Part shown: positions 1 through 64,000 of the stretch, piece by piece
Layout: every line of letters starts with the position of its first letter
How positions within the stretch are numbered: the first letter of the stretch is position 1
Position numbers and translations under genes: made by a program
Notes under the pieces: model-generated
Seen by the model: only the letters and a program-made list of their open reading frames with translations
What the model was told of the DNA's origin: nothing
Database searches by the model: none
Assembly: GCA_945878135.1 (NCBI GenBank)
Contig: CAMDUL010000002.1
Location: 79,349 to 143,348 of the forward strand
Origin: Chthoniobacter flavus
GTDB lineage: Bacteria > Verrucomicrobiota > Verrucomicrobiia > Chthoniobacterales > JACTMZ01
Direction: 5' to 3'
Length of the DNA: 64,000 bases

Positions 1-267
1 CATGGCATTGGCGAGTTGCTCCTCGATGTTTTCTTTGGCTTCGAGGAGCGAGCGGACCGTCGGGTCGTTGTTGGCTTTCTCCTTGGCCGCTTCGAGACGC
101 TTGCGTTCGTCGGGAGGAAGCATCTGCCCCGCGGAGTGTTTCCTGAACTGCTGGTTGGGGCGGGAGCCGGGTTGCTCCGCTTGGCCGGGCATGGACGGAT
201 TGTTCTGGGCCAGGAGCGGCGCGGCGACCGCGGCCAGAGCGATGGATAGGATGGTGAATCTTTTCAT
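1..267 (-). CDS. secreted hypothetical protein, N-terminal part only (gene runs off the window start)
   Basis: My own minus-strand translation from the ATG at 267-265 gives [25 protein letters not shown]..., a signal peptide followed by a charged helical region ([33 protein letters not shown]). Its start overlaps the stop of the upstream histidine kinase (ATGA). It is absent from the ORF track because there is no stop codon in the window. Confidence 0.5.
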
Positions 268-1667
268 AACACCCGATCCAACCCCGGACCCGGCCCGGCA
301 GTTGCGGTTTTTTTCGCGGCAGACCATGGCGGCGGCGCGACCGGCTTGGCCTGGCGGACCGGCAGGGCCACGGTGAAAGTCGCGCCCGCGCCCGGGAGGC
401 TGCGCAGGGCCACGCTCCCGCCGTGGGCCTGCACGACATTTTTGACGATCGACAAGCCGAGGCCCGTGCCGCCCGTCTCGCGCGAGCGGTCTTTGTGCAC
501 GCGGTAAAATCGCTCGAAAATATGCTCCTGGTCCTCGTGCGGTATGCCGGGACCGTTGTCGGTGACCTGCACGTGGATGTTCGGTCCGGCCCGCTCGGCG
601 TAAAGGCCGACGACCAGGCCCGGACGGTTGCCGTATTTGAGCGCGTTCTCCAGCAGGTTCAAAAAAACCTGCTCGAGCCGGCCGGCATCGGCCTCGAGCG
701 AGAGGTCGCCTTCCGCGGTGGTGATGCGCACGACGGCGCCCTGGCGGCGGATCGGTTCGTCGAACTGCTCGACCACGCGGCGCAGGAGATCGCGCAGGTC
801 GAGCCGCTGTGTTTCCAGAGGCACATCACGTGACTCGGCGCGCGATATGGTGAGCAGGTCGTCGACCAGGCGGCCGAGGCGGTCGCCATGCTTGAACATC
901 ACGCGCAGCGCTTTCTCCGTCATGGCGCGGTCCTCGAGACCTCCGTCGACCAGCGTCTCGAGGTAGCCGTTGATGATGGTCAACGGCGTGCGCAGTTCGT
1001 GCGAGACATTGGCCACGAAATCGCGGCGCACCTGCTCGAGGCTCTTGATGCGCGTGATGTTGTGCACCACCACGACGGCACCGGGTCCGTCCGCGTCCAG
1101 CTCGAGGGGGGAAATGCTCAGCTCGAAAACCCGGCGCGTCCCGTCCTGCTCGAGAGTGATCTCCCCGCGGTGCGGCTGGCCGCCCTGCAGGCCTTCCTGG
1201 ACCAGACGGTGCATGGCGGCGTGCCCGAAGGCCTCGACCACGGTGCGGCCGGCCGGCGAGGCGGAAAGCCGGAACATGGCCTGCACCCCGCGGTTGGCCT
1301 GCCGCAGGCAGAGGCGGCGGTCGACGGTGAAAATCCCCTCGGGAATGCTGGCCAGGATGGCGTCGAGTCCGGCGCGCTCGCGGTGGGCGGCCAAGTCGAG
1401 GTCGCGGGCCTGGCGGGCAATGACTTCAAGATCGCGCTGCGCGGCGCGCAGACCGCGCGGCAAATCGAGGGCCAGCGGCCGGGCGACATCGCCGTGGGCG
1501 ATGCGGCGCAGCGCCGCGTGCAGGCGGCGGAGTCCGCCGAGGTAACGCGCCGCGAGGAGAAGCGCCGCCGTGGCGCCGAGCAAAGCAGCCGCCCACCACC
1601 ACCCGCTCAATCTTCCGTCCCTCCCGCGTCGAACCGGTAACCCGCGCCGCGCACCGTGGCAAAACAA
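264..1667 (-). CDS. sensor histidine kinase (PhoR-like: TM/HAMP, PAS, HisKA, HATPase)
   Basis: The H-box '[18 protein letters not shown]' and the ATPase motifs 'NLLENALKY', 'DNGPGIP' and '[10 protein letters not shown]' are present. The gene overlaps the end of the upstream response regulator. The exact start is uncertain. Confidence 0.9.
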
Positions 1668-2317
1668 CCGGCATGGGGGCCGAGCTTGGCACGCAGGCGC
1701 CGCATGTGCGTGTCGACCGTGCGGCTGTCGATCGGATTACGGTAGCCCCAGACATCGCGCAGCAAGGTCTCCCGCGAAATCGGCGCGCCGCGTTTTTCCA
1801 TCAGCGCGGCGGCCAGCTTGAATTCGATCGCGGTCAGATCGAGCTTCGCGCCCTCGAGGCGCACTTCGAACGTGCCGCGGTCGAGTTCGAACGGCCCGAG
1901 CACGAGCGAACCGCCCGGGCCCGGGGCGCGCATGCGGCGGAGGACGGCTTGGACGCGCAAGACCAGCTCGCGCGGACTGAAAGGCTTGGCCACGTAGTCG
2001 TCGGCCCCGAGTTCGAGTCCGGCCACGCGCTCGTCGACCTGGGCCTTGGCGGTCAGCATGATGACGGGGATCGACGCGGTATCCCCGGACGATTTGAGTT
2101 TGCGGCAGACCTCCTCGCCGCGCATCTCCGGGAGCATGAGGTCGAGGACGATGACATCGGGCCGTGCCGCGCGGGCTTCATCGAGGCCGGAGCGGCCGTC
2201 ACCGGCCAAAAGCACGCGAAAACCGGCCCGGTCGAGGTTGTAACGGAGCAACTCCAGCACATCGGCCTCGTCCTCGATGACAAGAACCGTATCCGATGCG
2301 GCTTCTTCAGGTTTCAC
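1607..2317 (-). CDS. OmpR/PhoB-family response regulator
   Basis: The receiver domain reads 'VLVIEDEADVLELLRYNLDRAGF...DVIVLDLMLPEMRG', and the winged-helix C-terminus reads 'RTVDTHMRRLRAKL...VRGAGYRF'. The track ORF extends to 2428, but that N-terminal extension does not look like protein. I therefore chose the GTG at 2317, which gives 236 aa. Confidence 0.85.
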   Translation of the reverse strand: MKPEEAASDTVLVIEDEADVLELLRYNLDRAGFRVLLAGDGRSGLDEARAARPDVIVLDLMLPEMRGEEVCRKLKSSGDTASIPVIMLTAKAQVDERVAGLELGADDYVAKPFSPRELVLRVQAVLRRMRAPGPGGSLVLGPFELDRGTFEVRLEGAKLDLTAIEFKLAAALMEKRGAPISRETLLRDVWGYRNPIDSRTVDTHMRRLRAKLGPHAGCFATVRGAGYRFDAGGTED

Positions 2318-2573
2318 GCCTCGGACGCTAGGAAGACATGACCCTGCCTCAAAGGTAAAAAAAGTGAGCCGCCGGTGATTCCAGTCAGAAAACAAGAAAA
2401 CTGACCGGCCCGGCGGCTCTTGGCGCAAACCAAACCGGTTATTTCGACCACGCCGGGCGGCCGATGTTCAAAAAATTTCCCGGAGGCGCCAAAGACCGTG
2501 ATTTGAGATTTTATTCCCGATACATCCAGGCCATCGCTCGACCTTGGGGCCAGCTGTGCTACTCTGGAAAAAG

Positions 2574-3218
2574 ATGCGACTCCGTGCGCTTTTTCTCCTT
2601 TCGCCCATCGTGCTGGCCGGTTGCGCGCAGATGGACAACCGCCATGTCATGCACATCAGCGTGGCGGACCAGAAAATGCTCGTGACCGAAGCGGGGCAAC
2701 CCGTGGCGTCCTACCCGGTTTCGACCTCGAAGTTCGGCCTGAGTTCCGCGCCCGGCAGTTACGGAACTCCCTTGGGCAAGCACCGCGTGGTGAAAAAAAT
2801 CGGCCACGGACTCCCCCCGGGCGCCGTTTTCAAGTCCCGCCGTCCCACCGGCGAGGTGCTTCCGGTCGATGCGCCCGGACGCGACCCGATCGTCACGCGC
2901 ATTCTCTGGCTGGACGGCAAAGAAAGTCATAACCGCAACAGCTTCGGCCGCTTCATCTACATCCATGGCACGCCCGAGGAACGCAACATCGGCCTGCCGG
3001 TCAGCTACGGTTGCGTCCGCATGCGCTCGCGCGACGTCATCGCCCTCTTCGACCGCGTCGGCACCGGGGCGCGGGTCGACATCTTCCGCGAACCGCTCGC
3101 CCAGCGCCTGCCCAAGCTCGTGCCGTCCGAACCGCCCGCCGTCGCCGCGGCCGCCCCGGATGCGCCGCCGCACACCGTGCTGGCCGGCGATCCGCCGGAC
3201 GCGCCGCGGGAGCTCTGA
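2574..3218 (+). CDS. L,D-transpeptidase (YkuD domain) lipoprotein
   Basis: The catalytic motif 'IYIHGTPEERNIGLPVSYGCVRMRSRDV' is present. The lipobox signal 'MRLRALFLLSPIVLAGC' supports a start at the second Met of the 2544 ORF. Confidence 0.85.
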   Translation: MRLRALFLLSPIVLAGCAQMDNRHVMHISVADQKMLVTEAGQPVASYPVSTSKFGLSSAPGSYGTPLGKHRVVKKIGHGLPPGAVFKSRRPTGEVLPVDAPGRDPIVTRILWLDGKESHNRNSFGRFIYIHGTPEERNIGLPVSYGCVRMRSRDVIALFDRVGTGARVDIFREPLAQRLPKLVPSEPPAVAAAAPDAPPHTVLAGDPPDAPREL

Positions 3219-3224
3219 ACCACA

Positions 3225-3955
3225 TGCCGCGCCGCTGGGCGGTCGCCGGGATCGACCTCGCATGGGGCGAACGCCGCCCGGACGGATTGTGTCTCCTCTG
3301 CGGGAAGGGGAAGAAGGTCGTCAGTGTGTCATATTCGCTGACCCGCGGCGACGAAGCCCTGCTCGCGCACCTGGGCGGGTACCTCCCTCCCCGCGCAGCG
3401 GTGCTGCTTTGTCTCGACGCGCCGGTGGTATGTCCGAACCGCCGCGGGGCCCGGCCGGTCGACCGGCTGACCCACCGCCTCTTCCATCGCGTGCAGGCCG
3501 CGGCCCATCCGGCCAACCGCGTCCTCGCCGCCCGGCCGCTGCGTGTCGTGCGTCGTCTGCGGCGGGCGGGCTATGACATTTCCACCGGATGGCCGGAGAC
3601 AGCCCGCGCCATGATCGAGGTCTTTCCCCATCCGGCAACCGTCCGCTGGTTCGGACTCGCCTGCACCATCAAATACAAACGCGGACCCGCCGCGGCCCGT
3701 CGCCGCGAGTTCGCCCGCCTGCAACGCCTGCTGTGCGAGTGGTTGGAGGACCACGCCCCGGAAATCGCGGCGGACCCCCCGACGCGGAAACTGCTCCGCA
3801 CCGCCTGGACCAAAGACACCGAGGACATGACCGATGCGCTGCTCTGCGCCTTGGTCGGATGGCAGTGGGCCGCGCGCGGACGCCGCTCGGTGGAAATCTT
3901 GGGCGATCTCCGCGGCGGCTTCATCGTCGTGCCGACCGAGAGACAGCCCGGTTGA
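3225..3955 (+). CDS. DUF429-like hypothetical protein
   Basis: The protein-like part of ORF 3011..3955 begins at 'MPRRWAVAGIDLAWGERRPDG'. The family call is from memory of DUF429 N-termini and has not been checked against an HMM. Confidence 0.55.
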
Positions 3956-4164
3956 TCCGGCCATTGAGTTCCCCCCGGACTCGCCGTGCTGGTGGATCAA
4001 CCAGGCTGTGGCCCGCGGTGAAGCAGGCTGGCGATATTATGCAGCAGCCCGCGTGCCAATCGGCTCCGGGCGTGCCCCGGTCTCTGTCGATCCAACCGCA
4101 TCACCGCGTGAATGGACAATTTTGACCAATCCCACATCCTTGCTTGAGCCCGGCTGGCTGGCCA

Positions 4165-7304
<3,140 letters not shown>

Positions 7305-7334
7305 GCAGCATTCCCCGCCAGGCTGCCAAGAGCC

Positions 7335-8915
7335 GTGAATGAGCAGAACCGCACGATAACGGGCCGGGCTGCCGCGGCGATTGTCGCGGTGATCACCTGC
7401 CTCGTGTTTCTGCCGGCGGTGCGGTTTCCTTTTCTGCCTTTCTGGGACGACGACATCCATGTGCACGCCAATCCGCACATTGCCGATCTTTCCTGGTCGG
7501 GCATCGGCGCGCTGTGGTCCGGTCCGTGGCAGCAGCTTTACATTCCCCTAACTTACACGGTGTGGGCCGGGCTGGCCGTGCTGTCGCGGCGGATGGCCGG
7601 AGTGCCGGTGGCGGACGGGGCGCTCGATGCATCGTGGTTTCACGGGGCGAATGTTGTCGTGCACATTTTGTCGGCCGTGCTGGCTTTCGTTTTGCTGCAT
7701 CGCGCGGTCGGGGCATTTTTCCCGCGGGTGGCGCGCGGCACGGCCGGGATAGCCGCGGCTCTCGGGGCGCTTCTCTTCGCGCTGCATCCGCTGCAGGTGG
7801 AATCGGTGGCGTGGATTTCGGGATTGCGCGACGCGCTCGGCGGATGCCTCGGTCTCGCCGCGCTTGTCGTCTTGTTCGGCAGCAGGCATCGGGCCAGAGC
7901 GCGTTGGATCGTGGCCACCTTGCTTTTCGCGGCCTCCCTTGCCGCCAAGCCCGCGGGCGTGGCCTTGCCTTTCGTGGCCGCCGTGCTCGCCGTGATGCCA
8001 TTCCGTTGGGAACGGCGGCGGATCGCATGGTCGCTCGGGCCATGGCTGCTCATCGGCGCGCTCTGGGTGGTGCTGACCAGCAATGCGCAATGGGCCGCGC
8101 AGCTGGCTGAAGGACTGGTGCCGGTGTGGATGCGTCCGCTCGTGGCCGGCGATGCGCTGGCCTTTTATCTGGCCAAGACCCTCGTTCCAACCGGGCTGTC
8201 GGCCGATTACGGGCGCTCGCCCGACATGGTGCTGGCGGCGGGATCGTTGTGGTGGACGTGGCTCGGACCCGCGGTGCTCGCGGCCGCGCTGGTTTTGCTC
8301 AAACCCCTCCGTTGGTATCTCGTGCCTTTCCTTGTCTTTGCCGCGGCGCTTTTGCCCACGCTCGGTCTGGTGCCGTTCAACTTCCAATTGGTCAGCACGG
8401 TGGCCGATCGCTACGCCTACTTCGCGCTGCTCGGACCGGCCTTGGCCGTGGCCATGATCGTCGCCCAGGCGGCGCGCGGATGGGTCACCGCTCTGGCGGC
8501 GGCCGGGGTCGCGGGTCTGGCCTGGTCGACCATGCAGCGGCTGCCGTTGTGGTCCGAGGACCTCAAACTTTTCGCCGCCACGCTCGAAACCAATCCGCGC
8601 AGCTGGAAAGCGATGCACAACTACGCGTCCGCCCTCGACGACCGCGGACGCACCGCGGAAGGCGAGCAACTGATGCGCGAGGTCATCGCGCGCCGCCCCG
8701 ACAACGCGGAAGCGTTCAACGACCTGGCCGTCATGGTGTGGAAACTCGGACGCCATGACGAAGGCGCGGCTTTGATGCGGCAATCGCTGGCCATCCGCGC
8801 CACGCCGGGCACGGCGCGCAATCTTGCCGTGATGGAGGAACAACTCGGCAACACCGCCGCGCGCGACGAGGCTCTGCGACTGTGGCAGGAACTGGCCGCG
8901 CAACCCGCACCCTGA
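7335..8915 (+). CDS. polytopic membrane protein with C-terminal TPR repeats (TMTC/PMT-like glycosyltransferase-type architecture)
   Basis: About 10 hydrophobic segments are followed by TPR-like repeats ('WKAMHNYASALDDRGRTAEGEQLMREVIARRPDNAEAFNDLAVMVWKLGRHDEG'). The assigned function is inferred. Confidence 0.7.
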   Translation: MNEQNRTITGRAAAAIVAVITCLVFLPAVRFPFLPFWDDDIHVHANPHIADLSWSGIGALWSGPWQQLYIPLTYTVWAGLAVLSRRMAGVPVADGALDASWFHGANVVVHILSAVLAFVLLHRAVGAFFPRVARGTAGIAAALGALLFALHPLQVESVAWISGLRDALGGCLGLAALVVLFGSRHRARARWIVATLLFAASLAAKPAGVALPFVAAVLAVMPFRWERRRIAWSLGPWLLIGALWVVLTSNAQWAAQLAEGLVPVWMRPLVAGDALAFYLAKTLVPTGLSADYGRSPDMVLAAGSLWWTWLGPAVLAAALVLLKPLRWYLVPFLVFAAALLPTLGLVPFNFQLVSTVADRYAYFALLGPALAVAMIVAQAARGWVTALAAAGVAGLAWSTMQRLPLWSEDLKLFAATLETNPRSWKAMHNYASALDDRGRTAEGEQLMREVIARRPDNAEAFNDLAVMVWKLGRHDEGAALMRQSLAIRATPGTARNLAVMEEQLGNTAARDEALRLWQELAAQPAP

Positions 8916-8965
8916 CGCCCGCCGCTCTTTACTCGCCGCCGCGCCTCGCATAGCAACAGGGATCC

Positions 8966-9745
8966 ATGGCTCTGGTCGAGAAAACGCTGACCGGCAAGAC
9001 CGGCGTCCTCCAGCTCAACCGCGCGGAAAAGCACAACAGCCTGAACGGCGATTTGATGCGCGAACTGACGGCCGGACTCGACGATCTGGCGGCGGACGGC
9101 GTCCGGGTCATCGTCATCCGCGCCGCACCCGGCGTGAAAGTCTGGTCGGCCGGACACGACATCAACGAGATCCCCGAACCGCGACGCGACCCGCTCGGGT
9201 ATTTCGAAGCGCTGGAAACACTCTTGCGCAAGGTCCAGGACTGCCCGGTGCCGGTCATCGCCATGGTCGAAGGCTCGGTCTGGGGCGGCGCGTGCGACCT
9301 CTGCGCGGCGTGCGACCTCATCATCGCCGCGCACGACTCCACTTTCGCCATGACCCCGGCCAAGATCGGCATCCCTTACAACGCGTCCGGCCTCGTCCAC
9401 TTCACCAATCTCATCGGCGTGCACAAAGCCAAAGAGATGTTTTTCACCGCGCGACCGGTCGCCGCGGCCGACGCTTGGAACAACGGATTCGTCAACCATG
9501 TGGTCGCCCCGGAGGACCTCGAGTCCTTCACCATGGACATCGCGGGAGCCATCGCCGGCAACGCGCCGCTGGCCGTGCAGTCGCTCAAGGCCGAATTCCG
9601 CCTGCTGACCCGGGGGCATTCCATCGACGCGGAGACAGCCGAGGAAATCCAGGCCGTCCGCCGCAAGGTTTATGACAGCGAGGATTACGCCGAAGGCATC
9701 CGCGCTTTCAAAGAAAAGCGCACGCCGGACTTCCGGGGCAAATGA
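8966..9745 (+). CDS. scpB: crotonase-fold enzyme closely resembling methylmalonyl-CoA decarboxylase (E. coli YgfG/ScpB)
   Basis: It appears collinear with my recollection of E. coli YgfG. Examples are 'VWSAGHDINEIP..RRDPL', 'MVEGSVWGGA', 'FAMTPAKIGIPYN' and 'RRKVYDSEDYAEGIRAFKEKRTPDFRG' (YgfG has RRAVYDSEDYQEGMNAFLEKRKPNFVG). Confidence 0.75.
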   Translation: MALVEKTLTGKTGVLQLNRAEKHNSLNGDLMRELTAGLDDLAADGVRVIVIRAAPGVKVWSAGHDINEIPEPRRDPLGYFEALETLLRKVQDCPVPVIAMVEGSVWGGACDLCAACDLIIAAHDSTFAMTPAKIGIPYNASGLVHFTNLIGVHKAKEMFFTARPVAAADAWNNGFVNHVVAPEDLESFTMDIAGAIAGNAPLAVQSLKAEFRLLTRGHSIDAETAEEIQAVRRKVYDSEDYAEGIRAFKEKRTPDFRGK

Positions 9746-10365
9746 GCCGAGATGCCCTGCGCGCGCACGTCGCGGAATTGCACGCCTGCCGCAGGTGCCC
9801 GGGCATGGCTTCGGTCCCGGTCTCGGGTCCGCCCGTGCGCAGCGAAGTGATGCTGGTCGGACAAGCCCCCGGCGTGCGCGAACCGCAGCTGGGAAGGCCT
9901 TTTGCCTGGACCGCGGGAAGAACGCTTTTCCGCTGGTTCGAGGAGGCCTGCGGGTTCGGCGAGGAGGTTTTCCGTTCGAGCATCTACATGGCGGCGGTCT
10001 GCCGCTGTTTTCCCGGCAAGCATCCCAAGGGAAGCGGCGACCGCGTGCCCGACGAGCGGGAGATCGCCAATTGCGCGCCTTGGATGGAGCGGGAGATCGC
10101 CCTGCTGCGCCCCAAGCTGGTCATTCCCGTGGGCAAGCTGGCCATCTCGCAATTTGTCACCGCGGAAAAACTGAGCGAAGTGATCGGACGCCGCATCCCA
10201 TTGGAACGCGGCGGGGTGAAATTCGGCCTCATCGCCCTCCCCCATCCTTCCGGCGCGTCGACCTGGCACCGCACCGAGCCGGGCAAGACGCTCCTGGGCC
10301 GTGCGCTCGGGATGCTGGCCAAGGATCCGGCGTTGCGCGCGATCGCCGGGACCCGGTCGCCGTAA
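9742..10365 (+). CDS. uracil-DNA glycosylase superfamily protein (family 4/5-like)
   Basis: The motifs 'CRRCPG', 'VMLVGQAPGVRE' and the C-terminal 'LPHPSGAS' are present. Its start overlaps the previous gene's stop (ATGA). Confidence 0.8.
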   Translation: MSRDALRAHVAELHACRRCPGMASVPVSGPPVRSEVMLVGQAPGVREPQLGRPFAWTAGRTLFRWFEEACGFGEEVFRSSIYMAAVCRCFPGKHPKGSGDRVPDEREIANCAPWMEREIALLRPKLVIPVGKLAISQFVTAEKLSEVIGRRIPLERGGVKFGLIALPHPSGASTWHRTEPGKTLLGRALGMLAKDPALRAIAGTRSP

Positions 10366-10428
10366 CCGCGGCTGCTTGCCGGCAAGAAAGCGGTGTCACA
10401 CCGTCGGCCGAACCGCTAAAAGGAACCC

Positions 10429-11172
10429 GTGGGAGCCGAAAAAATTTACCCGATGCTGGTCATCGACGCAGGCAACACATCCGTGAAATTCGCCCGCGTG
10501 GCGAAGCGTCACGCGGTGCCGCGCATGGCGGGCACTGTGGCCACGGCGGCCCTCACGCCGGCGCGGGTCCAAGCGATGGTGCGCCGCAGCGGTTGTCGCG
10601 TGGCCATGGCCTCGTGCGTGGTTCCTTCGGTCCGACGCATTCTGCGCGCAGGATGCCCGTTTGTTTCCTTCATCGGTCCGGCGACGCGGCTCGGTTTTTC
10701 CACATCGGTGGAGCGTCGCACGGTCGGGGCCGACCGCCTGGCCAACATGGCGCAAGCGGCGCGGAGGTTCGGCCGAAGCGCGCTGGTCGCCGACTTCGGC
10801 ACGGCGGCCACCTTCGATCTGCTCGACGGGCGCGGAGGCTTTGCCGGCGGCGCCATCGCGCCGGGATGGCGCGTTCTGGCCGGAGCTTTGTCCGCTGCAA
10901 CCGCGCAGCTGCCCGTGCCCGATCTTGTTCCTCCGCGGCGCGCGGCCGGACGCAACACGCGCGAGGCGTTGCGTGCCGGGGTCGGCGGCGGATACGCCGG
11001 ACTGGTGCGGCATTTGTTGCGCGGACTGCCGGCCGAACATGTTGTTTTCACCGGTGGCGATGCCCGATTGGTCGCGAAATTGACCGGCCTGAAGGTCACG
11101 GTCGATCCGCTGTGGACCCTGAAGGGCATCAGTGTTCTCGGCGACCTTGCCGCCCGCGAAGCCAGCAAATAA
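10429..11172 (+). CDS. coaX: type III pantothenate kinase
   Basis: The motifs 'MLVIDAGNTSVKFA', 'GADRLAN', 'ALVADFGTAATFD' and 'GGAIAPG' are present. The start could instead be the Met at 10453. Confidence 0.9.
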   Translation: MGAEKIYPMLVIDAGNTSVKFARVAKRHAVPRMAGTVATAALTPARVQAMVRRSGCRVAMASCVVPSVRRILRAGCPFVSFIGPATRLGFSTSVERRTVGADRLANMAQAARRFGRSALVADFGTAATFDLLDGRGGFAGGAIAPGWRVLAGALSAATAQLPVPDLVPPRRAAGRNTREALRAGVGGGYAGLVRHLLRGLPAEHVVFTGGDARLVAKLTGLKVTVDPLWTLKGISVLGDLAAREASK

Positions 11173-11271
11173 GGGCCTTGCGGGGCGATTGAGCTTGCCG
11201 CCGCGATCGGGCGGACTACATTCAAGCCAGCCGGCGGCACCATCAAGGCAACACCGTCGGCGAACAATTTT

Positions 11272-12498
11272 ATGGCCAATGCAATGGTGATCGGAATGGG
11301 CGGCGTGGGGTCGGTGATCGCCCAGAAACTGCACGAGTACGACTGCATCGACCGCATCATCTGCGCCGACCGCGATACGGTCTTCGCCGAGCAGCTGGCC
11401 AAGCGCATCCCGAACAACAGGTTTGTCGTGGTCAAAGCGGACGCGATGGACGTCAAAGCGACCACCGCGCTGATGAAAGAGCACCGGGTCAAAGTGACCT
11501 GCAACGCGGCCATCTGCGCGACCAACCATTCGGTCCTCACCGCGTGCGCGGAGGCGGGTTCGCACTATCTCGACATGGCGGCCGACATCTACGCGCCGCC
11601 GGGGGCGCGACGGACCTCGAAGAATTCCTTCGACACGGAGATCGAGGCGTTCGACGAAACCTTCCGCGAAAAAAATCTGGCCGGCATTCTCTGCATGGGC
11701 ATGGATCCGGGTGCGGTGAATGTCTTCGCCCGCTGGGCCATGGACCGCCTCGACACGGCGACGAGCATCCGCGTGCTCGATGCCGACAATGCCGAAGTGA
11801 AGGGCTACCGCTTCGCCGTGCTCTTTTCCCCGGAGACGTTCTTCGAGGAACTGGGGGCCACGCCTTATTTCGTCAAAAACGGCAAGGTCACCTCGGGCAA
11901 ACCGCTCGAGGCGGAGTTCGAGTGGATCCGTTTCCCCGAACCGATCGGGCTGCAGCCGACTTACGCCGTGGCCCACGAAGAAGGCGTCAGCCTCGGGATC
12001 TATCCGCCCTTCGTGCAGAAAGGCGTCCGCTACTCGGTCTTCAAATACAGCGTGAGCGACAAGGTGAAGCACCTGAGCAAATCTCTCGCCCTGCTCGATC
12101 TCGACACCTGGAAAAAAGTGAAAGTCGACGGGGCCGAAGTGTCGCCGGTGCGCGTGGCCACGCACGCGCTGCCCAAACCCGCGCAACTGGGTCCGACGGT
12201 CGACGGCTATTCGTGCGTCGGCACCGAGGTGCGCGGCACGCTCGGACGCCGCCGGGTGGAATATTTCATCTACACGATGGACAGCCACCGCGACTGCTAC
12301 GAGAAGCACGGGTATTCGCTCACGCTCGTGCAGACCGGCATTCCGCCGGCCTTGACCGCGCGGTTGCTCGTCGAGGGCAAGATCAAGGAGCGCGGCGTGA
12401 TGATGCCCGAGGCGCTCGACCCGAACGAATTGATGACGCATTTCAGCCACGAGGGTCTGCCCATCTTCGTCGAGAAGCGCGAGACCGAACGCGTATGA
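11272..12498 (+). CDS. saccharopine dehydrogenase family NAD(P)-binding protein
   Basis: It has an N-terminal Rossmann motif 'VIGMGGVGSVIAQKL' and a length and C-terminal domain typical of the Sacchrp_dh family. The substrate is unknown. Confidence 0.8.
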   Translation: MANAMVIGMGGVGSVIAQKLHEYDCIDRIICADRDTVFAEQLAKRIPNNRFVVVKADAMDVKATTALMKEHRVKVTCNAAICATNHSVLTACAEAGSHYLDMAADIYAPPGARRTSKNSFDTEIEAFDETFREKNLAGILCMGMDPGAVNVFARWAMDRLDTATSIRVLDADNAEVKGYRFAVLFSPETFFEELGATPYFVKNGKVTSGKPLEAEFEWIRFPEPIGLQPTYAVAHEEGVSLGIYPPFVQKGVRYSVFKYSVSDKVKHLSKSLALLDLDTWKKVKVDGAEVSPVRVATHALPKPAQLGPTVDGYSCVGTEVRGTLGRRRVEYFIYTMDSHRDCYEKHGYSLTLVQTGIPPALTARLLVEGKIKERGVMMPEALDPNELMTHFSHEGLPIFVEKRETERV

Positions 12499-13925
12499 AA
12501 CCGAAGCCGTTCCTGCTCGGAGGTCGTGCCGTGACCACGGACGAGACAGCCGAGGTGCGCAATCCTTACAACGGGGACTTGGTGGCCGAAGTCTGCGCGG
12601 CCGGCGCGGGGGAAATCGCCCGGGCGCTGGATCTGGCGGCGGCGACGTTCGAAGAGACGCGGTATCAGGCCCCGGTCGACCGTGCGCACCTGCTGAACAA
12701 AATCGCCTCCACCATCGCGAAGCGGTCCGACGAGTTCGTCGAGTTGCTCGTCGCCGAGGCCGGCAAGCCGGTCACGCTGGCCAAGATCGAGGTGCAGCGC
12801 GCGCAATCGACTTTCGAACTGGCCGCGGCCGGCGCGCTCGAACCGAACGGCCATCCCATCGAGATGGGCGCCACCCCGGCCGGTGCGGGCCACGCCGGCC
12901 TCGCCCGACGCTTCCCCCTCGGCGTCATCCTCGGCATCACCCCCTTCAATTTCCCGCTCAATCTGGTCGCCCACAAAGTGGCGCCGTGTCTGGCCACCGG
13001 CAACACCATGATCCTCAAGCCGGCCATGAAAACGCCGCTCTGCGCCCTGCTGCTCGGCGAGATCCTCGCGGAGTGCGGCGCGCCGTCCGGTCAGGTCGCG
13101 TTCCTGCCTTTCTCGCACCAGCACGTCGACACCCTGCTGCGCGACCCCCGGATCAAGATGCTCTCCTTCACCGGCGGGGTGGACGTCGGGTGGCAACTCA
13201 AAGCCAAGGCGGTCAAACAAAAGATCACCCTCGAACTGGGCGGCAACGCGGCCTGCGTGGTCGAACCGGACTCCGACTGGCGGAGGCACGCCGCCAAGAT
13301 GGCGGTGGGCGCGTTCGCCTACGCCGGTCAGTCGTGCATCAGCGTGCAGCGCATCTTCGCGCAGGCGGAGATCTACGATGAATTCAAAGACGCGTTCCTC
13401 GCGGCGGTCGGCGGGAAAGCGGTGGCCGGCGACCCGCGCGACGCGAAGACGCTGGTCGGACCGATGATCACCAAGGCGGCACTGGACAATGTGGTCGGCT
13501 GGATCAAGGACGCGGAAAAACGGGGGGCCAGGTTGCTCACGCCGCTCAAGGTCGACGGACAGGTCCTGCATCCGGTCGTCCTGGAAAACGTCCCGCGCGA
13601 CGCGGCCGTCTCCTGCGAGGAAGCCTTCGCGCCGGTGGTCGTTCTTGAAAGCTACCGCACTTATGACGAGGGGCTGGCCGCGGTGAACGACTCAAAGTTC
13701 GGTCTCCAAGCCGGCGTCTTCACCGGCGATCTGGGCAAGGCCTACCGCGCTTATGACACTCTTGACGTCGGCGGCGTTCTGATCAACCAGGTCCCGACGT
13801 TCCGCACGGAAAACATGCCCTACGGCGGGGTCAAGGACAGCGGGTTCGGACGCGAGGGCGTCCGCTACGCCATGGAGGACATGACGGAACTCAAGTCGCT
13901 GGTCATCAACGAACGCGGGCTCTGA
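12495..13925 (+). CDS. NAD(P)-dependent aldehyde dehydrogenase
   Basis: The motif 'ITLELGGNAA' and the catalytic Cys motif 'FAYAGQSCISVQR' are present, together with the C-terminal 'PYGGVKDSGFGREG'. Its start overlaps the upstream gene's stop (ATGA). Confidence 0.9.
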   Translation: MKPKPFLLGGRAVTTDETAEVRNPYNGDLVAEVCAAGAGEIARALDLAAATFEETRYQAPVDRAHLLNKIASTIAKRSDEFVELLVAEAGKPVTLAKIEVQRAQSTFELAAAGALEPNGHPIEMGATPAGAGHAGLARRFPLGVILGITPFNFPLNLVAHKVAPCLATGNTMILKPAMKTPLCALLLGEILAECGAPSGQVAFLPFSHQHVDTLLRDPRIKMLSFTGGVDVGWQLKAKAVKQKITLELGGNAACVVEPDSDWRRHAAKMAVGAFAYAGQSCISVQRIFAQAEIYDEFKDAFLAAVGGKAVAGDPRDAKTLVGPMITKAALDNVVGWIKDAEKRGARLLTPLKVDGQVLHPVVLENVPRDAAVSCEEAFAPVVVLESYRTYDEGLAAVNDSKFGLQAGVFTGDLGKAYRAYDTLDVGGVLINQVPTFRTENMPYGGVKDSGFGREGVRYAMEDMTELKSLVINERGL

Positions 13926-13931
13926 CCGCGC

Positions 13932-14384
13932 ATGCTGCACGTCGTCCTTGTCGAGCCCGAGATCCCGCAAAACACGGGGAACATCGCGCGGACCTGTCTC
14001 GCGGCGGGGGCGTGCCTGCATCTCGCCGGACCACTCGGTTTCGTCATCGACGGCGCCGCTTTGCGGCGCGCCGGGATGGATTACTGGGAGCAGTGCGACG
14101 TGCGGCGGTGGGAGTCCCTCGGGGATTTGCGCCGCGCAGCCGGGGGCGCGCGTTTCCATTTCCTGACCACCAAAGCTACGCGCCCCTACTGGGAGACCGA
14201 TTTCACCGATGGCGACTATCTGGTCTTCGGGCGGGAGACGCGCGGATTGCCGGAGAGCCTGCTGGCCGCGGAGAGCGCGCATCTTTTGACCATCCCGATG
14301 GCGGCGGGGGCGCGCAGTCTGAACTTGGCCACTTCGGTTGGGATTGTGCTTTACGAAGCTTGCAGGCAACTTCGCGCGGGATGA
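13932..14384 (+). CDS. trmL: tRNA (cytidine/uridine-2'-O)-methyltransferase (SpoU/TrmL type)
   Basis: The sequences 'MLHVVLVEPEIPQNTGNIARTC' and 'LVFGRETRGLPE...IPM...RSLNLATSVGIVLYE' are present. Confidence 0.9.
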   Translation: MLHVVLVEPEIPQNTGNIARTCLAAGACLHLAGPLGFVIDGAALRRAGMDYWEQCDVRRWESLGDLRRAAGGARFHFLTTKATRPYWETDFTDGDYLVFGRETRGLPESLLAAESAHLLTIPMAAGARSLNLATSVGIVLYEACRQLRAG

Positions 14385-14944
14385 AAAAACAGTCCGACAC
14401 GGCGCCGGCGACGGAGCAGAAGCGCGTCCTTTTCCTCTGCAGCGGTAATTACTATCGCAGCCGGCTGGCCGAAATTTTGTTCAATCACGAGGCCGCCGCG
14501 GCCGGGATCCCTTGGGTTGCGGACTCGCGCGGAATGCTGGCGGCCGGCGAGCTGAAAGGCCTGTCGGAGCACGCTGCGAGCTACCTCAAGGTGGCCGGTT
14601 TGGACGCGCTCCTGGCGGAAAAGCCCCGCGATCCGCTGGTGGCCGACATCGAGGACCTGACTGGCTCGGATCTGGTCGTCGGGATGTGCCGCGAGGAGCA
14701 CAAAAGTATGGTCGAGCAAAAGTTCCTCGCCCTGGCCAAGGCCATGCACAAAACCGGACGCCTCCGTTACTGGCACGTTTACGACATTCCGGGCCGCCCG
14801 CCCGCCATTGTCCGATTGCTCGGCGGCGGCCACCGGTCACCCAGCCAACCAGCGAGGAGCGGAACCGAGCATATCGCTTTGGCCATCAAGGCCTTGGTCG
14901 CGGAATTGAAGTCCGGTGACAGCCACACAAAAGAGAATGTATAA
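14381..14944 (+). CDS. low-molecular-weight protein-tyrosine phosphatase / ArsC-like
   Basis: The P-loop 'VLFLCSGNYYRSRLAE' (CX5R) is present. The start is at 'MKKQSD', overlapping the trmL stop (ATGA). Confidence 0.8.
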   Translation: MKKQSDTAPATEQKRVLFLCSGNYYRSRLAEILFNHEAAAAGIPWVADSRGMLAAGELKGLSEHAASYLKVAGLDALLAEKPRDPLVADIEDLTGSDLVVGMCREEHKSMVEQKFLALAKAMHKTGRLRYWHVYDIPGRPPAIVRLLGGGHRSPSQPARSGTEHIALAIKALVAELKSGDSHTKENV

Positions 14945-15013
14945 TCGTAAGTGACCGCGTTCGGGGATTTTTCACTGGCCAGCTGGGCGACTCTGTGCTA
15001 GGATTTTTGTCTT

Positions 15014-15313
15014 ATGCCGATCCAGAGAAAAAGTGCCTTTTCGCGCCGGTTGCCGGACTTGGTGACCGAGGAATTGGTCAGTGTGCTTTCCAAGAAAAGC
15101 TCCTTTGAATTCAAACAGCTCTTCGATTTGGTCCACGAGAAATTGCGCAAGCGCAACGCGGCCAGCGGGGGCGAGGAAATGCTCCGTCTGAGGGCCTACG
15201 AAAAGCTGCAGAATCTCGTTTCCCGCGGCATGGTCAAGAAGACGGGCAAGAAATACCGCGGCCTGGCTTCTCTGGCCAACGCCCTCGAGCCCGCCGACGT
15301 GCCGGCTCGCTGA
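15014..15313 (+). CDS. hypothetical small basic protein
   Basis: The 99-aa ORF has a balanced K/E-rich composition, unlike the Arg/Ala-rich overlapping minus-strand ORF 14972..15454. It ends 17 nt before nuoA. I recognised no family. Confidence 0.4.
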   Translation: MPIQRKSAFSRRLPDLVTEELVSVLSKKSSFEFKQLFDLVHEKLRKRNAASGGEEMLRLRAYEKLQNLVSRGMVKKTGKKYRGLASLANALEPADVPAR

Positions 15314-15329
15314 ACCAGCCCCGCCTTTC

Positions 15330-15707
15330 ATGCTCACCGGGCAATACCTGCCGCTGGCCCTGCACATCGTGGTCGCGGTGGGCTTGGCTGTTTCCATCTT
15401 TGCCGCCAGCCTCCTGCTCGGAAGGGCCGGCAAGCGGACGCCGGACAAAGACATGGCCTACGAGTGCGGCATGCCCGTGCGCGAGGCCGCCGCGCCGCGC
15501 TTCAGCGTGAAGTTCTACCTCGTGGCCATGCTCTTCATCCTCTTCGATATCGAGGTTGTCTTCATGTATCCGTGGGCCGTGGTTTACCGCGACTTTCTGG
15601 CGCAGCACGGGAGCGTCATCTTCTGGAGCATGGCGGGCTTTGTCACCGTGCTGACCATCGGCTACGTCTACGCGGTCAAAAAAGGCGCCCTCGACTGGCG
15701 GAACTGA
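15330..15707 (+). CDS. nuoA: NADH-quinone oxidoreductase subunit A
   Basis: The sequence 'AYECGMP...RFSVKFYLVAMLFILFDIEVVFMYPWAVV' is diagnostic for NuoA/ND3. No nuoB follows it. Confidence 0.9.
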   Translation: MLTGQYLPLALHIVVAVGLAVSIFAASLLLGRAGKRTPDKDMAYECGMPVREAAAPRFSVKFYLVAMLFILFDIEVVFMYPWAVVYRDFLAQHGSVIFWSMAGFVTVLTIGYVYAVKKGALDWRN

Positions 15708-15759
15708 AACCCGGGCGCCGGTCTCGTCTCGATCGGTCCCACCGCGGGGCGTGGCTCCC

Positions 15760-17130
15760 TCAGACTTCTTCGAGAATTCCGGCCAGCTTCCCGGCCAGAA
15801 AATCCGAGTCTTCCGGAGTGATGGCAAACGGCGGGGAAAGCGAGAGCACGTTGCCGTGGCGTCCCCCGGCCAGCAAAAGCAGTCCTTCGCGCAAAGCGCC
15901 GGTCACGCACCGGCCCGCAGTTTCCGCATCGGGTGAGCCGTCGGCCCGGACCATTTCCACGCCGACCAACAACCCCGTTCCGCGCACCTCGCCGATACGC
16001 GGGGAGACGATTCGGCGCAGCGCGCCGCGCAGGTGGCGTCCGGCCGCCCGCACCTGTTCCGCCGCCTCCGGCTTGGCATGTTCCCGCAAGGCGGCCAGCG
16101 CCATGGCGCAGCCGAGCGGGTTGCCGAGAAACGTGCTGGTGTGCAGCGCTTCGCCCGCCGACTCCGGCCAGGCGTCCATCACATCGGCACGGCCCACGCA
16201 GGCGGAGAGCGGAAAACCCGAGGTCAGCGCCTTGCCCAGACAAATGATGTCCGGCACGACGTCCGAGTGGTCGCAGGCGAAGAGGCGTCCGGTGCGGTTG
16301 AAGCCGGTGTAGATCTCGTCGGCCACGAGAAGGATTTTTTCCTCGTCGCAGATCCGCCGCAGCAGGCGCAGGAAATCGCGCGGCGGCACCACTTCCCCGC
16401 CCCGTCCCTGCACCGGCTCGACCAGGATCGCGCCGATTTCGCGGCGGCGGATTTCGCCGTGCAGACGGTTTTGCAAATCGCCGAGGCAGGCGGAAGAGCA
16501 ATTGGGAAACTCACCGCCCTCCAAGGCGAAGCCGCCGCCGTGGCCGAAAGGACAGCGGTAGCAATACGGATAGGGCACGCGGACCGCGAAGCGTCCGAGT
16601 TGCGCGGCAAAGGGTCGGCGGAAAAATTCCAGGGCCGACGCCTCCAAGGCGCCGTAACCCAGCCCGTGATACGCTCCTTCGAAAACCAGCACGCCGGGCT
16701 TGCCGCTGTGCAGCACCGCGGTTTTCAACGCGGCTTCGATCGCATCCGAGCCGGAGTTTCCGAGGATCACTTTGCCGCGGCCCGCTCCCCAGCGGCCGAA
16801 GGTCATTTCGGCGAGCATTTCGCAGAGTTCGACTTTGCTCTCCGCGGGGTGCACGTCGCCCATGGCGTGGAGCAGTCGCGCCGATTGCCCGACAAGCGCT
16901 TCGCGCACGGGCTGCGCCGCGTGGCCCAAACCCGCCACCCCGAAGCCCGCGGTGAAATCGAGGAACCGGTTGCCGTCCGCATCCCAGACATTCACGCCGT
17001 CCGCGCGTTCCCAAAAAACCGGCCAGTGTTCGCCCACCATGGTCACGTTGCGCGACTCGGCACGGCGCAGGCGGACCGCCAACTCGCGCGAGCGCGGCCC
17101 GGGAATTTCGGTGCGCAGTTCAGGCAGCAT
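15760..17130 (-). CDS. class-III (acetylornithine/GABA-type) PLP aminotransferase
   Basis: The motifs 'GNSGSDAIEAALK', 'ILLVADEIYTGFNRTG' and 'DIICLGKALTSGFP' (PLP lysine) are present. Confidence 0.9.
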   Translation of the reverse strand: MLPELRTEIPGPRSRELAVRLRRAESRNVTMVGEHWPVFWERADGVNVWDADGNRFLDFTAGFGVAGLGHAAQPVREALVGQSARLLHAMGDVHPAESKVELCEMLAEMTFGRWGAGRGKVILGNSGSDAIEAALKTAVLHSGKPGVLVFEGAYHGLGYGALEASALEFFRRPFAAQLGRFAVRVPYPYCYRCPFGHGGGFALEGGEFPNCSSACLGDLQNRLHGEIRRREIGAILVEPVQGRGGEVVPPRDFLRLLRRICDEEKILLVADEIYTGFNRTGRLFACDHSDVVPDIICLGKALTSGFPLSACVGRADVMDAWPESAGEALHTSTFLGNPLGCAMALAALREHAKPEAAEQVRAAGRHLRGALRRIVSPRIGEVRGTGLLVGVEMVRADGSPDAETAGRCVTGALREGLLLLAGGRHGNVLSLSPPFAITPEDSDFLAGKLAGILEEV

Positions 17131-17261
17131 GGCCGGACGGCAAATCTTTCACGCCCAAAGCTCTAGCAGCGGTCGCCCGTCCTGTCAGGCGCGACCTCGC
17201 CGCGGGCAAATCATCTTGCCTTGGCTGCGCACGTTGATAACGATGGCAAGGTTTAAGGCGC

Positions 17262-17729
17262 ATGACCCTGTCGAGTTTGCTCACAGTCGGGCAGATCATA
17301 CCCGAAATGAAGGCGACGGAGCGTTGGCCGGCGATCACCGAGATCGTGGACCTGCTCGTGGCGACCCGACGTATTGGACCGCAAGACCGCGAGAGCGTGC
17401 TGGCGGCCCTCAAACAGCGCGAGGAGACGATGAGCACCGGCATCGGCTTCGGCATCGCCATCCCGCACGCCTCCTCGGAACACGTCGGCGAAGTGGTGGC
17501 CGCTTTCGGACGCTCCACCGCCGGCATCGAATTCGACTCGCTCGACAACGAACTGGTCCACTTCATCGTCCTCTTCGTCGTCCCGCGCGACCAGTTCCAG
17601 GTCCATCTGCGCACCCTCGCCGCCATCGCCAAGTTCCTCAACGACCGCACGGTGCGCGAACAACTGGCTGCCGCGCCCGACGCGGAAGCCATCCTGCAGG
17701 TCTTCGCCAGCCGCGGCGGCCCGCGCTGA
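17262..17729 (+). CDS. ptsN: PTS EIIA-Ntr type regulatory protein
   Basis: The PTS_EIIA_2 signature 'TGIGFGIAIPHA' with the phospho-His is present, at 155 aa. Confidence 0.8.
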   Translation: MTLSSLLTVGQIIPEMKATERWPAITEIVDLLVATRRIGPQDRESVLAALKQREETMSTGIGFGIAIPHASSEHVGEVVAAFGRSTAGIEFDSLDNELVHFIVLFVVPRDQFQVHLRTLAAIAKFLNDRTVREQLAAAPDAEAILQVFASRGGPR

Positions 17730-19442
17730 ATGAGCGCCACACCGCAGGCCGTGCTGACCGGGCGGCTGCACGCGGCCATGGTCGCGTGCGGATTGCCACC
17801 CGAGCGCGGCGAAGTCACCGCCGCAGCCGACACCCGCTTCGGCGACTACCAAGCCAACGCGGCCATGGTCCTGGCCAAACAAGCGAAAGCCAACCCGCGC
17901 GAACTGGCCGCGAAGATCGCCGATTATTTCGAAGGCGGCGAGGTCTGCGAAAAACCGGAAATTGCCGGACCCGGCTTCCTCAACTTCCGCCTCAAACCGC
18001 AGTGGATCTCCCGCCGGTTGCGCGACCTCTCGGGCGATGCGCGCTGCGGCGTTCCCGAAACGGACCGCCCGCAACGTGTCGTCATCGACTTCAGCTCGCC
18101 CAACATCGCGAAGCCGATGCATGTCGGACACATCCGCAGCACCATCCTCGGCGACGCGCTGGCCCGCATCGCGCGGTTCCTCGGACACGAAGTGGTGACC
18201 GACAACCACCTCGGCGACTGGGGCACGCAATTCGGGAAAGTCCTCTACGGGTGGAAGCACCTGCTTGACCGCGCCGCGCTGGAGCGCGATCCGATCGCCG
18301 AAATGACCCGCCTTTACCGCGAGGTCAACGCCCTCGAGCAGACCGACCCCGCCGTGCACAAGGCCGCGCGCGAAGAATTGGTCAAACTCCAGCAGGGCGA
18401 TCCCGAGAACCGCGCCATCTGGCAGCAACTGGTCGATCTGTCGTGGAGCGAATTCGAGGACATCTACGAGAAACTCGGCGTCCGCTTCGACGAGCGGCTC
18501 GGCGAAAGCTTCTACGATCCGGCGCTGGCCGCGCTGGTCGACAGACTGCTCGGCAACGGCGTTGCGCAAATCAGCGAGGGCGCCGCCTGCATTTTCTTTC
18601 CCGGCATCGCCGCGCTGGCCGACAAACCCTGCCTCATCCGCAAAAGCGACGGGGGCTTCCTCTACGCGACGACCGACCTGGCCACCATCGAATACCGCGT
18701 CGAGCGTTGGGAACCGCACGCCGTCTGGTATGTGACCGGCGCGCCGCAGCAACTCCATTTCCAGCAGGTCTTCGCCGCGGCGCAACGCATGGGCGTGGCG
18801 ACCAGGCTGGAGCACATCGCGTTCGGCAGCATCCTCGGCGAGGACCACAAGCTCATGAAGACGCGCTCGGGCGACAATGTCCCGTTGCGCGACCTGCTCG
18901 ACGAGGCCGTGGCCCGCGCCCGCGCCATGATCGAGGAAAAGAATTCCGAGCTGCCCGCGGAGGAGAAGGACCACATCGCGCGCATCGTCGGAATCGGCGC
19001 GGTCAAATACGCCGAACTCTCCCAGCACCGCATGACCGACTACGTTTTTTCCTGGTCGAAAATGCTCAGCCTGCAGGGCAACACCGCACCGTATCTGCAA
19101 AACGCCTACGTCCGGGTGCGTTCCATCTTCCGCAAGCTCGGCGCGGAACTCGGCACGGCGCAGGAGGTTGTCCTGACCGAACCCGCCGAACTGGCCCTGG
19201 CCAAAAAACTCCTCCAATTCGGCGAAGCCGTGCCCCTGGTGCTCCACGAATTCCGTCCGAACCTGCTGGCCAACCACCTTTTCGAGACCGCCAATGCCTT
19301 CCACACCTTTTACGAAGCCTGCCCGGTGCTGAAGTCCGAAGGCGTGACCCAACACTCCCGCCTCGTCCTCTGCGAAGCCACCGCCCGCGTGCTCAAACAG
19401 GGCCTCGATCTCCTCGGGGTCGACGTGCCGGAGCGGATGTAA
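17730..19442 (+). CDS. argS: arginine--tRNA ligase
   Basis: The HIGH-region motif 'SSPNIAKPMHVGHIRST' and the class-I motif 'KMKTRSG' are present, together with a C-terminal DALR anticodon-binding domain. Confidence 0.95.
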   Translation: MSATPQAVLTGRLHAAMVACGLPPERGEVTAAADTRFGDYQANAAMVLAKQAKANPRELAAKIADYFEGGEVCEKPEIAGPGFLNFRLKPQWISRRLRDLSGDARCGVPETDRPQRVVIDFSSPNIAKPMHVGHIRSTILGDALARIARFLGHEVVTDNHLGDWGTQFGKVLYGWKHLLDRAALERDPIAEMTRLYREVNALEQTDPAVHKAAREELVKLQQGDPENRAIWQQLVDLSWSEFEDIYEKLGVRFDERLGESFYDPALAALVDRLLGNGVAQISEGAACIFFPGIAALADKPCLIRKSDGGFLYATTDLATIEYRVERWEPHAVWYVTGAPQQLHFQQVFAAAQRMGVATRLEHIAFGSILGEDHKLMKTRSGDNVPLRDLLDEAVARARAMIEEKNSELPAEEKDHIARIVGIGAVKYAELSQHRMTDYVFSWSKMLSLQGNTAPYLQNAYVRVRSIFRKLGAELGTAQEVVLTEPAELALAKKLLQFGEAVPLVLHEFRPNLLANHLFETANAFHTFYEACPVLKSEGVTQHSRLVLCEATARVLKQGLDLLGVDVPERM

Positions 19443-19473
19443 CTGCAGAGTGGCAGCGGCGTCCCCGATGCCT

Positions 19474-20856
19474 CTACCTGTCGAGGAACTTCCCCGGGTT
19501 CAGCAGATCCTCCGGGTCCAGCGCGCGCTTGATCCGCCGGTGCAACCCGTCCGCGCCCGCCTCGACCGCATCCTTCCACCAATGCTTCTTGGCCAACCCC
19601 ACCCCGTGCTCGCCGGTGATGCTACCGCCCATGGAGAGCACACCGCGGAAAAGCGCATCCAGCGCGCGGTCCATACGCTCTTTCGTCGCCGGATCATCGG
19701 GGTTTTCCACCATCAAATTGACATGGATATTCCCGTCGCCCGCATGCCCGAAGCACGCGACAGGAACGTCATAGTCCCGCCCGAGTTGCGCGCCGAACTC
19801 GACCAGCTCGACCAGCTTCCCGCGCGGCACCACGATGTCCTCGTTGAGTTTTTTCAGTCCGGTCGCCTTCAACGATTCGGAAAATCCGCGGCGAAGCGCC
19901 CACAGGCGGTCGCATCCCTCGCCGGTCATCGCGGTCTCGACCGAAACCGCGCGCGCCTCCTTGAGCAGGGCGGTCAACCCGGACACCTCCGCCTGCACGC
20001 TGACCTCTTGCCCGTCGATCTCCACGAGCAAATGCGCCTCCCCCGGGGGGATCGCCGTTTCCGCGGCCGCGTGCTTGCGCGCCGCCTCGAGCGTGAAACG
20101 GTCGGCGATTTCCACCGCGGACGGCAAATGGCCCCGCGCGAAGATCGATTGCACCGCGGCAGCCGCCGACCGCATGTCGGGAAAGCTCGCCGAAAGCACC
20201 GCGCGCGACGGCGGCCACGGCAGCAGACGGAGCGTTGCTTCGGTCACGATCCCGAGCATCCCTTCCGATCCGGTGAACAGCCCGACCAGATCGAAACCCG
20301 TCTTGTTCTTGTGCGTCCGCCCCCCGACGCGCGCCACCGTGCCGTCGGCCAGCACCACTTCGAGCCCGAGAACGTAATGGCGCGTCACCCCGTATTTCAG
20401 GCAGCGCGGACCGCCCGCATTGGTCGCGATATTCCCGCCGATGCTGCAGTCTTTGAGGCTGGCCGGATCGGGCGGATAAAAAAGACCTTTGCTCCGGGCC
20501 GCTTCCTGCAGGCGCCCGGTGATCACACCCGGTTCGACCACCGCGACGAAATCCTCCGCGCTCACTTCCTTGATGCGGTCCATGCGCGCGGTCGAGAGCA
20601 CGATCCCCCCGCGCACCGGCACGCATCCGCCCACATAGCCGTATCCCGACCCGCGGGTGGTCACGGGAATTTTTCCACGCGCCGCGATCTTCATCACACC
20701 GGCGACGGACGCCGTCGAGCGCGCAAAGACCACGGCCTCGGGCGTATTCCGGGCGAACCACTTGTCCCCCGCCGCCGCGGCAAGGGAAGCGTCGTCGGTC
20801 CGCACGCCGTCGATGCCGGCGATCCGGCGCAGTTCGTCGATGATCCGCGCGTCCAC
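19474..20856 (-). CDS. FAD-linked oxidase (GlcD / D-lactate dehydrogenase family)
   Basis: It has an FAD_binding_4 N-terminal domain ('PVTTRGSGYGYVGG') and the C-terminal 'ITGEHGVGLAKK'. The start is set at the GTG at 20856, just downstream of the fabI stop. The track's ATG at 20994 lies inside fabI. Confidence 0.85.
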   Translation of the reverse strand: MDARIIDELRRIAGIDGVRTDDASLAAAAGDKWFARNTPEAVVFARSTASVAGVMKIAARGKIPVTTRGSGYGYVGGCVPVRGGIVLSTARMDRIKEVSAEDFVAVVEPGVITGRLQEAARSKGLFYPPDPASLKDCSIGGNIATNAGGPRCLKYGVTRHYVLGLEVVLADGTVARVGGRTHKNKTGFDLVGLFTGSEGMLGIVTEATLRLLPWPPSRAVLSASFPDMRSAAAAVQSIFARGHLPSAVEIADRFTLEAARKHAAAETAIPPGEAHLLVEIDGQEVSVQAEVSGLTALLKEARAVSVETAMTGEGCDRLWALRRGFSESLKATGLKKLNEDIVVPRGKLVELVEFGAQLGRDYDVPVACFGHAGDGNIHVNLMVENPDDPATKERMDRALDALFRGVLSMGGSITGEHGVGLAKKHWWKDAVEAGADGLHRRIKRALDPEDLLNPGKFLDR

Positions 20857-20860
20857 GCGT

Positions 20861-21643
20861 TTACATTCCCATGATCTCGTAGCCGCCGTCCACGTAAAGC
20901 ACCTGGCCGGTGATGGACGCCGCGCCGTCGCTGGCGAGGAAAGCCCCCGTTGCGCCCAGTTCCTCCAGTGTGCAGCTACGCTTGAGCGGCGCATGCTCCT
21001 GGTAGTGCTTCATCATGAGACTCAAACCGGAAACACCTCGGGCAGCCAGGGTGTTCATCGGTCCGGCGCTGATGCAGTTCACGCGGATTTTTTTCGCGCC
21101 GAGATCGTAGGCGAGGTAGCGCGTCGAAGATTCCAGCGCCGCTTTGGCCACGCCCATCACGTTGTAATGCGGCACGACTTTCACGCTCCCGAGATAGCTC
21201 ATGGCCACGATGCTGCCGCCGGAGGTCATCATCGGTGCCGCCGCGCGAGAGAGCGCGACCAGCGAGTAGGCGCTGATGTCCAAGGCGGTGGAAAACGCGG
21301 AGCGCGAGGTCGAAACAAAATCCCCCTCCAGCGCCTCCTTGGGGGCGAAGGCCACGGAATGGAGCAGCAAGTCGAGTTGGCCGGTGCGCTCTTTCACCTT
21401 GTCGAAGAACGCGGCGATTTCCCCGTCCTTGGAAACATCGCAGGGGTAAACCGGGACGTCCGCGCCGAATTCCGCGACCAACTCCTCGACGTTCTCCTTC
21501 ACCCTCTCGCCCTGGTAATTGAAGATGAGATTCGCGCCCGCCTCCTTCCAGGCTTTGGCGATGGCCCACGCGATGCTGCGTTTGTTGGCCACGCCGAAAA
21601 CCACCCCTGTTTTGCCTTCGAGAATTCCTTTGCTCATAAGCAC
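20861..21643 (-). CDS. fabI: enoyl-[acyl-carrier-protein] reductase (NADH)
   Basis: The sequence 'GKTGVVFGVANKRSIAWAIA...' and the Tyr/Lys active-site region 'SYLGSVKVVPHYNVMGVAKAALE' are present. Confidence 0.95.
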   Translation of the reverse strand: MLMSKGILEGKTGVVFGVANKRSIAWAIAKAWKEAGANLIFNYQGERVKENVEELVAEFGADVPVYPCDVSKDGEIAAFFDKVKERTGQLDLLLHSVAFAPKEALEGDFVSTSRSAFSTALDISAYSLVALSRAAAPMMTSGGSIVAMSYLGSVKVVPHYNVMGVAKAALESSTRYLAYDLGAKKIRVNCISAGPMNTLAARGVSGLSLMMKHYQEHAPLKRSCTLEELGATGAFLASDGAASITGQVLYVDGGYEIMGM

Positions 21644-21671
21644 CGAGCATCCCAGAACCGGCGCGCCAAGG

Positions 21672-22103
21672 TCAATGGTGCGCGTCGGTTCCCAGGACCG
21701 ACACGACGATTTCCCGCCGGTGCGGCGCGTGGCGGTGTTCGAGGAGGAAAATGCCCTGCCACGTCCCGAGCGCCATGCGGCCGCCGGCCACCGGAATGGT
21801 TTCGCTCGTGCGGGTCACGGTCATGCGAAGGTGGCTGGCCGTGTCGTCCGGACCCTCCATGGTGTGGACATGCCACGCTTGGCCGTCGGGGGCGAGACGG
21901 TCGAGAAACTCGTGCAGGTCGTCGCGGGCCGAAGGGTCGGCGTTTTCGAAAATGACGAGACTGGCGCTGGTGTGGCGCACGAACACCGTGACCAGGCCCT
22001 CGCGCAGGCCCGAGGCCCCGAGGATCCGCGCGACCTCCCCGGTGATTTCGTAACTCCCGCGCCCGCGCGTGCGGACTTCGAAACTATCCGTCTTCGCGAT
22101 CAT
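21672..22103 (-). CDS. YjbQ/UPF0047 family protein (secondary thiamine-phosphate synthase-like), copy 1
   Basis: The sequence 'VTVFVRHTSASLVIFENADP...GPDDTASHLRMT...LGTWQGIFLLEHR' is present. Confidence 0.85.
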   Translation of the reverse strand: MIAKTDSFEVRTRGRGSYEITGEVARILGASGLREGLVTVFVRHTSASLVIFENADPSARDDLHEFLDRLAPDGQAWHVHTMEGPDDTASHLRMTVTRTSETIPVAGGRMALGTWQGIFLLEHRHAPHRREIVVSVLGTDAHH

Positions 22104-23278
22104 CCGCGGGCACTCTCGGCGCTCCTCCCTCCATCCTCAATTCCATAAAGCGCCCGCACCAGCCGCGCGGGACGCGTCTCGCGCAGAACGCCGCTTTCCA
22201 TGCGGTTCATCACGTAGGCGAAACCGATGCGGTTTTCCGGGTCGGCGAAGGCGAGACTGCCGCCGGCGCCGGGATGACCGAAGGCCGCGGACGACGGACC
22301 GAAGGTCGGACGCACTTTGACGCCCGAGGGATCAAGGGGGTCCATCATGAAGCCGGCGGAAAAAGCGGTCGGCTGTTGCAGCACGAGATCCGGCCCGTTG
22401 CTCTTGCGGCGGGTCAAGGCCTCGCGCCACGGACCGCGGAAAAATTCCCCGGCGGCAAGACGTTCATAAAACCGCGCGAGCGATCGGGCGTTGCCGATGC
22501 CGCCGAAGGACGGGATGGACGCGCGCCAGACTTCCGGCCGGTTGATCGCCGCCGCGCCGGACAGGCCCTCGGGCCGGGCAAATGATCGGGCCGTCAAGGT
22601 GGCCCGGTCGGCCAGCGCCCGCTCGAAGGGGCCCGGTTCGACAAGATCTTCCGTGCGCGCCGCGTGCATACGGGCCATGCGGCTGTCCAATTCGGGAGGC
22701 AGCCCGATCCAAAAGGCCAGGCCCAGCGCCGCGCCGAAAACTTCGCGCCAGTATTCGCCGAGAGGCTTCCCGGTGGTGCGACGCACGAGGGCGTCGAGCA
22801 GATAACCGAAGGTCCGCGGTGCGTAGCCGTGCACCGTGCCCGGTTCCCAATCCGGAGCCTGCGCGGCCAGTGCGGAGGCCACGCCCTGGAGGTCGAAAAC
22901 ATCGAGCCCGGACCGCCCGAGGGCGGAAAGACCGGAGCGGTGGGCGAGCAGTTCGGCCAGAGTGATCCGGTCTTTGCCCGCCGCCCCGAATTCCGGCCAC
23001 ACCGAGGCGACCGGCGCCTCGAGCGGAACGCCCGCCTCCTGCAGCGCATGCAGCGCGCACGCCGCCCCCGGGCCCTTGGTCGCCGACCAGCAGAAAACGA
23101 GCGTGTCTTCGGTCCAAGGTTGCGTCGCCGCCGCATCGCGCCAACCGCCGCCGAAACGCAACACCTCGCGGCCGTCCTGCCAGACACAAACCTCGGCGCC
23201 GATTTCCCCGCCGCGGGCAAAGTTGTCCTCGAACGCCGTGCGCACGCGCGCCACGGCGGCTTCGTCGACGCGGATCAT
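22100..23278 (-). CDS. serine hydrolase, beta-lactamase (class C/transpeptidase-like) family
   Basis: The SxxK motif 'CWSATKG' is present in a 392-aa protein of the beta-lactamase family type. Confidence 0.8.
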   Translation of the reverse strand: MIRVDEAAVARVRTAFEDNFARGGEIGAEVCVWQDGREVLRFGGGWRDAAATQPWTEDTLVFCWSATKGPGAACALHALQEAGVPLEAPVASVWPEFGAAGKDRITLAELLAHRSGLSALGRSGLDVFDLQGVASALAAQAPDWEPGTVHGYAPRTFGYLLDALVRRTTGKPLGEYWREVFGAALGLAFWIGLPPELDSRMARMHAARTEDLVEPGPFERALADRATLTARSFARPEGLSGAAAINRPEVWRASIPSFGGIGNARSLARFYERLAAGEFFRGPWREALTRRKSNGPDLVLQQPTAFSAGFMMDPLDPSGVKVRPTFGPSSAAFGHPGAGGSLAFADPENRIGFAYVMNRMESGVLRETRPARLVRALYGIEDGGRSAESARG

Positions 23279-23763
23279 GCCAGCTTGCCGATGACGTCTT
23301 CCAGATCGGGATCGTAGCGGGCGATCTCGCGGAATTTCCCGTCCATGTTGAAACTCATCTGCAGGTAGCTCTGCGCCTCCTCCGGATTGCCGAGCACCGC
23401 GTGGTAGCAGCCGAGATTGTAAAAATAAATCGGCTCGCGCAGCAACGATGGCGGCCCCTGCTGCAGGAGTTCCATGGCCTCCGCGGTCCGGCCGAGTTCG
23501 TGCAAACAGAAGGCGCCGTGGATGTATCCGAGGCCGAGGTCCGGACGCTCGGCCCGGAGGACCCCGCAGGCCGCCAGGGCCTCCGGCCAGCGCCCCCCCC
23601 GCATCAGGATATAGACCCGCAACTGCGCCACATCTTCGTGGGCACGGTCCCCCGGCGGCACCCGCTCCAGTTCGGCGAGCGCCTCGTCGGTCATCCCAAG
23701 TTCGAGATAACCTTGGGCCGCGTTGATGTAGTGTTGCAGGGCGATGGCTTTAGCTAACGGCAA
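23275..23763 (-). CDS. TPR-repeat protein
   Basis: It carries repeated 34-residue A/L/G/Y patterns such as 'AFCLHELGRTAEAMELL' and 'YNLGCYHAVLGNPEEAQSYL'. Confidence 0.7.
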   Translation of the reverse strand: MPLAKAIALQHYINAAQGYLELGMTDEALAELERVPPGDRAHEDVAQLRVYILMRGGRWPEALAACGVLRAERPDLGLGYIHGAFCLHELGRTAEAMELLQQGPPSLLREPIYFYNLGCYHAVLGNPEEAQSYLQMSFNMDGKFREIARYDPDLEDVIGKLA

Positions 23764-23853
23764 AGGCCAAAGCCGCGCAACCCAAGTTGTCCGGCCCGGA
23801 TGTTTTCCCGGTGGACACCGGGGCGGCGGCGGTGCAATTTAACCGTTCCTGCT

Positions 23854-23935
23854 GCTCACGTGGCGGAACTGGCAGACGCGTGCGTCTCAGAAGCGCATGG
23901 GGTGACCCGTGGAGGTTCGAGTCCTCTCGTGAGCA
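23854..23935 (+). tRNA. tRNA-Leu (anticodon CAG), class II with long variable arm
   Basis: I folded the cloverleaf by hand. The acceptor stem is GCTCACG/CGTGAGC and the D-arm is GCG-GAACTGGCAGA-CGC. The anticodon stem is TGCGT/GCGCA with loop CT-CAG-AA. There is a 13-nt variable arm, a T-arm GGAGG-TTCGAGT-CCTCT and discriminator A. CCA is not encoded. Confidence 0.9.
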
Positions 23936-23943
23936 TTATCCCG

Positions 23944-24615
23944 ATGCAAAACCCCGCCAAGGTCCGCGGCATTTTCACCGCCATCGCCGCACGCTACGAC
24001 CTCGCCAACCACGTGTTGTCCGGCGGTCTCGATTTTCTCTGGCGCGCCCGCGCCGTGCGCATGGTCAAGGCATGGCGGCCGCGGACCATCCTCGACCTCG
24101 CCACCGGCAGCGGCGATCTCGCGCTGGCCCTGGGCAAAGCATTGCCGGAAGCACGTATCGTCGGCGCGGATTTCTGCCATCCCATGCTGCAAGTCGCGGC
24201 CGGGAAAGGTTTGCACCCGCTCGTGGTGGCCGACGGGACGCGGTTGCCGTTCGCCGACGCCTCGTTCGATGCGGTGACCGTCGCCTTCGGCCTGCGGAAC
24301 ATGGAATCCTGGCCCGGCGCGCTGCGCGAAATGTCGCGCGTTCTGCGTCCGGACGGACACTTGCTCGTCCTCGACTTTTCCCTGCCGCGTCCGCCCCTCG
24401 CGTTCGCTTACCGCTTCTATCTCCACCGCGTGCTGCCGCGCGTGGCCGGCATGATCACCGGCAACCGTGCAGGCTACGAATACCTCGGCGCCTCGATCGA
24501 AGCCTTCCCCTCGGGCCGCGCCATGTGCGAACTGATGCAACAAAATAATCTGCGCGACGCCCTCACCCGGCCGCTCGCCGCGGGCATCGTGTCGATTTAC
24601 ACTGCGCGGAAATGA
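23944..24615 (+). CDS. ubiE: demethylmenaquinone/ubiquinone C-methyltransferase
   Basis: The sequences 'VRGIFTAIAARYDLANHVLSGGLDFLWR', the SAM motif 'ILDLATGSGDLA' and 'YEYLGASIEAFP' are present. The track ORF's 5' extension covers the tRNA and is spurious. Confidence 0.9.
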   Translation: MQNPAKVRGIFTAIAARYDLANHVLSGGLDFLWRARAVRMVKAWRPRTILDLATGSGDLALALGKALPEARIVGADFCHPMLQVAAGKGLHPLVVADGTRLPFADASFDAVTVAFGLRNMESWPGALREMSRVLRPDGHLLVLDFSLPRPPLAFAYRFYLHRVLPRVAGMITGNRAGYEYLGASIEAFPSGRAMCELMQQNNLRDALTRPLAAGIVSIYTARK

Positions 24616-25544
24616 ACCCGATCACCTTCCGTCCGATCTACATGGAACGCGTCTGGGGCGGACGCGAATTTGCGACGCGACTCGGACGCGACTTGCCCGG
24701 CGCGCAGCCCATCGGCGAAGCGTGGGAAGTCGTCGACCGCGCCGAAGCCCAGAGCGTGGTGGCCGCCGGTCCGCTGGCCGGGAAGACGCTGCATGAATTG
24801 TGGACGGGTCACCGCGCGGAGATTTTCGGCGCGCGCCATGCCGACGCCGGCCCCCGCTTTCCCTTGCTCTGCAAGCTGCTTGACGCGCGAGACCGTCTGT
24901 CCGTGCAAGTCCATCCTCCCGCGGCAGTCGCCCCGCGACTCGGCGGGGAACCCAAGACGGAGGTCTGGTATTTCCTCGCCTGCGATCCGGAGAGCCGGAT
25001 TTACGCGGGGCTGAAAAACGGCGTCTCGCGGGCGGACTTCGCGGACAAGCTGGCCGCGGGCCAAGTCGAGGAGTGCCTGCACGTGCTGCCGACGCACGCG
25101 GGCGACAGCATTTTCATCCCGAGCGGACGCCTCCACGCCATCGGCGAAGGCAACCTGATCGTCGAGATCCAGCAGAACAGCGACACGACTTACCGCGTGT
25201 TCGACTGGAACCGCGCCGGCTTGGACGGCAAGCCGCGCGATCTGCACATCGAAGAGTCGATGCTTTCGACGGACTTTGACGACTTCGCCCCGCCCCTCGC
25301 GCACGTCGCATCCGGGATTGTCGCCGAGTGCGGGCATTTCCGCGTGGAGAGAAAAATCCTCGACGCCCCGGAAGTCCTCGGGGCGGCCGGCGACTTCGCC
25401 CTCGTCACCGTGGTGGACGGCGCCGCCTCCTGCGGAGGATCGCATTTCGCCACCGGCGACTTTTTGCTGCTCCCCGCATCGGGCGCACCCGCGGTCGCCC
25501 CCGCCGCCGACCGCTGCGCGGTTCTCGTCACGACGATTCCTTGA
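24612..25544 (+). CDS. manA: class I mannose-6-phosphate isomerase (cupin)
   Basis: The sequences 'PIYMERVWGG', 'IGEAWEV', 'LLCKLLDARDRLSVQVHP' and 'GRLHAIGEGNLIVEIQQNSDTTYRVFDW' are present. Confidence 0.85.
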   Translation: MNPITFRPIYMERVWGGREFATRLGRDLPGAQPIGEAWEVVDRAEAQSVVAAGPLAGKTLHELWTGHRAEIFGARHADAGPRFPLLCKLLDARDRLSVQVHPPAAVAPRLGGEPKTEVWYFLACDPESRIYAGLKNGVSRADFADKLAAGQVEECLHVLPTHAGDSIFIPSGRLHAIGEGNLIVEIQQNSDTTYRVFDWNRAGLDGKPRDLHIEESMLSTDFDDFAPPLAHVASGIVAECGHFRVERKILDAPEVLGAAGDFALVTVVDGAASCGGSHFATGDFLLLPASGAPAVAPAADRCAVLVTTIP

Positions 25545-25556
25545 GGCGCGCACCGC

Positions 25557-26027
25557 ATGGCTGAAATCGCTGTGACCGTGCTCGACGGCGCGGAACCGTT
25601 GGCCGGCGAGTTGGCCGACCGGCACGTTGCAGAGTGGGGACACCTTTACAGCAACTGGGACAGCACGGCGGCGCGGGCTGAGTTCGGTGCGCACAAAACC
25701 GACGGCTCGCTGCCCGCCACGCTTTTGCTGCGCGAGGGCGGACAACCGGCCGGTTCGGTCAGTTTGATCCAGGGTGATTGCCAGGCGCGCCGGGATCTCG
25801 ATCCGTGGCTGGCCAGCCTCTATGTCTTTCCGGAATTCCGCGGCCGGGGTCACGCGCACCGCTTGATCGAGGCAGCCGTCCGCCATGCGGCGGAGGCCGG
25901 GGAGAGACAACTTCACGTCTTCAGCGAGTCGGCCGGCGGACTTTTCCGGCGGCACGGCTTCACGCTGTTGGAGCGCACTTCCCTGCGGGGCGCGTCGATC
26001 GAGATTCTGCGTCGCGAACTGCCTTGA
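25557..26027 (+). CDS. GNAT-family N-acetyltransferase
   Basis: The acetyl-CoA binding motif 'LYVFPEFRGRGHAHRLIEAAVRHAAEAG' is present. Confidence 0.8.
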   Translation: MAEIAVTVLDGAEPLAGELADRHVAEWGHLYSNWDSTAARAEFGAHKTDGSLPATLLLREGGQPAGSVSLIQGDCQARRDLDPWLASLYVFPEFRGRGHAHRLIEAAVRHAAEAGERQLHVFSESAGGLFRRHGFTLLERTSLRGASIEILRRELP

Positions 26028-26034
26028 GGGCGGA

Positions 26035-27243
26035 TCAGCCGGCCTTGCCGGGCTCGATGCCGCGCAACTCCATGAGGCGGCGCAGCACGTCTTCGATCAG
26101 ATTGCTCGGACACGAAGCCCCGGCGGTGATGCCCACGGTCACGGGACCGGACGGCAGCCAATCGTGGTCCTCGGTCTCCGCCTGACGTTGCGTGTCGAAG
26201 TGCCGGATGCGCCCGGACGATTCCATGCACGCGGCATTGAGAATGAAATAAGTCGGGGCCCTTTCCTTGCCCATGTCGGCGAGGTGCGTGGTGTTCGAGC
26301 TGTTGTAGCCGCCGACAACCAGCATGAGGTCGGGCGGTTGGGCCAGCAGTTCCTTGAGCGCATCCTGGCGCTCCTGCGTCGCGCCGCAAATGGTGTCGAA
26401 GACACGGAAGTTCCCCTCGGACCCGTCGCGTGCCATGACGGCCTCGCGGATGCGGCGCTGCACCTCCTCGGTTTCCGAACGCAGCATCGTCGTCTGGTTG
26501 GCCACGCCGACCTTGCCGAGATGAAGATCGGGGTCGAAGCCCTCCGACACGGAGTGGCGGAACTTGTCGAGGAAGGCCGTGCGCTCGCCGCGGCCGCGGA
26601 TGTAGTCGCAAACCAGGTCCGCCTCGGCCAGATCGTAGACCACCACGAAATGCCCGCGCCCCCCGCCGGCCGCGCGCGCGCGGGAACTCGTGGCACGGGT
26701 TTCCTCGTGGCCGGCTTTGCCGTGGATGACGGAAGTCACGCCATCATCGGCGTATTGGCGGACGCGTTTCCACACACTCATCACGTCGCCGCAGGTCGTG
26801 TCGACAATCTGGCATCCGCGCGCCTTGATGCGCTCCAGCACGGCGACTTCCGCGCCGAAGGCCGGGATGATGACCACGTCTTCGGGGGAAAGCCGGTCGA
26901 TGTCGGTGAGCTTGCAGGGTCCGGTCAGCGTGCGGATCCCCATGGACGCGAGCTGCGCGTTGACGTCCGGATTGTGGATGATTTCGCCGACGAGGAAGAG
27001 GTTGCGGTCGGCAAAAACCTTGCGCGCCGCGTAGGCGAGGTCAATGGCGCGCTCGACGCCGTAGCAGAAGCCGAATTGCTTGGCCAGGCGCACGGTCACA
27101 TCGCCGAAGGTGGCCACGCCGCCCGAAGCCTTGAGCCGCTCGACCATCGGGCTGTGGTAGTGCGACTCGACGGCGGCCTGCACCTCTTCCATGACCTCCG
27201 GGGTGCGGAGGTTGACTCGCTTGGGTGCGGCGGCCGGGGGCAT
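26035..27243 (-). CDS. ispH: 4-hydroxy-3-methylbut-2-enyl diphosphate reductase (long form)
   Basis: The motifs 'FGFCYGVERAI', 'GEIIHNP', 'DTTCGDV' and 'SSNTTHL' are present. The start is at 'MPPAAAPKRV' (27243). The upstream 264 codons of track ORF 26035..28038 are spurious. Confidence 0.9.
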   Translation of the reverse strand: MPPAAAPKRVNLRTPEVMEEVQAAVESHYHSPMVERLKASGGVATFGDVTVRLAKQFGFCYGVERAIDLAYAARKVFADRNLFLVGEIIHNPDVNAQLASMGIRTLTGPCKLTDIDRLSPEDVVIIPAFGAEVAVLERIKARGCQIVDTTCGDVMSVWKRVRQYADDGVTSVIHGKAGHEETRATSSRARAAGGGRGHFVVVYDLAEADLVCDYIRGRGERTAFLDKFRHSVSEGFDPDLHLGKVGVANQTTMLRSETEEVQRRIREAVMARDGSEGNFRVFDTICGATQERQDALKELLAQPPDLMLVVGGYNSSNTTHLADMGKERAPTYFILNAACMESSGRIRHFDTQRQAETEDHDWLPSGPVTVGITAGASCPSNLIEDVLRRLMELRGIEPGKAG

Positions 27244-27339
27244 GGACCCGAATGTAGCGCGGGCGCCCCCGGCGTCCAATGTCAACCTGACCGGCCTCTT
27301 GCATCCGGCCGACGACCGCTTATCGTTTTCTTTTCCGCC

Positions 27340-27861
27340 ATGGACCGCGACAGCTTCCACTACGCGCTGGAAAACACGCGCACGCACCTCGAACCCTCGG
27401 GGCTGATCGAGACGTTCGGCTCGACGGTCTTCGATTTCACCCTGGTCAGCGAGCTGATGGACGAAGTCGACCGCGTGCGTTTGCGCCGCGGCACCATGCA
27501 GGCGGAACGCCCGCGCCTCGTCACCCCGGAGCATTACGCAAAGATCATGCTCGACGGCTTCGGGGAAAAAGCGCGCGAATTCGCCGACTGGCTCGAGCAG
27601 CACGGCGACGATCTCAAATTCCTCCGCTACGGGTTCCAGTTCACCAAGAGCAACCTGCGCGAAGATGTGGTCAGTGGCCGCCTCGACGGAATCATCGCCG
27701 ACGCCGTGCGCCAGGCCCGCGACACGGGCGACACGCGGCGGGCCGTCATCGAGAGCGTGGACGACGCCTGGGAAGTGTCCCTGCTCAAGCTGGCTTTCGA
27801 CACCGCCCGGCGCTCGGCCGGGGAAAATGTCGGGGAATGGAAAAAACGCGGGCTCCTTTGA
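27340..27861 (+). CDS. hypothetical protein (173 aa)
   Basis: This is the protein-like part of ORF 25885..27861, starting 'MDRDSFHYALENTRTHLEPSG...'. Its acidic/basic composition is balanced. It is divergent from ispH and lies upstream of accA. I recognised no family. Confidence 0.5.
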   Translation: MDRDSFHYALENTRTHLEPSGLIETFGSTVFDFTLVSELMDEVDRVRLRRGTMQAERPRLVTPEHYAKIMLDGFGEKAREFADWLEQHGDDLKFLRYGFQFTKSNLREDVVSGRLDGIIADAVRQARDTGDTRRAVIESVDDAWEVSLLKLAFDTARRSAGENVGEWKKRGLL

Positions 27862-27922
27862 GCCCCCGGGTCCCGTTTTTTGTGCTGCCCAGAAGGCCGC
27901 GGTCCGGCCAAAATACCCTTCC

Positions 27923-28882
27923 ATGAAAGTCCAACCGCTGGATTTCGAAAAACCCATCGCCGAACTGGAGGAGCAGCTCGCCCGGTTGCGCGACAAGGCA
28001 AACGGCACCCAGCTCGGCGTCGACTCCGAGGTCGGCAAGATCGAGAAAAAGATCGGCGCGCTGAAGAAGGAGATCTACGGGAACCTGACCGCCTGGCAGC
28101 GCGTGCAGATCGCGCGCCACACCGCCCGACCTTTCGCCCTCGATTACCTCGGCCTGTGCTTCGAGGACTTCACCGAGTTGCACGGGGACCGGCTTTTCGG
28201 CGACGACGCCTCCATGCCCTGCGGGCTGGCCAAGATCGACGGACGCCCGGTGGCGGTGGTGACGAACCAGAAGGGCCGGGATACCAAGGAGAACATCAAA
28301 CGCAACTTCGGCAGCGCCCACCCCGAAGGATACCGCAAGGCGCTGCGCGTCATGCGGCTGGCCGAAAAATTCGGGTTGCCCGTCGTCGCGCTTATCGACA
28401 CCCCCGGCGCCTTTCCCGGCATCGGCGCCGAGGAACGGCACATCGCGGAATCCATCGCGGTGAACCTGCGCGAAATGATGCTCCTCGAGACCCCCATTGT
28501 CGCCGTGGTCATCGGCGAGGGCGGATCCGGCGGCGCGCTCGGCATCGGCGTGGCCGACCGCGTGCTCATCATGGAAAACGCCTACTATTCGGTCATCAGC
28601 CCGGAAGGCTGCGCCGCGATCCTGTGGAAACACCGCAGCCACGCCCCCGAAGCGGCCGAGGCGCTCAAACTCACCGCGGGCAACCTCAAGGAACTCGGCC
28701 TGGTCGACGGTGTCGTGCCCGAGCCGCAGGGCGGCGCGCACCATGACATGGCGGCGGCGGCCGGACTGCTCAAGCAATCCCTCGTGCAGAACCTCGATGC
28801 GTTGGCCAAGGAACCGACCGCCAAATTGCTCTCCGCCCGCTACGAAAAATTCCGGCGCATGGGCGTCTTCGGCGGGGAGTAG
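27923..28882 (+). CDS. accA: acetyl-CoA carboxylase carboxyltransferase subunit alpha
   Basis: The sequences 'LDFEKPIAELE', 'RPFALDY', 'IDTPGAFPGIGAEERHIAESIA' and 'VVIGEGGSGGALGIG' are present. Confidence 0.95.
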   Translation: MKVQPLDFEKPIAELEEQLARLRDKANGTQLGVDSEVGKIEKKIGALKKEIYGNLTAWQRVQIARHTARPFALDYLGLCFEDFTELHGDRLFGDDASMPCGLAKIDGRPVAVVTNQKGRDTKENIKRNFGSAHPEGYRKALRVMRLAEKFGLPVVALIDTPGAFPGIGAEERHIAESIAVNLREMMLLETPIVAVVIGEGGSGGALGIGVADRVLIMENAYYSVISPEGCAAILWKHRSHAPEAAEALKLTAGNLKELGLVDGVVPEPQGGAHHDMAAAAGLLKQSLVQNLDALAKEPTAKLLSARYEKFRRMGVFGGE

Positions 28883-28933
28883 CGCGGACCGTCGGGTCTG
28901 CCGCAGCGTTCTCCTCTCCGGTTCCCCGTGCGC

Positions 28934-29977
28934 CTACGGCGCGAGACTGCCGGGTCCGAGAGCCTGGAAGTTCGGCTTGCGACCGGCGGGGTGTTCGCCC
29001 GCGACGAACGGCAGGGTGAGCACTTCGCCGCCGCGCGACACCTTCACATCGACCGCATCGCCCGCGGTGAGGAAAAAGGAGGCATCGAGGGCGTCCTCGG
29101 GTTCGCGCACGGCGATATCGCCGACCTGCAGTATGACATCCCCGGGACGGAACTGCGCGGCGGCCGGGCCCGAGGGGTCGACCATGTCGATGGCCATGCG
29201 CGAGCCCTGCACCGGTTCGGGAATTTCCTGCACCGTGACGCCGGCCCACCCGTGGCGCACCTCGCCGAAACGCGCGTGGTCGGCACGCACCTTCTCGGCG
29301 GCGCGGATGGGCAACACGTAGCAACCGGACCCCTCCTCGAAACCGCTGACCAGCACGCCGATCACTTCGCCGTCGAGATTGAGCGCAGGGCTGCCGGCCT
29401 GTCCGCGCTGCACGGGGATGTTCGCGCGGATGTGCGTGGTGGTGAAAAATCTTCCTTTCGACTGGCGGTCGAAACCGCCGACCACGCCGAAACTCGGCGT
29501 GACCTCGTGGTCGAAGGGGAACCCGACGATGACCAGCGGCGAGGCCGCATGGAGCGCCCGGCAATCGCCCGTGGCCAGGTAAGGTGTGGCGCCGCCGGCG
29601 TCATCGACCTTGAGCAGGGCGATGCCGCTGCGCGGATCTTTGGCCAGCAGGCGGGCGGACATCGACCGGCCACCGTGCGTGACGTTGATGCTCAATCCGT
29701 CCCCGACGACCGAAGAAAGCGTGTAGAGATGCCCGGTGGCGTCGATGAAAAATCCGGTGCCGGCCACTTTGCCCAACTCGTCGCCGGACTCGACCCGGAC
29801 CACGGCGTCCGTGCTGCCGCGGAACACTTGGCCCACCGTTGTCTCGATGGCATCCCCCATCGTGTCACCATCGAGAACGGGTGACTGCGGCGGTCCCGCC
29901 GGATTGGCTCCGGCGGGACTCACCTGCACCGCGCCAACCAGCGCGGCGCAAAGACTAAAAACTGTAAGGCGACTCAT
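28934..29977 (-). CDS. S1C (HtrA/DegP-like) serine protease with C-terminal PDZ domain
   Basis: It has a signal peptide, the trypsin-fold motif 'NIPVQRGQAGSPALNLDGEVIGV', and a PDZ-like 'GPAAAQFRPGDVILQVGDIAV'. Confidence 0.85.
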   Translation of the reverse strand: MSRLTVFSLCAALVGAVQVSPAGANPAGPPQSPVLDGDTMGDAIETTVGQVFRGSTDAVVRVESGDELGKVAGTGFFIDATGHLYTLSSVVGDGLSINVTHGGRSMSARLLAKDPRSGIALLKVDDAGGATPYLATGDCRALHAASPLVIVGFPFDHEVTPSFGVVGGFDRQSKGRFFTTTHIRANIPVQRGQAGSPALNLDGEVIGVLVSGFEEGSGCYVLPIRAAEKVRADHARFGEVRHGWAGVTVQEIPEPVQGSRMAIDMVDPSGPAAAQFRPGDVILQVGDIAVREPEDALDASFFLTAGDAVDVKVSRGGEVLTLPFVAGEHPAGRKPNFQALGPGSLAP

Positions 29978-30377
29978 AGCTCACCGGCCGGGCCTCGAGA
30001 ACGTAGTGCGGCGGGAAATCGGAACGCGAGGAGACAGGCAGGCGAACATCGCCGCGACCGGGCGGCAGGACATTGACCATCGGACGCGGGTCATTGAGCG
30101 CCAGCGCCGTGGCGGGCAGACCTTGGTCTTGTTGGCTGACGAGGATGACGGCGGAGACCGCGACGGCGGCCGCGCCGACCGCGGCGTAAGCCAGACGGGG
30201 GACCCGGAAGTCGGGCAGGGAATCAACGAGCCGTTCCCAAGCCAGCTTCCAGGCCGGTTGGCGCAGCAACTCGGACCGCTGGCGGTCGTGGAATTCGTCG
30301 ACGAAGCGCTCGAAATAATCGGGCGTGGGATGCTCGTAGCGCTTGAGGCGCAGCAATTTGTGGACGTCGCTATTCAT
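29955..30377 (-). CDS. putative membrane-anchored anti-sigma factor
   Basis: The 140-aa protein has one central TM segment ('LAYAAVGAAAVAVSAVILV'). It lies immediately downstream of the ECF sigma gene and overlaps the protease start. The role is inferred from position only. Confidence 0.45.
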   Translation of the reverse strand: MNSDVHKLLRLKRYEHPTPDYFERFVDEFHDRQRSELLRQPAWKLAWERLVDSLPDFRVPRLAYAAVGAAAVAVSAVILVSQQDQGLPATALALNDPRPMVNVLPPGRGDVRLPVSSRSDFPPHYVLEARPVSYESPYSF

Positions 30378-30380
30378 AGG

Positions 30381-30992
30381 CTAAGGAACCAAAAACTCCT
30401 GCAGGTGGTTTTGCAGCTGGCGGTGGGCGTAAAAGAGACGGGAACGCACCGTTCCCTCGGAAATCCCCAGGATTTTCCCGATTTCGGCATGCGGCATGCC
30501 TTGGATGTCGAACATAGTGACCACGGCTCTGTGTTCATTCGACAGCTTCATCATCGCCTCGTTCAATCTTGTCTGCAGTTCTTTGAGATTGACCTCTCGC
30601 CTTGCATCCGGCCCCGAGGTCATCTCGATGAAATCCGGGTCGTGATGGATCCCGTTGTCCACATCATCCAGACTCATGCCGCGGGTGCGGGACCGCTTTT
30701 TCAGGAAGTTGATCGTCATGTTCGTGGCGATGGTGTGCAGCCAGGTGTAGAAGCTCGACTTGCCCTTGAAGCCACGGATCGACCGGTAGGCCTTGGAGAA
30801 AATGTCCTGCAGCAGGTCGTTGGTATCCTCGTGGTTGGAGGTCATGTTGTAGACCAAACCGTAAAGGCGCGGGCTGTATTTGCGCACCAAGTCGTCAAAG
30901 GCCCGCGGGTCGCCGTCCTGGGTGCGGGCCACGAGATCGACATCATTGATCTCTTGTTCTTCGGCGACTTCAGCCATGAGGATCGACGACAC
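30381..30992 (-). CDS. ECF-subfamily RNA polymerase sigma-70 factor
   Basis: Region 2 reads 'AFDDLVRKYSPRLYGLVYNMT...DLLQDIFSKAYRSI...FYTWLHTIATN'. Region 4 reads 'AVVTMFDIQGMPHAEIGKILGISEGTVRSRLFYAHRQL'. Confidence 0.9.
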   Translation of the reverse strand: MSSILMAEVAEEQEINDVDLVARTQDGDPRAFDDLVRKYSPRLYGLVYNMTSNHEDTNDLLQDIFSKAYRSIRGFKGKSSFYTWLHTIATNMTINFLKKRSRTRGMSLDDVDNGIHHDPDFIEMTSGPDARREVNLKELQTRLNEAMMKLSNEHRAVVTMFDIQGMPHAEIGKILGISEGTVRSRLFYAHRQLQNHLQEFLVP

Positions 30993-31050
30993 TATCAGAC
31001 CCGCCGCCGCAGGGGGAAGCAGGGATGCTGCCGGGCCCGGGGAGTGCCTT

Positions 31051-31863
31051 TTAGCTCTCCCAACCGTGCCGCAAGGCCTTCTCCAGCAGAGGACTCAGCG
31101 CGGCAGCCGCCGTGCGGCCCGTTTCCATCACTTCGCCGTGGGAGAGCGGACGGTCGGTCACCCCCGCCGCCCAGTTGGTCAGGCAGGAAAAGGCCGCGAC
31201 CCGCAACCCGAGCGCGCGCGCCTGGATGGCCTCGAAGACGGTCGACATGCCCACCGCATCGGCCCCGAGCGTGCGCAACATCCGCACTTCGGCCGGCGTC
31301 TCGTATTGCGGCCCCGGCACCGAGGCATACACGCCCTCGTGGAGACGCATCCCGGACTCCGCGGCCAGTCCGCGGAAGAGTCCGCGCAGGCGGGCGTCGT
31401 AAACCTCGGACATGTCGTGGAAATTCGGACTGCCCTCCAGCGGCGACACCGCGGTGAGATTGAGGTGGTCACTCAACATCATCCATCCGCCCGGGGCGAA
31501 ATCGCGGTTCAAGGTCCCCGCCGCGTTGGTCAAAAACAGCACCTCCGGCCCCAGCGAAGCCATCAACCGCACATGGGCGGCCACCTGCCGCGCGCTGTGC
31601 CCCTCGTAATAATGCACCCGCCCCATGGCCAGGAGCAAAGGCACCCCGCCCAGTTCGGCGCCGACGAATTTGCCCGCGTGACCCGGGACTTTCGATTCCG
31701 GCAGTCCCGGGATCCCGGCGTAGGACACCTCGAAAAGTTGGCGGCAGGCATCGGCGAAACCACCGAGACCGGAGCCCAGGACCAGCGCCGCTTTCGGACG
31801 AAACGAAGACAGCACCTCGGGAACGCCGGCAAATTCGTCCGGACCGGGGCGCGCCGATGCCAT
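31051..31863 (-). CDS. purine-nucleoside phosphorylase (PNP/MTAP family 2)
   Basis: The sequences 'ALVLGSGLGGFAD', 'GHAGKFVGAELGGVPLLLAMGRVHYYEG', 'VGMSTVFEAI' and 'TNWAAG' are present. Confidence 0.85.
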   Translation of the reverse strand: MASARPGPDEFAGVPEVLSSFRPKAALVLGSGLGGFADACRQLFEVSYAGIPGLPESKVPGHAGKFVGAELGGVPLLLAMGRVHYYEGHSARQVAAHVRLMASLGPEVLFLTNAAGTLNRDFAPGGWMMLSDHLNLTAVSPLEGSPNFHDMSEVYDARLRGLFRGLAAESGMRLHEGVYASVPGPQYETPAEVRMLRTLGADAVGMSTVFEAIQARALGLRVAAFSCLTNWAAGVTDRPLSHGEVMETGRTAAAALSPLLEKALRHGWES

Positions 31864-31873
31864 GCGGAAAACC

Positions 31874-33115
31874 TCAGAGCGCCTTGATCACCACGGACGA
31901 GTTGTGTCCGCCGAAACCGAAGGAATTGCTGATCGCCACCCTGACTTTTTTCTCCCGCGCCCGGTGCGGCACGTAGTCGAGGTCGCACTCGGGGTCCGGG
32001 TTGTCGAGGTTGATCGTCGGGGGAACGATGCCGTCGCGCATGGCCAGCACGGAGGCGGCCATCTCCACCGCACCGGCCGCACCAAGCAGGTGGCCGGTCA
32101 TCGATTTGGTCGAACTGACCAGCAGGCCTTTGGCGTGTTCCCCGAACGCGTGCTTCACCGCCTTGGTCTCGCAGATGTCGCCCACCGGCGTGGAAGTGCC
32201 GTGCGCGTTGATGTAGTCGATGTCCTCCGGGTTGACCTTGGCGTGCTTCATGGCCATGCCCATGCAACGCGAGGCCCCCTCCCCGCCCGGCAACGGGGCG
32301 CTCATGTGGTAGGCATCGGCCGTCAATCCGTAACCGGCCAGCTCGCAATAGATTTTCGCGCCGCGCCTTTTCGCGTGCTCGTATTCCTCGAGGATGATGG
32401 CGCCCGCCCCCTCGCCCATGACGAAGCCGTCGCGGTCCTTGTCGAACGGACGCGAAGCGCGCTCCGGTTCGTCGTTGCGCGTGCTCAAAGCCCGCATGGC
32501 GCAGAATCCCGCGATGCCCACGGGCACGATGCAGGCTTCGCTGCCGCCGGTCAGCATGACATCGGCATCGCCGAACTTGATGATGCGCCAGGCCTCGCCC
32601 ATGCAGTGGTTGGCCGTGGCGCAGGCCGTGACGATGGCCATGTTCGGTCCGCGCAGCCCGTGCTCCATCGAGATGAAACCGCTGGCCATGTTGCTGATCA
32701 TCATCGGGATCATGAAAGGCGACGTGCGGTCGGGACCCTTCAGCGCCATCTTTGTCACCTGGTCCTCCATGGTCTGCAGGCCGCCCACCCCGCTGCCGAT
32801 CATCACGCCGGCGCGGTCGAGATCGGTCGACGCGAGATCCAGGCCGGAATCATCAAGGCCCATCTTGGCGGCCGCCACCGCGAGCTGCGTGTAGCGGTCG
32901 GTGCGTTTGACGTCCTTCGGCGTCTTGAAATACCGGGTGGGCTCGAAGTCGCGAACCTCGCCCGCGATCTTGCTGTCGAACTTTTCCGAATCGAACGCCT
33001 TGTAGCGCGTGATGCCGCTCCGGCCCGCCCGGAGGCTCTCCCAAAAGGACTCCAGATCGTTGCCGACCGGGGAAATAACCCCCATACCTGTAATGACCAC
33101 ACGACGCTCGCTCAT
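31874..33115 (-). CDS. fabF: beta-ketoacyl-ACP synthase II
   Basis: The sequences 'RRVVITGMGVISPVGN', the active-site motif 'VTACATANHC', 'NAHGTSTPVGD' and 'NSFGFGGHN' are present. Confidence 0.95.
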   Translation of the reverse strand: MSERRVVITGMGVISPVGNDLESFWESLRAGRSGITRYKAFDSEKFDSKIAGEVRDFEPTRYFKTPKDVKRTDRYTQLAVAAAKMGLDDSGLDLASTDLDRAGVMIGSGVGGLQTMEDQVTKMALKGPDRTSPFMIPMMISNMASGFISMEHGLRGPNMAIVTACATANHCMGEAWRIIKFGDADVMLTGGSEACIVPVGIAGFCAMRALSTRNDEPERASRPFDKDRDGFVMGEGAGAIILEEYEHAKRRGAKIYCELAGYGLTADAYHMSAPLPGGEGASRCMGMAMKHAKVNPEDIDYINAHGTSTPVGDICETKAVKHAFGEHAKGLLVSSTKSMTGHLLGAAGAVEMAASVLAMRDGIVPPTINLDNPDPECDLDYVPHRAREKKVRVAISNSFGFGGHNSSVVIKAL

Positions 33116-33383
33116 ATCCTTGAAAGGAAATGCTTAATCCACACGAGCGAGTTTTGGCGAGGCCAAAGGGAGAGGCCGCCGTCCGCTCCGCGGTGCACGC
33201 CCTTTCCACCAGCCCATCCTCCGCCGCATCCGATGCGTCCCGCACACCTTGTCCCGCCCGCCCGCGGCAAGGTGCGGGGGACCGGACAGCATCCTCCCCG
33301 CCAGCGCCGCGCCGCGCCCGCCATGCCTCCCCGGGTCCATTGCCCCCCCAAAAAACCGCGCCCGATTGAACAAAAATTGGGCA

Positions 33384-33915
33384 ATGACCATGATTTTTGT
33401 TGTTCAGTGCGGGTTTTCAACAATATTCCGAGATTATGGTCTCCCCCCGCCAAACAAAATCCCGTCCGGAGTGCACCGCGCCTTCACCTTGATCGAGCTT
33501 CTGGTCGTCATTGCCGTCCTCGCCGCCTTGTCCGTCGGATCCTACCGCAGCATCATGGACCGCTGGCCCGCGGGCAAGGCCACCAACGGCGAGTTCAACT
33601 CGTGGTATGGCCCCCCCCACCAAACTGAACGACGGGAAAAAAGTCATGGTCAACCTCCGCCCCTACTACGGCGAAGGCGAGATCAAGGAGGACGGCACTT
33701 TCAAGGACCCCTGGGGCAACCAATATTCGATGAAATGGGATATCGATAACAGCGGCAAGCTGGAGTATTATGACAAAGGAAACCGCGAAAATATCCCGAG
33801 CACGTTCATTGTGGTGAGCCTGGGCAAGAACCGGACGCAAGACAATCCCCGCCTCAAGACGGCCGACGACGTCTTCAGTTTTTGCGCCTACCGCGACACC
33901 AATTTCTTCAGATAA
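33384..33915 (+). pseudogene. GspG-like pseudopilin / prepilin-type N-terminal methylation-domain protein, frameshifted at a poly-C tract
   Basis: The N-terminal 'RAFTLIELLVVIAVLAAL' is in frame 0 (ORF 33249..33749). The GspG-like C-terminal 'DPWGNQYSMKWDIDNSGKLEYYD' is in frame 1 (ORF 33511..33915). The frames switch at the C8 run at 33611-33618. Past the tract, frame 0 reads Arg-rich nonsense. Confidence 0.7.
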
Positions 33916-34426
33916 GCCGGTCGCTCCAAGCAGTCCGCCGAATGCGGGCTGATCATCCGGCGGTTGCCGCCCCCCGGCCGCGAACAACCCGCGCAGAAAA
34001 AACAAATCCCCCTGATCCTTGGGCCGCCCCGACATCCTCACGTTGCGGAGGCCGCGAAATCAGCTCCTCGGCCTCGTCAGGTAGTGCATCGTCCATGCAT
34101 CGGCCTCCTCGAAGGAGCGGAATCTGAAGACACCCTTGGGAAAACAAGGCATGGGAGCCTCCTCCCGGATGCGGGCCAGCGACCTCTGGAGGCCGAACCC
34201 CTATTCCAGCGAGTCCTTGATCCGCCGCCGCCCCACGGTCTTGCCGGTTTTTTCGTCAATGTTCGCCACCGGGTGCATCCCGAAAGAGTAGACCCCGGGT
34301 CCGGCACTGGCAACCACCGATCGGCGCCCTCTGTTACTCAGGGCCAGCCTTCAAGTCTCCGCCCTCTCTTCCAAAACTTCCCCCTTGCCCCGCGCCGCCA
34401 ACCGGCTAATATCCGCGGTTCCCGAT

Positions 34427-34678
34427 ATGACCAAGACCGCCGTAAGCAGCGTGGCGCTGCATGAGAAAGACACCGGAAGCGCGGACGTGCAAGTCGCGCG
34501 CCTCACCGAGCGCATCAACGAGCTGACCGAGCACCTCAAAGGGCACGCCAAAGACCACTCTTCCCGCCGCGGCCTCCTCAAAATGGTGGCCCGCCGTCGC
34601 AGCCTTCTCGACTATCTGAAAGACACCGCCGAGGAGCGCTACAGCAAACTCCTCGAGAGTCTCAATCTTCGCAAATAA
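34427..34678 (+). CDS. rpsO: 30S ribosomal protein S15
   Basis: The sequence '[48 protein letters not shown]' is present. The start is at 'MTKT'. Confidence 0.95.
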
Positions 34679-34683
34679 ACCAA

Positions 34684-34709
34684 ACCGCCTCACTTTGCGG
34701 TGGTTTTTT
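34684..34709 (+). terminator. possible rho-independent terminator/attenuator after rpsO
   Basis: A short stem ACCGC/GCGGT with an 8-nt loop is followed by TTTTTT. The stem is weak (5 bp). Confidence 0.4.
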
Positions 34710-34851
34710 GCTGGAACTATCGAAACGCACGACCCCGCCGCTCATACCGCAGCCTGGGATCCAGGGCTCCAAAACCGGAGTTTTGCATCCTGTGCTTTGG
34801 GATGATGCGGGGCAGCGGTTCAGCCAAACCAACAACCCGTAAACACACCAC

Positions 34852-36987
34852 ATGTCACACACCATCGTCTCCGGCCGCATCGGCCAGAATGAGATCACCA
34901 TCGAAACCGGCAAAATCGCCAAACTCGCCGACGGCGCCGTCATGGTCCGCACCGGCGACACCATCATCCTGGCCAGCGCGGTCTCCGCGACCAAACTGCG
35001 CGAGGGGCAGGACTTCTTCCCGCTGACCGTCGACTACAAGGAAAAGGCAGCCGCGGCCGGCAAATTCCCCGGCGGCTACTTCAAACGCGAAGGACGCCCG
35101 ACCGAAAAAGAAACCCTCACCGCGCGCATGACCGACCGTCCGCTGCGCCCGCTCTTCCCGAAGGACTACTTCTTCGAGACGCAGATCATCAGCCTCCTGC
35201 TCAGCGCGGACGGCGAGAATGATGCCGACATCCTCAGCATCAACGGCGCCTCCGCCGCGCTCACCGTTTCCGACATTCCCTTCGCCGGCCCGATCGGCGC
35301 GGTGCGCATCGGACGGGTCAACGGCGAGTTCGTCATCAATCCCACCCACGCCCAGCGCGAACAGAGCGACCTCGATCTCGTTTACGTCGGCAAGGAAAAC
35401 GAAGTCATCATGATCGAAGGCGCCTGTGATGAATTGCCCGAGGCCGACTTCAAAGCCGCCCTCGATTTCGCCCAGGAGCCTGTGGCCAAACTCATCGCCA
35501 TGCAGCGCGAACTCGCGCAGAAAGCCGGCAAACCGAAACGCGACTACGCCCCGCTCAAGGTCGACGACGCGCTCCTCGAGATCGCCTACGCCGTGGCCGG
35601 CGACCGAATCGAGGCCGCCCTCTACACCAGCGGCAAAGTCAACCGCGCCAAAGCGGTCGGCGCCCTGCGCCAGGAAGTGGAAGCTGCGATCAAAGCGAAG
35701 TTTCCCGAAGCCAGCCCGTTCACCATCGGCCAGGCCTTCGATTACCTTCAGAAAAAAGCCTTCCGCATCAGCATCCTCGACCGCAAACAGCGTTGCGACG
35801 GACGCGGACTGCACGACCTGCGCAAACTCGAGGCCGAAGTCGGCGTGCTCCCGCGCGCCCATGGTTCCGCTATCTTCGCCCGCGGCGAGACGCAGGCCAT
35901 GGCCCTCGCCACCCTCGCCCCGGCCGACGAGGCGCAGAACCTCGACAACTACACCGGCGGTGAAGCCACCAAACGCTTCATCCTGCACTACAACTTCCCT
36001 CCGTTCAGCGTCGGTGAAACCGGCCGCTTCGGCGGCATGAACCGCCGTGAAATCGGACACGGTGCGCTCGCCGAGCGTTCCGTCCTCCCGGTCATCCCGC
36101 CGGAAAACGAATTCCCCTACGCCATCCGCGTGACCAGCGAAGTCATGGAGTCCAACGGTTCCACCTCGATGGCCAGCGTCTGCTCCGGCGTGCTCGCCCT
36201 CATGGACGCCGGTGTGCCGATCAAGCGACCCGTCGCCGGCATCTCCGTCGGATTGGTCAGCGAATTCGACGAGAGCGGTGCGCTCAAACGCTACACCACG
36301 CTGACCGACATCCTCGGTTCCGAGGACCACTTCGGCGACATGGACTTCAAACTCTGCGGCACGGAAAAAGGTGTCACCGGATTCCAACTCGACCTCAAGC
36401 TCCCGGGCATCAGCCTCGACATCCTCAAGCTGGCCATCGACGAAGCGACCGAAGCCCGCGGCAAGATCCTGCAGGTCATGAATGCCGCGCTCGCCTCGCA
36501 CCGCACGGAAATGAGCCCCTATGCCCCGCGCATCGAAACGCTCAAGATCCCCGTCGACAAAATCGGCCTCCTCATCGGCCCCGGCGGCAAAACGATCAAA
36601 GGAATCGTCGCGGAGACCGGCGCCGAGATCAACATCGAGGACGACGGTTCGGTCCACATCTACTCGAGCAACGGCGACAGCCTGCGCCGGGCCAAGGAGA
36701 TCATCTCCGGCATGACCAAGGAAATCGAAGTCGGCACGATGTATCAGGGCACCGTGGTGACAATCAAAGAATTCGGCTGCTTCGTCGAAGTCATGCCCGG
36801 CAAGGACGGACTCGTCCACATCTCCGAGCTGGCCGACTTCCGCGTCAACAAAGTGGAAGACGTGGTCAAAGTCGGCGACCAGATCTGGGTCAAATGCATC
36901 GGCGTTGACGACCGCGGCAAAGTGAAACTGAGCCGCAAAGCCGCGATGAAAGAGCGCGACCAGGAAGCCGTCCCGGCCGACGCGTAA
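34852..36987 (+). CDS. pnp: polyribonucleotide nucleotidyltransferase (PNPase)
   Basis: Full-length PNPase is present, with two RNase PH domains, a KH domain ('[15 protein letters not shown]') and an S1 domain ('[15 protein letters not shown]'). It is in the canonical position after rpsO. Confidence 0.97.
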
Positions 36988-37010
36988 GACCGCGATCAAC
37001 CAATCACACC

Positions 37011-37039
37011 AAGGGCGTTCCGCAAGGAACGCCCTTTTT
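37011..37039 (+). terminator. rho-independent terminator after pnp
   Basis: It has a perfect 11-bp stem AAGGGCGTTCC/GGAACGCCCTT with a GCAA tetraloop, running into a T-stretch. Confidence 0.75.
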
Positions 37040-37098
37040 GCTTTCTTCCGCGCACGTCTTCGGGCGAAGGTTCCGAGTCTCCCCCGGACGTCCTCGCT

Positions 37099-37317
37099 AT
37101 GCCTGATCCGAAGAAAGCGCCGGAAAAGCCGAAACACGCCCTTGAAACCGAGGTCATCTGGGCGGTTATCGGGCTCTATCTCTTCATCGCCGGCGTCCTT
37201 CTCCTCATCCACCACCTGCAACCCGAGGGACAGGAGACAAAATCGTCGTCGCCTTCGCCCAGCCACGCCTCGCAATACGGCGTGCCCGGCGGCGAACCGC
37301 ACGCCACCCGGCCATGA
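37099..37317 (+). CDS. hypothetical small single-pass membrane protein
   Basis: The 72-aa protein has one TM segment ('VIWAVIGLYLFIAGVLLLI'). Its stop overlaps the corA start (ATGA), suggesting translational coupling. Confidence 0.4.
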   Translation: MPDPKKAPEKPKHALETEVIWAVIGLYLFIAGVLLLIHHLQPEGQETKSSSPSPSHASQYGVPGGEPHATRP

Positions 37318-38279
37318 TCACTGCGTTCTTCAAGGACAACGGCAGCTTCCGCTTCACCCGGGAAGTGCAGACCGTCGAAGGACTCAAGGATGCCGTGTGG
37401 ATCGATGTCCTGCGCCCCACGCCCGAGGAGAAGGACATCCTCCGCTCCGCCCTGCAGATCGAACTGACCCTGCAGCATCCGACCATCTACCACGAGGACG
37501 ACACGCTCTTCATGACCATGGGCCTGGTCAGCAAGGACGAGGAAAACGAAACGCGGGTCAACAAGCTCACCTTCATCCTGCACGAGGATTGCGTCGTCAC
37601 CCTGCACGAGATCGAACTCATGCCCGTGGCCGTCTTCGCCCAGCGCATCCGCCGCAAAGCGCATCTTTATGACACCCCGCAGAAAATCCTCTGGGGCCTC
37701 CTCTTTGCCCTGAGCGAAACCGTGGCCGACCGCGTCGAGGCCGTCGGCACCGACCTCGAGCAATTGTCGAAAAACATCGCCGAGATGCCGACCGAACTCG
37801 GCACGGGCAAGACCGGCACCATGACCGAAATCAGCGAACTGCTCGCCGAGCTGTCGCGCTACGAGGACTTCATCTCCCAGAGCGGCGAGAGCGTGCTGCA
37901 ACTGGCCCGGGTCGTCCGCTACTTCAACGCCGAAGTCGACGGCTTCACCGATGCCGAGCTGCAGGCCCGGGTCAACGAACTGGCCGCGGACGTCGCCGGG
38001 ATCAAAGACCACCTCGCGTTTGAACACGACAAAGTCCGCTACCTGCAGCAGGCCTCCATGGGTATCCTGAACATGCAGCAGAACCAGATCGTCAAAGTTT
38101 TCACCATTCTGACGGCCGTGTTTCTCCCGCCAACGCTGGTCGGCACGATGTATGGGATGAACTTCTCCTACATGCCCGAGCTGTCCTGGAAGTGGGGCTT
38201 CCCCGTGACCATCGGCCTGACCTTCCTCTCCGCCATCCTCCCGCTCATCTACATCAAGAAAAAGCGCTGGCTGCGCTGA
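37314..38279 (+). CDS. corA: CorA-family magnesium/cobalt transporter
   Basis: The signature 'YGMNF' lies between two C-terminal TM helices, in a 321-aa protein. Confidence 0.9.
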   Translation: MITAFFKDNGSFRFTREVQTVEGLKDAVWIDVLRPTPEEKDILRSALQIELTLQHPTIYHEDDTLFMTMGLVSKDEENETRVNKLTFILHEDCVVTLHEIELMPVAVFAQRIRRKAHLYDTPQKILWGLLFALSETVADRVEAVGTDLEQLSKNIAEMPTELGTGKTGTMTEISELLAELSRYEDFISQSGESVLQLARVVRYFNAEVDGFTDAELQARVNELAADVAGIKDHLAFEHDKVRYLQQASMGILNMQQNQIVKVFTILTAVFLPPTLVGTMYGMNFSYMPELSWKWGFPVTIGLTFLSAILPLIYIKKKRWLR

Positions 38280-38285
38280 TCACCC

Positions 38286-38699
38286 GTGGCACGGGAAAAA
38301 AAACAGCGCATCGCCACGGACGCCGCACCGGAGCTGCGGACGAATCCCTTTGCCGCCCTCGAAATCCAAGGCCGCGAATCCCAAAAAGGTAGGGACACGC
38401 GGCCCGCGTGTCCGGCTCGACACCAACGGCCGAGCGAGCCGCTCGGCCCTACCTCCACCGTACGCCTCCTCCTGCGCCGCTCGACCGCCCACCGCGGCGG
38501 CAAAACCGTCCTCGTCCTCGAAGGATTTTCCCCCGCCTGGAACGAAGCCAAGTTGGGCGACCTCCTGCGCGAATTGAAAGCCTGCCTCGGCTGCGGCGGT
38601 CAAATCAACGCCCGCACGATCGAAATCCAAGGCGACCAACCCGACCGTCTGCAACCCCTGCTCGAATCCCGCGGCTTCGCCATCAAACGCGGTTGGTGA
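38286..38699 (+). CDS. yciH: translation initiation factor SUI1/eIF1 family (YciH-like), carrying a 22-aa repeat-encoded insertion
   Basis: The SUI1 core 'VRLLLRRSTAHRGGKTVLVLEGF...LRELKACLGCGGQINARTIEIQGDQPDRLQPLLESRGF' is present. The gene has a GTG start. Residues 35-56 are encoded by the 66-nt element at 38388-38453. Confidence 0.8.
   Translation: MAREKKQRIATDAAPELRTNPFAALEIQGRESQKGRDTRPACPARHQRPSEPLGPTSTVRLLLRRSTAHRGGKTVLVLEGFSPAWNEAKLGDLLRELKACLGCGGQINARTIEIQGDQPDRLQPLLESRGFAIKRGW
38388..38453. repeat. 66-nt double-hairpin palindromic element, copy 1 (inside yciH, in frame)
   Basis: The element reads GGTAG-GGACACGCGGCCCGCGTGTCC-GGCTCGACACCAAC-GGCCGAGCGAGCCGCTCGGCC-CTACC. Both 21-nt modules are perfect 9-bp stems with 3-nt loops. 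Confidence 0.9.
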
Positions 38700-38744
38700 A
38701 GCTATCGGCCGCAGCCAGCGGTCAAGGCGCCCCGCTGATCAGTT

Positions 38745-39149
38745 TCAAACTCCGGCGAAATCCGCAGGATCGATGGCAACCTTCGGGCAGGCTTTTCGCA
38801 GGGGCTTGTCGAAGGTGAGTAGCGGAACCTTGAGCGCCTCGGCCAGACAAACGAATTCCGCATCGTAGGCCGTCACATTTTTCCCGTGCGTCAGATCCAG
38901 AACATCATCGGACGGCAGCGCATACTCACGACCGCGCCACAGGGCCTCGGCCGCCTCCATCGTTTGCTTGGCCTGGGTCAGGGACATGCCCTCGTGGCGA
39001 ATGTAAAGCGTGAGAATATTCCTCATCTCAGACCGGCAAACGATGGGCACTGCCCACTCGGGATCCCTGCGGAAGACTCTTTCCGCCAGCAAACTTTTCT
39101 CTCCCGGAATCAGAAGGTAAGCGATGAGGTTCGAATCGACCACGATCAT
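38745..39149 (-). CDS. vapC: PIN-domain ribonuclease toxin VapC
   Basis: The N-terminal 'MIVVDSNLIAYLL' and the later acidic residues ('AYDAEFVCLAEAL') fit a PIN domain. The gene overlaps the upstream antitoxin gene by 4 nt. Confidence 0.85.
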   Translation of the reverse strand: MIVVDSNLIAYLLIPGEKSLLAERVFRRDPEWAVPIVCRSEMRNILTLYIRHEGMSLTQAKQTMEAAEALWRGREYALPSDDVLDLTHGKNVTAYDAEFVCLAEALKVPLLTFDKPLRKACPKVAIDPADFAGV

Positions 39150-39385
39150 GGCCGACCTTCGCTTTTGGCCGCAAAGATAAGGCGGTCCGTCAGTTTTCCC
39201 GGCAGCGAATCGCGGTGACGCCGGATGTCGGCAAGCATGGTCGCGACATCCACCTTGCTCGGCGCAACCGCGCTCTCAAGACAGGCCAACGCCTCTCTGT
39301 TCAGACTGCGTCCATGCTGCTTGGCGCGGGCTTTCAACGCCTTGTGCACAGTGGAAGGAATATCTTTGAGCGTGATGGTCACCAT
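39146..39385 (-). CDS. vapB: ribbon-helix-helix (Arc/FitA-like) antitoxin VapB
   Basis: The sequence 'MVTITLKDIPSTVHKALKARAKQHGRSLNREALACLE' fits the Arc/FitA RHH pattern. It lies upstream of and overlaps vapC. Confidence 0.8.
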   Translation of the reverse strand: MVTITLKDIPSTVHKALKARAKQHGRSLNREALACLESAVAPSKVDVATMLADIRRHRDSLPGKLTDRLIFAAKSEGRP

Positions 39386-39389
39386 ACAA

Positions 39390-39415
39390 CAACCATTACG
39401 GATCCGTTTCGGTTG
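39390..39415. promoter_or_regulatory. candidate VapB operator (palindrome)
   Basis: The site reads CAACC-att-ACGGATCCGT-ttc-GGTTG. The core ACGGATCCGT (39398-39407) is a perfect 10-bp palindrome 13 nt upstream of the vapB start codon. RHH antitoxins typically autoregulate through such sites. Confidence 0.35.
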
Positions 39416-39477
39416 TCAAGGAGATCAAGTTGCCGACGAGTCAGCTCCCGAGTGGCGGCGCCTCTATGACTCCCGGG

Positions 39478-40035
39478 TCACCAACTGACCCTCGTGGGAC
39501 CGCCATTCGGTGCGGCACCTGGTCCGGTTCCCGGAGGCCGCTTCCTCCATCGGACGAGGCAGCCCGCAATCGTCAGAAGACCGAGCGTGACGATGACTGA
39601 GGCGACCATGCCCTGACCCGGTCCGTGACCCCGGGCAAGAACCAGAGGCGTGATCGCCAGATAGAACACGCCTACCAAGATGCCCAGGGCCAACACCCAC
39701 CGTGGCGATCCCGGTCCCCAAATCCCCATCGACCAGCCAATCAGGTAGGGCAGAACCAATGACCCCCACCACATGGAGCGTTCCCCCGGTCCGCCAAACC
39801 CTCCGACACTGCTTAACCACCAAAGTGAACCCACACCAACCGCAATCAGGAGAAACACCATGACCCGATAGGTAATCACATGGCGGTCGTTTTTGCCGAG
39901 GCATGCACCAAGCGCAACCGAGCCGCTGCCGGGAAGGATCAACAACGATCCCTCCAACGGATCAAGAGCACCGACCAACATGGCGATGTAGCCCGCAATG
40001 GTGAGAAAGCGGGCCCACAGGATTCGGACACTCAT
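39478..40035 (-). CDS. hypothetical polytopic membrane protein
   Basis: The 185-aa protein has about 5 hydrophobic segments rich in G/W. A good Shine-Dalgarno sequence (AAAAGGAGAcgctATG) lies upstream. Its G+C looks lower than its neighbours by eye. I recognised no family. Confidence 0.5.
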   Translation of the reverse strand: MSVRILWARFLTIAGYIAMLVGALDPLEGSLLILPGSGSVALGACLGKNDRHVITYRVMVFLLIAVGVGSLWWLSSVGGFGGPGERSMWWGSLVLPYLIGWSMGIWGPGSPRWVLALGILVGVFYLAITPLVLARGHGPGQGMVASVIVTLGLLTIAGCLVRWRKRPPGTGPGAAPNGGPTRVSW

Positions 40036-40381
40036 AGCGTCTCCTTTTCGGTGTCATCTCTCATTGTGGTAGTTCGCCCGTAACCAACGAAGCCTGCTCG
40101 GCCCGACAACATGGTCGAGCAACCGCCGATGACGACACACTCAGGCCGCGTCTGAACATGTTCATGGATCCGCCCGAATTGAAACCGGAACTCTCAGCGG
40201 CGTATCGCTCGCCTCACTGATTCCGCGTTGCGTGTCAAACACTGGAGCCCGAAAGACAACAGGAGTGAATAAAAGAGGCACAAAAGATAAAACAGCGATA
40301 CCAGCGGAAACATTCCGGTGAGGGGCGTTTCCGAAACCGGCGCATGGCCGAGATCTCTGCACAAGCCAAGCGCTACAGGAG

Positions 40382-41908
40382 CTAGGATTTCGCCAAGCAC
40401 TTCGTGCCCCAGCCGCACGGGCCGTAGCACTCGGGCTTGGAGAAGCTGTGCATCTTGGGCGCGGCCGGGACGTCACCCGGCTCGAGCTTCACGCTCTTCA
40501 GCGTGTCTTCCAAGCGGTTGAGCGTCTCGTCGAGCAGTTCCTGCGGCACGTTGAGCGCCGGTTCGATGCGGATGCTTTCCGCGCTGATCAAGGTCCCCGC
40601 GGTCAACACGCGGCGGTGGAACATGCCTTGCGCGACTTTGTAGCCGACGGTGGAGGACGGGAATTTCAAGCCGATGAGCAATCCCTGACCGGTCACGTCT
40701 TTCAGAATATCCGGATAACGCGCCTTCAACTCGTTGAGCTTGGCCATCATGTAGTGACCTTTGCGCGCGGCCTGGCCCGGGGTGTCTTCCTCGAACATGA
40801 CCTCGATGGCGGCCAGGGCCGCGGCGCAGGCGATCGGGTTGCCGCCGGTCGTCGTGGTGTGCATGAACGGGTTGGGCTCCATCACGCTCCAGATCTTCGC
40901 GGTGGAGAAAAATCCGCTGCAGGCCACCACGCCTCCGCCCAGGGCTTTGCCGAAGCACATGATGTCCGGCGCAATCCCGGAATGGTCGACCCCGAAAACT
41001 TTGCCCGTGCGGCCGAAACCGGTCTGCACCTCGTCGGCAATGAGGAGGACATTGTAGTGGTCGCAGATCGCACGCAGGCGCGGCAGGAAGTCCGGCGGGG
41101 GGACAATGGCCCCGGCCTCGCCCTGCACGGGTTCGATAATGACGGCGGCCATATCGTCGCCGACGCTCTGCGCCGCCTCGAGTTCCTTCTCGACCGCACA
41201 AGCGCAGCCGTAGGGCACGAAACGCACGCCCTCGAGCAGCGGCAGGATCGGTTCACGGAAGACGCTTTTGCCGGTGACGGACAACGACCCGAGCGTTTTG
41301 CCGTGGAAACCTTTCTGCATCGAGATGATGCCTTTTTTGCCGGTGTAGAATTTCGCGAGCTTCAGCGCGCCCTCGATCGCTTCGGTGCCGCTGTTGGCGA
41401 AGAATCCCTTCTGGATGTCGCCCGGCGTGATGTGGGCCATGACGCGTCCGAGTTGCGCGCGCAGCGGGTCGAGCATTTCCTGCGAGTATTGCGGCGAGCG
41501 GTCGAGTTGCGCCTTGACTGCTTCGATGATCTTCGGATGGCGCAGCCCGTAGCTGTAGAGCCCGAACCCGCCGAGCATGTCGATGAACTCGCGGCCGAGG
41601 GCGTCGCGGATGAGCGAGCCTTCGCCCTCCCATTCGGTGAAAGCGAACTCGCCGCCGAGGGTGGCCGACTTGCGGTGCTCGAGAAACCCGGCGTTGATGT
41701 GCTGGGCGAAATTTTCCACCGTCTGCTCGGCAATGCGCTGGCGCGCCTCGAGCGAGACCTCCTTGGCCGGCTTCTTGACCAGATCCAGCATCCACCGCGC
41801 CTCTTCCAAGGCGTATTCGTGGTCGCGCAGATGCGGCGACTCCAAATGCTTGGCGGAGACATCCGCCGCACTCGGGGCGCGGGAAGGGGGCGTTTCGGAC
41901 AAAGCCAT
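40382..41908 (-). CDS. patA: class-III aminotransferase closely resembling putrescine aminotransferase (YgjG/PatA)
   Basis: It appears collinear with my recollection of E. coli YgjG. Examples are 'NAGFLEHRKS', 'FIDMLGGFGLYSYGLRHP', 'FFANSGTEAIEGALKLAK', 'LIADEVQTGFGRTGK', 'FGKALGGG' and 'PFMHTTTTGGNP'. It carries an extra Cys-rich tail of about 30 aa. Confidence 0.8.
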   Translation of the reverse strand: MALSETPPSRAPSAADVSAKHLESPHLRDHEYALEEARWMLDLVKKPAKEVSLEARQRIAEQTVENFAQHINAGFLEHRKSATLGGEFAFTEWEGEGSLIRDALGREFIDMLGGFGLYSYGLRHPKIIEAVKAQLDRSPQYSQEMLDPLRAQLGRVMAHITPGDIQKGFFANSGTEAIEGALKLAKFYTGKKGIISMQKGFHGKTLGSLSVTGKSVFREPILPLLEGVRFVPYGCACAVEKELEAAQSVGDDMAAVIIEPVQGEAGAIVPPPDFLPRLRAICDHYNVLLIADEVQTGFGRTGKVFGVDHSGIAPDIMCFGKALGGGVVACSGFFSTAKIWSVMEPNPFMHTTTTGGNPIACAAALAAIEVMFEEDTPGQAARKGHYMMAKLNELKARYPDILKDVTGQGLLIGLKFPSSTVGYKVAQGMFHRRVLTAGTLISAESIRIEPALNVPQELLDETLNRLEDTLKSVKLEPGDVPAAPKMHSFSKPECYGPCGWGTKCLAKS

Positions 41909-41962
41909 GATGACTTCAATAGACAGCGGGATAGCGTGCGCCGCAAGGCGATTCGGGCGGCT

Positions 41963-43345
41963 TCAGATGACGGGATCGCCCACCTCGACCGGCTCCGCGC
42001 AACGCTTGGCGTGCACACTGACCACCCGCCGTCCGTCCGTCTGGCTCACGGTGAACTCGTATCCGTCGACCCGCACCCGCTCGCCTTTTTTCGGGAGATG
42101 CCCGAGTTCATGCGTCAGATAACCGCCAATGGTGCTCACCTCGGGGCTCTCGACTTTCACGCCGAGCAAATCATCGAGGTCGTGCAAAGCCACGCCGCCG
42201 TCGAGGACAAATTCATCCTCGCCGACTTTCCGGTAGTCCTCCTCGTCGGTGTCGAACTCGTCCTGGATCTCGCCGACCAGTTCGGCCAGCACGTTGTCCA
42301 GCGTGACCACGCCGACCGCGCCGCCGTATTCGTCGACCACCACGGCGAGGTGCGCGCCTTTGCCGAGGAAGAGCTTGAGCAGTCGCTCCAACGGCATGAG
42401 CTCCGGCACATGGACCAGCTCGCGCTTGATCGAAAGGAGATCGGTCTTGTCCTCCTGCACCAAGACGAGCAAATCCTTGATATGCGCCAGACCGACCGCG
42501 TCGTCGAGGTGCCCCCGGCAGAGCGGGAAACGCGTATGACGCGAATCGAGGGCGGTGCGCACGTTGTCCTCGAAACTCTCCTCCAGATCGAGGAAGACCA
42601 CTTCGCCGCGCGGCGTCATGATATCGCGCACCACGCGTTTGCGCAGATCGAGGGCGTTGATCAGGATCTCGCGACCCAGCGTGCTCACCGTGCTGCCGTC
42701 GGCCTCGGCCGTGTGGCGGAGGAGGGCGCGCAGTTCGTCCTCCGCATCCTCTCCCGCCACCTGCGGATCGGGCGGCGTGCGCAGGACACGGCGCAGAATC
42801 CAGCCGGACGCCAGATCGACCACGCGCACCAACGGACGCAACGCGAAGTGGAAGAGCCGCATCGGGCGCGCCGCGAAAAGCATGACCTGCCGCGCGCGCC
42901 GGATGGCCAGCAGTTTCGGCACCTGCTCGCCGATGACCACGTGCAAAAAGGCCAGGACCGAAAAAACCAGCGCGAACGAGACCACCGCCACCAGTGTCTC
43001 ACCGCGGAGACCGAACCACGCCAGCCACGGCTCGAGCAGCGGGCCGACAAAAGGCGCGCCCGCCCAGCCCAGCCCGAGGCTGGTCAGGGTGATCCCGAGC
43101 TGCGCCGCCGACAAATAAGGCTGCGTGTTTTGCAGCATCTTGCGCACGCGCGCGCCGTTGCGGCATCCGCCGAAATCGTCATCCTCGTCCCAGCCCCCCG
43201 CGCGGAGTTTCACCATGGCGAATTCCGCCGCGACGAAAAACGCGTTGAGGAAAAGCAGCACCGCCACCGCGAGCAGGCGCCAGCCCGCCCCGGCGGCGAT
43301 CTCCGGACCGGCGGAAGCCAGGGATATGGAAAGGGGAAAAGTCAT
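41963..43345 (-). CDS. CNNM/TlyC-family transporter-associated protein (DUF21 + CBS pair + CorC_HlyC)
   Basis: The N-terminal four-TM DUF21 region includes 'EFAMVKLR'. It is followed by CBS domains and the C-terminal 'VSTIGGYLTHELGHLPKKGERVRVDGYEFTV'. Confidence 0.9.
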   Translation of the reverse strand: MTFPLSISLASAGPEIAAGAGWRLLAVAVLLFLNAFFVAAEFAMVKLRAGGWDEDDDFGGCRNGARVRKMLQNTQPYLSAAQLGITLTSLGLGWAGAPFVGPLLEPWLAWFGLRGETLVAVVSFALVFSVLAFLHVVIGEQVPKLLAIRRARQVMLFAARPMRLFHFALRPLVRVVDLASGWILRRVLRTPPDPQVAGEDAEDELRALLRHTAEADGSTVSTLGREILINALDLRKRVVRDIMTPRGEVVFLDLEESFEDNVRTALDSRHTRFPLCRGHLDDAVGLAHIKDLLVLVQEDKTDLLSIKRELVHVPELMPLERLLKLFLGKGAHLAVVVDEYGGAVGVVTLDNVLAELVGEIQDEFDTDEEDYRKVGEDEFVLDGGVALHDLDDLLGVKVESPEVSTIGGYLTHELGHLPKKGERVRVDGYEFTVSQTDGRRVVSVHAKRCAEPVEVGDPVI

Positions 43346-43447
43346 CGTTCAGTCACGCGGAAGGAAAAAAGAGAAACGCCGGAGCAACCACTCCGGCGCG
43401 CGATCAACAACATCAGCGGCACCGGCCGGTGCCGCTCCCGGCACCTG

Positions 43448-43717
43448 TCACCAGCTGGCCTTGGTTACCCCCGGGATCAGACCCGCGCAGGCCAGCTCGC
43501 GGAAGGTCAAACGCGACATCTGGAATTCCCGGATGTAAGCGCGCTTGCGGCCCGAGACGCGGCAGCGGTTCGACAAACGAACCGGGCTGGCATTGCGCGG
43601 CAATTGCGAAAGGGCGAGGTAGTCGCCTTTCTTTTTCAACTCCGCGCGCAGTTCGGCGTGTTTCGCCACCGTCTCGCGCTTGCGCTTTTCGCGCTCTTTC
43701 CATGCAGTCTTGGCCAT
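43448..43717 (-). CDS. rpsN: 30S ribosomal protein S14 (89-aa, non-zinc C-minus type)
   Basis: The sequence '[51 protein letters not shown]' is present. It has no CxxC pairs. The gene stands alone in this window, not within an spc-operon context. Confidence 0.9.
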
Positions 43718-43869
43718 AATTCAGAAAATGGTCGCGTAGCATCCCACCGCGGCTCCCGCTTGGCAAGCTCTAAATAAATCGGAACGAAAAAATACCTCTG
43801 TCCAAGCGAAATATTTGACACCCCACCAGCCGCGGTTAATTCTTTCCCTCCTGTCCGTCGAGAGGCTCC

Positions 43870-44793
43870 TTGCCGAACCGCCAACAGCTGTCACCACCCG
43901 CCATGAACGAGCCCAAAAAAGAAACCGTCCGCATCGTGCTGCCCCCGCGGCGTGATGGCACGCCCGTCGCCGCCAATCCCCGCGAAGCAGCCATGATCAA
44001 TCTCCCTCCCAAGCCCTTGCCCACCGCCGCCGCCGCACCGGCCGGCATGCCCGCGCCCCCGAGGCCGGCCATGCCCCCCGTCCCGAGCGCGTCCACTCCG
44101 CCGCCCCCGAAGCCGTTCAGCATGCCCTCGACACCTCCGGCACCAAGCGTACCCGCCGCCCCCAAGGTCCCGATCCCGGCCGCACCCAGTGCGCCCAGTG
44201 CGTCTGCGGCCCCCGCGGTCCCACCGCCACCGAGACCGGTCGGCGTTGTTCCTCCCGCGCCCAAAGCGAACGTGCCCGGCGCTCCGGCCGTCCAGACCGC
44301 CCCCGTGCCGACCGCTCCGAAACCTCCCGCAGCTCCGGCCCCACTCGCCGGCGTGACCGCTCCGAAACCGCCGATGCCGGCCAGCCTGACCCCGCCCAAA
44401 CCGCCGGCCCCGCAACCGCCGGCAAAGATGGCGGCGGCCCCGGGCGCGCCGACCCCGCCGGCTCCCCTCAAGCCGGCCGTGTCCGCGCCCAAGCCTGCCG
44501 TGGCGCCCCCGGCCGCGCTGCGACCGGCTGCCCCCGGCGCCGAAGCGAAAAAATCCACCGCCAAGGTGGAAGTCACTCCCCCGGCCCGGCCAGCCCCGCA
44601 AGCCACGGTGAAAATCGCCCCGGCCCCTGCGGCCGGAGCAGCCGCAGCTCCCGCCCCCGCCTTGAAAAAAGCCGAAGTCGCCGAACCGGAAGCCGTGGAT
44701 TCGTCCGCCGACTCCATGACCGGCATCCTTGCCATCGCCGCCACACTCCTCGCCCTCGCGGCGCTCGGCATGCAGGTTTGGATGTTCCTCTAA
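43870..44793 (+). CDS. Pro/Ala-rich low-complexity protein with C-terminal transmembrane anchor
   Basis: An N-terminal 'MNEPKKETVRIVLPPRRDG' is followed by about 250 aa of P/A-rich sequence and a single C-terminal TM ('GILAIAATLLALAALGMQVWMFL'). Strand and frame were chosen because only this frame has structured termini. The start may be at 43903. Confidence 0.5.
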   Translation: MPNRQQLSPPAMNEPKKETVRIVLPPRRDGTPVAANPREAAMINLPPKPLPTAAAAPAGMPAPPRPAMPPVPSASTPPPPKPFSMPSTPPAPSVPAAPKVPIPAAPSAPSASAAPAVPPPPRPVGVVPPAPKANVPGAPAVQTAPVPTAPKPPAAPAPLAGVTAPKPPMPASLTPPKPPAPQPPAKMAAAPGAPTPPAPLKPAVSAPKPAVAPPAALRPAAPGAEAKKSTAKVEVTPPARPAPQATVKIAPAPAAGAAAAPAPALKKAEVAEPEAVDSSADSMTGILAIAATLLALAALGMQVWMFL

Positions 44794-44831
44794 AAAAAAC
44801 CGAAACGCCAACAACCCACCGCTCACACCAT

Positions 44832-45161
44832 ATGGCCAGCGCCAACGTCCTCCACCTCAACGACAGCAACTTCGACAGCGAAATCAACAAAGGCGACACT
44901 CCGGTCCTCGTCGATTTCTGGGCCCCTTGGTGCGGACCGTGCCGCATGATCGCGCCCGTCCTCGACAAGATCGCCGACGCCACCGTGGGCCAAGCCGTTG
45001 TGGCCAAGGTCAACGTCGATGAAGCCCCCGGCGTGGCCGGCCGCTTCCGCGTCTCCTCCATCCCGACGCTTCTCTTTTTCAAAAACGGCGAAGTGCGCGA
45101 ACAGGTTGTCGGGCTCCAGAGCGAAGCCGACCTGACCTCAAGGCTGAAGGCCTTGATGTAG
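44832..45161 (+). CDS. trxA: thioredoxin
   Basis: The sequence 'VLVDFWAPWCGPCRMIAP' carries the WCGPC active site. The protein is 109 aa from 'MASANVLHLND'. Confidence 0.95.
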   Translation: MASANVLHLNDSNFDSEINKGDTPVLVDFWAPWCGPCRMIAPVLDKIADATVGQAVVAKVNVDEAPGVAGRFRVSSIPTLLFFKNGEVREQVVGLQSEADLTSRLKALM

Positions 45162-45255
45162 TTGAAAGTTGAAGGATGAGAGCCGGAGCAAAGCGGAGAC
45201 AGGTCGCCGCGGCGACCAATTGAGGGACTGAGCATGAGCGATTTACGTCATCGGC

Positions 45256-46266
45256 TTGCCTCACTCTTGGGGTGAGTCCGCCCGGATCGACAAGTTGTTT
45301 TCTCTCAACCTTCAGTCCTCAACTTCCCGCGCGCTCCCCGCGGCACTCGCCTGCGAGACGTCCCGCCTCGCGCGGGAATCCAACCTCTACCTCGGCACGT
45401 CCTCGTGGAAATACGAGGGTTGGCTCGGACAGATCTACGACGAGCAACGCTACCTCACGCGCGGGAAACTCTCGACCAAACGCTTCGAGACCGAGTGCCT
45501 CGAGGAATACGCGGAGATTTTCCCCTCGGTCTGCGTCGATGCCGGCTACTACCGGTTCCCCTCGGAAAAATACCTCACCAACCTCGGCGCGCAGGTGCCG
45601 GACGGATTCCGCCTGAGCTTCAAAGTCACCGACGAAATCACGGTCAAAAAATTTCCCAGACTCGACCGTTTCGGCGACCGCGCCGGCACGGACAACGCAC
45701 ATTTCCTCGACGCCAAACTTTTCATCGACGCGTTCCTCGGCCCTCTGTCCCCGCATCGCCAAAAAACCGGCGTCCTCATCTTCGAATTCTCCGCGTTTTA
45801 CCCCACACACTTCGAACGCCTGCGCGACTTCATTGCCGTGCTTGATCATTTTCTCGGACGACTCCCCGCCGACTGGCAATACGGCGTCGAGGTACGCAAC
45901 GCCAAGTTGCTGCGCGCGGAATACTTCGACGTCCTCCGCGCGCACAATGTGGCCCACGTGTTCAACAGTTGGACAAAAATGCCGCCCGTTGACGAGCAGA
46001 TGGCCATGCCCGGGGCCTTCACCGCCGACTTTTTCGCCGCCCGCTTTCTCCTCCGCCCCGGCCGCGCCTACCAGCAGGCCGTCGACAGCTTCCAGCCCTA
46101 CGGTGAAACCAAAGAAAAAAACGAAGAAGCCCGCGCCGCCCTTCGCTCCCTCATCAAGCGCAGCGTGACCCGTCCCACCGCCCGTCCCAGCTACGCCTTC
46201 GTCAACAACCGCCTCGAAGGAAACTCGCCGAACACCATCGCCGCCGCTTTGGACGTAAAAATGTAG
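45256..46266 (+). CDS. DUF72 (UPF0759) family protein
   Basis: The sequence 'LYLGTSSWKYEGWLGQIYDE' has the DUF72-typical 'GTSGW.Y..W' N-terminus. The true start is uncertain and probably downstream of 45256. Confidence 0.75.
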   Translation: MPHSWGESARIDKLFSLNLQSSTSRALPAALACETSRLARESNLYLGTSSWKYEGWLGQIYDEQRYLTRGKLSTKRFETECLEEYAEIFPSVCVDAGYYRFPSEKYLTNLGAQVPDGFRLSFKVTDEITVKKFPRLDRFGDRAGTDNAHFLDAKLFIDAFLGPLSPHRQKTGVLIFEFSAFYPTHFERLRDFIAVLDHFLGRLPADWQYGVEVRNAKLLRAEYFDVLRAHNVAHVFNSWTKMPPVDEQMAMPGAFTADFFAARFLLRPGRAYQQAVDSFQPYGETKEKNEEARAALRSLIKRSVTRPTARPSYAFVNNRLEGNSPNTIAAALDVKM

Positions 46267-46322
46267 CGGCGACGTCCACGTCGCCGGTTGTTTCAGCCGA
46301 TCCGTCGGCGGGGACGCCGACG

Positions 46323-47231
46323 CTACATCTTTGGAAGCAAAAACCGCAAGGCCACCGGCAAGCGCTTGGCCCACGCCTTCTCGTTGTGCTCGTCGCCCTC
46401 CCCCGGATTCCAAAGAAAGTCCTTTCCCTCAACGTAGCCCTGCTTGAGCAAGGCGTCGCGCACGGCCAACGCATCTTTCCAGTAGTCGCCGGTAAGGCTC
46501 CCTTTCTCCCGCGTGCCCATGTCCATGTAGATGCGCAGACCATCCTTCTTCGTTCCTTCCATCACCGCCTTGGTGAAATTCGGACTCGTCCAGAAAGCCG
46601 GCGAAAAAACACCAACCGCCCCGAAAACATCCGTGTTCAATCCCAGCCAGAGCGAAACGAGCCCGCCCATCGAGGAACCGGCCGCCACCGTGTTCGCCCG
46701 GTCCGGAAGCGTCCGGTATTTCCCGTCGATGGCCGGCTTCACTTTGCCGGCGAGAAAATTCCCGTAGTGGTCGCAGAGTCCCGGGCCGCGCGACGGGTCG
46801 CGCGGATTCGTGTCGCCCGGCGGCTGATATTCCGTGACCCGCGCATTCCCGAGATCCGCCTCGTTGTTCGGCACGGCCACAATGATCGCTTCGCGCACGC
46901 GGCCGGCCTTCATTTCTTCCGCCGCCGCATCCTCCGCGAACCAGCATCCGAAGGGTCCGCCCGGACGGAACACATTCTGCCCGTCATGGAAATAAATCAC
47001 CGGATACCGCTCTTCTCCTTTGTCATAGCCCGCAGGCAACCAGACCCGCACCTCGCGCGAGGGAATCGAAGCATCATCCGACTCCACCAGCAACGTCTCG
47101 ATCCTCCCACCCGCGCAAGCATTCACCGCCAACAAAAGCAGAACCTGGAGCGTCAACAGCCTGTCCGTCCGCTTGCGGATCCCCGGCCACGGCACTACTC
47201 TCGTGCCAATTCCCAAAAGCGTTCGGGCCAT
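46323..47231 (-). CDS. secreted alpha/beta-hydrolase 'putative esterase' family (enterochelin-esterase/CE1-like)
   Basis: The sequence 'YPVIYFHDGQNVF' and the nucleophile elbow 'AAGSSMGGLVSL' are present. The start is chosen at 'MARTLLGIG...' (47231), which has a signal-like region. The track's earlier start at 47279 lies inside the repeat element. Confidence 0.8.
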   Translation of the reverse strand: MARTLLGIGTRVVPWPGIRKRTDRLLTLQVLLLLAVNACAGGRIETLLVESDDASIPSREVRVWLPAGYDKGEERYPVIYFHDGQNVFRPGGPFGCWFAEDAAAEEMKAGRVREAIIVAVPNNEADLGNARVTEYQPPGDTNPRDPSRGPGLCDHYGNFLAGKVKPAIDGKYRTLPDRANTVAAGSSMGGLVSLWLGLNTDVFGAVGVFSPAFWTSPNFTKAVMEGTKKDGLRIYMDMGTREKGSLTGDYWKDALAVRDALLKQGYVEGKDFLWNPGEGDEHNEKAWAKRLPVALRFLLPKM

Positions 47232-47240
47232 GCTCCCCAA

Positions 47241-47306
47241 GGTAGGGACGAGCGGCCCGCTCGTCTGCTCTTTTCCCAACGGACACGCGGGTTGCGTGTC
47301 CCTACC
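47241..47306. repeat. 66-nt double-hairpin palindromic element, copy 2 (9 nt upstream of esterase start)
   Basis: The element reads GGTAG-GGACGAGCGGCCCGCTCGTCT-GCTCTTTTCCCAAC-GGACACGCGGGTTGCGTGTCC-CTACC. Confidence 0.9.
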
Positions 47307-47695
47307 CTCCCGAGTAACTCGAAGTGTTTTGAGGCACCGACGCTCATAGACCGCCGCTACAATTTTTTGTCGAGGTGTAGCGGCGCTCTATGAGCGTCGG
47401 TGCCTTTCCCTCTTTGCAACGAGAGTAGCCCCAGTTACTCCCAAACCACACCCGCCCACGTGCGGGTTCGGGGACTCCCGAGTAACTTGAAGTGTTTTCG
47501 CGCAGCGACGGTCATATCAGTTGGCTTCGCTTTGCTTCAGCCTGTCTCGCCAAGCCTCGGCTGACGCGCCGCGACAAGCTTTCGTCGAGGTGTAGCGGCG
47601 CTCTATGAGCGTCGGTGCCTTTCCCTCTGGCAGGGACTGGTGACCCCAGTTACTCCCAAACCACACCCGCCGCGCGCGGGTTCAGGGACTCCCTA
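47307..47695. repeat. non-coding block of two tandem repeat units (about 168 and 218 bp) containing a 30-bp inverted repeat
   Basis: Three segments recur with only a few substitutions. Segment 47307-47330 recurs at 47475-47498. Segment 47369-47413 recurs at 47584-47627. Segment 47431-47479 recurs at 47645-47693. In unit 1 the arms 47332-47361 and 47376-47405 form an inverted repeat matching at 29 of 30 positions. Confidence 0.85.
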
Positions 47696-47718
47696 ACGCA
47701 AGCAACTTGCCACGGCAG

Positions 47719-47771
47719 GGATCGCTGGCCTCTGAGCCCGTAGGGCTCCACGAGCCGGAGGCCAGCGATCC
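47719..47771. other. nested perfect hairpin
   Basis: The outer stem GGATCGCTGGCCTC (47719-32) / GAGGCCAGCGATCC (47758-71) is a perfect 14 bp. It encloses an inner hairpin GAGCCC-GTA-GGGCTC (47734-48). Confidence 0.7.
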
Positions 47772-47835
47772 GCACCAACGACCCTTAACTCGGAATATTT
47801 GTCATCACACCCATTCTGTGGTTTCGTCTCTCCGG

Positions 47836-48063
47836 ATGAGCGCCGCCGGAGTCATGAATCTCGCCAAGCAGCTCCCCGAAAAGGAGGTGCTCGACTTGGC
47901 GCGGCTGCTCGACGCATGGACTGCCGCTATGGTTGATCAAAAACTCGAAGCTGCCGTTCAATCCGGCGCTTTCGACCAAATGGCGGCCGATGCCCTGCAA
48001 GAGTTGGAGAACGGGAAGACCATTCCTCTCGATGAAGTCCTCCACGACCCGCGCCTTTCGTAA
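47836..48063 (+). CDS. hypothetical small protein (75 aa), weakly antitoxin/addiction-module-component-like
   Basis: This is the protein-like part of ORF 47707..48063. It reads 'MSAAGVMNLAKQLPEKEVLDLARLLDAW...ALQELENGKTIPLDEVL'. The resemblance is only by pattern, and there is no partner toxin gene adjacent. Confidence 0.35.
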   Translation: MSAAGVMNLAKQLPEKEVLDLARLLDAWTAAMVDQKLEAAVQSGAFDQMAADALQELENGKTIPLDEVLHDPRLS

Positions 48064-48127
48064 GCTACGAAAGGCAAGTGTGGCAAAAGATTGACCTCCG
48101 CGGCCCGTCCACGTGCCATCAACCCCG

Positions 48128-48997
48128 ATGAACCCGTGGATCCTCGCTGCCCGCCCGCGCACCCTCGGTGCGGCTGTCGTGCCGGTGGTGACTGGTTGCG
48201 CCCTGGCCTTCTCTGCGGGTGGATTCGATCCGTTGACGTCCGCGCTCGCCCTGATTTGCGCCATCCTCATCCAAGTCGCGACGAACTACTTCAACGACGC
48301 CATCGATCACGCCAAAGGTGCCGACACCGCGGAACGGCTCGGACCCGTCCGCGCGACCAGCGCCGGATTGCTCTCGCCGCGCGCCATGATGACCGGCGGC
48401 GCCGTGTGCCTGATCCTCGCCGGTGTTCTCGCCATCCCGCTCGTCCTGCACGGCGGATGGCCAATTCTCGTGCTCGGCATTGTTTCGCTTTTTCTCGCCT
48501 ACGCCTACACCGGCGGGCCCTTCCCGCTCGCCTATCTCGGACTCGGTGAAATCTTCGTCGTTCTCTTTTTCGGAATCATCGCCGTGGCCGGAACATTTTA
48601 CCTCAACACGCTTGCGCTTTCCTCCGCCGCGCTGCTCGCCGGTCTGCAAATCGGACTGCACTCCAGTGTCCTGCTCGCGGTGAACAATCTGCGCGATCTG
48701 GAAACGGACCGTGCGGCGAACAAGCGGACACTGGCCGCGCGGTTCGGTCTGACCTTTGCCCGGCGCGAAAATGCATCGCTCGTCATCGCGCCTTTCGTCC
48801 TCGGTCTTCTCTGGCTGCCGCTCGGATATTTGTGGGCTTTTCTCCTGCCGCTCATGACGCTGCCACTCGCTTGGTGGTTGGCGCGCGCCTGCCTCGAGGC
48901 CGCGCCCGCGCGCGAAACCAACCGGCTTCTGGCCCAAGCCGCCGCATTGCACGCCGCTTTCGGACTCCTCCTTGCTCTCGCCTTCCTCCTGCCGTGA
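48128..48997 (+). CDS. menA: 1,4-dihydroxy-2-naphthoate polyprenyltransferase
   Basis: The sequences 'WILAARPRTLGAAVVPV' and the UbiA motif 'NYFNDAIDHAKGAD' are present, together with a second Asp-rich region 'NNLRDLETDRAANKRT'. Confidence 0.9.
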   Translation: MNPWILAARPRTLGAAVVPVVTGCALAFSAGGFDPLTSALALICAILIQVATNYFNDAIDHAKGADTAERLGPVRATSAGLLSPRAMMTGGAVCLILAGVLAIPLVLHGGWPILVLGIVSLFLAYAYTGGPFPLAYLGLGEIFVVLFFGIIAVAGTFYLNTLALSSAALLAGLQIGLHSSVLLAVNNLRDLETDRAANKRTLAARFGLTFARRENASLVIAPFVLGLLWLPLGYLWAFLLPLMTLPLAWWLARACLEAAPARETNRLLAQAAALHAAFGLLLALAFLLP

Positions 48998-50016
48998 AAA
49001 TTTGGACGCACCACTACACGCTGGAGCCCGGATCCGATCCGGCCCGCGCCGCGCGTAGTCCGCGTCACGGTGCACTTCTCCGCGTGGAGTTCGACGATGA
49101 AACCATCGGCCATGCCGACCTGCATCCGTGGGAGGAATTCGGCCACGCTCCCTTGGCCGAGAATCTTGGCTCGCTGCGCACGGACCAACCGACACCCTTG
49201 GCCGACCTTGCCGTGCGTCACGCGCGCATCGATGCCGCCGCACGCCGAGCCGGCCTTTCGCTTTTCGACGGAATCCCCGAAGTGCGCAGCCATGCGCTCT
49301 TCACCAATTGGGCCGCTGCGCCGCGCAGCGCATTCGAAGAGTGCGTCGTCGATGGCTACACCGCGGCCAAACTCAAGATCGGACATGATCCCGAACGCGA
49401 ATCCGCCGCACTCAACGCCCTCGCCGGTTTGCCGCTACGCTGGCGTTTGGATGCCAATGCCCAAGGTAGGGACGAGCGGCCCGCTCGTCCGCTTGATCCG
49501 ATCCGGACGAGCGGGCCGCTCGTCCCTGCCCATTTCCTCGCGCAATTGTCCGCCGGCATCCTCCGAAATATCGAATTCCTCGAAGACCCCACACCCTACA
49601 ATAGCGCCGCATGGTCCGCCCTGAGCGAACGCGAAAAAATTCCCCTCGCCCTCGACTGGGAACTTCCCTCCTCCCCGCCGCCATGGCCCGGCGCGCGAAT
49701 CCTCGTGATCAAACCCGCCTCGCAAGACGCCTTCCCCCTCGCCCTCGCCGCCGCGCACGCCGGGATGGAAATTGTCGTTACCCACAGCATGGACCATCCC
49801 CTCGGCCAAGCCGTCGCGCTCTGGACCGCCATGCGTTTACGCCAGCGGCATGGCGATCTCGTCCGCGACGGCGGCCTCCAAACCAAGGGACTTTACCAAG
49901 CGGACGAATTCAGCGCCCAAATCCGGACCCTCGGACCGCACACCGCGCCGCCCCCGGGCACGGGCTTCGGTTTCGACGGGTTGCTCGGACGACTCCCATG
50001 GAAAACCCTCCCATGA
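48994..50016 (+). CDS. menC: o-succinylbenzoate synthase (enolase superfamily), carrying a 22-aa repeat-encoded insertion
   Basis: The motifs 'KLKIG', 'RLDAN' and 'IEFLEDP' are present, with later acidic/lysine motifs. The gene lies directly after menA, with its GTG start overlapping the menA stop (GTGA). Assignment of the subfamily relies partly on this context. Confidence 0.75.
   Translation: MKIWTHHYTLEPGSDPARAARSPRHGALLRVEFDDETIGHADLHPWEEFGHAPLAENLGSLRTDQPTPLADLAVRHARIDAAARRAGLSLFDGIPEVRSHALFTNWAAAPRSAFEECVVDGYTAAKLKIGHDPERESAALNALAGLPLRWRLDANAQGRDERPARPLDPIRTSGPLVPAHFLAQLSAGILRNIEFLEDPTPYNSAAWSALSEREKIPLALDWELPSSPPPWPGARILVIKPASQDAFPLALAAAHAGMEIVVTHSMDHPLGQAVALWTAMRLRQRHGDLVRDGGLQTKGLYQADEFSAQIRTLGPHTAPPPGTGFGFDGLLGRLPWKTLP
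49465..49530. repeat. 66-nt double-hairpin palindromic element, copy 3 (inside menC, in frame)
   Basis: The element reads GGTAG-GGACGAGCGGCCCGCTCGTCC-GCTTGATCCGATCC-GGACGAGCGGGCCGCTCGTCC-CTGCC. Confidence 0.9.
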
Positions 50017-50363
50017 ACCCGCCGCCGCCCCCGGTCGTCTGGTGGGTGATTTGGGGGGCCATCATCGCCGCCTTCTTCGTGATTTTCGGTGCCTTCGAAG
50101 CCGCAGGGCAGGAGGTGGCCGTTCCGCCTGTCGCGGCCCTGCTCGCGCTCGCTCCCTTCGCCGCCTCGGCCGTGTTGCGCTTTCTCTGGCTCCCCCGCGC
50201 CGCGCGCGCGAAGAAGTTCCCGCTCTTCGTCACCGGACTCGCTCTGGCCGAAGCCGGAGGTTTCCTTGCTCTCCTTGCCGGCCCGCCGTGGAAAACGCCC
50301 TTGGCCGCCGCGGCCATCGTGATGATGATCATCCACATCCCCGCTTTCATCCGTCGCGATTGA
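50013..50363 (+). CDS. hypothetical small membrane protein
   Basis: The protein reads 'MNPPPPPVVWWVIWGAIIAAFFVIF...' and has 3-4 TM segments. Its start overlaps the menC stop (ATGA). Confidence 0.5.
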   Translation: MNPPPPPVVWWVIWGAIIAAFFVIFGAFEAAGQEVAVPPVAALLALAPFAASAVLRFLWLPRAARAKKFPLFVTGLALAEAGGFLALLAGPPWKTPLAAAAIVMMIIHIPAFIRRD

Positions 50364-50381
50364 CGGCGCGGTCGTGTCATC

Positions 50382-50777
50382 GTGAGCAACCTGACGGACA
50401 TCCTCATCGTCGGCACCGGCGGATTCGCCGGCGCGGTCGCGCGTTATCTGGCCGGCGAATGGATCCTGCACCAGACCGCGGCGGCCAAGTTCCCCTGGAG
50501 CACCCTGGCGGTCAATGTGCTCGGATGCCTCGTCATGGGCGTCCTTTCCGGACTCGCCACGCGCCTCGAATGGTTCACCCCGCAACTGCGCCTCCTGCTG
50601 CTCACCGGCGTGCTCGGCGGGTTCACCACTTTCTCGGCTTTCGGACTGGAGACGGTCTACCTGCTGCGGCGCGGCGAAGTGTTCCCGGCGGCAGCTTACG
50701 CGCTGGCCAGCGTGGTGCTGTGCGTGGCGGCGGTGTGGGGAGGGATGCGGGCGGTCGGATTCGTCCCGCGCGGTTGA
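50382..50777 (+). CDS. crcB: fluoride efflux channel CrcB/FluC
   Basis: The sequences 'GTGGFAGAVARY', 'TLAVNVLGCLVMG' and 'GVLGGFTTFSAF' are present. Confidence 0.9.
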   Translation: MSNLTDILIVGTGGFAGAVARYLAGEWILHQTAAAKFPWSTLAVNVLGCLVMGVLSGLATRLEWFTPQLRLLLLTGVLGGFTTFSAFGLETVYLLRRGEVFPAAAYALASVVLCVAAVWGGMRAVGFVPRG

Positions 50778-50781
50778 CCGC

Positions 50782-50813
50782 AAAAAAAAGGGGCCCCTTG
50801 GCAGGAGCCCCTT
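50782..50813 (-). terminator. rho-independent terminator for the minus-strand gene 50834..51442 (possibly bidirectional)
   Basis: The stem AAGGGGC/GCCCCTT (50788-94 / 50807-13) is flanked by A8 on the plus strand, which is T8 after the hairpin on the minus strand. Confidence 0.6.
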
Positions 50814-50833
50814 CTCGTGGAAATGCGGACGGA

Positions 50834-51442
50834 TTACTCGGCTTTCTGACCGGTGGCCGCGTCTTTCACCGCACTGGCGCCATCGCGCACGGCGGCGCCG
50901 GCGGTGTTGGCGGCATCGACGCCCGTCTTGGCGGTGCCTTCAACGGCGGTCGCGGCCGTGCCCACGGTGCCGCCGACGGCTCCCGCGGTGGTGCCCACGG
51001 CCTGCTTGGTCGTGTCGGTCACGGTGCCCACGGCAGCGCCGGTGGTGCCGACCACGCCGGTGCCGAGCGCCTTGGCCGCGTTGCCCAGGCCTTCGGCCGG
51101 GTTCTTGTTGATGAGGGCTTTGCTCGTGTCGACGGCGGTTTCACCGACCGACTTCGCCGTGTTGCCGACGCCTTCGACCGCGCTCTTGGCCGTGTCGAAA
51201 ATGCCTTTGCCGGCATCCATCACGGTGGTCCCGGCCTTCTCGGCCGTTCCGGTCACGGTGCCCGCCGCGTCTTGGCCGGTCTTGCTGGCCCACTCGCCTG
51301 CGGTGGCTTTGGCCTCGGTCGCGGCATCCGCCGTGGCGGTGGCTTCCTCGGCATGCACGGCAGAGGCAACGAAAAGGAGTGCTGCGCAGGAGGTGAAAAT
51401 ACGGTTTTTCAGTGGGGTGAAGTTGGATTGTGATGCTTTCAT
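50834..51442 (-). CDS. secreted Ala/Thr/Gly-rich repeat protein
   Basis: It starts 'MKASQSNFTPLKNRIFTSCAALLFVASAVHAEE' (a signal peptide). This is followed by degenerate repeats such as 'GTVTGTAEKAGTTV', 'GNTAKSVGETAVDT' and 'GTTAGAVGGTVGTAATAVEGTAKTG'. The plus-strand mirror ORF 50853..51548 was rejected. Confidence 0.55.
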   Translation of the reverse strand: MKASQSNFTPLKNRIFTSCAALLFVASAVHAEEATATADAATEAKATAGEWASKTGQDAAGTVTGTAEKAGTTVMDAGKGIFDTAKSAVEGVGNTAKSVGETAVDTSKALINKNPAEGLGNAAKALGTGVVGTTGAAVGTVTDTTKQAVGTTAGAVGGTVGTAATAVEGTAKTGVDAANTAGAAVRDGASAVKDAATGQKAE

Positions 51443-51559
51443 GATTAAGAAGCCAATTATAGGGAGGCTGTGGCAAGGGTCAAACGGCTTTGCTGTTAAT
51501 TTCCTCCCGATTGCCATTGAGGACACGGCCAAGGTGGAGGCAAACTGACTTTATCCCCC

Positions 51560-52465
51560 ATGAAACCCGACAAATTCGTCAAACGCGCCCGCGAACTGGC
51601 CGCACCATTCCGCGTCAGCTCGGGGAAAAATTTCCGCCTCAAGGACTGCAACCCGGCGGACACGCTGAAGTTCGAGAGCAAAGACAAAGGCCGCGCCAAG
51701 GAGGCGCTGGCCCAAGGCGTGGAGGCGCTCTCGGCCCTGCAGGACAAACTTTACGCCCAGGACCAGTGGGCCGTTCTCCTCATCTTCCAGGCGATGGACG
51801 CCGCGGGCAAAGACGGCGCGATCAAACACGTCATGTCCGGGGTCAATCCCCAGGGCTGCGAAGTCCACTCCTTCAAAGCCCCGACCAGCGAGGAACTCGA
51901 CCATGATTTCCTCTGGCGCTGCTCGAAACGCGTGCCGGAGCGCGGACGCATCGGCATCTTCAACCGCAGCTACTACGAGGAGACACTCGTCGTCCGCGTG
52001 CACCCGCAAATCCTTGCCAGGCAGAAAATCCCGCGCGCCGTGCTGGGCAAAGATCTCTGGAAGCAGCGCTTCGAGGATATCCGCGCCTTCGAGCGCTACC
52101 TCTCGCGCAACGGGGTGCTCGTCCGCAAATTTTTCCTCCATGTCTCCAAGGAGGAGCAGAAAAAACGCTTTCTCGAACGCATCGACCAGCCGGACAAAAA
52201 TTGGAAGTTCTCCACCGCCGACTCGCACGAGCGTCAGTTCTGGAACGACTACCAGAAGGCCTACGAGGAAACCATCCGCCACACCGCGACCCAAGAGGCC
52301 CCGTGGTATGTCGTCCCGGCCGACAACAAATGGTTCACCCGCGTCGTCGTCGCCGCCGCCCTGATCGACGCCCTCGACTCGCTCAAGCTCGATTACCCCA
52401 AAACCGGCAAAGCCCAACGCGCGGAACTCGCCGCGGCGAAAAAAGAACTCCTCGGCGAAAAGTAG
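51560..52465 (+). CDS. ppk2: polyphosphate kinase 2 family protein (single-domain)
   Basis: The sequences 'LLIFQAMDAAGKDGAIKHV' (Walker A-like), 'HDFLWRCSKRVPERGRIGIFNRSYYEE' and 'APWYVVPADNKW' are present. Confidence 0.9.
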   Translation: MKPDKFVKRARELAAPFRVSSGKNFRLKDCNPADTLKFESKDKGRAKEALAQGVEALSALQDKLYAQDQWAVLLIFQAMDAAGKDGAIKHVMSGVNPQGCEVHSFKAPTSEELDHDFLWRCSKRVPERGRIGIFNRSYYEETLVVRVHPQILARQKIPRAVLGKDLWKQRFEDIRAFERYLSRNGVLVRKFFLHVSKEEQKKRFLERIDQPDKNWKFSTADSHERQFWNDYQKAYEETIRHTATQEAPWYVVPADNKWFTRVVVAAALIDALDSLKLDYPKTGKAQRAELAAAKKELLGEK

Positions 52466-52503
52466 GCCGGCGCAACGCCTACCCGCTTTGGTGGCGGCGG
52501 TTT

Positions 52504-52529
52504 GCAAGAAAACGGGCGCAACGCCCGTT
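52504..52529 (-). terminator. possible terminator after yjbQ copy 2
   Basis: The stem AACGGGCG/CGCCCGTT (52511-18 / 52522-29) has a 3-nt loop. It is followed on the minus strand by TTCTTG, a modest T-tract. Confidence 0.4.
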
Positions 52530-52594
52530 CCCCTTGATTTCGACAGGCGCCCAAAAGCGCGGGGACGCCGGTGTGACACCCGGTCGCAGACACG

Positions 52595-53011
52595 TCACTC
52601 CCCGATGATCTTGACCAGCACACGCTTGCGGCGCAGGCCGTCGAATTCGCCGTAGAAGATTTGCTCCCACGGACCGAAGTCGAGGCGGCCTCCGGTCACC
52701 GCGACCACGACTTCTCGGCCCATGATGCTGCGCTTGAGATGGGCGTCGGCGTTGTCTTCCGCGCCATTGTGACGGTATTGGCTGTGCGGTTTCTCCGGGG
52801 CGAGCTTCTCCAGCCATTTCTCGAAGTCGGCGTGGAGTCCGCTTTCATCGTCGTTGATGAAGACGCTGGCCGTGATGTGCATGGCATTGACCAGACACAT
52901 TCCTTCTTTGATCCTGCTGGCGCGCAGGCAACGGTCGACGTCCGGCGTGATATTGACCAACCCGCGGCGGGCCGGGACTTCGAACCAGAGTTCTTCGCGG
53001 TGGGATTTCAT
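52595..53011 (-). CDS. YjbQ/UPF0047 family protein, copy 2
   Basis: The sequence '[33 protein letters not shown]...[39 protein letters not shown]' is present. Confidence 0.85.
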
Positions 53012-53047
53012 GGCGGGTTTTCAAACCGCGGAGGGCGGGCCGGTTCC

Positions 53048-54940
53048 CTACTCGCCGGACCGCATCAGCTCGTGCGGGATGAGGGCGGCGTATTCCTCGT
53101 GGGTGCCGCCGCGGAGGCAGCAGTCGATGATGGCACGGCCTTTCGGGTGGAGGTCTTTGTGGAGCAGGTCCTGGAGTTCGCGGTGGAAGAAGTCGGTGAG
53201 AACTCCGGCACCTTTGTCATAAGATTCCTCTCCGACTTCGGGCTGCTTGTCCACGTCGAAGAACCAGTTCCCCACGGTGCGGCCCTCGACCATGATCGAG
53301 GTCGGCAGGTAACCGAGGAGCGGACAGCGGGCCGGGTGGAGGTCTTCGGCCCCGAATTCGGCTCCGCCGCGGCGGGCGATGTATTCGCGGGCGATCCATT
53401 GCGGCATGAAGCTCACTTCCCAGGCACCGACATGCTGGTTGGGCACGAGAAGGTATTTCACCTTCGGCGTGTCGATGATCTGCTGCAGGAGAAGATTGGC
53501 CTGGTCGACCTTCCGGCCGGTGGCGAAGGGCCAGTAGGAGCCGACGCCTTCGGAACTCATGCCCTCGCTGTCGACAATGCTCGGGTTGGCGTGGCCGCGC
53601 GGGGCCACGAGGCGCCAGAGCCAGGCCAACGAGGGCGGCAGGAGATGGAAAAAGCCGATTATCCCGTAGGTGGGATGTTCGCGCGTGCAGGGCGGGCAGC
53701 GCACGCCGAGGCTGCGCACGTCGATTTCCACGGCCTTGTCGAGGATGCCGGGAATGATGCGGCGGGGAATGACGACACGCGGATTCGGACACGGCTGGCC
53801 GGGCGCGTCCTCGATGTGCTCCCAGATGAGCGCGGTGGCACCGGGATGCGCCTCGATGTTGAGGAAAAGGATTTTTTCCGCGGGCTCGATGGTCAGTTTT
53901 TCCAGATGAGGGTCGGTGCCGTAGTGGCGGATGTGGTTGACGCGGACGAACCACGCTTCCTCGGCATCGACAACGACGAGTTTGCCGGTGCCGCGATCGA
54001 GCGACGGGTGGCAGAGCGCCATGTCGTCCGTCACGGGGCGCAACTCGCAACTGCGCGGCAGGGTGAGCGTGCGTTGGTCGCCGGTGATGATGTTGCGCCC
54101 CATGAGGAGCGTGCCGTCGCTCTGGCGGTGCGGTTGCTCGAGCAGTTCGCTTTTGCCGCCGCCGCTGGCGCCTTCGTGCGAGATGACGACCTTCATGCCG
54201 TAAGGCGTGATGACTTGCACGGTGGCACCGTGCATGGTGACCCACTTCTGCCCCTCACCCACGTTGAGGAGGACGCCGTAGACGCCTTTCTTGGCACTCG
54301 GCCCGGGATAGAGGTTGTAGCTGAACAGTTCGTGGCAATGCTCGCCCCGCGCGTGGACGACGATCTGGCGTCCGTCGAAATGCGTGTGACGGAAGGGCGG
54401 CGCGACATAGATGACCGCCTTGGGCGCGAAGCCGGGCGGGATCTGCGCGGGCCCGAGCAAGCCCTGCAGCAAAGCGAGGCCGAGGGCGAAGAAGCCGGCG
54501 TTGTCCGGGGCGATGACAAAAGCATCGACGCCCTTGCCGTCCACCCCGGCGAGGAAGGGAAACACCGCGAGGTTCTGCGTCTTGAGCCAGGCGAAGGTTT
54601 CCTCGCGGACCGGACCGAAGTCGCGGCCGAAACGTTGGCGGAAGGTGGGTTTGTCCGTGGGACGGTCGTCGCCGATGACCATGCAATCCGGGTCGCGACG
54701 GCGCATGTAGGGCTCGAGGTAGTTGGCGGCGATCCCGTTCCTGACCGCGCAGACCCGCGCTTCGACCACGCGACCGCGGCCGGGCACGTCATAAGACACT
54801 TCGTGCCATCCGTTGAGTGCATCGCGCGTGGCCAAGGCGACGAGTTCATCGACGGACGAAGCCACGGTGACGCGCGGGGCGGCGTCGAGGATGGCCTGGG
54901 CTTCGGGCGGGATGGGGTAAGGAAGGTGGACTTTGGGCAT
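53048..54940 (-). CDS. uncharacterised 630-aa protein with PEPCK/HprK-like P-loop (DUF4914-like by recollection)
   Basis: It begins 'MPKVHLPYPIPPEAQ'. The central 'ISHEGASGGGKSELLEQ' resembles the GxSGxGKS/T kinase P-loop of the PEP-carboxykinase / HPr-kinase fold. The track ORF extends to 55294, but that N-terminal part is not protein-like. The DUF4914 assignment has not been checked. Confidence 0.65.
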   Translation of the reverse strand: MPKVHLPYPIPPEAQAILDAAPRVTVASSVDELVALATRDALNGWHEVSYDVPGRGRVVEARVCAVRNGIAANYLEPYMRRRDPDCMVIGDDRPTDKPTFRQRFGRDFGPVREETFAWLKTQNLAVFPFLAGVDGKGVDAFVIAPDNAGFFALGLALLQGLLGPAQIPPGFAPKAVIYVAPPFRHTHFDGRQIVVHARGEHCHELFSYNLYPGPSAKKGVYGVLLNVGEGQKWVTMHGATVQVITPYGMKVVISHEGASGGGKSELLEQPHRQSDGTLLMGRNIITGDQRTLTLPRSCELRPVTDDMALCHPSLDRGTGKLVVVDAEEAWFVRVNHIRHYGTDPHLEKLTIEPAEKILFLNIEAHPGATALIWEHIEDAPGQPCPNPRVVIPRRIIPGILDKAVEIDVRSLGVRCPPCTREHPTYGIIGFFHLLPPSLAWLWRLVAPRGHANPSIVDSEGMSSEGVGSYWPFATGRKVDQANLLLQQIIDTPKVKYLLVPNQHVGAWEVSFMPQWIAREYIARRGGAEFGAEDLHPARCPLLGYLPTSIMVEGRTVGNWFFDVDKQPEVGEESYDKGAGVLTDFFHRELQDLLHKDLHPKGRAIIDCCLRGGTHEEYAALIPHELMRSGE

Positions 54941-55094
54941 GACGGTCTGTTTGGACGCTGTGGATTTTTCCAAAGCGTGCCGGCCTTGGCCAGCAGAACC
55001 GGAAAAACCGCCGAGTGCGCAGATCACGCAGAGAAAGAGGTGAGCTGGATTCCAGCGGCGCGCTGTGAGCGCCGGTGCCTGCGAGGCAAAAGGA

Positions 55095-56366
<1,272 letters not shown>

Positions 56367-56421
56367 CCGGGAAACTAAAGGACGGAGGATATGGAACGGG
56401 GAAACTTGCCGGCCGGTTTCA

Positions 56422-57330
56422 TCATGAAAGCCCCAAGCGGCGGGCGATGCGGTCCAAGTGGTCGGATGTCACGTCGGTCAAATCCTCGGGGGGAAACGTG
56501 GACTTGGAGCGGAACCACGTCAACTGCCTTTTGGCATATTGACGGGTGGCGATGGTGAGAAGTCCGGCACAGGCGGCGCGGTCGACCGTTCCGTCGAGGA
56601 ACGCGGTGATTTCGCGCCAGCCGAGGATCTGACGGGCGGTGCGGCCGGCGAGATGGCGGGCGGCACGGACTTCGTCGATGGCGCCGGCGGTTAGACGGGC
56701 CCCGACGGAGGCCGCGATGCGGGCGTTGAGGTCGTCGCGCCCGCGGGTGAGCACGACTCCGCGCAGGCCTTCGGGAAAAGGCAACCCGGTGAGCAGCTGC
56801 GAAGCGGGCCGGCCGGTTTGCCGGCAGAGTTCCAAACGGCGGGCCACGCGGCGGGGGTTATGAACGTCGATCACAGCAAGGCTGGCGGGATCAAGGGACT
56901 GCAAGCGCGCGAGCATTTCTTTCAGTGTCATAGCACGCACTTCCTCGCGGATCGCCGGGTCGATGGAGGGAAGTTGCGGCAACCCGCGGATGAGCGCGTC
57001 GAGATAGAGTCCGCTCCCCCCGACCACGAAGGGGGTTTTATTCCTCGCCACGATGTCGCCGATGGCCTCCAAGGCGCGGATGGCGAATCGTGCGGCGTCC
57101 ATCTCCTCGCTGCAGGCCACGGTTCCGAAAAGATGATGCGGGACAAGGAACCGTTCGCGGGCGGACGGTTGGGCGCTGAGCACGGGGAACTCACGGTAAA
57201 GCTGGAAGGCATCGGCACAGACGATTTCGCCGCGGTAGTTCCGGGCCAGAGCAAGGGCGATATCCGATTTCCCGACCGAAGTCGGCCCGGCGAGAAAAAC
57301 GGCTTGGCGGAGGATGGTGCGATCGGACAC
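56422..57330 (-). CDS. miaA: tRNA dimethylallyltransferase
   Basis: The P-loop 'FLAGPTSVGKSDIALALA' is present, with 'PHHLFG' and 'YAKRQLTWFR'. The start is set at the GTG at 57330. The track's upstream extension overlaps deoA and is Arg-rich nonsense. Confidence 0.9.
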   Translation of the reverse strand: MSDRTILRQAVFLAGPTSVGKSDIALALARNYRGEIVCADAFQLYREFPVLSAQPSARERFLVPHHLFGTVACSEEMDAARFAIRALEAIGDIVARNKTPFVVGGSGLYLDALIRGLPQLPSIDPAIREEVRAMTLKEMLARLQSLDPASLAVIDVHNPRRVARRLELCRQTGRPASQLLTGLPFPEGLRGVVLTRGRDDLNARIAASVGARLTAGAIDEVRAARHLAGRTARQILGWREITAFLDGTVDRAACAGLLTIATRQYAKRQLTWFRSKSTFPPEDLTDVTSDHLDRIARRLGLS

Positions 57331-57445
57331 GGAGGACGCGGGGAAGGCAAAGCCGCGGGCGCGTTGCCTGGCCAATCTATACCGGTCCGGTCCCCGGGTG
57401 GGTAGCCCGAAGGAAGCCCGGCCCGGCGTCCACCTCGCAACCCGC

Positions 57446-58669
57446 TCAGCAGACCGTGAGAATCCTCCCCGCCAACGCCGCCGGATCGACCGCGACGCGG
57501 CTGTGGATCCGTAGAACAGGTTCCCCGCGGGAGACCTTGTCGCCTTCCTTGCGGAGGCACTCGACGCCGACGGCGAAGTCGACCGCGTCGCCCGCCCTAC
57601 CCCGGCCCGCACCGAGCTCGACGCAAAGGCGGCCGACCTGCAACGCATCGAGTTCGACGACGGTGCCGTCCGCCGAAGCGGGCACATCGGTGATCACCGG
57701 GGCGCGGTGGACTTCGCGCATCTTCTCCAGAGCGGAAGCATCGCCACCTTGCGCCAGGACCATGGCGATGAATTTCCGCCACGCACTCCCGTCGTGGAGC
57801 CGTTTGCGCAAGTCATCGCGCGAGGTGGCCACCAGTTTGACGGCCAGATCCAGGGTCAGCTCGACCAAGTCCTGCGGACCGCCGCCATGGAGCACCTCGA
57901 CACATTCGGCGACCTCAAGAGCGTTGCCCACCGTGCGGCCGAGCGGTTGGTCCATCGGTTTGAGCAGCGCGTGGGTCTCGACGCCCGCGCCGCGCCCGAC
58001 CGCGACCATGGCATCGGCCAGCTTGCGCGCATCTTCGCGCTTTTGCACGAAGGCGCCGCGTCCGAATTTCACGTCGAGCACGAGCCGGTCGGGCGATTCG
58101 GCCAGCTTTTTCGACATGATGCTGGCCACAATGAGGGGCAAAGATGCCACCGTGCCGGTCACGTCGCGCAAGGCGTAAAGTTTTTTGTCCGCCGGGCACA
58201 AGTTGTCCGTCTGCCCCGCGATGAAACAACCGACACGCTCCAGCTGCGCCAGCATCTCCGGCCACGCGAGATTGACGCGGAAACCGGGGATACTTTCCAG
58301 TTTGTCCAGCGTGCCGCCGGTGAAGCCGAGACCGCGGCCGGAAATCATCGGCACCCACACGCCCTCGCAGGCCAGGAGGGGGGCGAGAATGAGCGAGGTT
58401 TTGTCCCCCACCCCGCCGGTCGAATGTTTGTCGACCTTGGGCGGCGTGCCCGCCGGCCACGCGAACACATCGCCCGAATCGCGCATGGCCATGGTCAGCG
58501 CCACGGTCTCCGCATCGTCCATCCCGCGGAAAAAAACCGCCATGGCCAGCGCCGTAATCTGGTAATCCGGCACCTCGCCGCGCACATAAGCGCCGACCAG
58601 GGCACGGATCTCGTCCGGCGTCAGCGCGCCGCCATCGCGCTTCCTTTCAATGAGGGACGGAATGTGCAT
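57446..58669 (-). CDS. deoA: thymidine / pyrimidine-nucleoside phosphorylase
   Basis: The sequences 'IERKRDGGALTPDEI', 'DKHSTGGVGDKTSL' and 'MISGRGLGFTGGTLDKLESIPG' are present. Confidence 0.9.
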   Translation of the reverse strand: MHIPSLIERKRDGGALTPDEIRALVGAYVRGEVPDYQITALAMAVFFRGMDDAETVALTMAMRDSGDVFAWPAGTPPKVDKHSTGGVGDKTSLILAPLLACEGVWVPMISGRGLGFTGGTLDKLESIPGFRVNLAWPEMLAQLERVGCFIAGQTDNLCPADKKLYALRDVTGTVASLPLIVASIMSKKLAESPDRLVLDVKFGRGAFVQKREDARKLADAMVAVGRGAGVETHALLKPMDQPLGRTVGNALEVAECVEVLHGGGPQDLVELTLDLAVKLVATSRDDLRKRLHDGSAWRKFIAMVLAQGGDASALEKMREVHRAPVITDVPASADGTVVELDALQVGRLCVELGAGRGRAGDAVDFAVGVECLRKEGDKVSRGEPVLRIHSRVAVDPAALAGRILTVC

Positions 58670-58685
58670 CGCCCCAACAAACTGC

Positions 58686-59579
58686 TTACCACCCGATCGG
58701 ATGCCAAGCGGTCTTGAACTCGATTGTGTCGAGGATCCACTGGGGACGGTCGGCCGTGCGCCAATCGCCGGCCGGCACGGTGTGACGCGCGTAGCGCTTC
58801 ATATTGGTCGCGGTGCCTTCGTGGAGGGTTTTGTCCAGCGCGTCATCCTTGCAGCCGTTGACGATGGCGTTCACATCCATGTGCGTCGCCGCGGTCGGGG
58901 CGAGATCGGCGCGGGGTCCGGACAAAATGTTGACCACCCCGCCGGGCAGGTCGCTCGTGGCGAGGATCTCGCCGAAGGTCAGGGCCGGTAACGGATATTT
59001 TTCCGAGGCCACCACAATGCAGGTGTTGCCGGTCAGGATAGTCGCGGCGACCAAATGAACCAGGGCAACGAAAGACGGCGTATCCGGACAGAAAATGACG
59101 ACCACGCCGGTGCCTTCCGGGTAGGTGAAATTGAAATGCGGGGACGACACCGGATTGACCGAGCCGAAGACGGCGGTGAATTTGTCCGACCATCCCGCAT
59201 AGTGGACGAGCAACTCGACCGAGTCGGCCACTTCGCGGCGCGCGGCCGCGGCGGTGCATCCCGTGCTGCGCACGATCTCGCGTTCCATTTCCTCGGCCCG
59301 CATCTCGAGCATCTCGGCCGCGCGGTAAAGGATCTGGCCTTTCAGATACGCACCCGCGCCGCTCCATTTGCCGAAGGCTTTGCGCGCGGCGACCACCGCA
59401 TCGCGGAAATCCTTGCGCGATCCGCGGCAGACCTGGGCCAGCGTCGTCTTGCCGTCCGGGGACAGCGCGCGGACGACTTTGCCGCTTTCCGAACGGATAA
59501 AGGCCCCGCCGACATACATTTTGTAGGTCTTGAGCACTTGCAGACGGCCGTTTCTTGCCGCGGCGGGGGTTTTTGCCAT
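58686..59579 (-). CDS. aldehyde-dehydrogenase-like protein lacking the catalytic domain (297 aa)
   Basis: The N-terminal two-thirds aligns by eye to the ALDH NAD-binding region ('YKMYVGGAFIRSESG', 'LYRAAEMLE', 'PEGTGVVVIFCPDTPSF', 'GNTCIVVASEKYP', 'GVVNILSG'). There is no ELGGK or catalytic Cys motif. The protein ends 'EFKTAWHPIGW'. Confidence 0.7.
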   Translation of the reverse strand: MAKTPAAARNGRLQVLKTYKMYVGGAFIRSESGKVVRALSPDGKTTLAQVCRGSRKDFRDAVVAARKAFGKWSGAGAYLKGQILYRAAEMLEMRAEEMEREIVRSTGCTAAAARREVADSVELLVHYAGWSDKFTAVFGSVNPVSSPHFNFTYPEGTGVVVIFCPDTPSFVALVHLVAATILTGNTCIVVASEKYPLPALTFGEILATSDLPGGVVNILSGPRADLAPTAATHMDVNAIVNGCKDDALDKTLHEGTATNMKRYARHTVPAGDWRTADRPQWILDTIEFKTAWHPIGW

Positions 59580-59598
59580 AGCTTACCAAAGGTATCCA

Positions 59599-60546
59599 AT
59601 GAGCCTGTCGAAGGACGAGACAATATTCGTGGCCGGTCATCGCGGCATGGTGGGCAGCGCCATCCACGGCAAGCTGCGCGAGAAAGGCTTCACCAAAGTG
59701 CTCGGTCGCACCCGCAAAGAACTCGACCTGCTCGACCGCGCCGCGGTGCGAGCTTTTTTCGGGAAGGAGCGGCCGTCCATCGTCGTCGATGCCGCGGCCA
59801 AGGTCGGCGGCATCCTGGCCAACAACGAACAGCCGACGGAATTCCTCCTCCAAAATCTCACCATCCAGAACAATCTCATCGAAGCCGCGGCCGATTTCGG
59901 CACGCGCAAGCTGCTCTTTCTCGGCAGTTCGTGCATCTACCCGAAGATGGCTCCGCAACCGATCCCCGAGAGCGCACTGCTCACCGGGCCGCTCGAGCCG
60001 ACCAACGACGCCTACGCGCTGGCCAAGATCGCCGGCATCAAGCTCTGCCAGTCCTACGCGCGCCAATACGGGAAAAATTTCATCAGCGGCATGCCGACCA
60101 ACTTGTATGGTCCGCACGACAACTACGACCTGCACAACTCGCACGTCCTGCCGGCTTTCATCCGCAAAGTGCACGAGGCGAAACAGGCCGGCGCGAAAAG
60201 CATCACCGTCTGGGGCACGGGCACGCCGCGGCGCGAGTTTCTCCACACCACCGACCTGGCCGAAGCGTGTGTTTTTCTTTTGGAAAACTACGACGAACCG
60301 GACCTCCTCAACATCGGCTGCGGCGAGGACGTGACCATCCGCGAATTGGCCGAAACGGTCTGCGACGTGCTCGGCTTCGACGGCACGCTCGAATTCGACG
60401 CGAGCAAACCGGACGGCACCCCGCGCAAGCTGCTCGATATTTCGAAGATCAAGTCCCTCGGCTGGAGCCCGCGCATCCCGCTGCGCGAAGGCATCGCCGA
60501 CGCCTACCGTTGGTTCCGCGAGAACTACAGCGACGCACGCCTCTGA
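59599..60546 (+). CDS. fcl: GDP-L-fucose synthase
   Basis: The sequences 'IFVAGHRGMVGSAI', 'FLGSSCIYPK' and 'YALAKIAG' (the YxxxK motif) are present, with 'PTNLYGPHDNY' and 'VWGTGTPRREFLH'. Confidence 0.95.
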   Translation: MSLSKDETIFVAGHRGMVGSAIHGKLREKGFTKVLGRTRKELDLLDRAAVRAFFGKERPSIVVDAAAKVGGILANNEQPTEFLLQNLTIQNNLIEAAADFGTRKLLFLGSSCIYPKMAPQPIPESALLTGPLEPTNDAYALAKIAGIKLCQSYARQYGKNFISGMPTNLYGPHDNYDLHNSHVLPAFIRKVHEAKQAGAKSITVWGTGTPRREFLHTTDLAEACVFLLENYDEPDLLNIGCGEDVTIRELAETVCDVLGFDGTLEFDASKPDGTPRKLLDISKIKSLGWSPRIPLREGIADAYRWFRENYSDARL

Positions 60547-60558
60547 TCATCGCGCGCC

Positions 60559-60888
60559 TCACTGTGCGATACTCTTGGAGAACAGGTTGATTACCCCCAC
60601 GCCGGCGATGATCAGGGCGATGCCGATGATCGCGGGAACGTCGAGTTTCTGGCCGAAGAGAATCCAGGCGATGATGCTGACCAACACGATGCCCGCTCCG
60701 CTCCAGATGGCATAAACGATGCCGACGGACATTGACCGCAGGGTGAGCGAAAGAAAGAAAAAGGCGATGGCATAGCCGGCCACCACGGCAGCCGACGGCC
60801 ACAGCCGGGTGAAGCCTTCACAGGATTTGAGCGACGAAGTGGCGATCACTTCGGCCACGATGGCGACGGCGAGGTAAAGGTAGGTCAT
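60559..60888 (-). CDS. small multidrug resistance (SMR/EmrE-QacE type) transporter
   Basis: The protein starts 'MTYLYLAVAIVAEVIATSSLK', which carries the conserved membrane Glu. It is 109 aa with four TM segments. The track ORF's N-terminal extension is spurious. Confidence 0.9.
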   Translation of the reverse strand: MTYLYLAVAIVAEVIATSSLKSCEGFTRLWPSAAVVAGYAIAFFFLSLTLRSMSVGIVYAIWSGAGIVLVSIIAWILFGQKLDVPAIIGIALIIAGVGVINLFSKSIAQ

Positions 60889-60926
60889 GGGATGTGGCGG
60901 GTGGCGGGTGATGAGTGACGAGTGGG

Positions 60927-61316
60927 TCAAACCGCAGAGGAGTGAAGCCGCAGGGGAACATGGCGCGCCAACCGCACGAAATGACTGTCGCGTGTCATGA
61001 GTTGCAGTCCGTGCTGCATGGCGTTCTGGGCAATGAGCAGATCGGGAATTCCGACCCCATTGAGGCCCTCGCGCAGAGATGTGATCTGCAGGCGAATGAC
61101 TTCTTCCCAATCGGGCTGGATGGGCTCCCGTTCAAGCTTCCCGAGGAGATCGATCAACCGTGGCTGGCGCTTCACGCGCAGGGCAGGAACAAGCTCGGCG
61201 AGGATGAGGTCGTTGATGACGATTCGGCCGTCGTCGAGCAGGGATTCAACTTCCGCCGCATGACGCCCCGCGCGGAAGTAATCGATCCACACGGAACTGT
61301 CGACCAGCACCCTCAC
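60927..61316 (-). CDS. vapC: PIN-domain toxin VapC (second locus)
   Basis: The sequences 'MRVLVDSSVWIDYF' and 'IPDLLIAQNAMQHGLQLMTRDSHF' are present. The gene overlaps the upstream antitoxin gene by 4 nt. Confidence 0.85.
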   Translation of the reverse strand: MRVLVDSSVWIDYFRAGRHAAEVESLLDDGRIVINDLILAELVPALRVKRQPRLIDLLGKLEREPIQPDWEEVIRLQITSLREGLNGVGIPDLLIAQNAMQHGLQLMTRDSHFVRLARHVPLRLHSSAV

Positions 61317-61510
61317 TTCCGGCGATCGCGCAGCTTGTCGAGGTCGATCTTGAGGTCAATTTTGCCTTTGTATTTCTTCAGGCCGAGCGTCCGGTTTTTC
61401 CGGATGAGGTCTTCCAACGCGGTAATGATCACCGCCGTTTTTGTTTTTTGCCTGGTAACCCGCATCGCTTCCTGGAGCAGCGGAGCAGGCAGGTCGAGTG
61501 TCGTTCTCAT
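61313..61510 (-). CDS. vapB: VapB-type antitoxin (DUF2191-like)
   Basis: The sequence 'MRTTLDLPAPLLQEAMRVTRQKTKTAVIITALEDLIR' is typical of VapB/DUF2191 antitoxins, at 65 aa. Confidence 0.8.
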   Translation of the reverse strand: MRTTLDLPAPLLQEAMRVTRQKTKTAVIITALEDLIRKNRTLGLKKYKGKIDLKIDLDKLRDRRK

Positions 61511-61521
61511 GCCCCCACTTT

Positions 61522-61549
61522 ATGCATATAAATCATGATTTCAATGCAT
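61522..61549. promoter_or_regulatory. candidate operator/promoter palindrome of the second vapBC locus
   Basis: The site reads ATGCAT-at-AAATCATGATTT-ca-ATGCAT, a 28-bp AT-rich near-perfect palindrome whose core 12 bp is perfect. It starts 12 nt upstream of the vapB start codon. Confidence 0.4.
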
Positions 61550-61567
61550 AACACCGCGATGCTGCCA

Positions 61568-61954
61568 TCAGACGCAGGTGGCGCAAAGACGCGGCCAGAA
61601 GACGAGCAGGCCGACGACGAGGGCGGCGATGGACGCGAAGAGGACGGCGGCGGCGGCGAGGTCTTTCAGTTTTTTGACTTCGGGGTGTTCGTCGGGGTGC
61701 GCGAGGTCGGCCACGTATTCGATCGCGGTGTTCAAGGCTTCGGCCACCCAGACGAGGCCGATGGCCAGGACAACGGCGATCCATTCGCCGGGCGTAATGG
61801 CGAACCACCAACCGAGGGCGATAACCGCCAAGGTGGCGACGAGATGGATGCGGGCGTGGACTTCGCTTTTGAGCAGCGCGGCAATACCGCGGAAGGCGCA
61901 GGCGAAGCTCTCGGCTTCGCGGGAGAAGAATTCGCGGCGGTCGGTCATGATCAC
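61568..61954 (-). CDS. dgkA: diacylglycerol kinase (DgkA family)
   Basis: The sequences 'FACAFRGIAALLKSEVHARIHL', 'VVLAIGLVWVAEALNTAIEYVAD' and 'KDLAAAAVL' are present. Confidence 0.9.
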   Translation of the reverse strand: MIMTDRREFFSREAESFACAFRGIAALLKSEVHARIHLVATLAVIALGWWFAITPGEWIAVVLAIGLVWVAEALNTAIEYVADLAHPDEHPEVKKLKDLAAAAVLFASIAALVVGLLVFWPRLCATCV

Positions 61955-62003
61955 AATCTATAGCAGAATGCCGGCGAGGGGCGGGAGTTCGTTTCGTTGG
62001 AAT

Positions 62004-62070
62004 GGTAGGGACACGCGGCTCGCGTGTCCGTTTGGAACGGATGCGGACGAGCGGGCCGCCCGTCCCTAAC
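62004..62070. repeat. 67-nt double-hairpin palindromic element, copy 4 (intergenic, upstream of dgkA)
   Basis: The element reads GGTAG-GGACACGCGGCTCGCGTGTCC-GTTTGGAACGGATGC-GGACGAGCGGGCCGCCCGTCC-CTAAC. It has one stem mismatch and one mismatch in the terminal repeat. Confidence 0.85.
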
Positions 62071-62102
62071 TTGGGAAACGACGGGATGGCGCCGCTACAG
62101 GC

Positions 62103-62288
62103 TCACTCTTGGCCTTGCGGCGGGAAGAACTCCGGCGGGTTTTCCGCGGCGCCGAGGGGTTTGCTTTCCGTCTTTTCCTCGGCCGCTTTCTTCTTGTCGT
62201 AATCCGGGATACTGACCGAGGGCGGGATGCGTTCGCAGGAGACCGCGACCAGTGCAACGACAGCGAGGAGGACGGAAAAATATTTCAC
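62103..62288 (-). CDS. putative small lipoprotein (61 aa)
   Basis: From a GTG start, 'VKYFSVLLAVVALVAVSCERIPP...' gives a signal peptide with lipobox (AVSC), followed by a charged tail. It lies directly downstream of the KH-domain gene. Confidence is low. Confidence 0.4.
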   Translation of the reverse strand: MKYFSVLLAVVALVAVSCERIPPSVSIPDYDKKKAAEEKTESKPLGAAENPPEFFPPQGQE

Positions 62289-62292
62289 GCGA

Positions 62293-62532
62293 TCAATCGG
62301 GGACGACCAGGCGCACTTTGCCGCCGTGTTTCGCGGCAGCGGCGTCGAGGAGGCTGCGGATGGCGTGGATGGTCTGGCCGCGTTTGCCGATGATGCGGGG
62401 AAGGTCGGTCTGCCGGGCCTGCACGGTGTAGACGTCTTTGCCGTCGATGGCGGCATGGGAGAGAAAAACCTCGTCGGGGTGGCCGGCCAGACGGCGCAGG
62501 ACGAAGGTCAGGAATTCCTCGATCGGGCTCAC
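62293..62532 (-). CDS. KH-domain RNA-binding protein (YlqC/UPF0109)
   Basis: The sequence 'IEEFLTFVLRRLAGHPDEVFL...DLPRIIGKRGQTIHAIRSLL' carries the GxxG KH motif. Its GTG start overlaps the rpsP stop (GTGA). This is the canonical ffh-rpsP-KH gene order. Confidence 0.8.
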   Translation of the reverse strand: MSPIEEFLTFVLRRLAGHPDEVFLSHAAIDGKDVYTVQARQTDLPRIIGKRGQTIHAIRSLLDAAAAKHGGKVRLVVPD

Positions 62533-62774
62533 GCAGCTTGGCGGGCTTTTTTGACCAGACTGCGCACGGTGTCGGACATCTGCGCGCCGTTTTTGACCCA
62601 ATGGTCGATGCGGGCCACGTTGATCTTGTAGTTGGTGCCGGTTTTCTTCGGATCGTAGTTGCCGAGGATTTCGAGGAATTTGCCGTCGCGGGGGCTGCGT
62701 TTGTCGGCCACCACCACTTTGTAGTAGGGGCTGTTGCGGTTGCCTTCGCGGCGGAGTCGTATTGCCGTTGCCAT
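62529..62774 (-). CDS. rpsP: 30S ribosomal protein S16
   Basis: The sequence 'MATAIRLRREGNRNSPYYKVVVADKRSPRDGKFLEILGNYDP' is present. The start is taken at the internal Met (62774) of the track ORF. Confidence 0.95.
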   Translation of the reverse strand: MATAIRLRREGNRNSPYYKVVVADKRSPRDGKFLEILGNYDPKKTGTNYKINVARIDHWVKNGAQMSDTVRSLVKKARQAA

Positions 62775-62784
62775 AAGTTTTTCG

Positions 62785-64000
62785 TTAGTTCCGGCCAAGC
62801 ATGCCCATACCGCCTGCCCTTGCCATCATTTTTTTCAATTTGCCGGGCTTTTTCATGAGTTTTCTCATATCCGAGAACCGCAGCAGAAGGTTGTTGACCT
62901 CCGTGACCGTCGTCCCGCTGCCCCGGGCGATGCGCTGGCGGCGCCGGGCGTTGAGAACGTCGGGTCGCGCCCGCTCGCCGGGCGTCATGGAGAGGACGAT
63001 GGCCTCCACCCGGCGCATCTGTTTCTCATCAACCCCGGGCGATTTCATCTTGTCCATGCCGGGGATGAGTCCAAGGAGGTTCTCCAGCGGACCCATCTTG
63101 CGGAGCATTTTGAACTGCTCGAGGAAATCGTTCAGGTCGAAGTTCCCGCCGCGCAGGCGCGCCTCCATGCGGGCGGCATCCTCCACCTCGAAATTGGCCG
63201 CCGCTTTCTCGACCAGGCTGACCACATCGCCCATCCCGAGGATGCGGCCGGCCATGCGGTCCGGGTGGAAGACCTCGAAAGCGTCGACCTTCTCGCCGGT
63301 GCCGGCGAATTTGACCGGCTGGCCGGTGACCTCGCGCAGCGAGAGGGCGGCGCCGCCGCGGGCGTCGCCGTCGAGTTTGGTCAGGATGAGGCCGGTGACC
63401 CCGACAGCGCCGTGGAATTTTTCGGCCACGCCGACGGCCTGCTGTCCGGTGGCGGCGTCGCAGACGAGCAGGCTTTCGTTCGGCTGGACGAGGTCTTTCA
63501 CTTTGCGCAGCTCGTCGATCAGTTCGTCGTCGAGATCCTGGCGTCCGGCGGTGTCATAAATCTCGACATTGTGGCCCTGGTCCTTGGCCCAGGCCATGCC
63601 GTCGCGCACGACGCGCAGGACGTTTTTTTCGCCGGCAGGCGGACGATACATGGGCACGCCGATCTGGGCGGCCAGAGTGGCCAGTTGCTCGACCGCGGCC
63701 GGGCGTTGCAAATCGCAGGCGATGAGCACGGGGGTGCGCCCGTTTTTCTTGAGCCAAGCGGCGAGCTTGGCGCAGGTCGTGGTCTTGCCCGCGCCGTTCA
63801 GACCGACGACGAGGATTCGGGCCTGCGGTCCGAGGTTGAGGGGCGCGGCGCCGCCGCCGAGGAGGGCGGACAACTCGTCGTGGAAAATTTTGACGATTTG
63901 CTGCCCGGGTGTGACGCTGCGCAGCACTTCCTCGCCGAGGGCTTTCTCTTTGACCCGCGCGATGAAGTCTTTCGCGACTTTGAAATGCACATCGGCCTCG
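62785..64000 (-). CDS. ffh: signal recognition particle protein Ffh (N-terminus beyond window end)
   Basis: The G-domain motifs 'VGLNGAGKTTTCAKLA', 'DTAGR' and 'TKLDGDARGG' are present, followed by a Met-rich M-domain 'GMDKMK...MKKPGKLKKMMARAGGMGMLG'. Confidence 0.95.
   Translation of the reverse strand, partial: EADVHFKVAKDFIARVKEKALGEEVLRSVTPGQQIVKIFHDELSALLGGGAAPLNLGPQARILVVGLNGAGKTTTCAKLAAWLKKNGRTPVLIACDLQRPAAVEQLATLAAQIGVPMYRPPAGEKNVLRVVRDGMAWAKDQGHNVEIYDTAGRQDLDDELIDELRKVKDLVQPNESLLVCDAATGQQAVGVAEKFHGAVGVTGLILTKLDGDARGGAALSLREVTGQPVKFAGTGEKVDAFEVFHPDRMAGRILGMGDVVSLVEKAAANFEVEDAARMEARLRGGNFDLNDFLEQFKMLRKMGPLENLLGLIPGMDKMKSPGVDEKQMRRVEAIVLSMTPGERARPDVLNARRRQRIARGSGTTVTEVNNLLLRFSDMRKLMKKPGKLKKMMARAGGMGMLGRN

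Follow-up and report, generated by a model that had tools for sequence, protein, structure and literature searches.

Positions 33436-33915 (+ strand) of the window, as the whole 64,000-nucleotide stretch of Chthoniobacter flavus DNA analysed here is called, probably hold a pseudogene of the ordinary kind, bearing several lesions and derived from a conserved orphan GspG-like pseudopilin of the Chthoniobacterales; the probability of this reading is put at roughly 0.78. Four indels separate the window copy from every relative in protein and DNA alignments, all of them falling within 180 nt and accompanied by very few substitutions, and the run of eight cytosines (C8) at 33611-33618, for which a preliminary description of this DNA had raised the possibility of slipped-strand phase variation, is only one of the four, so that an ordinary pseudogene, with no on/off switch, is the better account. 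The frame is disrupted relative to orthologues that are all intact, and among the options raised in that description the pseudogene is the one borne out by four independent indels against every relative.

Three of the four indels are deletions. The first (33456-33459, + strand) is the loss of one nucleotide from an adenine run, A4 in the window and A5 in every relative in the DNA alignments, which shifts the frame of the native start codon, ATG 33436-33438, to frame 0. This ATG aligns with that of the homologues (MVPPRQTK or MVSPRPTK); from it MVSPRQTK is read in frame 1, the frame is then lost at the A run, and translation ends after 18 codons at TGA 33490-33492 (ORF 33397-33492 is among the listed ORFs of the window), giving an 18-residue peptide as the native-start product. 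The second lesion, with its junction at 33505-33516 (+), is a 9-nt in-frame deletion in the hydrophobic N-terminal helix that takes out three residues (IIA/AII), turning VVIAIIAVLAAL into VVIAVLAAL; its exact placement is ambiguous because of ATTGCC/ATCGCC repeats, and the missing residues are kept in 21/21 relatives. An 84-nt in-frame deletion with its junction at 33558-33563, inside the segment 33555-33563 (+), marked by the direct repeats ATGGACCGC and ATGAACCGC, forms the third and removes the 28 residues ITISKVQNQHMRGLNAAMSLYKADNMNR, the alpha1-C half of the pilin helix; both of these larger deletions are bordered by direct repeats or microhomology. The fourth is a one-nucleotide insertion in GGC CCC CCC ACC, within the codons for the conserved WYGPPT, producing C8 at 33611-33618 (+) where the closest relatives have C7, after which frame 0 is cut short by a TAA at 33747-33749.

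The consequence is a gene distributed over two frames. The prepilin motif RAFTLIELLVVIAVLAAL lies in frame 0, its RA↓FTLIELL (the arrow marking cleavage) now cut off from the native start codon, and DPWGNQYSMKWDID lies in frame 1 in the part encoding the C-terminal globular domain (33619-33915, +), which carries the DPWGNQY motif, ends at TAA 33913-33915 and has 99% identity to two related loci, L001 and L009. The frame change across C8 had been described correctly, as had the repair: one C less gives a continuous ...NSWYGPPTKLNDGKKV... and restores WYGPPTKLNDGKKV, identical to intact homologues. The 9-nt and 84-nt helix deletions were absent from that earlier reading, and even with both frameshifts reverted the product would be without 31 of 52 helix residues, alpha1-C included. 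In pilins, alpha1-C packs against the beta sheet and forms the core of the protein, and the frame-corrected product would therefore be expected not to fold; the shortened protein probably could not do so. Frame 0 read from an upstream ATG would, if transcribed, yield a 121-aa protein with an out-of-frame tail.

Related loci come from Chthoniobacterales or Chthoniobacter metagenome-assembled genomes and from metagenome contigs, the order fabF(-)/pilin(+)/rpsO/pnp recurs in close relatives, and all 21 relatives that cover the gene hold one intact ORF of about 190 aa, these orthologues ranging in identity from 45% to 99%. In five close ones (L001, L003, L004, L007 and L023) the gene has a length of exactly 573 nt, and although they diverge by up to 16% no indel separates them. 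A further comparison is with L023, whose RpsO is identical to that of the window, whose fabF is about 96% identical and whose 190-aa pilin gene is intact: the indel differences between its pilin gene and that of the window are exactly the four lesions.

Substitutions are distributed unevenly along the gene, with 7 unique to the window copy in the 5' part and 1 in the 3' part (10 and 5 in L001; 8 and 4 in L004). Conversion by a paralogue was considered for the divergent 5' third and rejected, the 5' third being more variable in all relatives (6-16% divergence, against 3-10% in the 3' part) the window counts resembling those of L001 and L004, and no second prepilin motif being present elsewhere in the window. 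With a single unique change in the 3' part (the C-terminal 300 nt), either the decay would be recent or the 3' part would have been exchanged lately with a relative. Two further loci, L024 (1-3833) and L025 (1-2272), with PNPase at least 90% identical, carry BtpA, MnmA and a sulfatase upstream of rpsO, not fabF and the pilin gene, an arrangement that makes the pilin/rpsO junction a synteny breakpoint within the clade. In a distant group (L012-L021, about 46% identity) the genomic context differs from the fabF/rpsO one, and the upstream gene ends in a PEP-CTERM-like signal (...PEPS..LLLL.RRK*) about 130 nt before the pilin start.

Comparison with relatives also settles where the gene begins. 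That ATG 33436 is in frame 1 and ATG 33384 in frame 0 is confirmed in the sequence, yet ATG 33384 is untenable as the start: it lies in a non-coding block, and its equivalent in relatives is absent or out of frame with the pilin. The ATGs at 33384 and 33390 are fortuitous occurrences inside this block (33366-33435, +), which is conserved in L001, L003, L004, L007 and L023, with DNA further upstream diverging, and which probably comprises the promoter and 5' leader. It contains an imperfectly conserved inverted repeat, AACAAAAAT (33369-33377) and ATTTTTGTT (33393-33401) with an N15 spacer, and may serve the pseudopilin gene as promoter or operator; scanning the surroundings of the gene for promoters and terminators yielded no convincing candidate. 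The repeat AACAAAAAT-N15-ATTTTTGTT is less perfect in L007 and L023, and a TTGAAC box also lies within 33366-33435.

The upstream poly-C tract, C6 at 33443-33448 (+), is present as described, together with C8 at 33611-33618, but it is no lesion. Its codons, TCC CCC CGC, are in frame with ATG 33436, homologues of the form MV[SP]PRQTKIPS match straight through it, and the same position holds an identical C6 in L004, an in-frame C8 in L007 and L023, and CCCCCCT in L001. As a candidate for the upstream shift it was accordingly rejected in favour of the A run 10 nt downstream, and the leader MVSPPPNKIPS... that had been derived by adding one C to C6 is wrong because the frame loss sits at that A run and not at C6. 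The picture in which a slippery poly-C tract flanks the N-terminal domain on either side thus loses both supports, the first tract being in frame and the second, at 33611, being unconserved as a tract.

Phase variation, in which C8, with or without the upstream runs, would reversibly switch a pilin of the cell surface or a secretion system, draws on the fact that pilin-like proteins are a class often phase-variable and on tract length, since C8 stands at the low end of the range reported for candidate phase-variable tracts of Neisseria, (C)8/(C)9 and (G)7/(G)8 among them (PMC5320596). The relatives nonetheless speak against it. At the tract, the codons are GGC CCC CCC ACC in L001, GGA CCC CCC in L003, GGC CCC CCG in L002 and L007, GGA CCC CCG in L004 and L009, and GGG CCG CCG in L005, L006 and L008; the distant group mostly has GGT CCT CCT. 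The run is thus C7, C6, C5 or absent through synonymous changes and interruptions, in frame throughout. The comparison of tract lengths with relatives, suggested as a check, thus found substitutions and no length changes, with 21/21 relatives intact and none out of frame; nowhere among these 21 is the tract conserved as a tract that varies in length. Nor is the gene otherwise intact, three further lesions (A5 to A4, 9 nt and 84 nt) remaining after C8: reversion to C7 would leave the A4 frameshift and the 31 lost helix residues. The tract lies mid-gene and not near the 5' end, the lineage is a free-living freshwater or soil one, and the window gave no sign of a set of phase-variable loci. Long C/G runs are fewer there than chance would give, 2 runs of C8 or G8 against 6.0 +/- 2.9 expected from dinucleotide-preserving shuffles. 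Phase variation is therefore unsupported and held to be highly unlikely; the C8 run arises by accident where Gly-Pro-Pro-Thr is encoded in a genome of 65% G+C and is not a selected switch. The other C8/G8 run of the window (23593-23600) lies in an intact TPR-repeat ORF at 23275-23838 (-), which adjoins a tRNA-Leu(CAG) at 23853-23936, the only hit in Rfam and tRNA scans of the window.

A variant that accepts the helix deletions, namely a naturally shortened pseudopilin with a helix of about 21 residues and no alpha1-C, toggled by C7/C8, the one-nucleotide changes being reversible or erroneous, is regarded as extremely improbable; if it were true, a free-living verrucomicrobium would possess a pilin both phase-variable and structurally minimal.

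The two single-nucleotide changes also invite the thought of programmed recoding, in which a full-length protein would arise because ribosomes shift frame, or transcription slips, at the A and C runs. Homopolymers can support transcriptional slippage, and the -1 and +1 shifts cancel, the start codon and the C-terminal domain therefore sharing a frame. Recoding is, however, unneeded in the relatives, all of which are in one frame, and there is therefore no conserved shift site or stimulatory structure; moreover, efficient slippage needs a longer run than A4, each transcript would have to undergo two events, and the product would still be without alpha1-C. The likelihood of such recoding is put at extremely low.

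A more ordinary doubt concerns the assembly itself. If A4 and C8 were consensus errors, the real gene would be in one frame, as a 159-aa allele with the 9-nt and 84-nt deletions, or these too would be assembly collapses. Both frameshifts do fall in homopolymers, where long-read and older pyrosequencing data typically go wrong; the DNA probably derives from a metagenome-assembled genome, in which a contig assembled across a mixed population could join variants of different cells; and two related contigs, L002 and L009, break within the pilin gene, indicating a region that is hard to assemble. Against this stands the integrity of the surrounding genes: in about 30 further ORFs of the window, A7 runs and the G8 run at 23593 included, Pfam matches reach from end to end and no frameshift was found, and with so many genes intact a general homopolymer error is unlikely. 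Two of the 10 homopolymer runs of at least 4 in the pseudopilin gene are shifted, compared with 0/242 in checked ORFs totalling 21.9 kb (Fisher p = 0.0014), this comparison set consisting of the ORFs that Pfam matches cover over their full length, to which fabF, rpsO and pnp of the window were added without a Pfam scan. A generally frameshift-prone assembly was rejected on Pfam checks of about 40 window ORFs. Both errors would, besides, have to coincide with the one gene that also holds two non-homopolymer deletions, of which the 84-nt one shows the natural signature of direct-repeat deletion, and the neighbouring genes are damaged by a 374-nt deletion and a stop codon, neither of them a homopolymer error. 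Because the 9-nt and 84-nt lesions are not homopolymer errors they support a pseudogene, and the protein would not be regained by reverting only the C run. Taken together, the lesions are probably biological rather than assembly errors, and the artefact is considered unlikely. In a public protein collection the exact FabF and PNPase of the window are present and no product of the pilin fragments was found, consistent with a gene not called as a protein.

The damage extends beyond the pseudopilin gene. Between it and rpsO lie the remnants (33952-34314, -) of a module of two genes, still intact in L023 (2033-2841): a DUF6036/AbiEii-like nucleotidyltransferase of 173 aa, of which a 374-nt deletion has left residues 1-22 and 147-173, and a 107-aa partner gene that in the window has an in-frame stop and has lost its N-terminus. 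The nucleotidyltransferase module is degraded in L001 as well, and the locus as a whole is decaying. Elsewhere in the window, ORF 58686-59582 (-) has an aldehyde dehydrogenase Pfam match only at positions 2-210 of 461 and runs into an intact thymidine phosphorylase gene (57446-58798); it may be a truncated gene remnant and a second pseudogene of the window. Downstream of corA and SUI1, a VapC (PIN)/VapB-like toxin-antitoxin pair of lower GC3 occupies 38745-39385 (-) and is found also in L024 and L025.

The succession of events behind the decay may be outlined as follows. The ancestral gene was 573 nt long and encoded 190 aa, with a short leader, the motif [A/G]↓FTLIELL for prepilin cleavage and methylation (ancestral leader and cleavage site: MVSPRQTKIPSGVHRA↓FTLIE), an alpha1 helix of 52 residues and a small beta domain bearing DPWGNQY. 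Selection on the orphan pseudopilin would have been lost first and the indels would have followed, replication slippage in two homopolymers (A5 to A4, C7 to C8) probably accounting for the frameshifts and mispairing at two short direct repeats probably accounting for the 9-nt and 84-nt deletions.

As to what was lost, the label of a GspG-like pseudopilin holds for the family and not for the window copy, which stays below the GspG thresholds. The frame-repaired window protein matches Pfam N_methyl at 27.8 bits (cutoff 21.2) and TIGR02532 at 28.8 bits (cutoff 16.3), and it retains the N-terminal motif of type IV pilin-like, class III signal peptide proteins, [G/A]↓F-x-x-x-E, followed by a hydrophobic helix. 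It gave no match to Pfam T2SSG (PF08334), and TIGR01710 reaches 19.9 bits against a cutoff of 88.85 through the N-terminal motif only, the closest homologues likewise remaining below the thresholds. A search of a large protein collection found 35 homologues, most of the full-length ones 172-203 aa long; among 30 aligned family members, 27 match N_methyl and 13 match PF08334 at E <= 0.1 (best 4.3e-7). The AlphaFold model of the closest intact homologue, P0001, is confident, with a pLDDT of 86, and shows a helix at residues 19-70 and after it a small beta domain; its best matches among solved structures, at modest scores, are a type IVb pilin and EpsG, the GspG of Vibrio, and a sequence profile matches solved pilins and GspG over the helix only. 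The continuous alpha1 helix of about 50 residues lying on a beta sheet is thus seen in P0001 and is lacking in the window copy, from which 3 + 28 residues are gone. The N_methyl and T2SSG matches and the pilin fold place the family in the type IV pilin superfamily as a divergent, GspG-like member; judged by sequence, it is a divergent relative of GspG, not an equivalog.

For annotation, the locus is best entered as a single pseudogene whose native start is 33436, rather than as two ORFs or as a phase-variable gene, and its significance beyond annotation is small. The orphan GspG-like family is uncharacterised and often stands beside fabF/rpsO in Chthoniobacterales, and its dispensability in the lineage of the window is a small piece of information on the family. 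The case also counsels caution, in that Pro-Pro or Gly-Pro codons produce C runs on their own in a G+C-rich genome, and a frameshift at such a run speaks for a contingency locus only when the tract is conserved among relatives and differs in length between them.

Measured against known systems, the family resembles GspG (PulG/EpsG; PF08334, TIGR01710) in its leader with [A/G]↓FTLIELL, Glu5, long N-terminal helix and small beta domain, and GspG has a DPWG motif resembling DPWGNQY. It differs in being about 45 aa longer, in the inactivation of the copy in the window and in its setting, an orphan between fabF and rpsO and not part of a gsp operon. Membership of such an operon, with GspD/E/F, was rejected on the identity of the neighbours, housekeeping genes that include fabF, a gene of the purine nucleoside phosphorylase family, those for an ECF sigma factor and an HtrA-like protease, and further rpsO, pnp, corA and SUI1; no T2SS or T4P machinery genes were present among the roughly 40 ORFs scanned across the window, including all within about 8 kb of the gene.

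The nearest counterparts for a switch are Neisseria pilC and pgtA, in which translational phase variation proceeds via poly-G tracts (PMC5320596, PMC2193922); there, as in the window, a G/C homopolymer in a pilus-related coding sequence sets the reading frame. The pilC tract, (G)9-15, lies near the 5' end and varies between and within strains with the rest of the gene intact (PMC5320596). Unlike the run in the window, it is longer and is conserved as a tract, whereas the window gene has other inactivating lesions and its relatives show no length variation; of the two hallmarks of a Neisseria contingency locus, a conserved, length-varying tract and an otherwise intact gene (PMC5320596), the window locus shows neither.

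The closer likeness is to bacterial pseudogenes arising through homopolymer slippage and direct-repeat deletion. The window copy shares with them several small indels, mostly deletions, situated at homopolymers and short direct repeats, with relatives intact and dispensable neighbours decaying alongside, and a deletional bias of bacterial genomes is well established; the sole unusual point of the window copy is the concentration of four indels in 180 nt with very few substitutions.

What the first reader, a model, noticed from the sequence alone, without database searches (positions are those of the whole stretch)
38388..38453. The same 66-nt element is inserted in-frame, in the same phase, in the translation factor gene yciH/SUI1
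The element begins exactly 34 codons after the GTG start at 38286. It is translated as GRDTRPACPARHQRPSEPLGPT, between '...EIQGRESQK' and the SUI1 core 'STVRLLLRRSTAHRGGKTVLVLEGF'. Removing it gives a 115-aa protein, closer to the size of E. coli YciH as I recall it. Both hairpin modules are perfect 9-bp stems. The right-hand module is a third sequence variant (GGCCGAGCG-AGC-CGCTCGGCC), which again shows compensatory change. Two out of two intragenic copies share orientation and phase, giving G-R-D-x-R-P-A-x-P...P-L-x-P. This suggests selection for a tolerated, stop-free reading frame.
Basis: seen in the sequence. Interest (0 to 1): 0.7.

Follow-up and report, generated by a model that had tools for sequence, protein, structure and literature searches.

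The report
Translated REP hairpin pair inside yciH
A 66-base mobile palindromic repeat (two GTAG-tagged REP hairpins) sits in frame in the floppy linker of the small translation-factor gene yciH of a freshwater Verrucomicrobium. Related lineages have inherited it there, and it is conserved as a nucleic-acid hairpin rather than as a peptide. It is a clear example of a phenomenon already described in this phylum.

Summary
Positions 38388-38453 hold a 66-nt element: GTAG head, perfect 9-bp hairpin, 14-nt spacer, then the mirror image. It lies in frame, 34 codons into a SUI1/YciH gene whose only canonical start (GTG 38286) is upstream.

Orthologues settle the reading. The N-terminal 30 residues are conserved with normal codon periodicity, so the element is translated. 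Fifteen orthologues carry it at the same codon and others lack it, including a contig 93-100% (mostly 97-100%) identical in the flanks.

The element is a GTAG-REP doublet (REPIN type). The family is scattered through Verrucomicrobiota, mostly between genes, and flanks RayT-like genes in two related genomes.

Di Nocera et al. 2013 already reported many intragenic GTAG REPs in Opitutus terrae, including one in its SUI1 gene. The kind is therefore known.

What I add is evidence of old, nucleotide-level constraint:
- Three base pairs show compensatory double changes that alter the amino acids.
- Stem third-codon positions are about five times less variable than flanking third positions.
- The spacer drifts neutrally.

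The element is a palindrome, four of six frames are open by composition, and n = 2.

The parts
37314..38279 (+). corA-like Mg2+ transporter gene. Its stop lies 6 nt before the yciH start, so the two genes are probably co-transcribed.
   Evidence: Pfam PF01544, E = 2e-47. Same gene order in orthologous loci.
38286..38699 (+). yciH/SUI1-family gene, 137 aa, GTG start.
   Evidence: AlphaFold predicts residues 1-57 disordered (block-mean pLDDT 37-56) and the SUI1 fold at residues 59-135 (block-mean pLDDT about 78-87).
38286..38387 (+). Conserved N-terminal coding segment (34 codons) upstream of the element.
   Evidence: Conserved in all orthologue classes. Codon-position diversity 0.16/0.10/0.44.
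38388..38453 (+). 66-nt GTAG-REP doublet (REPIN-like), translated in phase 0 as GRDTRPACPARHQRPSEPLGPT (aa 35-56).
38389..38413 (+). Left REP unit: GTAG head (38389-38392), then hairpin GGACACGCG-GCC-CGCGTGTCC (38393-38413).
   Evidence: Pairs 6-14 with 18-26 in alignment A3.
38414..38427 (+). 14-nt spacer that evolves like neutral sequence.
   Evidence: Diversity 0.31/0.35/0.37 at the three codon positions. Not different from flanking third positions, p = 0.71.
38428..38452 (-). Right REP unit on the opposite strand: GTAG head (complement of 38449-38452), then hairpin GGCCGAGCG-GCT-CGCTCGGCC.
   Evidence: 0 mismatches on the - strand. Pairs 41-49 with 53-61 in A3.
38280..38454 (.). Short mosaic patch (left edge approximate). 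Here the window resembles element-bearing alleles (L120, 83-93% in 90-nt windows). Its closest relative outside the patch, L124, is only 51-70% identical here and lacks the element. The right breakpoint is at the element's right end.
47241..47306 (.). Second doublet copy, intergenic (5' of an esterase gene).
   Evidence: Absent from syntenic L025.
49465..49530 (+). Third doublet copy, in frame (phase 0) in an o-succinylbenzoate-synthase-like gene. The two modules form a 27-bp perfect palindrome.
   Evidence: Orthologue L025 lacks it.
62004..62070 (.). Fourth doublet copy, intergenic.
   Evidence: Absent from syntenic L012.

Best explanation
The element is a doublet of GTAG-tagged repetitive extragenic palindromes. 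Two REP units (GTAG head plus 9-bp hairpin) sit tail to tail around a 14-nt spacer, which is the REPIN architecture. It belongs to a REP family spread through Verrucomicrobiota.

Inferred history:
- The doublet was copied into the yciH gene once, in an ancestor of a group of Chthoniobacterales, probably by a RayT-type HUH tyrosine transposase acting on single-stranded hairpin DNA.
- It landed in the disordered linker between the conserved N-terminal tail and the SUI1 fold.
- It was tolerated because it is 66 nt (22 codons), has no stop in that phase, and encodes a Gly/Pro/Arg-rich flexible peptide.

Shown:
- The gene stayed functional.
- The element has been inherited vertically and has also moved between lineages on a short recombination patch.
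- Its GTAG heads and stems are kept by constraint on the nucleic acid, not on the peptide. Mutations in one arm are followed by compensating mutations in the other, even though both change amino acids. The spacer drifts freely.

Not determined: what the constraint serves. Candidates are RayT recognition, an mRNA hairpin in the corA-yciH transcript, or a DNA structure.
For: Anatomy:
- GTAG plus hairpin on both strands.
- The fold is significant as both RNA and DNA.

Family:
- The pattern GGTAGGGACNNGCGGNCCGCNNGTCC occurs in more than 118 genome stretches. Almost all carry Verrucomicrobiota labels; single hits are labelled Pirellulales (L089) and Kiritimatiellae (L032).
- I found 63 doublets, 26 of them 66 nt long.
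- 198 of 280 half-sites have perfect stems, in many complementary stem variants.
- Most copies are intergenic.

RayT link:
They carry HUH and Y..NPV motifs.
- They are flanked by these REPs in L084 and L021.
- The L084 protein cluster is named "REP element-mobilizing transposase RayT" by JGI.

Translated and intragenic:
- There is only one possible start.
- The N-terminal region is conserved.
- The insert lies in a segment with pLDDT below 50, just before strand 1 of the SUI1 fold.

Presence and absence:
- 59 of the 120 best clusters have the 136-139-aa length. The peptide was verified in the 16 I aligned.
- Element-free forms are 125-133 aa.
- L124 is 93-100% (mostly 97-100%) identical in the flanks and lacks the element.

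Single old insertion:
- The codon position is the same in 15 DNA sequences.
- Flank third-position diversity is 0.29-0.44.
- The yciH-specific stem variants GGCCGAGCG, GGCCGGGCG and GGACCCGCG occur 0, 2 and 0 times among 280 half-sites elsewhere.

Nucleotide-level constraint:
- 96.8% of cells are paired.
- Three pairs have changes on both sides (13 cells). No shuffle out of 500 reaches the observed covariation score, and slid controls give 34-46% paired.
- Intermediates exist: A.G in L155 and L151, G.T in L122 and L159.
- Stem third positions have pi = 0.065 against 0.330 in the flanks, p = 6e-5. The spacer has 0.344.

Unusual persistence: only the yciH copy, of the window's four, is shared with the CAZEYV01 Chthoniobacter MAG.
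Against: - No RayT gene was seen in the window or in any Chthoniobacterales locus fetched. The source genome outside the window could not be searched.
- Two of the three RayT-like ORFs fall below Pfam's Y1_Tnp cut-off.
- The 15 orthologues are related and recombine, so the number of independent compensatory events is uncertain. The tree rests on 234 nt.
- The left hairpin has decayed in L144/L145 and is decaying in L151, so the constraint is not universal.
- Element-bearing proteins are only about 10 aa longer than element-free ones, not 22. The history therefore includes linker loss or allele replacement that I did not reconstruct.
- Translation is inferred from conservation, not observed.
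Confidence: 0.78

Rival explanations
1. The hairpins have been taken over by the host as a cis-acting RNA element. A very stable stem-loop pair 100 nt into yciH, just after corA, would protect the upstream corA message from 3' exonucleases or slow ribosomes entering the SUI1 domain. That function would explain why the stems are kept. This extends the best explanation rather than excluding it.
For: - The constraint acts on the nucleic acid, not the peptide.
- The copy is retained far longer than the window's intergenic copies.
- corA and yciH are 6 nt apart, and the gene order is conserved.
- REPs stabilising upstream mRNA is established for E. coli malEFG (general knowledge).
- G.T mismatches (7) outnumber A.C mismatches (3) on the sense strand.
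Against: - The 7 versus 3 count is not significant.
- Close relatives with the element-free allele (L124) keep the same operon, so the hairpin is dispensable.
- The left hairpin is lost in L144/L145.
- There are no transcript data.
Confidence: 0.25
2. The apparent compensation needs no selection. Either quasi-palindrome template switching during replication copies a mutation from one arm onto the other, or gene conversion from other REP copies in the genome keeps refreshing the yciH copy.
For: - Template-switch mutagenesis at quasi-palindromes is well documented in E. coli (general knowledge).
- Many REP copies are available as donors.
- A short recombination patch around the element is visible in the window itself.
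Against: - Unbiased arm-to-arm copying does not lower the long-term substitution rate. Yet the stems are about three times less diverse than the spacer and five times less than flanking third positions.
- The yciH stem variants are rare or absent among 280 other half-sites, which argues against donors elsewhere. That sample is, however, biased towards GGAC-type stems by the search pattern.
- Unpaired intermediates persist in L155 and L151.
Confidence: 0.15
3. It is an ordinary TIR-type miniature transposon (MITE) moved by a DDE transposase, not a REP/RayT element.
For: - It has 26-nt terminal inverted repeats.
- It is small.
- It is dispersed.
Against: - No target-site duplication appears at 63 copies. 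There is only a weak A/G preference at positions -1 and -2.
- Each "TIR" is itself a GTAG-headed hairpin, and single units occur alone.
- RayT-like genes are flanked by the same units.
Confidence: 0.04
4. The element is not translated. Either the true start is downstream (a 5'-UTR copy), or the insertion killed the gene.
For: In published surveys, many REPs annotated inside N-termini are really extragenic (PMC3733652).
Against: - There is no in-frame ATG, GTG or TTG between 38286 and the SUI1 core.
- The N-terminal 30 aa are conserved with coding-type periodicity in carriers and non-carriers.
- The reading frame is kept open across the element in all 15 orthologues, including one with a 6-nt spacer deletion.
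- The downstream SUI1 part is under purifying selection.
Confidence: 0.03

Closest known systems
GTAG-tagged REPs and their intragenic copies in Opitutus terrae (Di Nocera, De Gregorio, Rocco 2013, BMC Genomics 14:522, PMC3733652)
   Same: - A GTAG head followed by a 6-9-bp stem, with sub-families that differ by complementary stem changes.
- Frequent inverted dimers.
- A verrucomicrobial host.
- Dimers inside ORFs that encode 20-30 aa.
- The SUI1 gene Oter_4188 is listed with a REP at aa 45-51, the same linker region.
   Different: - The O. terrae SUI1 insert is a single unit of another family (GTAG-17, peptide PGSASPA).
- The present family (GGTAGGGAC-NNGCG...) and its 66-nt doublet are not shown to be any of GTAG-17 to -20.
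- That paper did not examine orthologous retention, codon-position diversity or compensatory change within a coding copy.
REPIN-RAYT systems (REP doublets forming hairpins, mobilised by REP-associated tyrosine transposases; E. coli RayT/TnpA-REP structure, PMC3479197; PMC8266576)
   Same: - Two inverted REPs with a short spacer.
- A GTAG recognition tetranucleotide 5' of the hairpin.
- RayT-like genes flanked by the same REPs (L084, L021).
- Mostly intergenic copies.
   Different: - A cognate RayT was not found for the source genome.
- Mobilisation was not tested.
- REPINs are by definition extragenic, whereas this copy is coding and old.
Rickettsia palindromic elements (RPE), "selfish DNA in protein-coding genes" (Ogata et al. 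2000; cited in PMC3733652)
   Same: - Palindromic repeats inserted in frame in genes that stay functional.
- Inserts sit in permissive regions of the protein.
- Inserts are retained among related species.
   Different: - The sequence family is unrelated (CGTC-type or longer).
- The host is an obligate intracellular alpha-proteobacterium.
- No RayT association is known.
E. coli YciH (PDB 1D1R), bacterial SUI1/eIF1 homologue
   Same: The SUI1 fold aligns at residues 50-134, preceded by an N-terminal tail.
   Different: E. coli YciH is 108 aa (from memory) and has no REP in its tail. The verrucomicrobial proteins have a longer conserved N-terminus plus a variable linker.

Membership tests
GTAG-REP (repetitive extragenic palindrome, GTAG super-family) | A 20-40-nt palindromic unit with a conserved GTAG tetranucleotide at one end. 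| tested here: met
   GTAG plus a 9-bp stem and 3-nt loop on both strands at 38389-38413 (+) and 38428-38452 (-), with 0 mismatches to the family pattern.
GTAG-REP (repetitive extragenic palindrome, GTAG super-family) | Many dispersed copies per genome, predominantly between genes. | tested here: met
   - 4 doublets in 64 kb.
- Of about 60 scorable doublets, only the yciH and menC copies are clearly intragenic.
- The copy number in the source genome itself is unknown.
GTAG-REP (repetitive extragenic palindrome, GTAG super-family) | Sub-families with alternative but complementary stem sequences. | tested here: met
   Stem arms GGACGGGCG, GGACGAGCG, GGACGCGCG, GGACACGCG and others. 198 of 280 half-sites are perfectly paired.
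GTAG-REP (repetitive extragenic palindrome, GTAG super-family) | Extragenic location of the copy in question. | tested here: not met
   This copy is inside the yciH reading frame. Published surveys accept such intragenic exceptions (PMC3733652).
REPIN-RAYT system | Two REPs in inverted orientation separated by a short spacer, able to form one long hairpin. | tested here: met
   Tail-to-tail units with a 14-nt spacer. The copies at 47241, 49465 and 62004 fold as one long hairpin, and the yciH copy as two hairpins closed by the outer GGTAG/CTACC stem.
REPIN-RAYT system | A RayT (HUH Y1 transposase) gene flanked by the same REP (a REPtron). | tested here: inconclusive
   - Met in related genomes. 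L084 2613-3065 and L021 191-643 are flanked by these REPs, and the cluster is named RayT by JGI.
- L016 also carries a RayT-like ORF, but no convincing family half-sites lie beside it.
- None was found in the window or in the Chthoniobacterales loci held.
- The rest of the source genome was not available.
REPIN-RAYT system | Mobilisation or cleavage of the REP by the RayT. | not testable with these tools
   Needs biochemistry or genetics.
TIR-type MITE | Target-site duplication flanking the element. | tested here: not met
   No direct repeats at the ends of 63 doublets. There is only an A/G preference at positions -1 and -2.
Rickettsia palindromic elements (RPE) | Sequence membership in one of the RPE families. 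| not tested
   This is an analogy of behaviour only. The host phylum and the GTAG head differ from the CGTC-type RPE-4/-6 described in PMC3733652.
SUI1/YciH protein family | A SUI1 domain above the curated threshold. | tested here: met
   PF01253 scores 37.8 bits against a cut-off of 25.5. 1D1R matches at E = 1e-10. The predicted fold has the order strand-strand-helix-strand-strand-helix-strand over residues 59-135.
Rfam RNA families | A match to any curated structured-RNA model. | tested here: not met
   No family reaches its gathering score at the element. The best local hit has E = 0.48.

The most novel reading that the evidence does not exclude
Inside a protein-coding gene, a selfish REP doublet has been kept across substantial sequence divergence because its nucleic-acid hairpins are under selection, not its peptide. 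The encoded amino acids change as a by-product of compensatory base-pair substitutions. The hairpins would then be a functional cis-element in the corA-yciH operon, or a required RayT contact. The yciH linker would be a recurrent REP landing pad from which new linker sequence is born: a doublet here, a single related REP-like hairpin in L137, and GTAG-17 in O. terrae.
Probability: 0.25. Interest if true: 0.6.

Novelty: new member of a known kind. Interest (0 to 1): 0.38.

Why it matters
On its own this is one more intragenic REP, a class catalogued in 2013 for the same phylum and even the same gene family. Its value is as a clean natural experiment:
- An orthologous series of at least 15 coding copies.
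- Element-free alleles in near-identical genomes.
- Measurable selection on hairpin structure that overrides the protein code.

That makes it a good system for two open questions. First, what keeps REPs and REPINs alive over long times: RayT interaction, RNA function or DNA structure. Second, how selfish palindromes become protein linker sequence.

For annotation, it is a reminder that 22-aa Gly/Pro/Arg-rich inserts in verrucomicrobial proteins can be REP-derived.

Tried and rejected
- A regex for RayT (H-hydrophobic-H plus two hydrophobic residues, then Y...NP) found nothing. These RayTs read HVHGL.
- Calling intragenic copies from spanning ORFs plus GC3 gave many false candidates in this G+C-rich DNA. 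I replaced it with a codon log-odds score trained on 281 long ORFs. That score is conservative and misses the yciH copies themselves, because their upstream flank runs into corA.
- Too few intragenic doublets were found to test the phase distribution. I used the openness of frames and the published O. terrae table instead.
- Rfam gave nothing.
- I asked whether the element-free class B linker is a decayed element. The alignment shows no convincing similarity and the fold is not significant, so I rejected this. For class C (L137, possibly L131 and L132) a REP remnant is plausible but unproven.
- I compared G.T with A.C mismatches to separate RNA-level from DNA-level selection. The counts of 7 and 3 are not decisive.
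- One DNA look-up (P0039) returned no sequence.
- The second literature search on compensatory change in RPEs gave nothing directly useful.
Full report
**1. Observation**

The sequence is as described.
- An ORF runs from GTG 38286 to the stop at 38697-38699 and encodes 137 aa.
- Positions 38388-38453 read GGTAG-GGACACGCG-GCC-CGCGTGTCC-GGCTCGACACCAAC-GGCCGAGCG-AGC-CGCTCGGCC-CTACC.
- Both stems are perfect 9-bp helices, and the outer GGTAG/CTACC can pair.
- The element starts exactly 34 codons after the GTG and is read as GRDTRPACPARHQRPSEPLGPT.

It is not a chance feature.
- The left module recurs three times in the window, against none in 100 shuffles.
- Four full copies exist, at 38388, 47241, 49465 and 62004.
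- The folding energy has z = -5.1.

The gene is a SUI1/YciH homologue (Pfam; PDB 1D1R). It follows a corA gene after 6 nt.

**2. Is the element really inside the protein?**

Between the in-frame TGA at 38277 and the SUI1 core, the only ATG, GTG or TTG in frame is the GTG at 38286.

A protein search returned 809 relatives.
- Among the best 120 clusters, 59 are 136-139 aa long and 61 are 128-129 aa.
- An alignment of 25 of them (A1) shows that the first about 30 residues (MAREKKQRIATDAAPELRTNPFAALE) are conserved in both length classes.
- The same holds for the SUI1 part from ERLLLRRSTAHRGGKT onward.
- The long class carries the element peptide, with consensus GRDTRPACPPxxxRPSEPLGPT. The short class has an unrelated Pro/Ser/Ala-rich linker.

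In 14 element-bearing genes, the N-terminal 29 codons show diversity 0.16/0.10/0.44 at codon positions 1/2/3. That is the signature of translated sequence.

AlphaFold on A1 predicts no structure for residues 1-57 (pLDDT mostly below 50). It predicts a confident SUI1 fold from residue 59.

The insert (aa 35-56) therefore lies in a disordered linker just before the domain.

**3. Presence and absence at the DNA level**

A metagenome scan gave 32 orthologous loci, and look-ups gave nine more.
- Fifteen genes carry the element at the same codon position. L060, from the genome scan, is a further carrier.
- Element-free genes come in two kinds. "Class B" reads LDLGPLREGPSxPxPxxxxPKKEPxE. "Class C" keeps the LEIQGRE flank but has a short linker (L131, L132, L137).

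L124 (class B) is 93-100% (mostly 97-100%) identical to the window over 37500-38265 and 38445-39300. It is only 51-70% identical over about 38310-38445. The element-bearing L120 is 83-93% identical across that stretch.

The window's yciH 5' part is thus a short mosaic patch whose right edge coincides with the right end of the element. The two alleles are exchanged between close lineages by homologous recombination.

In a small tree of the 3' part of the gene, class B alleles nest among element-bearing ones (234 nt, weak).

**4. What the element is**

Each half is a GTAG tetranucleotide followed directly by a hairpin, and the two halves are inverted. This is the architecture of GTAG REPs and of REP doublets (REPINs).

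Almost all carry Verrucomicrobiota labels: Opitutaceae, Chthoniobacterales, Luteolibacter, Limisphaerales, Akkermansiaceae. Single hits are labelled Pirellulales and Kiritimatiellae.

In these loci I found:
- 63 doublets in length classes of 66 nt (26 copies), 79-83, 73-77, 63-65 and 54-57 nt.
- 280 half-sites, of which 198 have perfectly paired stems in many complementary variants.
- No target-site duplication.

Three loci hold RayT-like ORFs with HUH and Y..NPV motifs (tblastn E down to 3e-13).
- In L084 the ORF is bracketed by REP units.
- In L021 (Luteolibacter algae) it is bracketed by REP doublets and followed by an array of doublets.
- In L016 no convincing family half-sites lie next to the ORF.
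- JGI names the L084 protein cluster "REP element-mobilizing transposase RayT".

No RayT was found in the window or in the Chthoniobacterales loci held. The link to a transposase is therefore shown for the REP family, not for this genome.

**5. Prior knowledge**

Di Nocera, De Gregorio and Rocco (2013, PMC3733652) defined the GTAG and CGTC REP super-families. [quoted passage not shown] Their Additional file 3 lists Oter_4188, "translation initiation factor SUI1", 141 aa, with a single GTAG-17 REP at residues 45-51. That is the same linker hit by a different REP family.

They also argued that such inserts sit in flexible linkers and are probably neutral. The analogy with Rickettsia RPEs is drawn there too.

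The class of event is therefore already known. The present family and its 66-nt doublet are a new member of it.

**6. What is added here: how the copy evolves**

I aligned the 15 orthologous elements (A3) and scored them against the two-hairpin-plus-outer-stem structure.
- 96.8% of cells are paired, against 34-46% in slid controls.
- Three pairs change on both sides: 10-22 A:U to C:G (4 sequences), 43-59 C:G to A:U (5), and 46-56 A:U to G:C (4).
- No shuffle out of 500 reaches the observed covariation score.
- Each double change alters two amino acids: Thr/Cys to Pro/Gly, Pro/Gly to Thr/Val, and Ser/Leu to Gly/Pro.
- Half-way states exist: A.G in L155 and L151, next to C:G relatives, and G.T in L122 and L159.

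Diversity tells the same story.

| Region | Codon positions | Diversity (pi) |
|---|---|---|
| Flanking yciH | 1 / 2 / 3 | 0.14-0.16 / 0.09-0.10 / 0.29-0.44 |
| Element heads and stems | 1 / 2 / 3 | 0.17 / 0.09 / 0.065 |
| Element spacer | 1 / 2 / 3 | 0.31 / 0.35 / 0.37 |

- Stem third positions are five-fold lower than flanking third positions (Mann-Whitney p = 6e-5).
- The spacer is indistinguishable from flanking third positions (p = 0.71).

The stems and heads are therefore constrained as nucleic acid. The spacer is unconstrained apart from staying open and in frame; L158 has a 6-nt deletion in it.

The patch is not simply young, because its spacer and the N-terminal third positions are highly diverged.

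The stem variants typical of the yciH copy are rare elsewhere. GGCCGAGCG occurs in 7 of 15 orthologues, GGCCGGGCG in 4 and GGACCCGCG in 3. Among 280 other half-sites they occur 0, 2 and 0 times (that sample is biased by the search pattern). This argues for change in place rather than conversion from other copies.

The constraint is not absolute. The left hairpin has decayed in L144/L145 and partly in L151.

**7. Persistence compared with other copies**

One Chthoniobacter MAG (CAZEYV01) is 80-94% identical to the window in syntenic stretches.
- It has the yciH copy (L155).
- It lacks the copies at 47241 and 49465 (L025).
- It lacks the copy at 62004 (L012).
- It has a copy of its own where the window has none.

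Intergenic copies therefore turn over quickly, while the coding copy is long-lived. One reason may be that only a precise, frame-preserving loss is viable. Another may be that it is useful.

**8. The phase argument**

The menC copy (49465-49530) is a genuine in-frame insertion. The orthologue in L025 reads RLDANASLTAGGESIETFL where the window reads RLDANAQ, then 22 aa, then HFLAQL. It is in the same phase as the yciH copy.

This says little.
- In 26 copies of 66 nt, phases 0 and 1 are open in 22-23 copies in either orientation. The third phase is closed by the TAG of the head.
- Because the ends are mirror images, either orientation gives GRD.RPA...PL.PT.
- Only two of about 60 doublets were clearly intragenic, so no distribution could be tested.

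**9. Mechanism, with steps marked**

Shown:
- The REP-doublet identity.
- In-frame position in a disordered linker.
- Retention among orthologues.
- Allele exchange on a short patch.
- Nucleotide-level constraint with compensatory change.

Inferred:
- Insertion by a RayT-type enzyme acting on single-stranded hairpins.
- A single ancestral insertion.
- Translation of the peptide.

Open: what selects for the hairpins. I rate a host-level RNA or DNA function at about 0.25. I rate a selection-free mechanism (template switching or conversion) at about 0.15. The remainder goes to persistence of a still-recognisable REP for reasons tied to the REP-RayT system itself.

**10. Verdict**

The phenomenon is already described for this phylum and gene family.

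Interest is moderate (0.38). It rests on the unusually clear evidence that hairpin structure, not protein sequence, is what is conserved inside a coding region.

Noticed in passing
window 47307-47700: A second, unrelated structured repeat lies next to the REP doublet at 47241. It is a 30-bp near-perfect hairpin at 47331-47404 (RNA fold -63.6 kcal/mol, z = -9.9). Parts of the surrounding unit are repeated 168-215 nt downstream (47352-47413 and 47567-47628 are 94% identical). The whole stretch of about 1 kb (47102-48083) is replaced by 117 nt in the syntenic L025.
   Followed up: partly
L021 100-2900 (Luteolibacter algae KCTC 22040, NZ_JBHUIT010000003.1): A RayT-like gene (191-643, - strand) is flanked by REP doublets. 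It is followed by an array of at least 20 REP units, alternating GGCCGACCG-type and GGACGYGCG-type hairpins, with a period of about 108 nt. This is a REPtron with a tandem doublet array.
   Followed up: partly
window 38280-38454 compared with L124 825-970: A metagenome contig that is 93-100% (mostly 97-100%) identical on both sides carries a different, element-free yciH 5' segment. The divergence ends exactly at the right end of the element. This suggests short-patch recombination of linker alleles, possibly with the REP acting as a breakpoint.
   Followed up: partly
L137 2104-2130; L061 about 975-1010; L093 about 920-950: The yciH linker of L137 (no doublet) contains a single hairpin CGGGCG-TCC-CGCCCG at the place of the left module. 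The same 15-mer is the core of GGTAGGGA-CGGGCGTCCCGCCCG-TCC REP units in L061 and L093. Together with the published GTAG-17 REP in O. terrae SUI1, this suggests REPs have hit the yciH linker repeatedly, or that class C linkers are REP remnants.
   Followed up: partly
window 38745-39385 (- strand): A toxin-antitoxin-like pair lies directly downstream of yciH: a PIN-domain protein (38745-39149) and a FitA-like ribbon-helix-helix protein (39146-39385). It is present in L124. The region after 38700 is not homologous in L119-L122, so this is a variable insertion point.
   Followed up: partly
window 49465-49530 compared with L025 2587-2657: The menC-like gene gains only 13 codons relative to the element-free orthologue, although the element is 22 codons. 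The yciH carriers likewise gain about 10. In both genes the insertion goes with loss or replacement of neighbouring native codons.
   Followed up: no
all 63 doublets in L001-L118 and the window: 35 of 63 doublet lengths are multiples of three, against about 21 expected. This is driven by the dominant 66-nt class, and I did not test whether it is more than family structure. The base just outside each GGTAGG end is A in 56% of cases and A or G in 84%.
   Followed up: no

Follow-up and report, generated by a model that had tools for sequence, protein, structure and literature searches.

A BIME-like cluster of REP-type composite elements, probably mobilized by a RAYT, upstream of the men genes in Chthoniobacter

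The question raised by this locus is what a conspicuous, structured and apparently non-coding block, built of two similar units, represents in the intergenic region between an esterase gene and the MenA–MenC genes. The block lies at 47307–47693 of the 64-kb window, that is, the whole stretch of DNA analysed here. It is flanked on one side by the esterase gene on the minus strand (PF00756; ATG at 47232) and on the other by a 75-aa ORF on the plus strand (47836–48063), with MenA (UbiA family) and MenC next on that strand. The absence of a credible ORF over the block, as originally predicted, was confirmed, as were the positions of its repeats. Repeat finding in the window recovered a head, a core and a tail common to both units (47307–47479 and 47475–47693), each repeated directly at a distance of 168 or 214–215 nt, together with a 30-nt inverted repeat (47332–47361 and 47376–47405) whose arms are 97% complementary (29/30) and separated by 14 nt. 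The head, core and tail motifs each occur exactly twice in the window, where none are expected from dinucleotide shuffles. The block also folds more stably than shuffled sequences (z = -7.4 and -8.0 on the two strands), although strong folding on both strands is expected of any palindromic DNA.

The block is best explained as a BIME-like cluster of non-autonomous REP-type elements, in which two head-to-tail composites of ~168 nt share CTCCC at their junction and are moved by a RAYT. We regard this reading as quite probable.

REP-type modules of the intergenic region

The core of the original prediction is the 28-mer GTAGCGGCGNTCTATGAGCGTCGGTGCC, named REP2 here, which is laid out as GTAG, an 8-bp stem (CGGCGCTC/GAGCGTCG, with one G-T pair) closed by a 3-nt TAT loop, and GTGCC. 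In a scan of 185,579 species genomes, one per bacterial and archaeal species, 69 exact matches were found in 58 stretches, all in nine Chthoniobacterales/Verrucomicrobia MAGs, including 43 in one (CAVZLI01) and 13 in another. The metagenome scan returned at least 120 loci. When mismatches were allowed, the species-genome loci contained 143 copies, in which the initial GTAG was nearly invariant (G1 in 142/143, T2 in 141/143, A3 in 140/143 and G4 in 143/143). With the metagenome matches listed included, positions 10 and 18 were complementary in 349 of 354 copies, as C-G (163), G-C (183) or T-A (3). The near-invariance of GTAG and the complementarity of the stem at positions 10 and 18 identify REP2 as a GTAG-tagged REP. 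In keeping with the GTAG superfamily, the 5' GTAG is itself unpaired at the foot of the hairpin, and REP2 is a short imperfect palindrome maintained by complementary changes. The many extragenic copies per genome that characterize REPs were seen in the two MAGs with 43 and 13 exact cores, neither of which is the window's own genome.

REP2 is frequently paired. Among the matches listed there were 63 head-to-head doublets, all with 16-nt spacers of related sequence, and 42 tail-to-tail doublets with variable spacers; the GTAG end was assumed to be the 'head' of a REP when these were matched to the spacer rule of PMC3733652. Among the first 120 metagenome loci listed, 13 had the composite and 29 had tail-to-tail doublets of variable spacing, the rest being mostly single copies. 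No Rfam family was assigned to the block at gathering or permissive thresholds; the gathering score was reached only by a tRNA elsewhere in the window, and at permissive settings the long hairpin gave only far-sub-threshold matches to miRNA-precursor models. The viral contigs, plasmids and phages searched had no match to the block, and a literature search for Chthoniobacter REPs found no report.

The whole stretch 47241–47771 is composed of REP-type modules, in the order REP1 doublet, composite 1, composite 2 (an X variant, described below) and a long-loop REP1-like palindrome. The REP1 doublet (47241–47306), referred to as a 66-nt element in the original prediction, contains two inverted REPs of GGTAGGGAC plus a GC hairpin (47241–47265, plus strand, and 47282–47306, minus strand) and directly abuts unit 1. 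It is also found at the orthologous site in three other loci (L066, L070 and L071). A promoter and terminator scan detected no promoter-like site and no terminator within the units, its sole terminator-like match lying inside the REP1 doublet and outside the units. The final module of the cluster is the palindrome at 47714–47771 (GGCAGGGATCGCTGGCCTC...GAGGCCAGCGATCC), which has a perfect 14-bp stem and the foot GGCAGGG in place of GGTAGGG; long-loop REP1 copies akin to it were seen in L053, L059 and L061. In the window as a whole, REP1 (GGTAGGGAC plus GC hairpin) was observed at 38388–38453, 47241–47306 and 49465–49530 and in one copy starting at 62004, mostly as 66-nt inverted doublets.

The immediate surroundings of the cluster were also compared with those in relatives. 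The 75-aa ORF had no significant Pfam or NCBIfam match and one sub-threshold Pfam match, MgtE_N, and it is missing from the orthologous esterase–MenA intergenic region of relatives (L064–L069). Copies with 79% nucleotide identity adjoin the transposase gene RAYT-1 (see below) in L059 and L060, overlapping an 83-aa ORF in L059. The 75-aa ORF looks like a small mobile gene, possibly the orphan half of a two-gene module. Directly upstream of MenA, the sequence at 48064–48112 (GCAAAAGATTGACC...) is conserved in L063, L064, L066, L067 and L069. In relatives this sequence forms a hairpin with GGTCAATC...GATTGACC; in the window, the small ORF and the cluster of repeats take the place of the distal arm. 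An exact-sequence look-up of the esterase returned nothing on record.

Composite architecture and the conserved shell

Unit 1 (47307–47479) is the canonical composite and consists, on the plus strand, of a head, a head-to-head REP2 doublet and a tail. The head (47307–47330, CTCCCGAGTAACTCGAAGTGTTTT), in which family conservation begins at CT, is followed by a left REP2 on the minus strand (47333–47360, GTAGCGGCGGTCTATGAGCGTCGGTGCC on that strand), a 16-nt doublet spacer that forms the loop of the long hairpin (47361–47376, AATTTTTTGTCGAGGT), and the right REP2 (47377–47404, GTAGCGGCGCTCTATGAGCGTCGGTGCC), which is the predicted core. Beyond these lie a small variable hairpin (47410–47425, CTCT-TTGCAACG-AGAG), which is CCCT...AGGG in most copies and has one pair changed on both sides across aligned copies, and the tail (47429–47479, CCCCAGTTACTCCC...), with a GC hairpin at 47450–47467 and the end GGGGACTCCC; family conservation ends after GGGACT. 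The full composite order of head, inverted REP2, 16 nt, REP2, 24 nt and tail with the end GGGACTCCC was found in ~40 copies of ~168 nt. The 31 composites that were aligned, from several species-level MAGs, had a mean identity of 93%.

Unit 2 (47475–47693, plus strand) has the junction pentamer CTCCC (47475–47479) in common with unit 1 and represents an X-variant composite. Its left arm had been described as degenerate but is an intact minus-strand REP2 (47502–47577) that is split at its own hairpin apex, into halves at 47502–47516 and 47563–47577, by a 46-nt X insert (47517–47562, TCAGTTGGC...CGGCT) with its own hairpin TTGGC/GCCAA. The right REP2 (47592–47619, plus strand) is identical to that of unit 1, and the tail (47644–47693, plus strand) has its GC hairpin at 47665–47681 and the end GGGACTCCC. 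Among the matches listed, the X variant was present in eight other loci (L070 and L071 among them, and twice in L044). Part of the X insert resembles a module, GGGCC.TCTCGCCAAGCCTC.GCTG, that is frequent after GGGACT at element ends. The module ..GGGCC.TCT...CGGTT..., partly like the X insert, was often observed after GGGACT ends (nine loci) and also fills the esterase–MenA intergenic region of L066 (around 2860–2960).

The pairing pattern across the family indicates which of the possible hairpins is maintained. In most composites the left REP is of the G10/C18 subtype and the right REP of the C10/G18 subtype, and because the doublet joins different subtypes the arms of the long hairpin are mismatched at two positions in 27–28 of the 31 copies; a third position is mismatched in 18. 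Within the left REP, by contrast, the stem pair is retained in 28 of the 31 copies, and none of the eight stem pairs of the right REP varies. The retention of pairs within each REP, set against the mismatches between arms, shows constraint on the individual REP hairpins rather than on a long RNA-like hairpin. The inverted repeat of unit 1 was correctly predicted as a 29/30 match around a 14-nt loop; when set beside the aligned copies, this near-perfect pairing is atypical for the family and marks a hybrid copy, its left REP2 having G at both positions 10 and 18, so that its own stem is broken.

Pairing elsewhere in the composite is less informative. The 8-bp subterminal inverted repeat shared by head and tail (P1, GAGTAACT/AGTTACTC) is 92% paired across copies, but both P1 and the tail hairpin, while well paired, are nearly invariant and so provide no covariation evidence. 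Covariation for the long hairpin, P1 and the tail was no better than in shuffles, with almost none outside the REP stem. The compensating changes that had been proposed for the tail hairpin were not recovered, as the two units share the same stem (ACCCGC/GCGGGT), which hardly varies among the 31 copies, and only the loop differs.

Head and tail together form a conserved shell of ~98 nt (head CTCCCGAGTAACTCG...; tail CCCCAGTTACTCCC..., GC hairpin and GGGACTCCC) that was also found around other cargos, namely a REP1 doublet (L004, L053, L028, L042 and L044), a single REP1-type hairpin (L039 and L057) and other palindromes (L041 and L019). The left edge of conservation falls at CT in 54 of 56 copies and the right edge after GGGAC-T in 63 of 68. 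The three bases following a GGGACT-type end are CCC in ~60% of cases, and ~40 of the 68 ends run straight into another head. Tandem arrays of composites are present in the window and in L001, L047, L049 and L053. In the last of these (1600–2700, minus strand) the array has a 381-nt period, with REP2-cargo alternating with REP1-cargo composites at the same head/tail junctions. Fixed end modules around a variable middle, in strongly structured, intergenic and non-coding elements, are likewise a feature of the BOX elements of Streptococcus pneumoniae and of the PATEs of IS200/IS605. To our knowledge these have no sequence similarity to the composites and are without GTAG REPs and without a RAYT.

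A typical REPIN is far smaller than the shell, which moreover accommodates other cargos, so the shell, and not the REPs, could be the mobilized entity. This may take the form of a dedicated carrier, with the CT-bounded shell of ~98 nt being moved by RAYTs as a unit that holds REP doublets of different families; the 3' end of the shell would then recreate its own 5' target, CTCCC, leading to in-register insertion and hence to arrays. We consider this carrier role possible but doubtful. It is rather unlikely that the shell is instead a mobile unit with REP doublets as passengers, such as a PATE- or MITE-like derivative of an IS200/IS605-type or other element, inserting 3' of CTCCC, regenerating CTCCC at its own end and using a transposase other than the REP2 RAYT. 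Such an element would account for the same head and tail frame around at least four different cargos, for CTCCC at both ends and shared at junctions, for the position of unit 1 exactly after CTCCC, and for the subterminal GC hairpin 12 nt from the end of the tail, which we take to be comparable to the right end of IS608 (IS200/IS605). However, in ~1.1 Mb of loci no ORF was found enclosed by a head...tail pair, clustering of the proteins near elements gave no recurrent transposase or recombinase family, and the only Y1 genes found in the loci searched were RAYTs. Moreover, a GTAG-type REP, or a hairpin like it, was present in every cargo seen, in keeping with dependence on a RAYT.

The constant junctions are also relevant to the suggestion that the block is a recombination site. 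The ~62-nt tail-head junction (AGTTACTC...GC hairpin...GAGTAACT) might be read as the site of a site-specific recombinase within an integron- or dif-module-like cassette array, given that it is an imperfect palindrome around a variable 5–6-nt loop, that it stays constant around variable inserts of 100–280 nt in L053, L044, L028 and L019, and that so many ends (~40/68) are followed by another head. Solitary copies nevertheless have half a junction at either end, like a transposon, rather than a full site on one side. Furthermore, no integrase or recombinase gene was found in the window near the block or recurrently near the loci, and the variation of the central loop between copies is unfavourable for crossover by a tyrosine recombinase. 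A recombination site is not supported, and we rate it as very improbable. On inspection, neither GAGTAAC nor GTTACTC agrees with the RYYYAAC/GTTRRRY motifs of integron attC, the cargos are non-coding and there is no integrase near the block. Retron msr/msd, attC, a CRISPR-like array, type III toxin-antitoxin repeats and IS110 bridge RNA were rejected because the neighbouring gene that each needs (RT, integrase, cas, toxin or IS110 transposase) is missing; the family is also dispersed and orientation-neutral.

Genomic placement and presence or absence among relatives

Elements of the family are located almost exclusively between genes, with 59 of 60 tails being intergenic according to a crude GC3-based gene caller. 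Relative to the flanking genes, 12 were in convergent, 10 in divergent, 8 in co-directional and 10 in anti-directional arrangements, indicating no orientation bias.

The orthologous esterase–MenA region was compared between the window and its relatives. In L064, L066, L067 and L069, the esterases of which are 85–87% identical to that of the window, the region is 92–256 nt long and is without the composite and the small ORF. The repeat cluster is also absent from L063 (esterase 92% identical), in which the contig covers the esterase side. In the closest relatives, L070 (esterase 96%) and L071 (91%), unit 2 comes immediately after the REP1 doublet, and unit 1 is missing. In these alignments unit 1 corresponds to a single clean gap of 168 nt; the 127 columns to its left are identical, and the sequence to its right is nearly so. 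The segment missing in the relatives corresponds to 47312–47479, its placement being ambiguous within the 13-nt repeat CTCCCGAGTAACT. Presence or absence at orthologous sites, one kind of evidence for REPIN movement, was seen both for unit 1 and for the two units together.

The two units differ in their interior, variable hairpin and tail loop, which indicates that unit 1 was not copied from unit 2. It must then either have arrived from elsewhere in the genome or have been precisely lost between 13-nt direct repeats. Judged by parsimony, the identity levels speak for acquisition of unit 1 in the lineage of the window; the 168-nt difference could instead reflect a deletion between the 13-nt direct repeats. 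A second presence/absence difference was observed between more distant relatives (~75% nucleotide identity), with a composite lying downstream of the orthologous gene in L008 (5036–5164) and missing in the window (10365–10430). It was also observed that ten short-read contigs, including L070, L071 and L008, end inside repeats. This suggests that MAG copy numbers are probably underestimates and that the family appears to break assemblies.

These results bear on two further proposals for the block. The interpretation as nested or decayed MITEs holds in so far as the elements form a dispersed, non-autonomous intergenic family with presence/absence polymorphism. They are neither decayed nor classical MITEs with terminal inverted repeats and target-site duplications, as they have only the 8-bp subterminal inverted repeat, and the flanking pentamer is always CTCCC, with no variable target-site duplication. 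It is also highly unlikely that each unit is a structured small RNA gene or a cis-regulatory or terminator RNA element. The very low folding energies on both strands are compatible with an RNA, as is the G-T pair of the REP stem, which would be a G-U wobble in RNA, and REPs elsewhere can stabilize or terminate transcripts, according to PMC3733652. The two REPs of the doublet carry this wobble on opposite strands, however, and close relatives differ in whether a copy is present. A structured RNA is further disfavoured by the random orientation to neighbouring genes, 10 of 40 elements lying in divergent regions, by the covariation and Rfam results, and by the promoter and terminator scan of the units. 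The possibility of a purely local tandem duplication that belongs to no wider family, suggested by the presence of only two units and no further copy in 64 kb, is negligible in view of the 69 exact cores in nine other genomes, the at least 120 metagenome loci, the different family variants represented by the two units and the relatives that carry unit 2 without unit 1.

RAYT lineages, related systems and probable mode of movement

For the preferred reading, a BIME-like cluster moved by a RAYT, the expected partner is a Y1/HUH transposase linked to the same REPs. No RAYT was found in the 64-kb window, and a cognate gene in the window's genome is assumed. Regular-expression and tblastn searches for Y1/HUH transposases in the window and the first loci identified only that in L032; weak transposase matches in L004, L023 and L041 proved to be ordinary genes. 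L032 belongs to the MAG with 43 cores (CAVZLI01), and its RAYT (NF047646, 84.8 bits against a cut-off of 80) defines the RAYT-1 lineage. RAYT-1 is bracketed by REP1 (GGTAGGGNC plus GC hairpin) in five contigs (L032 and L059–L062), and only REP1 flanks, with no REP2 flanks, were found among homologues of this type. Thus the only RAYT seen in a composite-carrying MAG is bracketed by REP1 and not by REP2. Two-component genes were observed on one side of RAYT-1, comprising a PAS histidine kinase in L059–L061, accompanied by a response regulator in L059 and L060; in L032 there is a response regulator, and L062 has neither gene.

A second lineage, RAYT-2, was found at 969–1460 of L158, scoring 100.2 bits against NF047646 (cut-off 80) and 38.8 bits against Pfam Y1_Tnp. 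Among the metagenome matches listed, RAYT-2 has inverted copies of GTAGCGGCGGTCTATGACCGTCGC (REP2) on either side in L158, L152, L192 and L193/L194, and in L115 a REP2 doublet lies directly upstream of a RAYT-2 homologue; these five places are independent of one another. The first 24 bases of the flanking REP2 copies are those of the left-arm REP2 of the composites, and all 28 bases match in the 3' copies of L158 and L152 and in the upstream copy of L115. Together with the bracketing, this identity shows that REP2 has a dedicated RAYT lineage in these contigs. The RAYT-2 contigs are 57–63% GC and contain no composite within the stretches read. Mobilization of the composites by a RAYT is probable on these comparisons of sequence.

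A match to a known IS or MITE family, which the original prediction took as counting against it, applies only in part: the composites belong to the well-known class of REPs and REPINs, but the family itself is not catalogued in the databases searched. GTAG REPs in head-to-head and tail-to-tail dimers, and tandem clusters with flanking DNA, are described by Di Nocera et al. (2013, PMC3733652), including in the Verrucomicrobia (Opitutus terrae). As presented there, the superfamily resembles REP2 in several respects: its 5' GTAG is unpaired and precedes a stem of 5–13 bp with a short loop, its sub-families differ in the complementary residues used within the stem, a G-T pair occurs there, and its dimers have conserved spacers when head-to-head and variable ones when tail-to-tail. 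Dimer clusters tandemly reiterated with flanking DNA and several REP families per genome are likewise described in that text. The comparison of REP2 with the 24 GTAG families listed in it is by description and not by consensus sequence. Unlike the superfamily as described in that source, the 'flanking DNA' of REP2 takes the form of a constant ~98-nt shell, in which other REP families are carried as well.

The composites share with the REPINs of Pseudomonas fluorescens (Bertels & Rainey 2011, PMC3116915) inverted REP doublets that form a hairpin, with the window copy pairing at 29 of 30 positions, as well as an extragenic location, high conservation and a non-autonomous nature; there, too, the RAYT gene is flanked by the same REPs, a linkage seen here in related contigs only. 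They differ in length, at ~168 nt against roughly 70–110 nt, and in being heterodimers of subtypes in which the long hairpin is systematically mismatched at 2–3 positions. With the BIMEs of Escherichia coli (Messing et al. 2012, PMC3479197), the cluster has in common a mosaic in which REPs of two subtypes alternate in orientation, linker motifs that are conserved and recur head-to-tail in tandem, and conserved blocks bounded by CT. The linkers of the composites are much longer and have their own hairpins. A further mark of BIMEs is that IHF, DNA gyrase or Pol I bind to their motifs. The E. coli TnpA-REP needs GTAG and the hairpin, and cuts between the C and T of a CT that may be distant and on either side (PMC3479197). 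The edges of the conserved block of the composites would, by analogy, fit this rule of CT cleavage.

A mode of movement can be proposed on this basis. A RAYT would bind GTAG and the hairpin on single-stranded DNA, cut at the CT bounding the conserved block (C^TCCCGAG... and ...GGGAC^T), that is, between C and T within CTCCCGAG and within GGGACT, and rejoin the element at another CT. As the element ends in its own starting sequence, a new copy could land in register beside a resident one, which would produce tandem arrays. A host function would not be required, and any effect on the divergent promoters of the esterase and of the small ORF and MenA would be a by-product.

The REP2 family, the large shell and the in-register insertion are uncatalogued within this well-known class. 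For annotation, a conspicuous structured non-coding block is probably explained as selfish REP-type DNA, and an sRNA, riboswitch or recombination-site label would not be needed. Should the tentative role of the shell as a carrier be true, the shell would provide a natural, sequence-defined substrate for establishing where a RAYT cuts and joins, which is unsettled for REPINs and BIMEs. The findings point to two coexisting REP-RAYT systems, REP1/RAYT-1 and REP2/RAYT-2, in the Chthoniobacterales, a little-studied lineage of soil and freshwater. The one-unit polymorphism, the CT-bounded block and the interchangeable cargos may serve as concrete substrates for the study of RAYT-mediated excision and reinsertion of REPINs.

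Follow-up and report, generated by a model that had tools for sequence, protein, structure and literature searches.

An inverted pair of GTAG-tagged REPs read in frame within a loop of a verrucomicrobial MenC

A 66-nt double hairpin lies inside the reading frame of a menC gene of Chthoniobacter flavus (order Chthoniobacterales), which raises the question of what this palindrome is, how it entered a coding sequence and how the protein accommodates it. The window analyzed is a 64,000-nt stretch of contig CAMDUL010000002.1. An earlier note, made from its letters alone, had described the segment, and that description held letter for letter: positions 49465-49530 read GGTAG-GGACGAGCGGCCCGCTCGTCC-GCTTGATCCGATCC-GGACGAGCGGGCCGCTCGTCC-CTGCC, that is, GGTAG, a 21-nt hairpin, 14 nt, a second 21-nt hairpin and CTGCC. 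The 66 nt begin at a codon boundary and are translated as GRDERPARPLDPIRTSGPLVPA; their folding energy is -38.6 kcal/mol (z = -11 against shuffles). We consider it likely that the segment is an inverted pair of GTAG-tagged REPs (a REP dimer, REPIN-like) from a family spread through the Verrucomicrobiota, moved by a RAYT transposase, tolerated in a loop of MenC, and probably assembled there in two steps.

The segment lies in an open reading frame at 48832..50016 (+), within which the public contig calls menC (o-succinylbenzoate synthase, an enolase-superfamily enzyme of the vitamin-K pathway) at 48994..50016. The gene is intact and encodes 340 residues, the insert being residues 158-179. Judged by its sequence, the product is MenC-like, with an OSBS N-terminal domain (Pfam OSBS_N, 65 bits) and a barrel carrying the catalytic residues KxK, D, E, D and K; it scored 183 bits on NCBIfam NF047905 (MenC), under the 500-bit equivalog cut-off. 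The gene overlaps the end of an upstream UbiA-family menA, a men-gene context. K126/K128, D153, E197, D221, and K240 are invariant among 70 MenC orthologues, and the protein keeps every catalytic residue despite the insert. In an AlphaFold2 model, the insert sits between strand 149-153 and helix 177-183, with residues 158-175 modelled as coil at pLDDT <50. It is thus predicted to occupy a disordered surface loop, a point that the earlier note had proposed to check, and MenC would be made with 18 extra REP-encoded residues.

The segment divides into three parts. REP unit 1 (49465..49491, +) consists of the GGTAG tag, a 21-nt hairpin and a G, making 27 nt or nine codons (GRDERPARP); its hairpin has a 9-bp stem, GGACGAGCG/CGCTCGTCC, with the loop GCC. 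REP unit 2 (49504..49530, -), also nine codons (RTSGPLVPA), is a near reverse complement of unit 1. On the plus strand it reads C + GGACGAGCGGGCCGCTCGTCC + CTGCC, with one tag mismatch, GGCAG for GGTAG; orthologues end in the canonical CTACC. Between the units stand four codons, CTT GAT CCG ATC (49492..49503, +; L-D-P-I). These resemble native menC loops, such as CTG GAT TCG CTG (L-D-S-L) in orthologue L139 and GAA TCG ATC in the 12-residue loop type, and they match native loops at 8-9 of 12 positions, whereas 72 canonical spacers average about 4 and reach at most 7. The L-D-P-I codons are therefore probably native menC loop rather than element spacer, and the 66 nt probably comprise a 27-nt REP, four native codons and a 27-nt inverted REP. 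The earlier note had treated the segment as one 66-nt insertion; the palindromic pair stands, and the single inserted unit probably does not.

The three further copies that the earlier note placed in the window at 38388, 47241, and 62004 are real, and the 21-nt module has five matches there at ≤3 mismatches (0 expected, 100 shuffles). The copy at 38388..38453 (66 nt) joins a CAC hairpin to a GGCCGAGCG-stem hairpin in the N-terminal linker of yciH/SUI1 (CDS 38286-38699, +), where it is translated as GRDTRPACPARHQRPSEPLGPT in the phase of the menC copy (GGT AGG GAC), as had been noted. The copy at 47241..47306 (66 nt) is a canonical intergenic doublet, GAG hairpin + spacer GCTCTTTTCCCAAC + CAC hairpin, located 46 nt upstream of an esterase gene (46323-47195, -); an orthologous copy stands at the matching place in locus L030. 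The copy at 62004..62070, also intergenic, is 67 nt long, has a CAC hairpin, a 15-nt spacer, and a GAG-like hairpin, ends in CTAAC, and is flanked by two minus-strand genes.

Across the retrieved loci, 56 doublets were found as head-out inverted pairs, 37 of them exactly 66 nt long. Each REP unit is a GTAG tag followed by a G+C-rich 9-bp stem with a 3-nt loop. In the four window copies and the 56 doublets alike, the hairpin follows a G-GTAG tag; GCAG, GTGG, and GTTAG are rare variants. The consensus of the canonical 66-nt doublets is a GAG hairpin, the spacer GCTCTCTTTCCAAC and a CAC hairpin, with a purine preferred before GGTAG and an extended conserved inverted flank. Under a two-hairpin model, the 37 canonical copies are 98.5% paired and both partners have changed at 9 of 18 pairs, a result matched by 0 of 500 shuffles. 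A single long hairpin was rejected as the conserved structure of these heterodimers (87.1% paired, below shuffles). The paired stem substitutions noted earlier in the window copies are thus borne out, and this covariation supports the view that the hairpins rather than the peptide are conserved. The frame proposed earlier, GGTAG...CTACC around a 14-15-nt spacer, captures part of the canonical element, which also has the GAG/CAC pairing, a conserved spacer, and the extra flank.

The menC segment has the tag and conserved palindrome of a GTAG-type REP and the inverted pairing of a REPIN. It is nonetheless an atypical copy, with two same-type GAG hairpins (a homodimer), a non-canonical spacer and no conserved AGGTTCTGAG flank; by itself it folds as one long hairpin, unlike the canonical heterodimers. 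With its conserved spacer and flank, the canonical intergenic doublet looks like the spreading unit, as expected of a REPIN; the menC copy, whose spacer resembles native codons and whose hairpins are of one type, does not appear to be such a whole unit.

The REP was matched in more than 116 stretches of species-representative genomes, essentially all from Verrucomicrobiota, plus one from Kiritimatiellae, which provides the further copies that the earlier note had called for. The two matches outside these groups, in Hydrogenophaga and Nannocystis, have no palindrome and were set aside as chance. Some MAG contigs have up to five exact matches in 5 kb, and four doublets lie in this 64-kb window. 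Most of the copies retrieved are intergenic, and at least 35 of the 56 doublets have no read-through ORF. Besides yciH, a Zn-dependent alcohol dehydrogenase gene (L093) and the linker of a UDG (L117) carry in-frame copies; several other read-through ORFs, with R/P-rich, junk-like translations, were not counted as coding. No target-site duplication or flanking direct repeat was found around the 37 canonical copies, which does not fit a MITE derived from a DDE-transposase insertion sequence. When 47000-50100 was searched against Rfam 15, neither the element nor the hairpin repeats beside it matched any family at gathering score; the only matches were sub-threshold ones to generic hairpin (miRNA precursor) models.

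REP/RAYT systems are usually regarded as extragenic and mostly proteobacterial. REPs are non-autonomous elements that are recognized as single-stranded DNA hairpins and mobilized by the RAYT, an HUH/Y1 transposase encoded by a single-copy gene with the same REPs on its borders. A scan for HUH/Tyr motifs and a tblastn search with two verrucomicrobial RAYTs found no RAYT gene in the 64-kb window. In related genomes, ORFs at loci L087 and L024 scored 98 and 85.5 bits on NCBIfam NF047646 (REP-associated tyrosine transposase; cut-off 80 bits), and both have GGTAG + GGAC...GTCC REPs on either side. Loci L192 and L193 have a like arrangement of bordering REPs, and JGI labels the homologues 'REP element-mobilizing transposase RayT'. 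These verrucomicrobial RAYTs are short, about 150 aa. The REPs beside the four RAYT loci inspected share the architecture and have other stems (GCCTC, GCGCG, GGCCGACCG); none of the four is bordered by GAG/CAC stems. A RAYT would presumably have moved the copies described here.

Five states of the loop occur among menC orthologues. The loop may be short and native, hold one REP or two, retain a remnant left by an in-frame deletion, or carry a dimer from a second family of GTAG REPs. Empty sites, which the earlier note had proposed to look for, were found in close and distant orthologues. The distant ones (60-67% identity) have the short loop, and P0003 (doublet) and P0050 (empty) are 94.9% identical. 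Conceptual excision of the insert, as the note held, keeps the frame open, but the result is not ancestral: where orthologues have no insert, 7-13 residues separate DAN from FL, in place of 'AQH'. At the DNA level, singlets occur in L189 and L191, doublets in the window, L118, and L186-L188, a remnant in L190 (57 nt lost, frame kept) and a decayed copy in L185. The singlets carry the 27 nt of unit 1 alone, followed by native codons for E-P-I-D-H-F-L that are missing from the doublet, so they cannot be derived from it by simple deletion. In L188, a doublet with an intact upstream flank, removing the two 9-codon units leaves AF-R-LDSI-Q-FL, which aligns with the outgroup loop AF-T-LDSL-TD-WL; the window allele has also lost two upstream codons, leaving Q-LDPI-H-FL. 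Between orthologues, the REP arms are 94-100% identical, against 64-82% for the flanks and 55-78% for third codon positions, and the L118 and L188 inserts are identical at 66 of 66 positions within genes otherwise 71% identical. A neighbour-joining menC tree was star-like with interleaved loop states, and pairwise identities were used instead. With the tree so poorly resolved, repeated gain and loss cannot be separated from allele exchange, nor can the events be counted.

These states suggest a history in which REPs landed in the MenC loop between barrel strand 3, which carries the first metal-ligand Asp (RLDAN), and the next helix. An ancestral loop, AF-T-LDSL-TD-WL, would have received a single REP, the state still present in L189 and L191, and a second, inverted REP would then have been added 12 nt downstream (window, L118, L186-L188). 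In some lineages, in-frame partial deletion (L190) or decay (L185) may have followed. Since each unit of 27 nt is nine codons, two of three frames per orientation are stop-free and the loop, predicted to be disordered, differs in length among orthologues, the REPs can be read through. This two-step order is, we infer, the most likely one.

Insertion of the whole 66-nt doublet (REPIN) in one step, with the spacer and second hairpin diverging later under peptide selection and the single-REP alleles being secondary, is an unlikely but serious alternative. It would explain the exact match to canonical dimensions, 66 nt in all with a spacer of 14 nt, which 37 of 56 doublets show and which the two-step model has to take as chance; it also fits the canonical doublet with conserved spacer as the family's apparent spreading unit. 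Against it stand the native codons of the singlets L189 and L191, the alignment of the REP-stripped L188 loop with the outgroup, the spacer's likeness to native loops, closer than that of any of 72 canonical spacers, and the two hairpins of one type, near-exact inverted copies rather than a GAG/CAC heterodimer. A native origin, with the 22 residues forming a normal MenC loop peculiar to the lineage and its DNA palindromic by chance, is scarcely credible. The loop after RLDAN does vary in length across orthologues, but the same nucleotide sequence recurs in intergenic DNA and unrelated genes across the phylum, no hairpin-module match is expected by chance in the window, and the segment is absent from distant orthologues and from relatives 95% identical outside the loop; the genomic copies and empty sites together refute this reading. 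An assembly artefact, or a pseudogene with an untranslated segment, is very improbable too. The source is a metagenome-assembled genome, and palindromes can cause assembly errors; yet the same in-frame structure recurs in independent assemblies from ENA, JGI, NCBI, and Logan, the ORF is unbroken and encodes every catalytic residue, and even the deletion derivative is in frame. The empty sites, many copies, stem covariation and independent assemblies support the earlier proposal of a selfish palindromic repeat that colonizes ORFs in frame, much as Rickettsia palindromic elements (RPEs) do.

A further alternative, which we think unlikely, is that host selection keeps intragenic REPs for a role in DNA or RNA, beyond mere tolerance; possible roles are a binding site for a protein or RAYT, mRNA stability or processing, translational pausing and a supercoiling target. 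The high identity of the REP arms relative to their flanks speaks for it, as does the retention of the doublet in many lineages of both menC and yciH. So do the stems of yciH, whose product has 138 aa with the doublet and 128 aa without it. Among 58 YciH sequences, hairpin-2 residues switch only as pairs (T/V in 18 and P/G in 37; S/L in 36 and G/P in 20), no mixed pairs occur, and a check in DNA gave three perfect stems, so that the changes are exclusively compensating. However, gene conversion or re-seeding from other genomic copies can give the same pattern; allele exchange between populations (as L118/L188 may illustrate) or a few inherited events would also suffice; in sister lineages, copies have disappeared, decayed or given way to others (L185, L190, P0326); and the host genes are unrelated. 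Comparably unlikely is the idea that intragenic REP hairpins are kept paired, whether through selection or through an active process linked to RAYT or gene conversion, and that a single REP recruits an inverted second one at canonical spacing, building a REPIN in place. If so, residues would be forced into compensating switches (T/V to P/G and S/L to G/P in YciH), the protein loop would record the REP-RAYT mechanism, and a nucleic-acid-level function or homing inside genes would be implied.

The earlier note had not recognized the family, which can be identified as a GTAG-tagged REP pair of a RAYT/REPtron system. The passages retrieved from Di Nocera, De Gregorio and Rocco (2013, BMC Genomics 14:522; PMC3733652) report that Opitutus terrae has GTAG REPs with RAYTs of their own and that many REP dimers lie inside its genes, where in-frame dimers encode 20-30 residues in hosts including SUI1 (Oter_4188) and dnaE2. 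The Opitutus families GTAG-17 to GTAG-20 share with the present one the phylum, the terminal GTAG tag with a short G+C-rich stem-loop, singlets and inverted dimers, REP-bordered RAYT genes, and many intra-ORF copies. The GTAG-19 peptide GRDARAT resembles GRDARPARP in L117, and another peptide of that family, GTGVPPV, is identical to one in the L195 yciH. In-frame GTAG REP dimers in Verrucomicrobia have thus been known since 2013, and menC is a new example rather than a new phenomenon. Its lineage is Chthoniobacterales rather than Opitutus, menC is absent from the host genes listed in PMC3733652, and the single-site allelic series and compensatory stem changes in CDSs seen here are absent from those passages. 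The text of the supplements to PMC3733652, compared apart from the Figure 1 consensus sequences, does not contain the GAG/CAC stems or the 66-nt heterodimer with conserved spacer.

REPINs and RAYTs of Pseudomonas fluorescens and Escherichia coli (Bertels and Rainey 2011, PMC3116915; Nunvar et al. 2010, PMC2817692) likewise have two inverted REPs with a short spacer, able to form hairpins, a REP-bordered single-copy Y1/HUH transposase as presumed mobilizer and no target-site duplication. They are described as extragenic and mostly gammaproteobacterial, whereas here the system is verrucomicrobial, with RAYTs of the short type, and two separate hairpins describe its heterodimeric canonical doublet better than a single long one does. 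RPEs (Ogata et al. 2000, via PMC3733652) are also in-frame palindromes in genes that stay functional and gain a surface peptide, and RPE-4 and RPE-6 are presented in PMC3733652 as intragenic REPs, CGTC-tagged in Rickettsia conorii. Membership in RPE was rejected: the behaviour is RPE-like, but the tag (CGTC versus GTAG), the host (Alphaproteobacteria versus Verrucomicrobiota) and the sequence family differ.

The basic picture published in 2013 (PMC3733652, in the parts retrieved) is unchanged. To it, menC adds a clean verrucomicrobial case with a codon-resolved allelic series at one site, from native loop to second-family REP dimer, and yciH adds stems that change by compensating substitutions only, inside a reading frame. 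The series could be used to study REP dimer formation, the rate of gain and loss, and how proteins absorb REPs. For annotation, G/R/P-rich inserts of 9-22 residues in verrucomicrobial proteins (GRDERPARP, RTSGPLVPT, GTGVPPV) are REP-encoded.

Positions 49465-49530 of the window read GGTAG-GGACGAGCGGCCCGCTCGTCC-GCTTGATCCGATCC-GGACGAGCGGGCCGCTCGTCC-CTGCC and lie in frame within ORF 48832..50016, which has a menC gene call at 48994-50016 in the public contig (ENA metagenome assembly). The product matches Pfam OSBS_N; it also matches the NCBIfam MenC model NF047905, though with a score under the equivalog cut-off. The gene is directly preceded in gene order by a UbiA-family menA. The predicted folding energy of the 66-mer is -38.6 kcal/mol (z = -11), and its 21-nt module has five matches in the window (G+C 64.6%) against none expected. 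The other doublets, that is, pairs of inverted repetitive extragenic palindromes (REPs), are a copy at 38388-38453 that lies in frame within a SUI1/YciH ORF, one at 47241-47306 located 46 nt upstream of an esterase gene, and an intergenic copy of 67 nt at 62004-62070. The earlier note had described a palindromic repeat in frame in menC with further copies at 38388, 47241 and 62004; sequence, ORF frame and copies were all borne out, and its reading in kind was correct; the element is a GTAG-type REP pair.

In each half, GTAG precedes a G+C-rich stem of 9 bp closed by a 3-nt loop, and the halves are inverted with their tags pointing outward. By this anatomy the menC element is a GTAG-type REP pair, a REPIN-like dimer of the RAYT (REP-associated tyrosine transposase) system. 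A scan of species-representative genomes for GGTAGGGACRMGCGGSYCGC returned at least 116 stretches, nearly all from Verrucomicrobiota; the matches listed include Chthoniobacterales, Chthoniobacter, Udaeobacter, Opitutaceae, Verrucomicrobiae, Limisphaerales and Luteolibacter, with a single stretch from Kiritimatiellae. Matches in Hydrogenophaga and Nannocystis lack the palindrome and were set aside as chance. Among 56 doublets taken from the scan loci and the window, 37 are exactly 66 nt long. The canonical element, GGTAG-[GGACGAGCGGCYCGCTCGTCC]-GCTCTCTTTCCAAC-[GGACACGCGRGCCGCGTGTCC]-CTACC, pairs a GAG with a CAC hairpin across a conserved spacer, as a heterodimer; it occurs in both orientations, and an extra conserved flank, AGGTTCTGAG, usually adjoins its CAC hairpin. 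No target-site duplication was found around the element. The 60- and 76-nt doublet classes have other stems, such as GGACGGCTG, GGTCCGCTG and GGACGCCTC. A two-hairpin model of the 37 copies of 66 nt gave 98.5% pairing, with both-sided changes at 9 of 18 pairs (0/500 shuffles); a single long hairpin gave 87.1%, worse than shuffles. Rfam holds no family matching the element. In alignment A3, the middle loop bases of a doublet's hairpins (columns 17 and 50) covary, T-A in 16 copies and C-G in 11, probably a lineage effect of the loop variants GCT and GCC; inverted duplication would produce the same pattern.

No RAYT gene was found within the 64-kb window. Two loci from other genomes encode ORFs above the 80-bit cut-off of NCBIfam NF047646, at L087 2616-3089 (98 bits) and L024 194-658 (85.5 bits), both with weak Pfam Y1_Tnp matches. 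The L087 gene has GGTAG-GGACGCCTCGCCGAGGCGTCC units on both flanks, the L024 gene (isolate Luteolibacter algae) has a doublet on one side and a tandem doublet array on the other, and L192 and L193 are two further RAYT loci with the same inverted REP flanks. These REP-flanked genes establish the REPtron arrangement in the phylum for REPs of the same architecture; at these four loci the flanking REPs have stems other than GAG and CAC. The protein collection holds 335 RAYT homologues, many of which carry the JGI name 'REP element-mobilizing transposase RayT'. The array in L024 (1-2900, strain KCTC 22040) comprises at least 12 doublets with a period of ~108 nt, pairing GGCCGACCG-stem with GGACGYGCG-stem hairpins in a BIME-like cluster.

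The lengths of 120 menC orthologues (69-100% identity) group at 320-322, 325-328 and 340-343 aa, and all differences fall in the loop after WRLDAN. The loop was read from the DNA of 40 loci, and the empty-site comparison proposed in the earlier note returned short native loops (DANA-SAGTES-FL; L123, L125, L129), singlets and doublets. The single REP reads AAFQ-[GGT AGG GAC GAG CGG CCC GCT CGT CCG]-SEPIDHFL (L189, L191); doublets as in the window occur in L118/119, L186, L187 and L188, with a decayed one in L185. Other loci carry a 12-13-residue loop (SFTTGGESIDT; L030, L124, L135), a remnant of a 57-nt in-frame deletion (CAA GGT ACG GAC GAG / TGG CTC; L190) or a 45-nt insert of GAGGACGCCGCCGCTACATCATGTAGCGCCGCCGTCCCC plus a GGCGGC repeat (L122, L134, L147). 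Orthologues at 60-67% identity have no insert, their loop reading AAFT-LDSL-TD-WL or similar. Loop state does not follow overall similarity: the doublet-bearing protein P0003 is 94.9% identical to the short-loop P0050 but 81.6% to the window MenC, and P0012, also with a doublet, is 91% identical to proteins with the 45-nt insert. The neighbour-joining tree of menC was too star-like for event counting.

A second family of GTAG REPs, in which TYGTTTC follows GTAG-CGGCGRCGTCCNCGYCGCCGG, was observed at window 46255-46300 and 62085-62110, at L122 1985-2030, and in L134, L147, L189, L190, L013, L030, L037 and L091. The 45-nt in-frame insert (GGEDAAATSCSAAVPGG), present in the same menC loop of many orthologues, is a head-to-head dimer of this family. 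In the 12-residue loop, the codons ACG ACC GGC GGC match the family's flank and may be its footprint.

From these alignments we favour, with moderate confidence, a two-step model in which the 66 nt in menC probably comprise a 27-nt REP, four native codons and a 27-nt inverted REP, a second, inverted REP having been added to a singlet allele. Removal of two 9-codon units from L188, a doublet with its upstream flank intact, leaves AF-R-LDSI-Q-FL, which lines up with AF-T-LDSL-TD-WL of the outgroup; the window allele leaves Q-LDPI-H-FL, with two upstream codons lost, and the singlet minus one unit gives AF-Q-SEPI-DH-FL, whose length fits exactly. In the doublet spacer, the 12-nt core (CTT GAT TCG ATC) agrees with native loop DNA at 8-9 of 12 positions, against a mean of ~4 and a maximum of 7 for 72 canonical spacers. 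Both menC hairpins are of GAG type and near-exact inverted copies, unlike the canonical heterodimer, and the conserved outer flank is missing. The agreement of the total length with the canonical 66 nt is either coincidence or a hint of a preferred distance for the second unit; coincidence is plausible, since only in-frame spacings inside a short tolerant loop are viable.

The OSBS catalytic set (K126/K128, D153, E197, D221 and K240 in 340-aa numbering) is invariant in 70 menC orthologues, insert-bearing ones included. An AlphaFold2 model (mean pLDDT 73.6 over the whole model), a check also proposed earlier, puts the insert in a low-confidence coil loop (residues 158-175, pLDDT below 50) between strand 149-153 and helix 177-183. 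At this naturally length-variable position, on the catalytic (C-terminal) face of the barrel, it is thus predicted to form a disordered loop. We infer that it is translated.

No ORF reads through most doublets. Convincing in-frame copies were found in menC, in yciH (window, L065 and many orthologues), in a Zn-dependent alcohol dehydrogenase (L093) and in a family-4 UDG (L117, N-terminal linker); those at the nth N-terminus (L069) and the dinB/imuB-dnaE2 junction (L075) are ambiguous. The frame is mostly GGT AGG GAC (G-R-D); as read from the sequence, two of three frames are open per orientation, with TAG in the third. The L075 doublet (140-205) sits where a Y-family polymerase gene with IMS domains meets a dnaE2-like gene with a PHP domain, and one open frame continues through all three. 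The L093 dehydrogenase has ~50 extra residues at its REP site (6877-6936 and ~90 nt upstream; …TRRSSLGHPMGEGGPGEAGPGEGKSAPVSQP plus the doublet), a surplus over the 60-nt doublet that points to additional repeats, inserted or decayed.

In menC genes with a doublet, the REP arms (52 nt) show 94-100% identity, against 64-82% for the flanking coding DNA and 55-78% for its third positions; L118 and L188 share all 66 nt. In yciH, the doublet occurs in 138-aa forms, 128-aa forms have a P/S/T-rich linker instead, and a different REP, which encodes GTGVPPV, is found in 129-aa forms, so that, as in menC, the linker is colonised by two REP families. The GTGVPPV-encoding REP is a single unit (L195 501-890; proteins P0331, P0338, P0339, P0346, P0350). 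In 58 doublet-bearing YciH proteins, codons facing each other in the hairpin-2 stem encode only T/V (18) or P/G (37), and those of a second facing pair only S/L (36) or G/P (20), with no mixed pairs. The DNA forms perfect stems in L065 (GGACGAGCG/CGCTCGTCC), the window (GGCCGAGCG/CGCTCGGCC) and L194 (GGCCGGGCG/CGCCCGGCC). The paired substitutions that the earlier note had pointed out between copies hold both here and in the 66-nt set. Given shared ancestry, the switching may reflect few events, and the paired changes could alternatively stem from conversion by other REP copies; whichever the cause, the stems are clearly kept paired within coding sequence.

Two REP superfamilies, one tagged GTAG and the other CGTC, have been distinguished (Di Nocera, De Gregorio and Rocco 2013, BMC Genomics 14:522, PMC3733652). 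The text of that paper names Oter_4188 (SUI1) and dnaE2 among REP hosts and equates the short Rickettsia palindromic elements, the earlier note's analogy, with intragenic REPs; the phenomenon is therefore already described, including one of the two host gene families. Its GTAG-19 peptide GTGVPPV from O. terrae is the one in yciH of L195, and its dnaE2 host recalls the dnaE2-like gene adjoining the L075 doublet. The same text, apart from the Figure 1 consensus sequences, yielded no GAG/CAC 66-nt subfamily, menC host, single-site allelic series or compensatory residue-pair switching; the GAG/CAC REPs may equal one of its families in sequence, as that figure was not legible. The main interest of the menC REP pair lies in this evolutionary detail.

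A repeat of ~170 nt has two copies in the window, 47307-47450 and 47475-47690, with hairpins at about 47330-47405 and 47545-47625. Rfam gave only sub-threshold miRNA-model matches. Each copy holds a long hairpin, GGCACCGACGCTCATAGACCGCCGCTACA...TGTAGCGGCGCTCTATGAGCGTCGGTGCC, made up of two head-to-head units of a third GTAG-tagged palindrome, and the repeat also occurs in L145 and L066.
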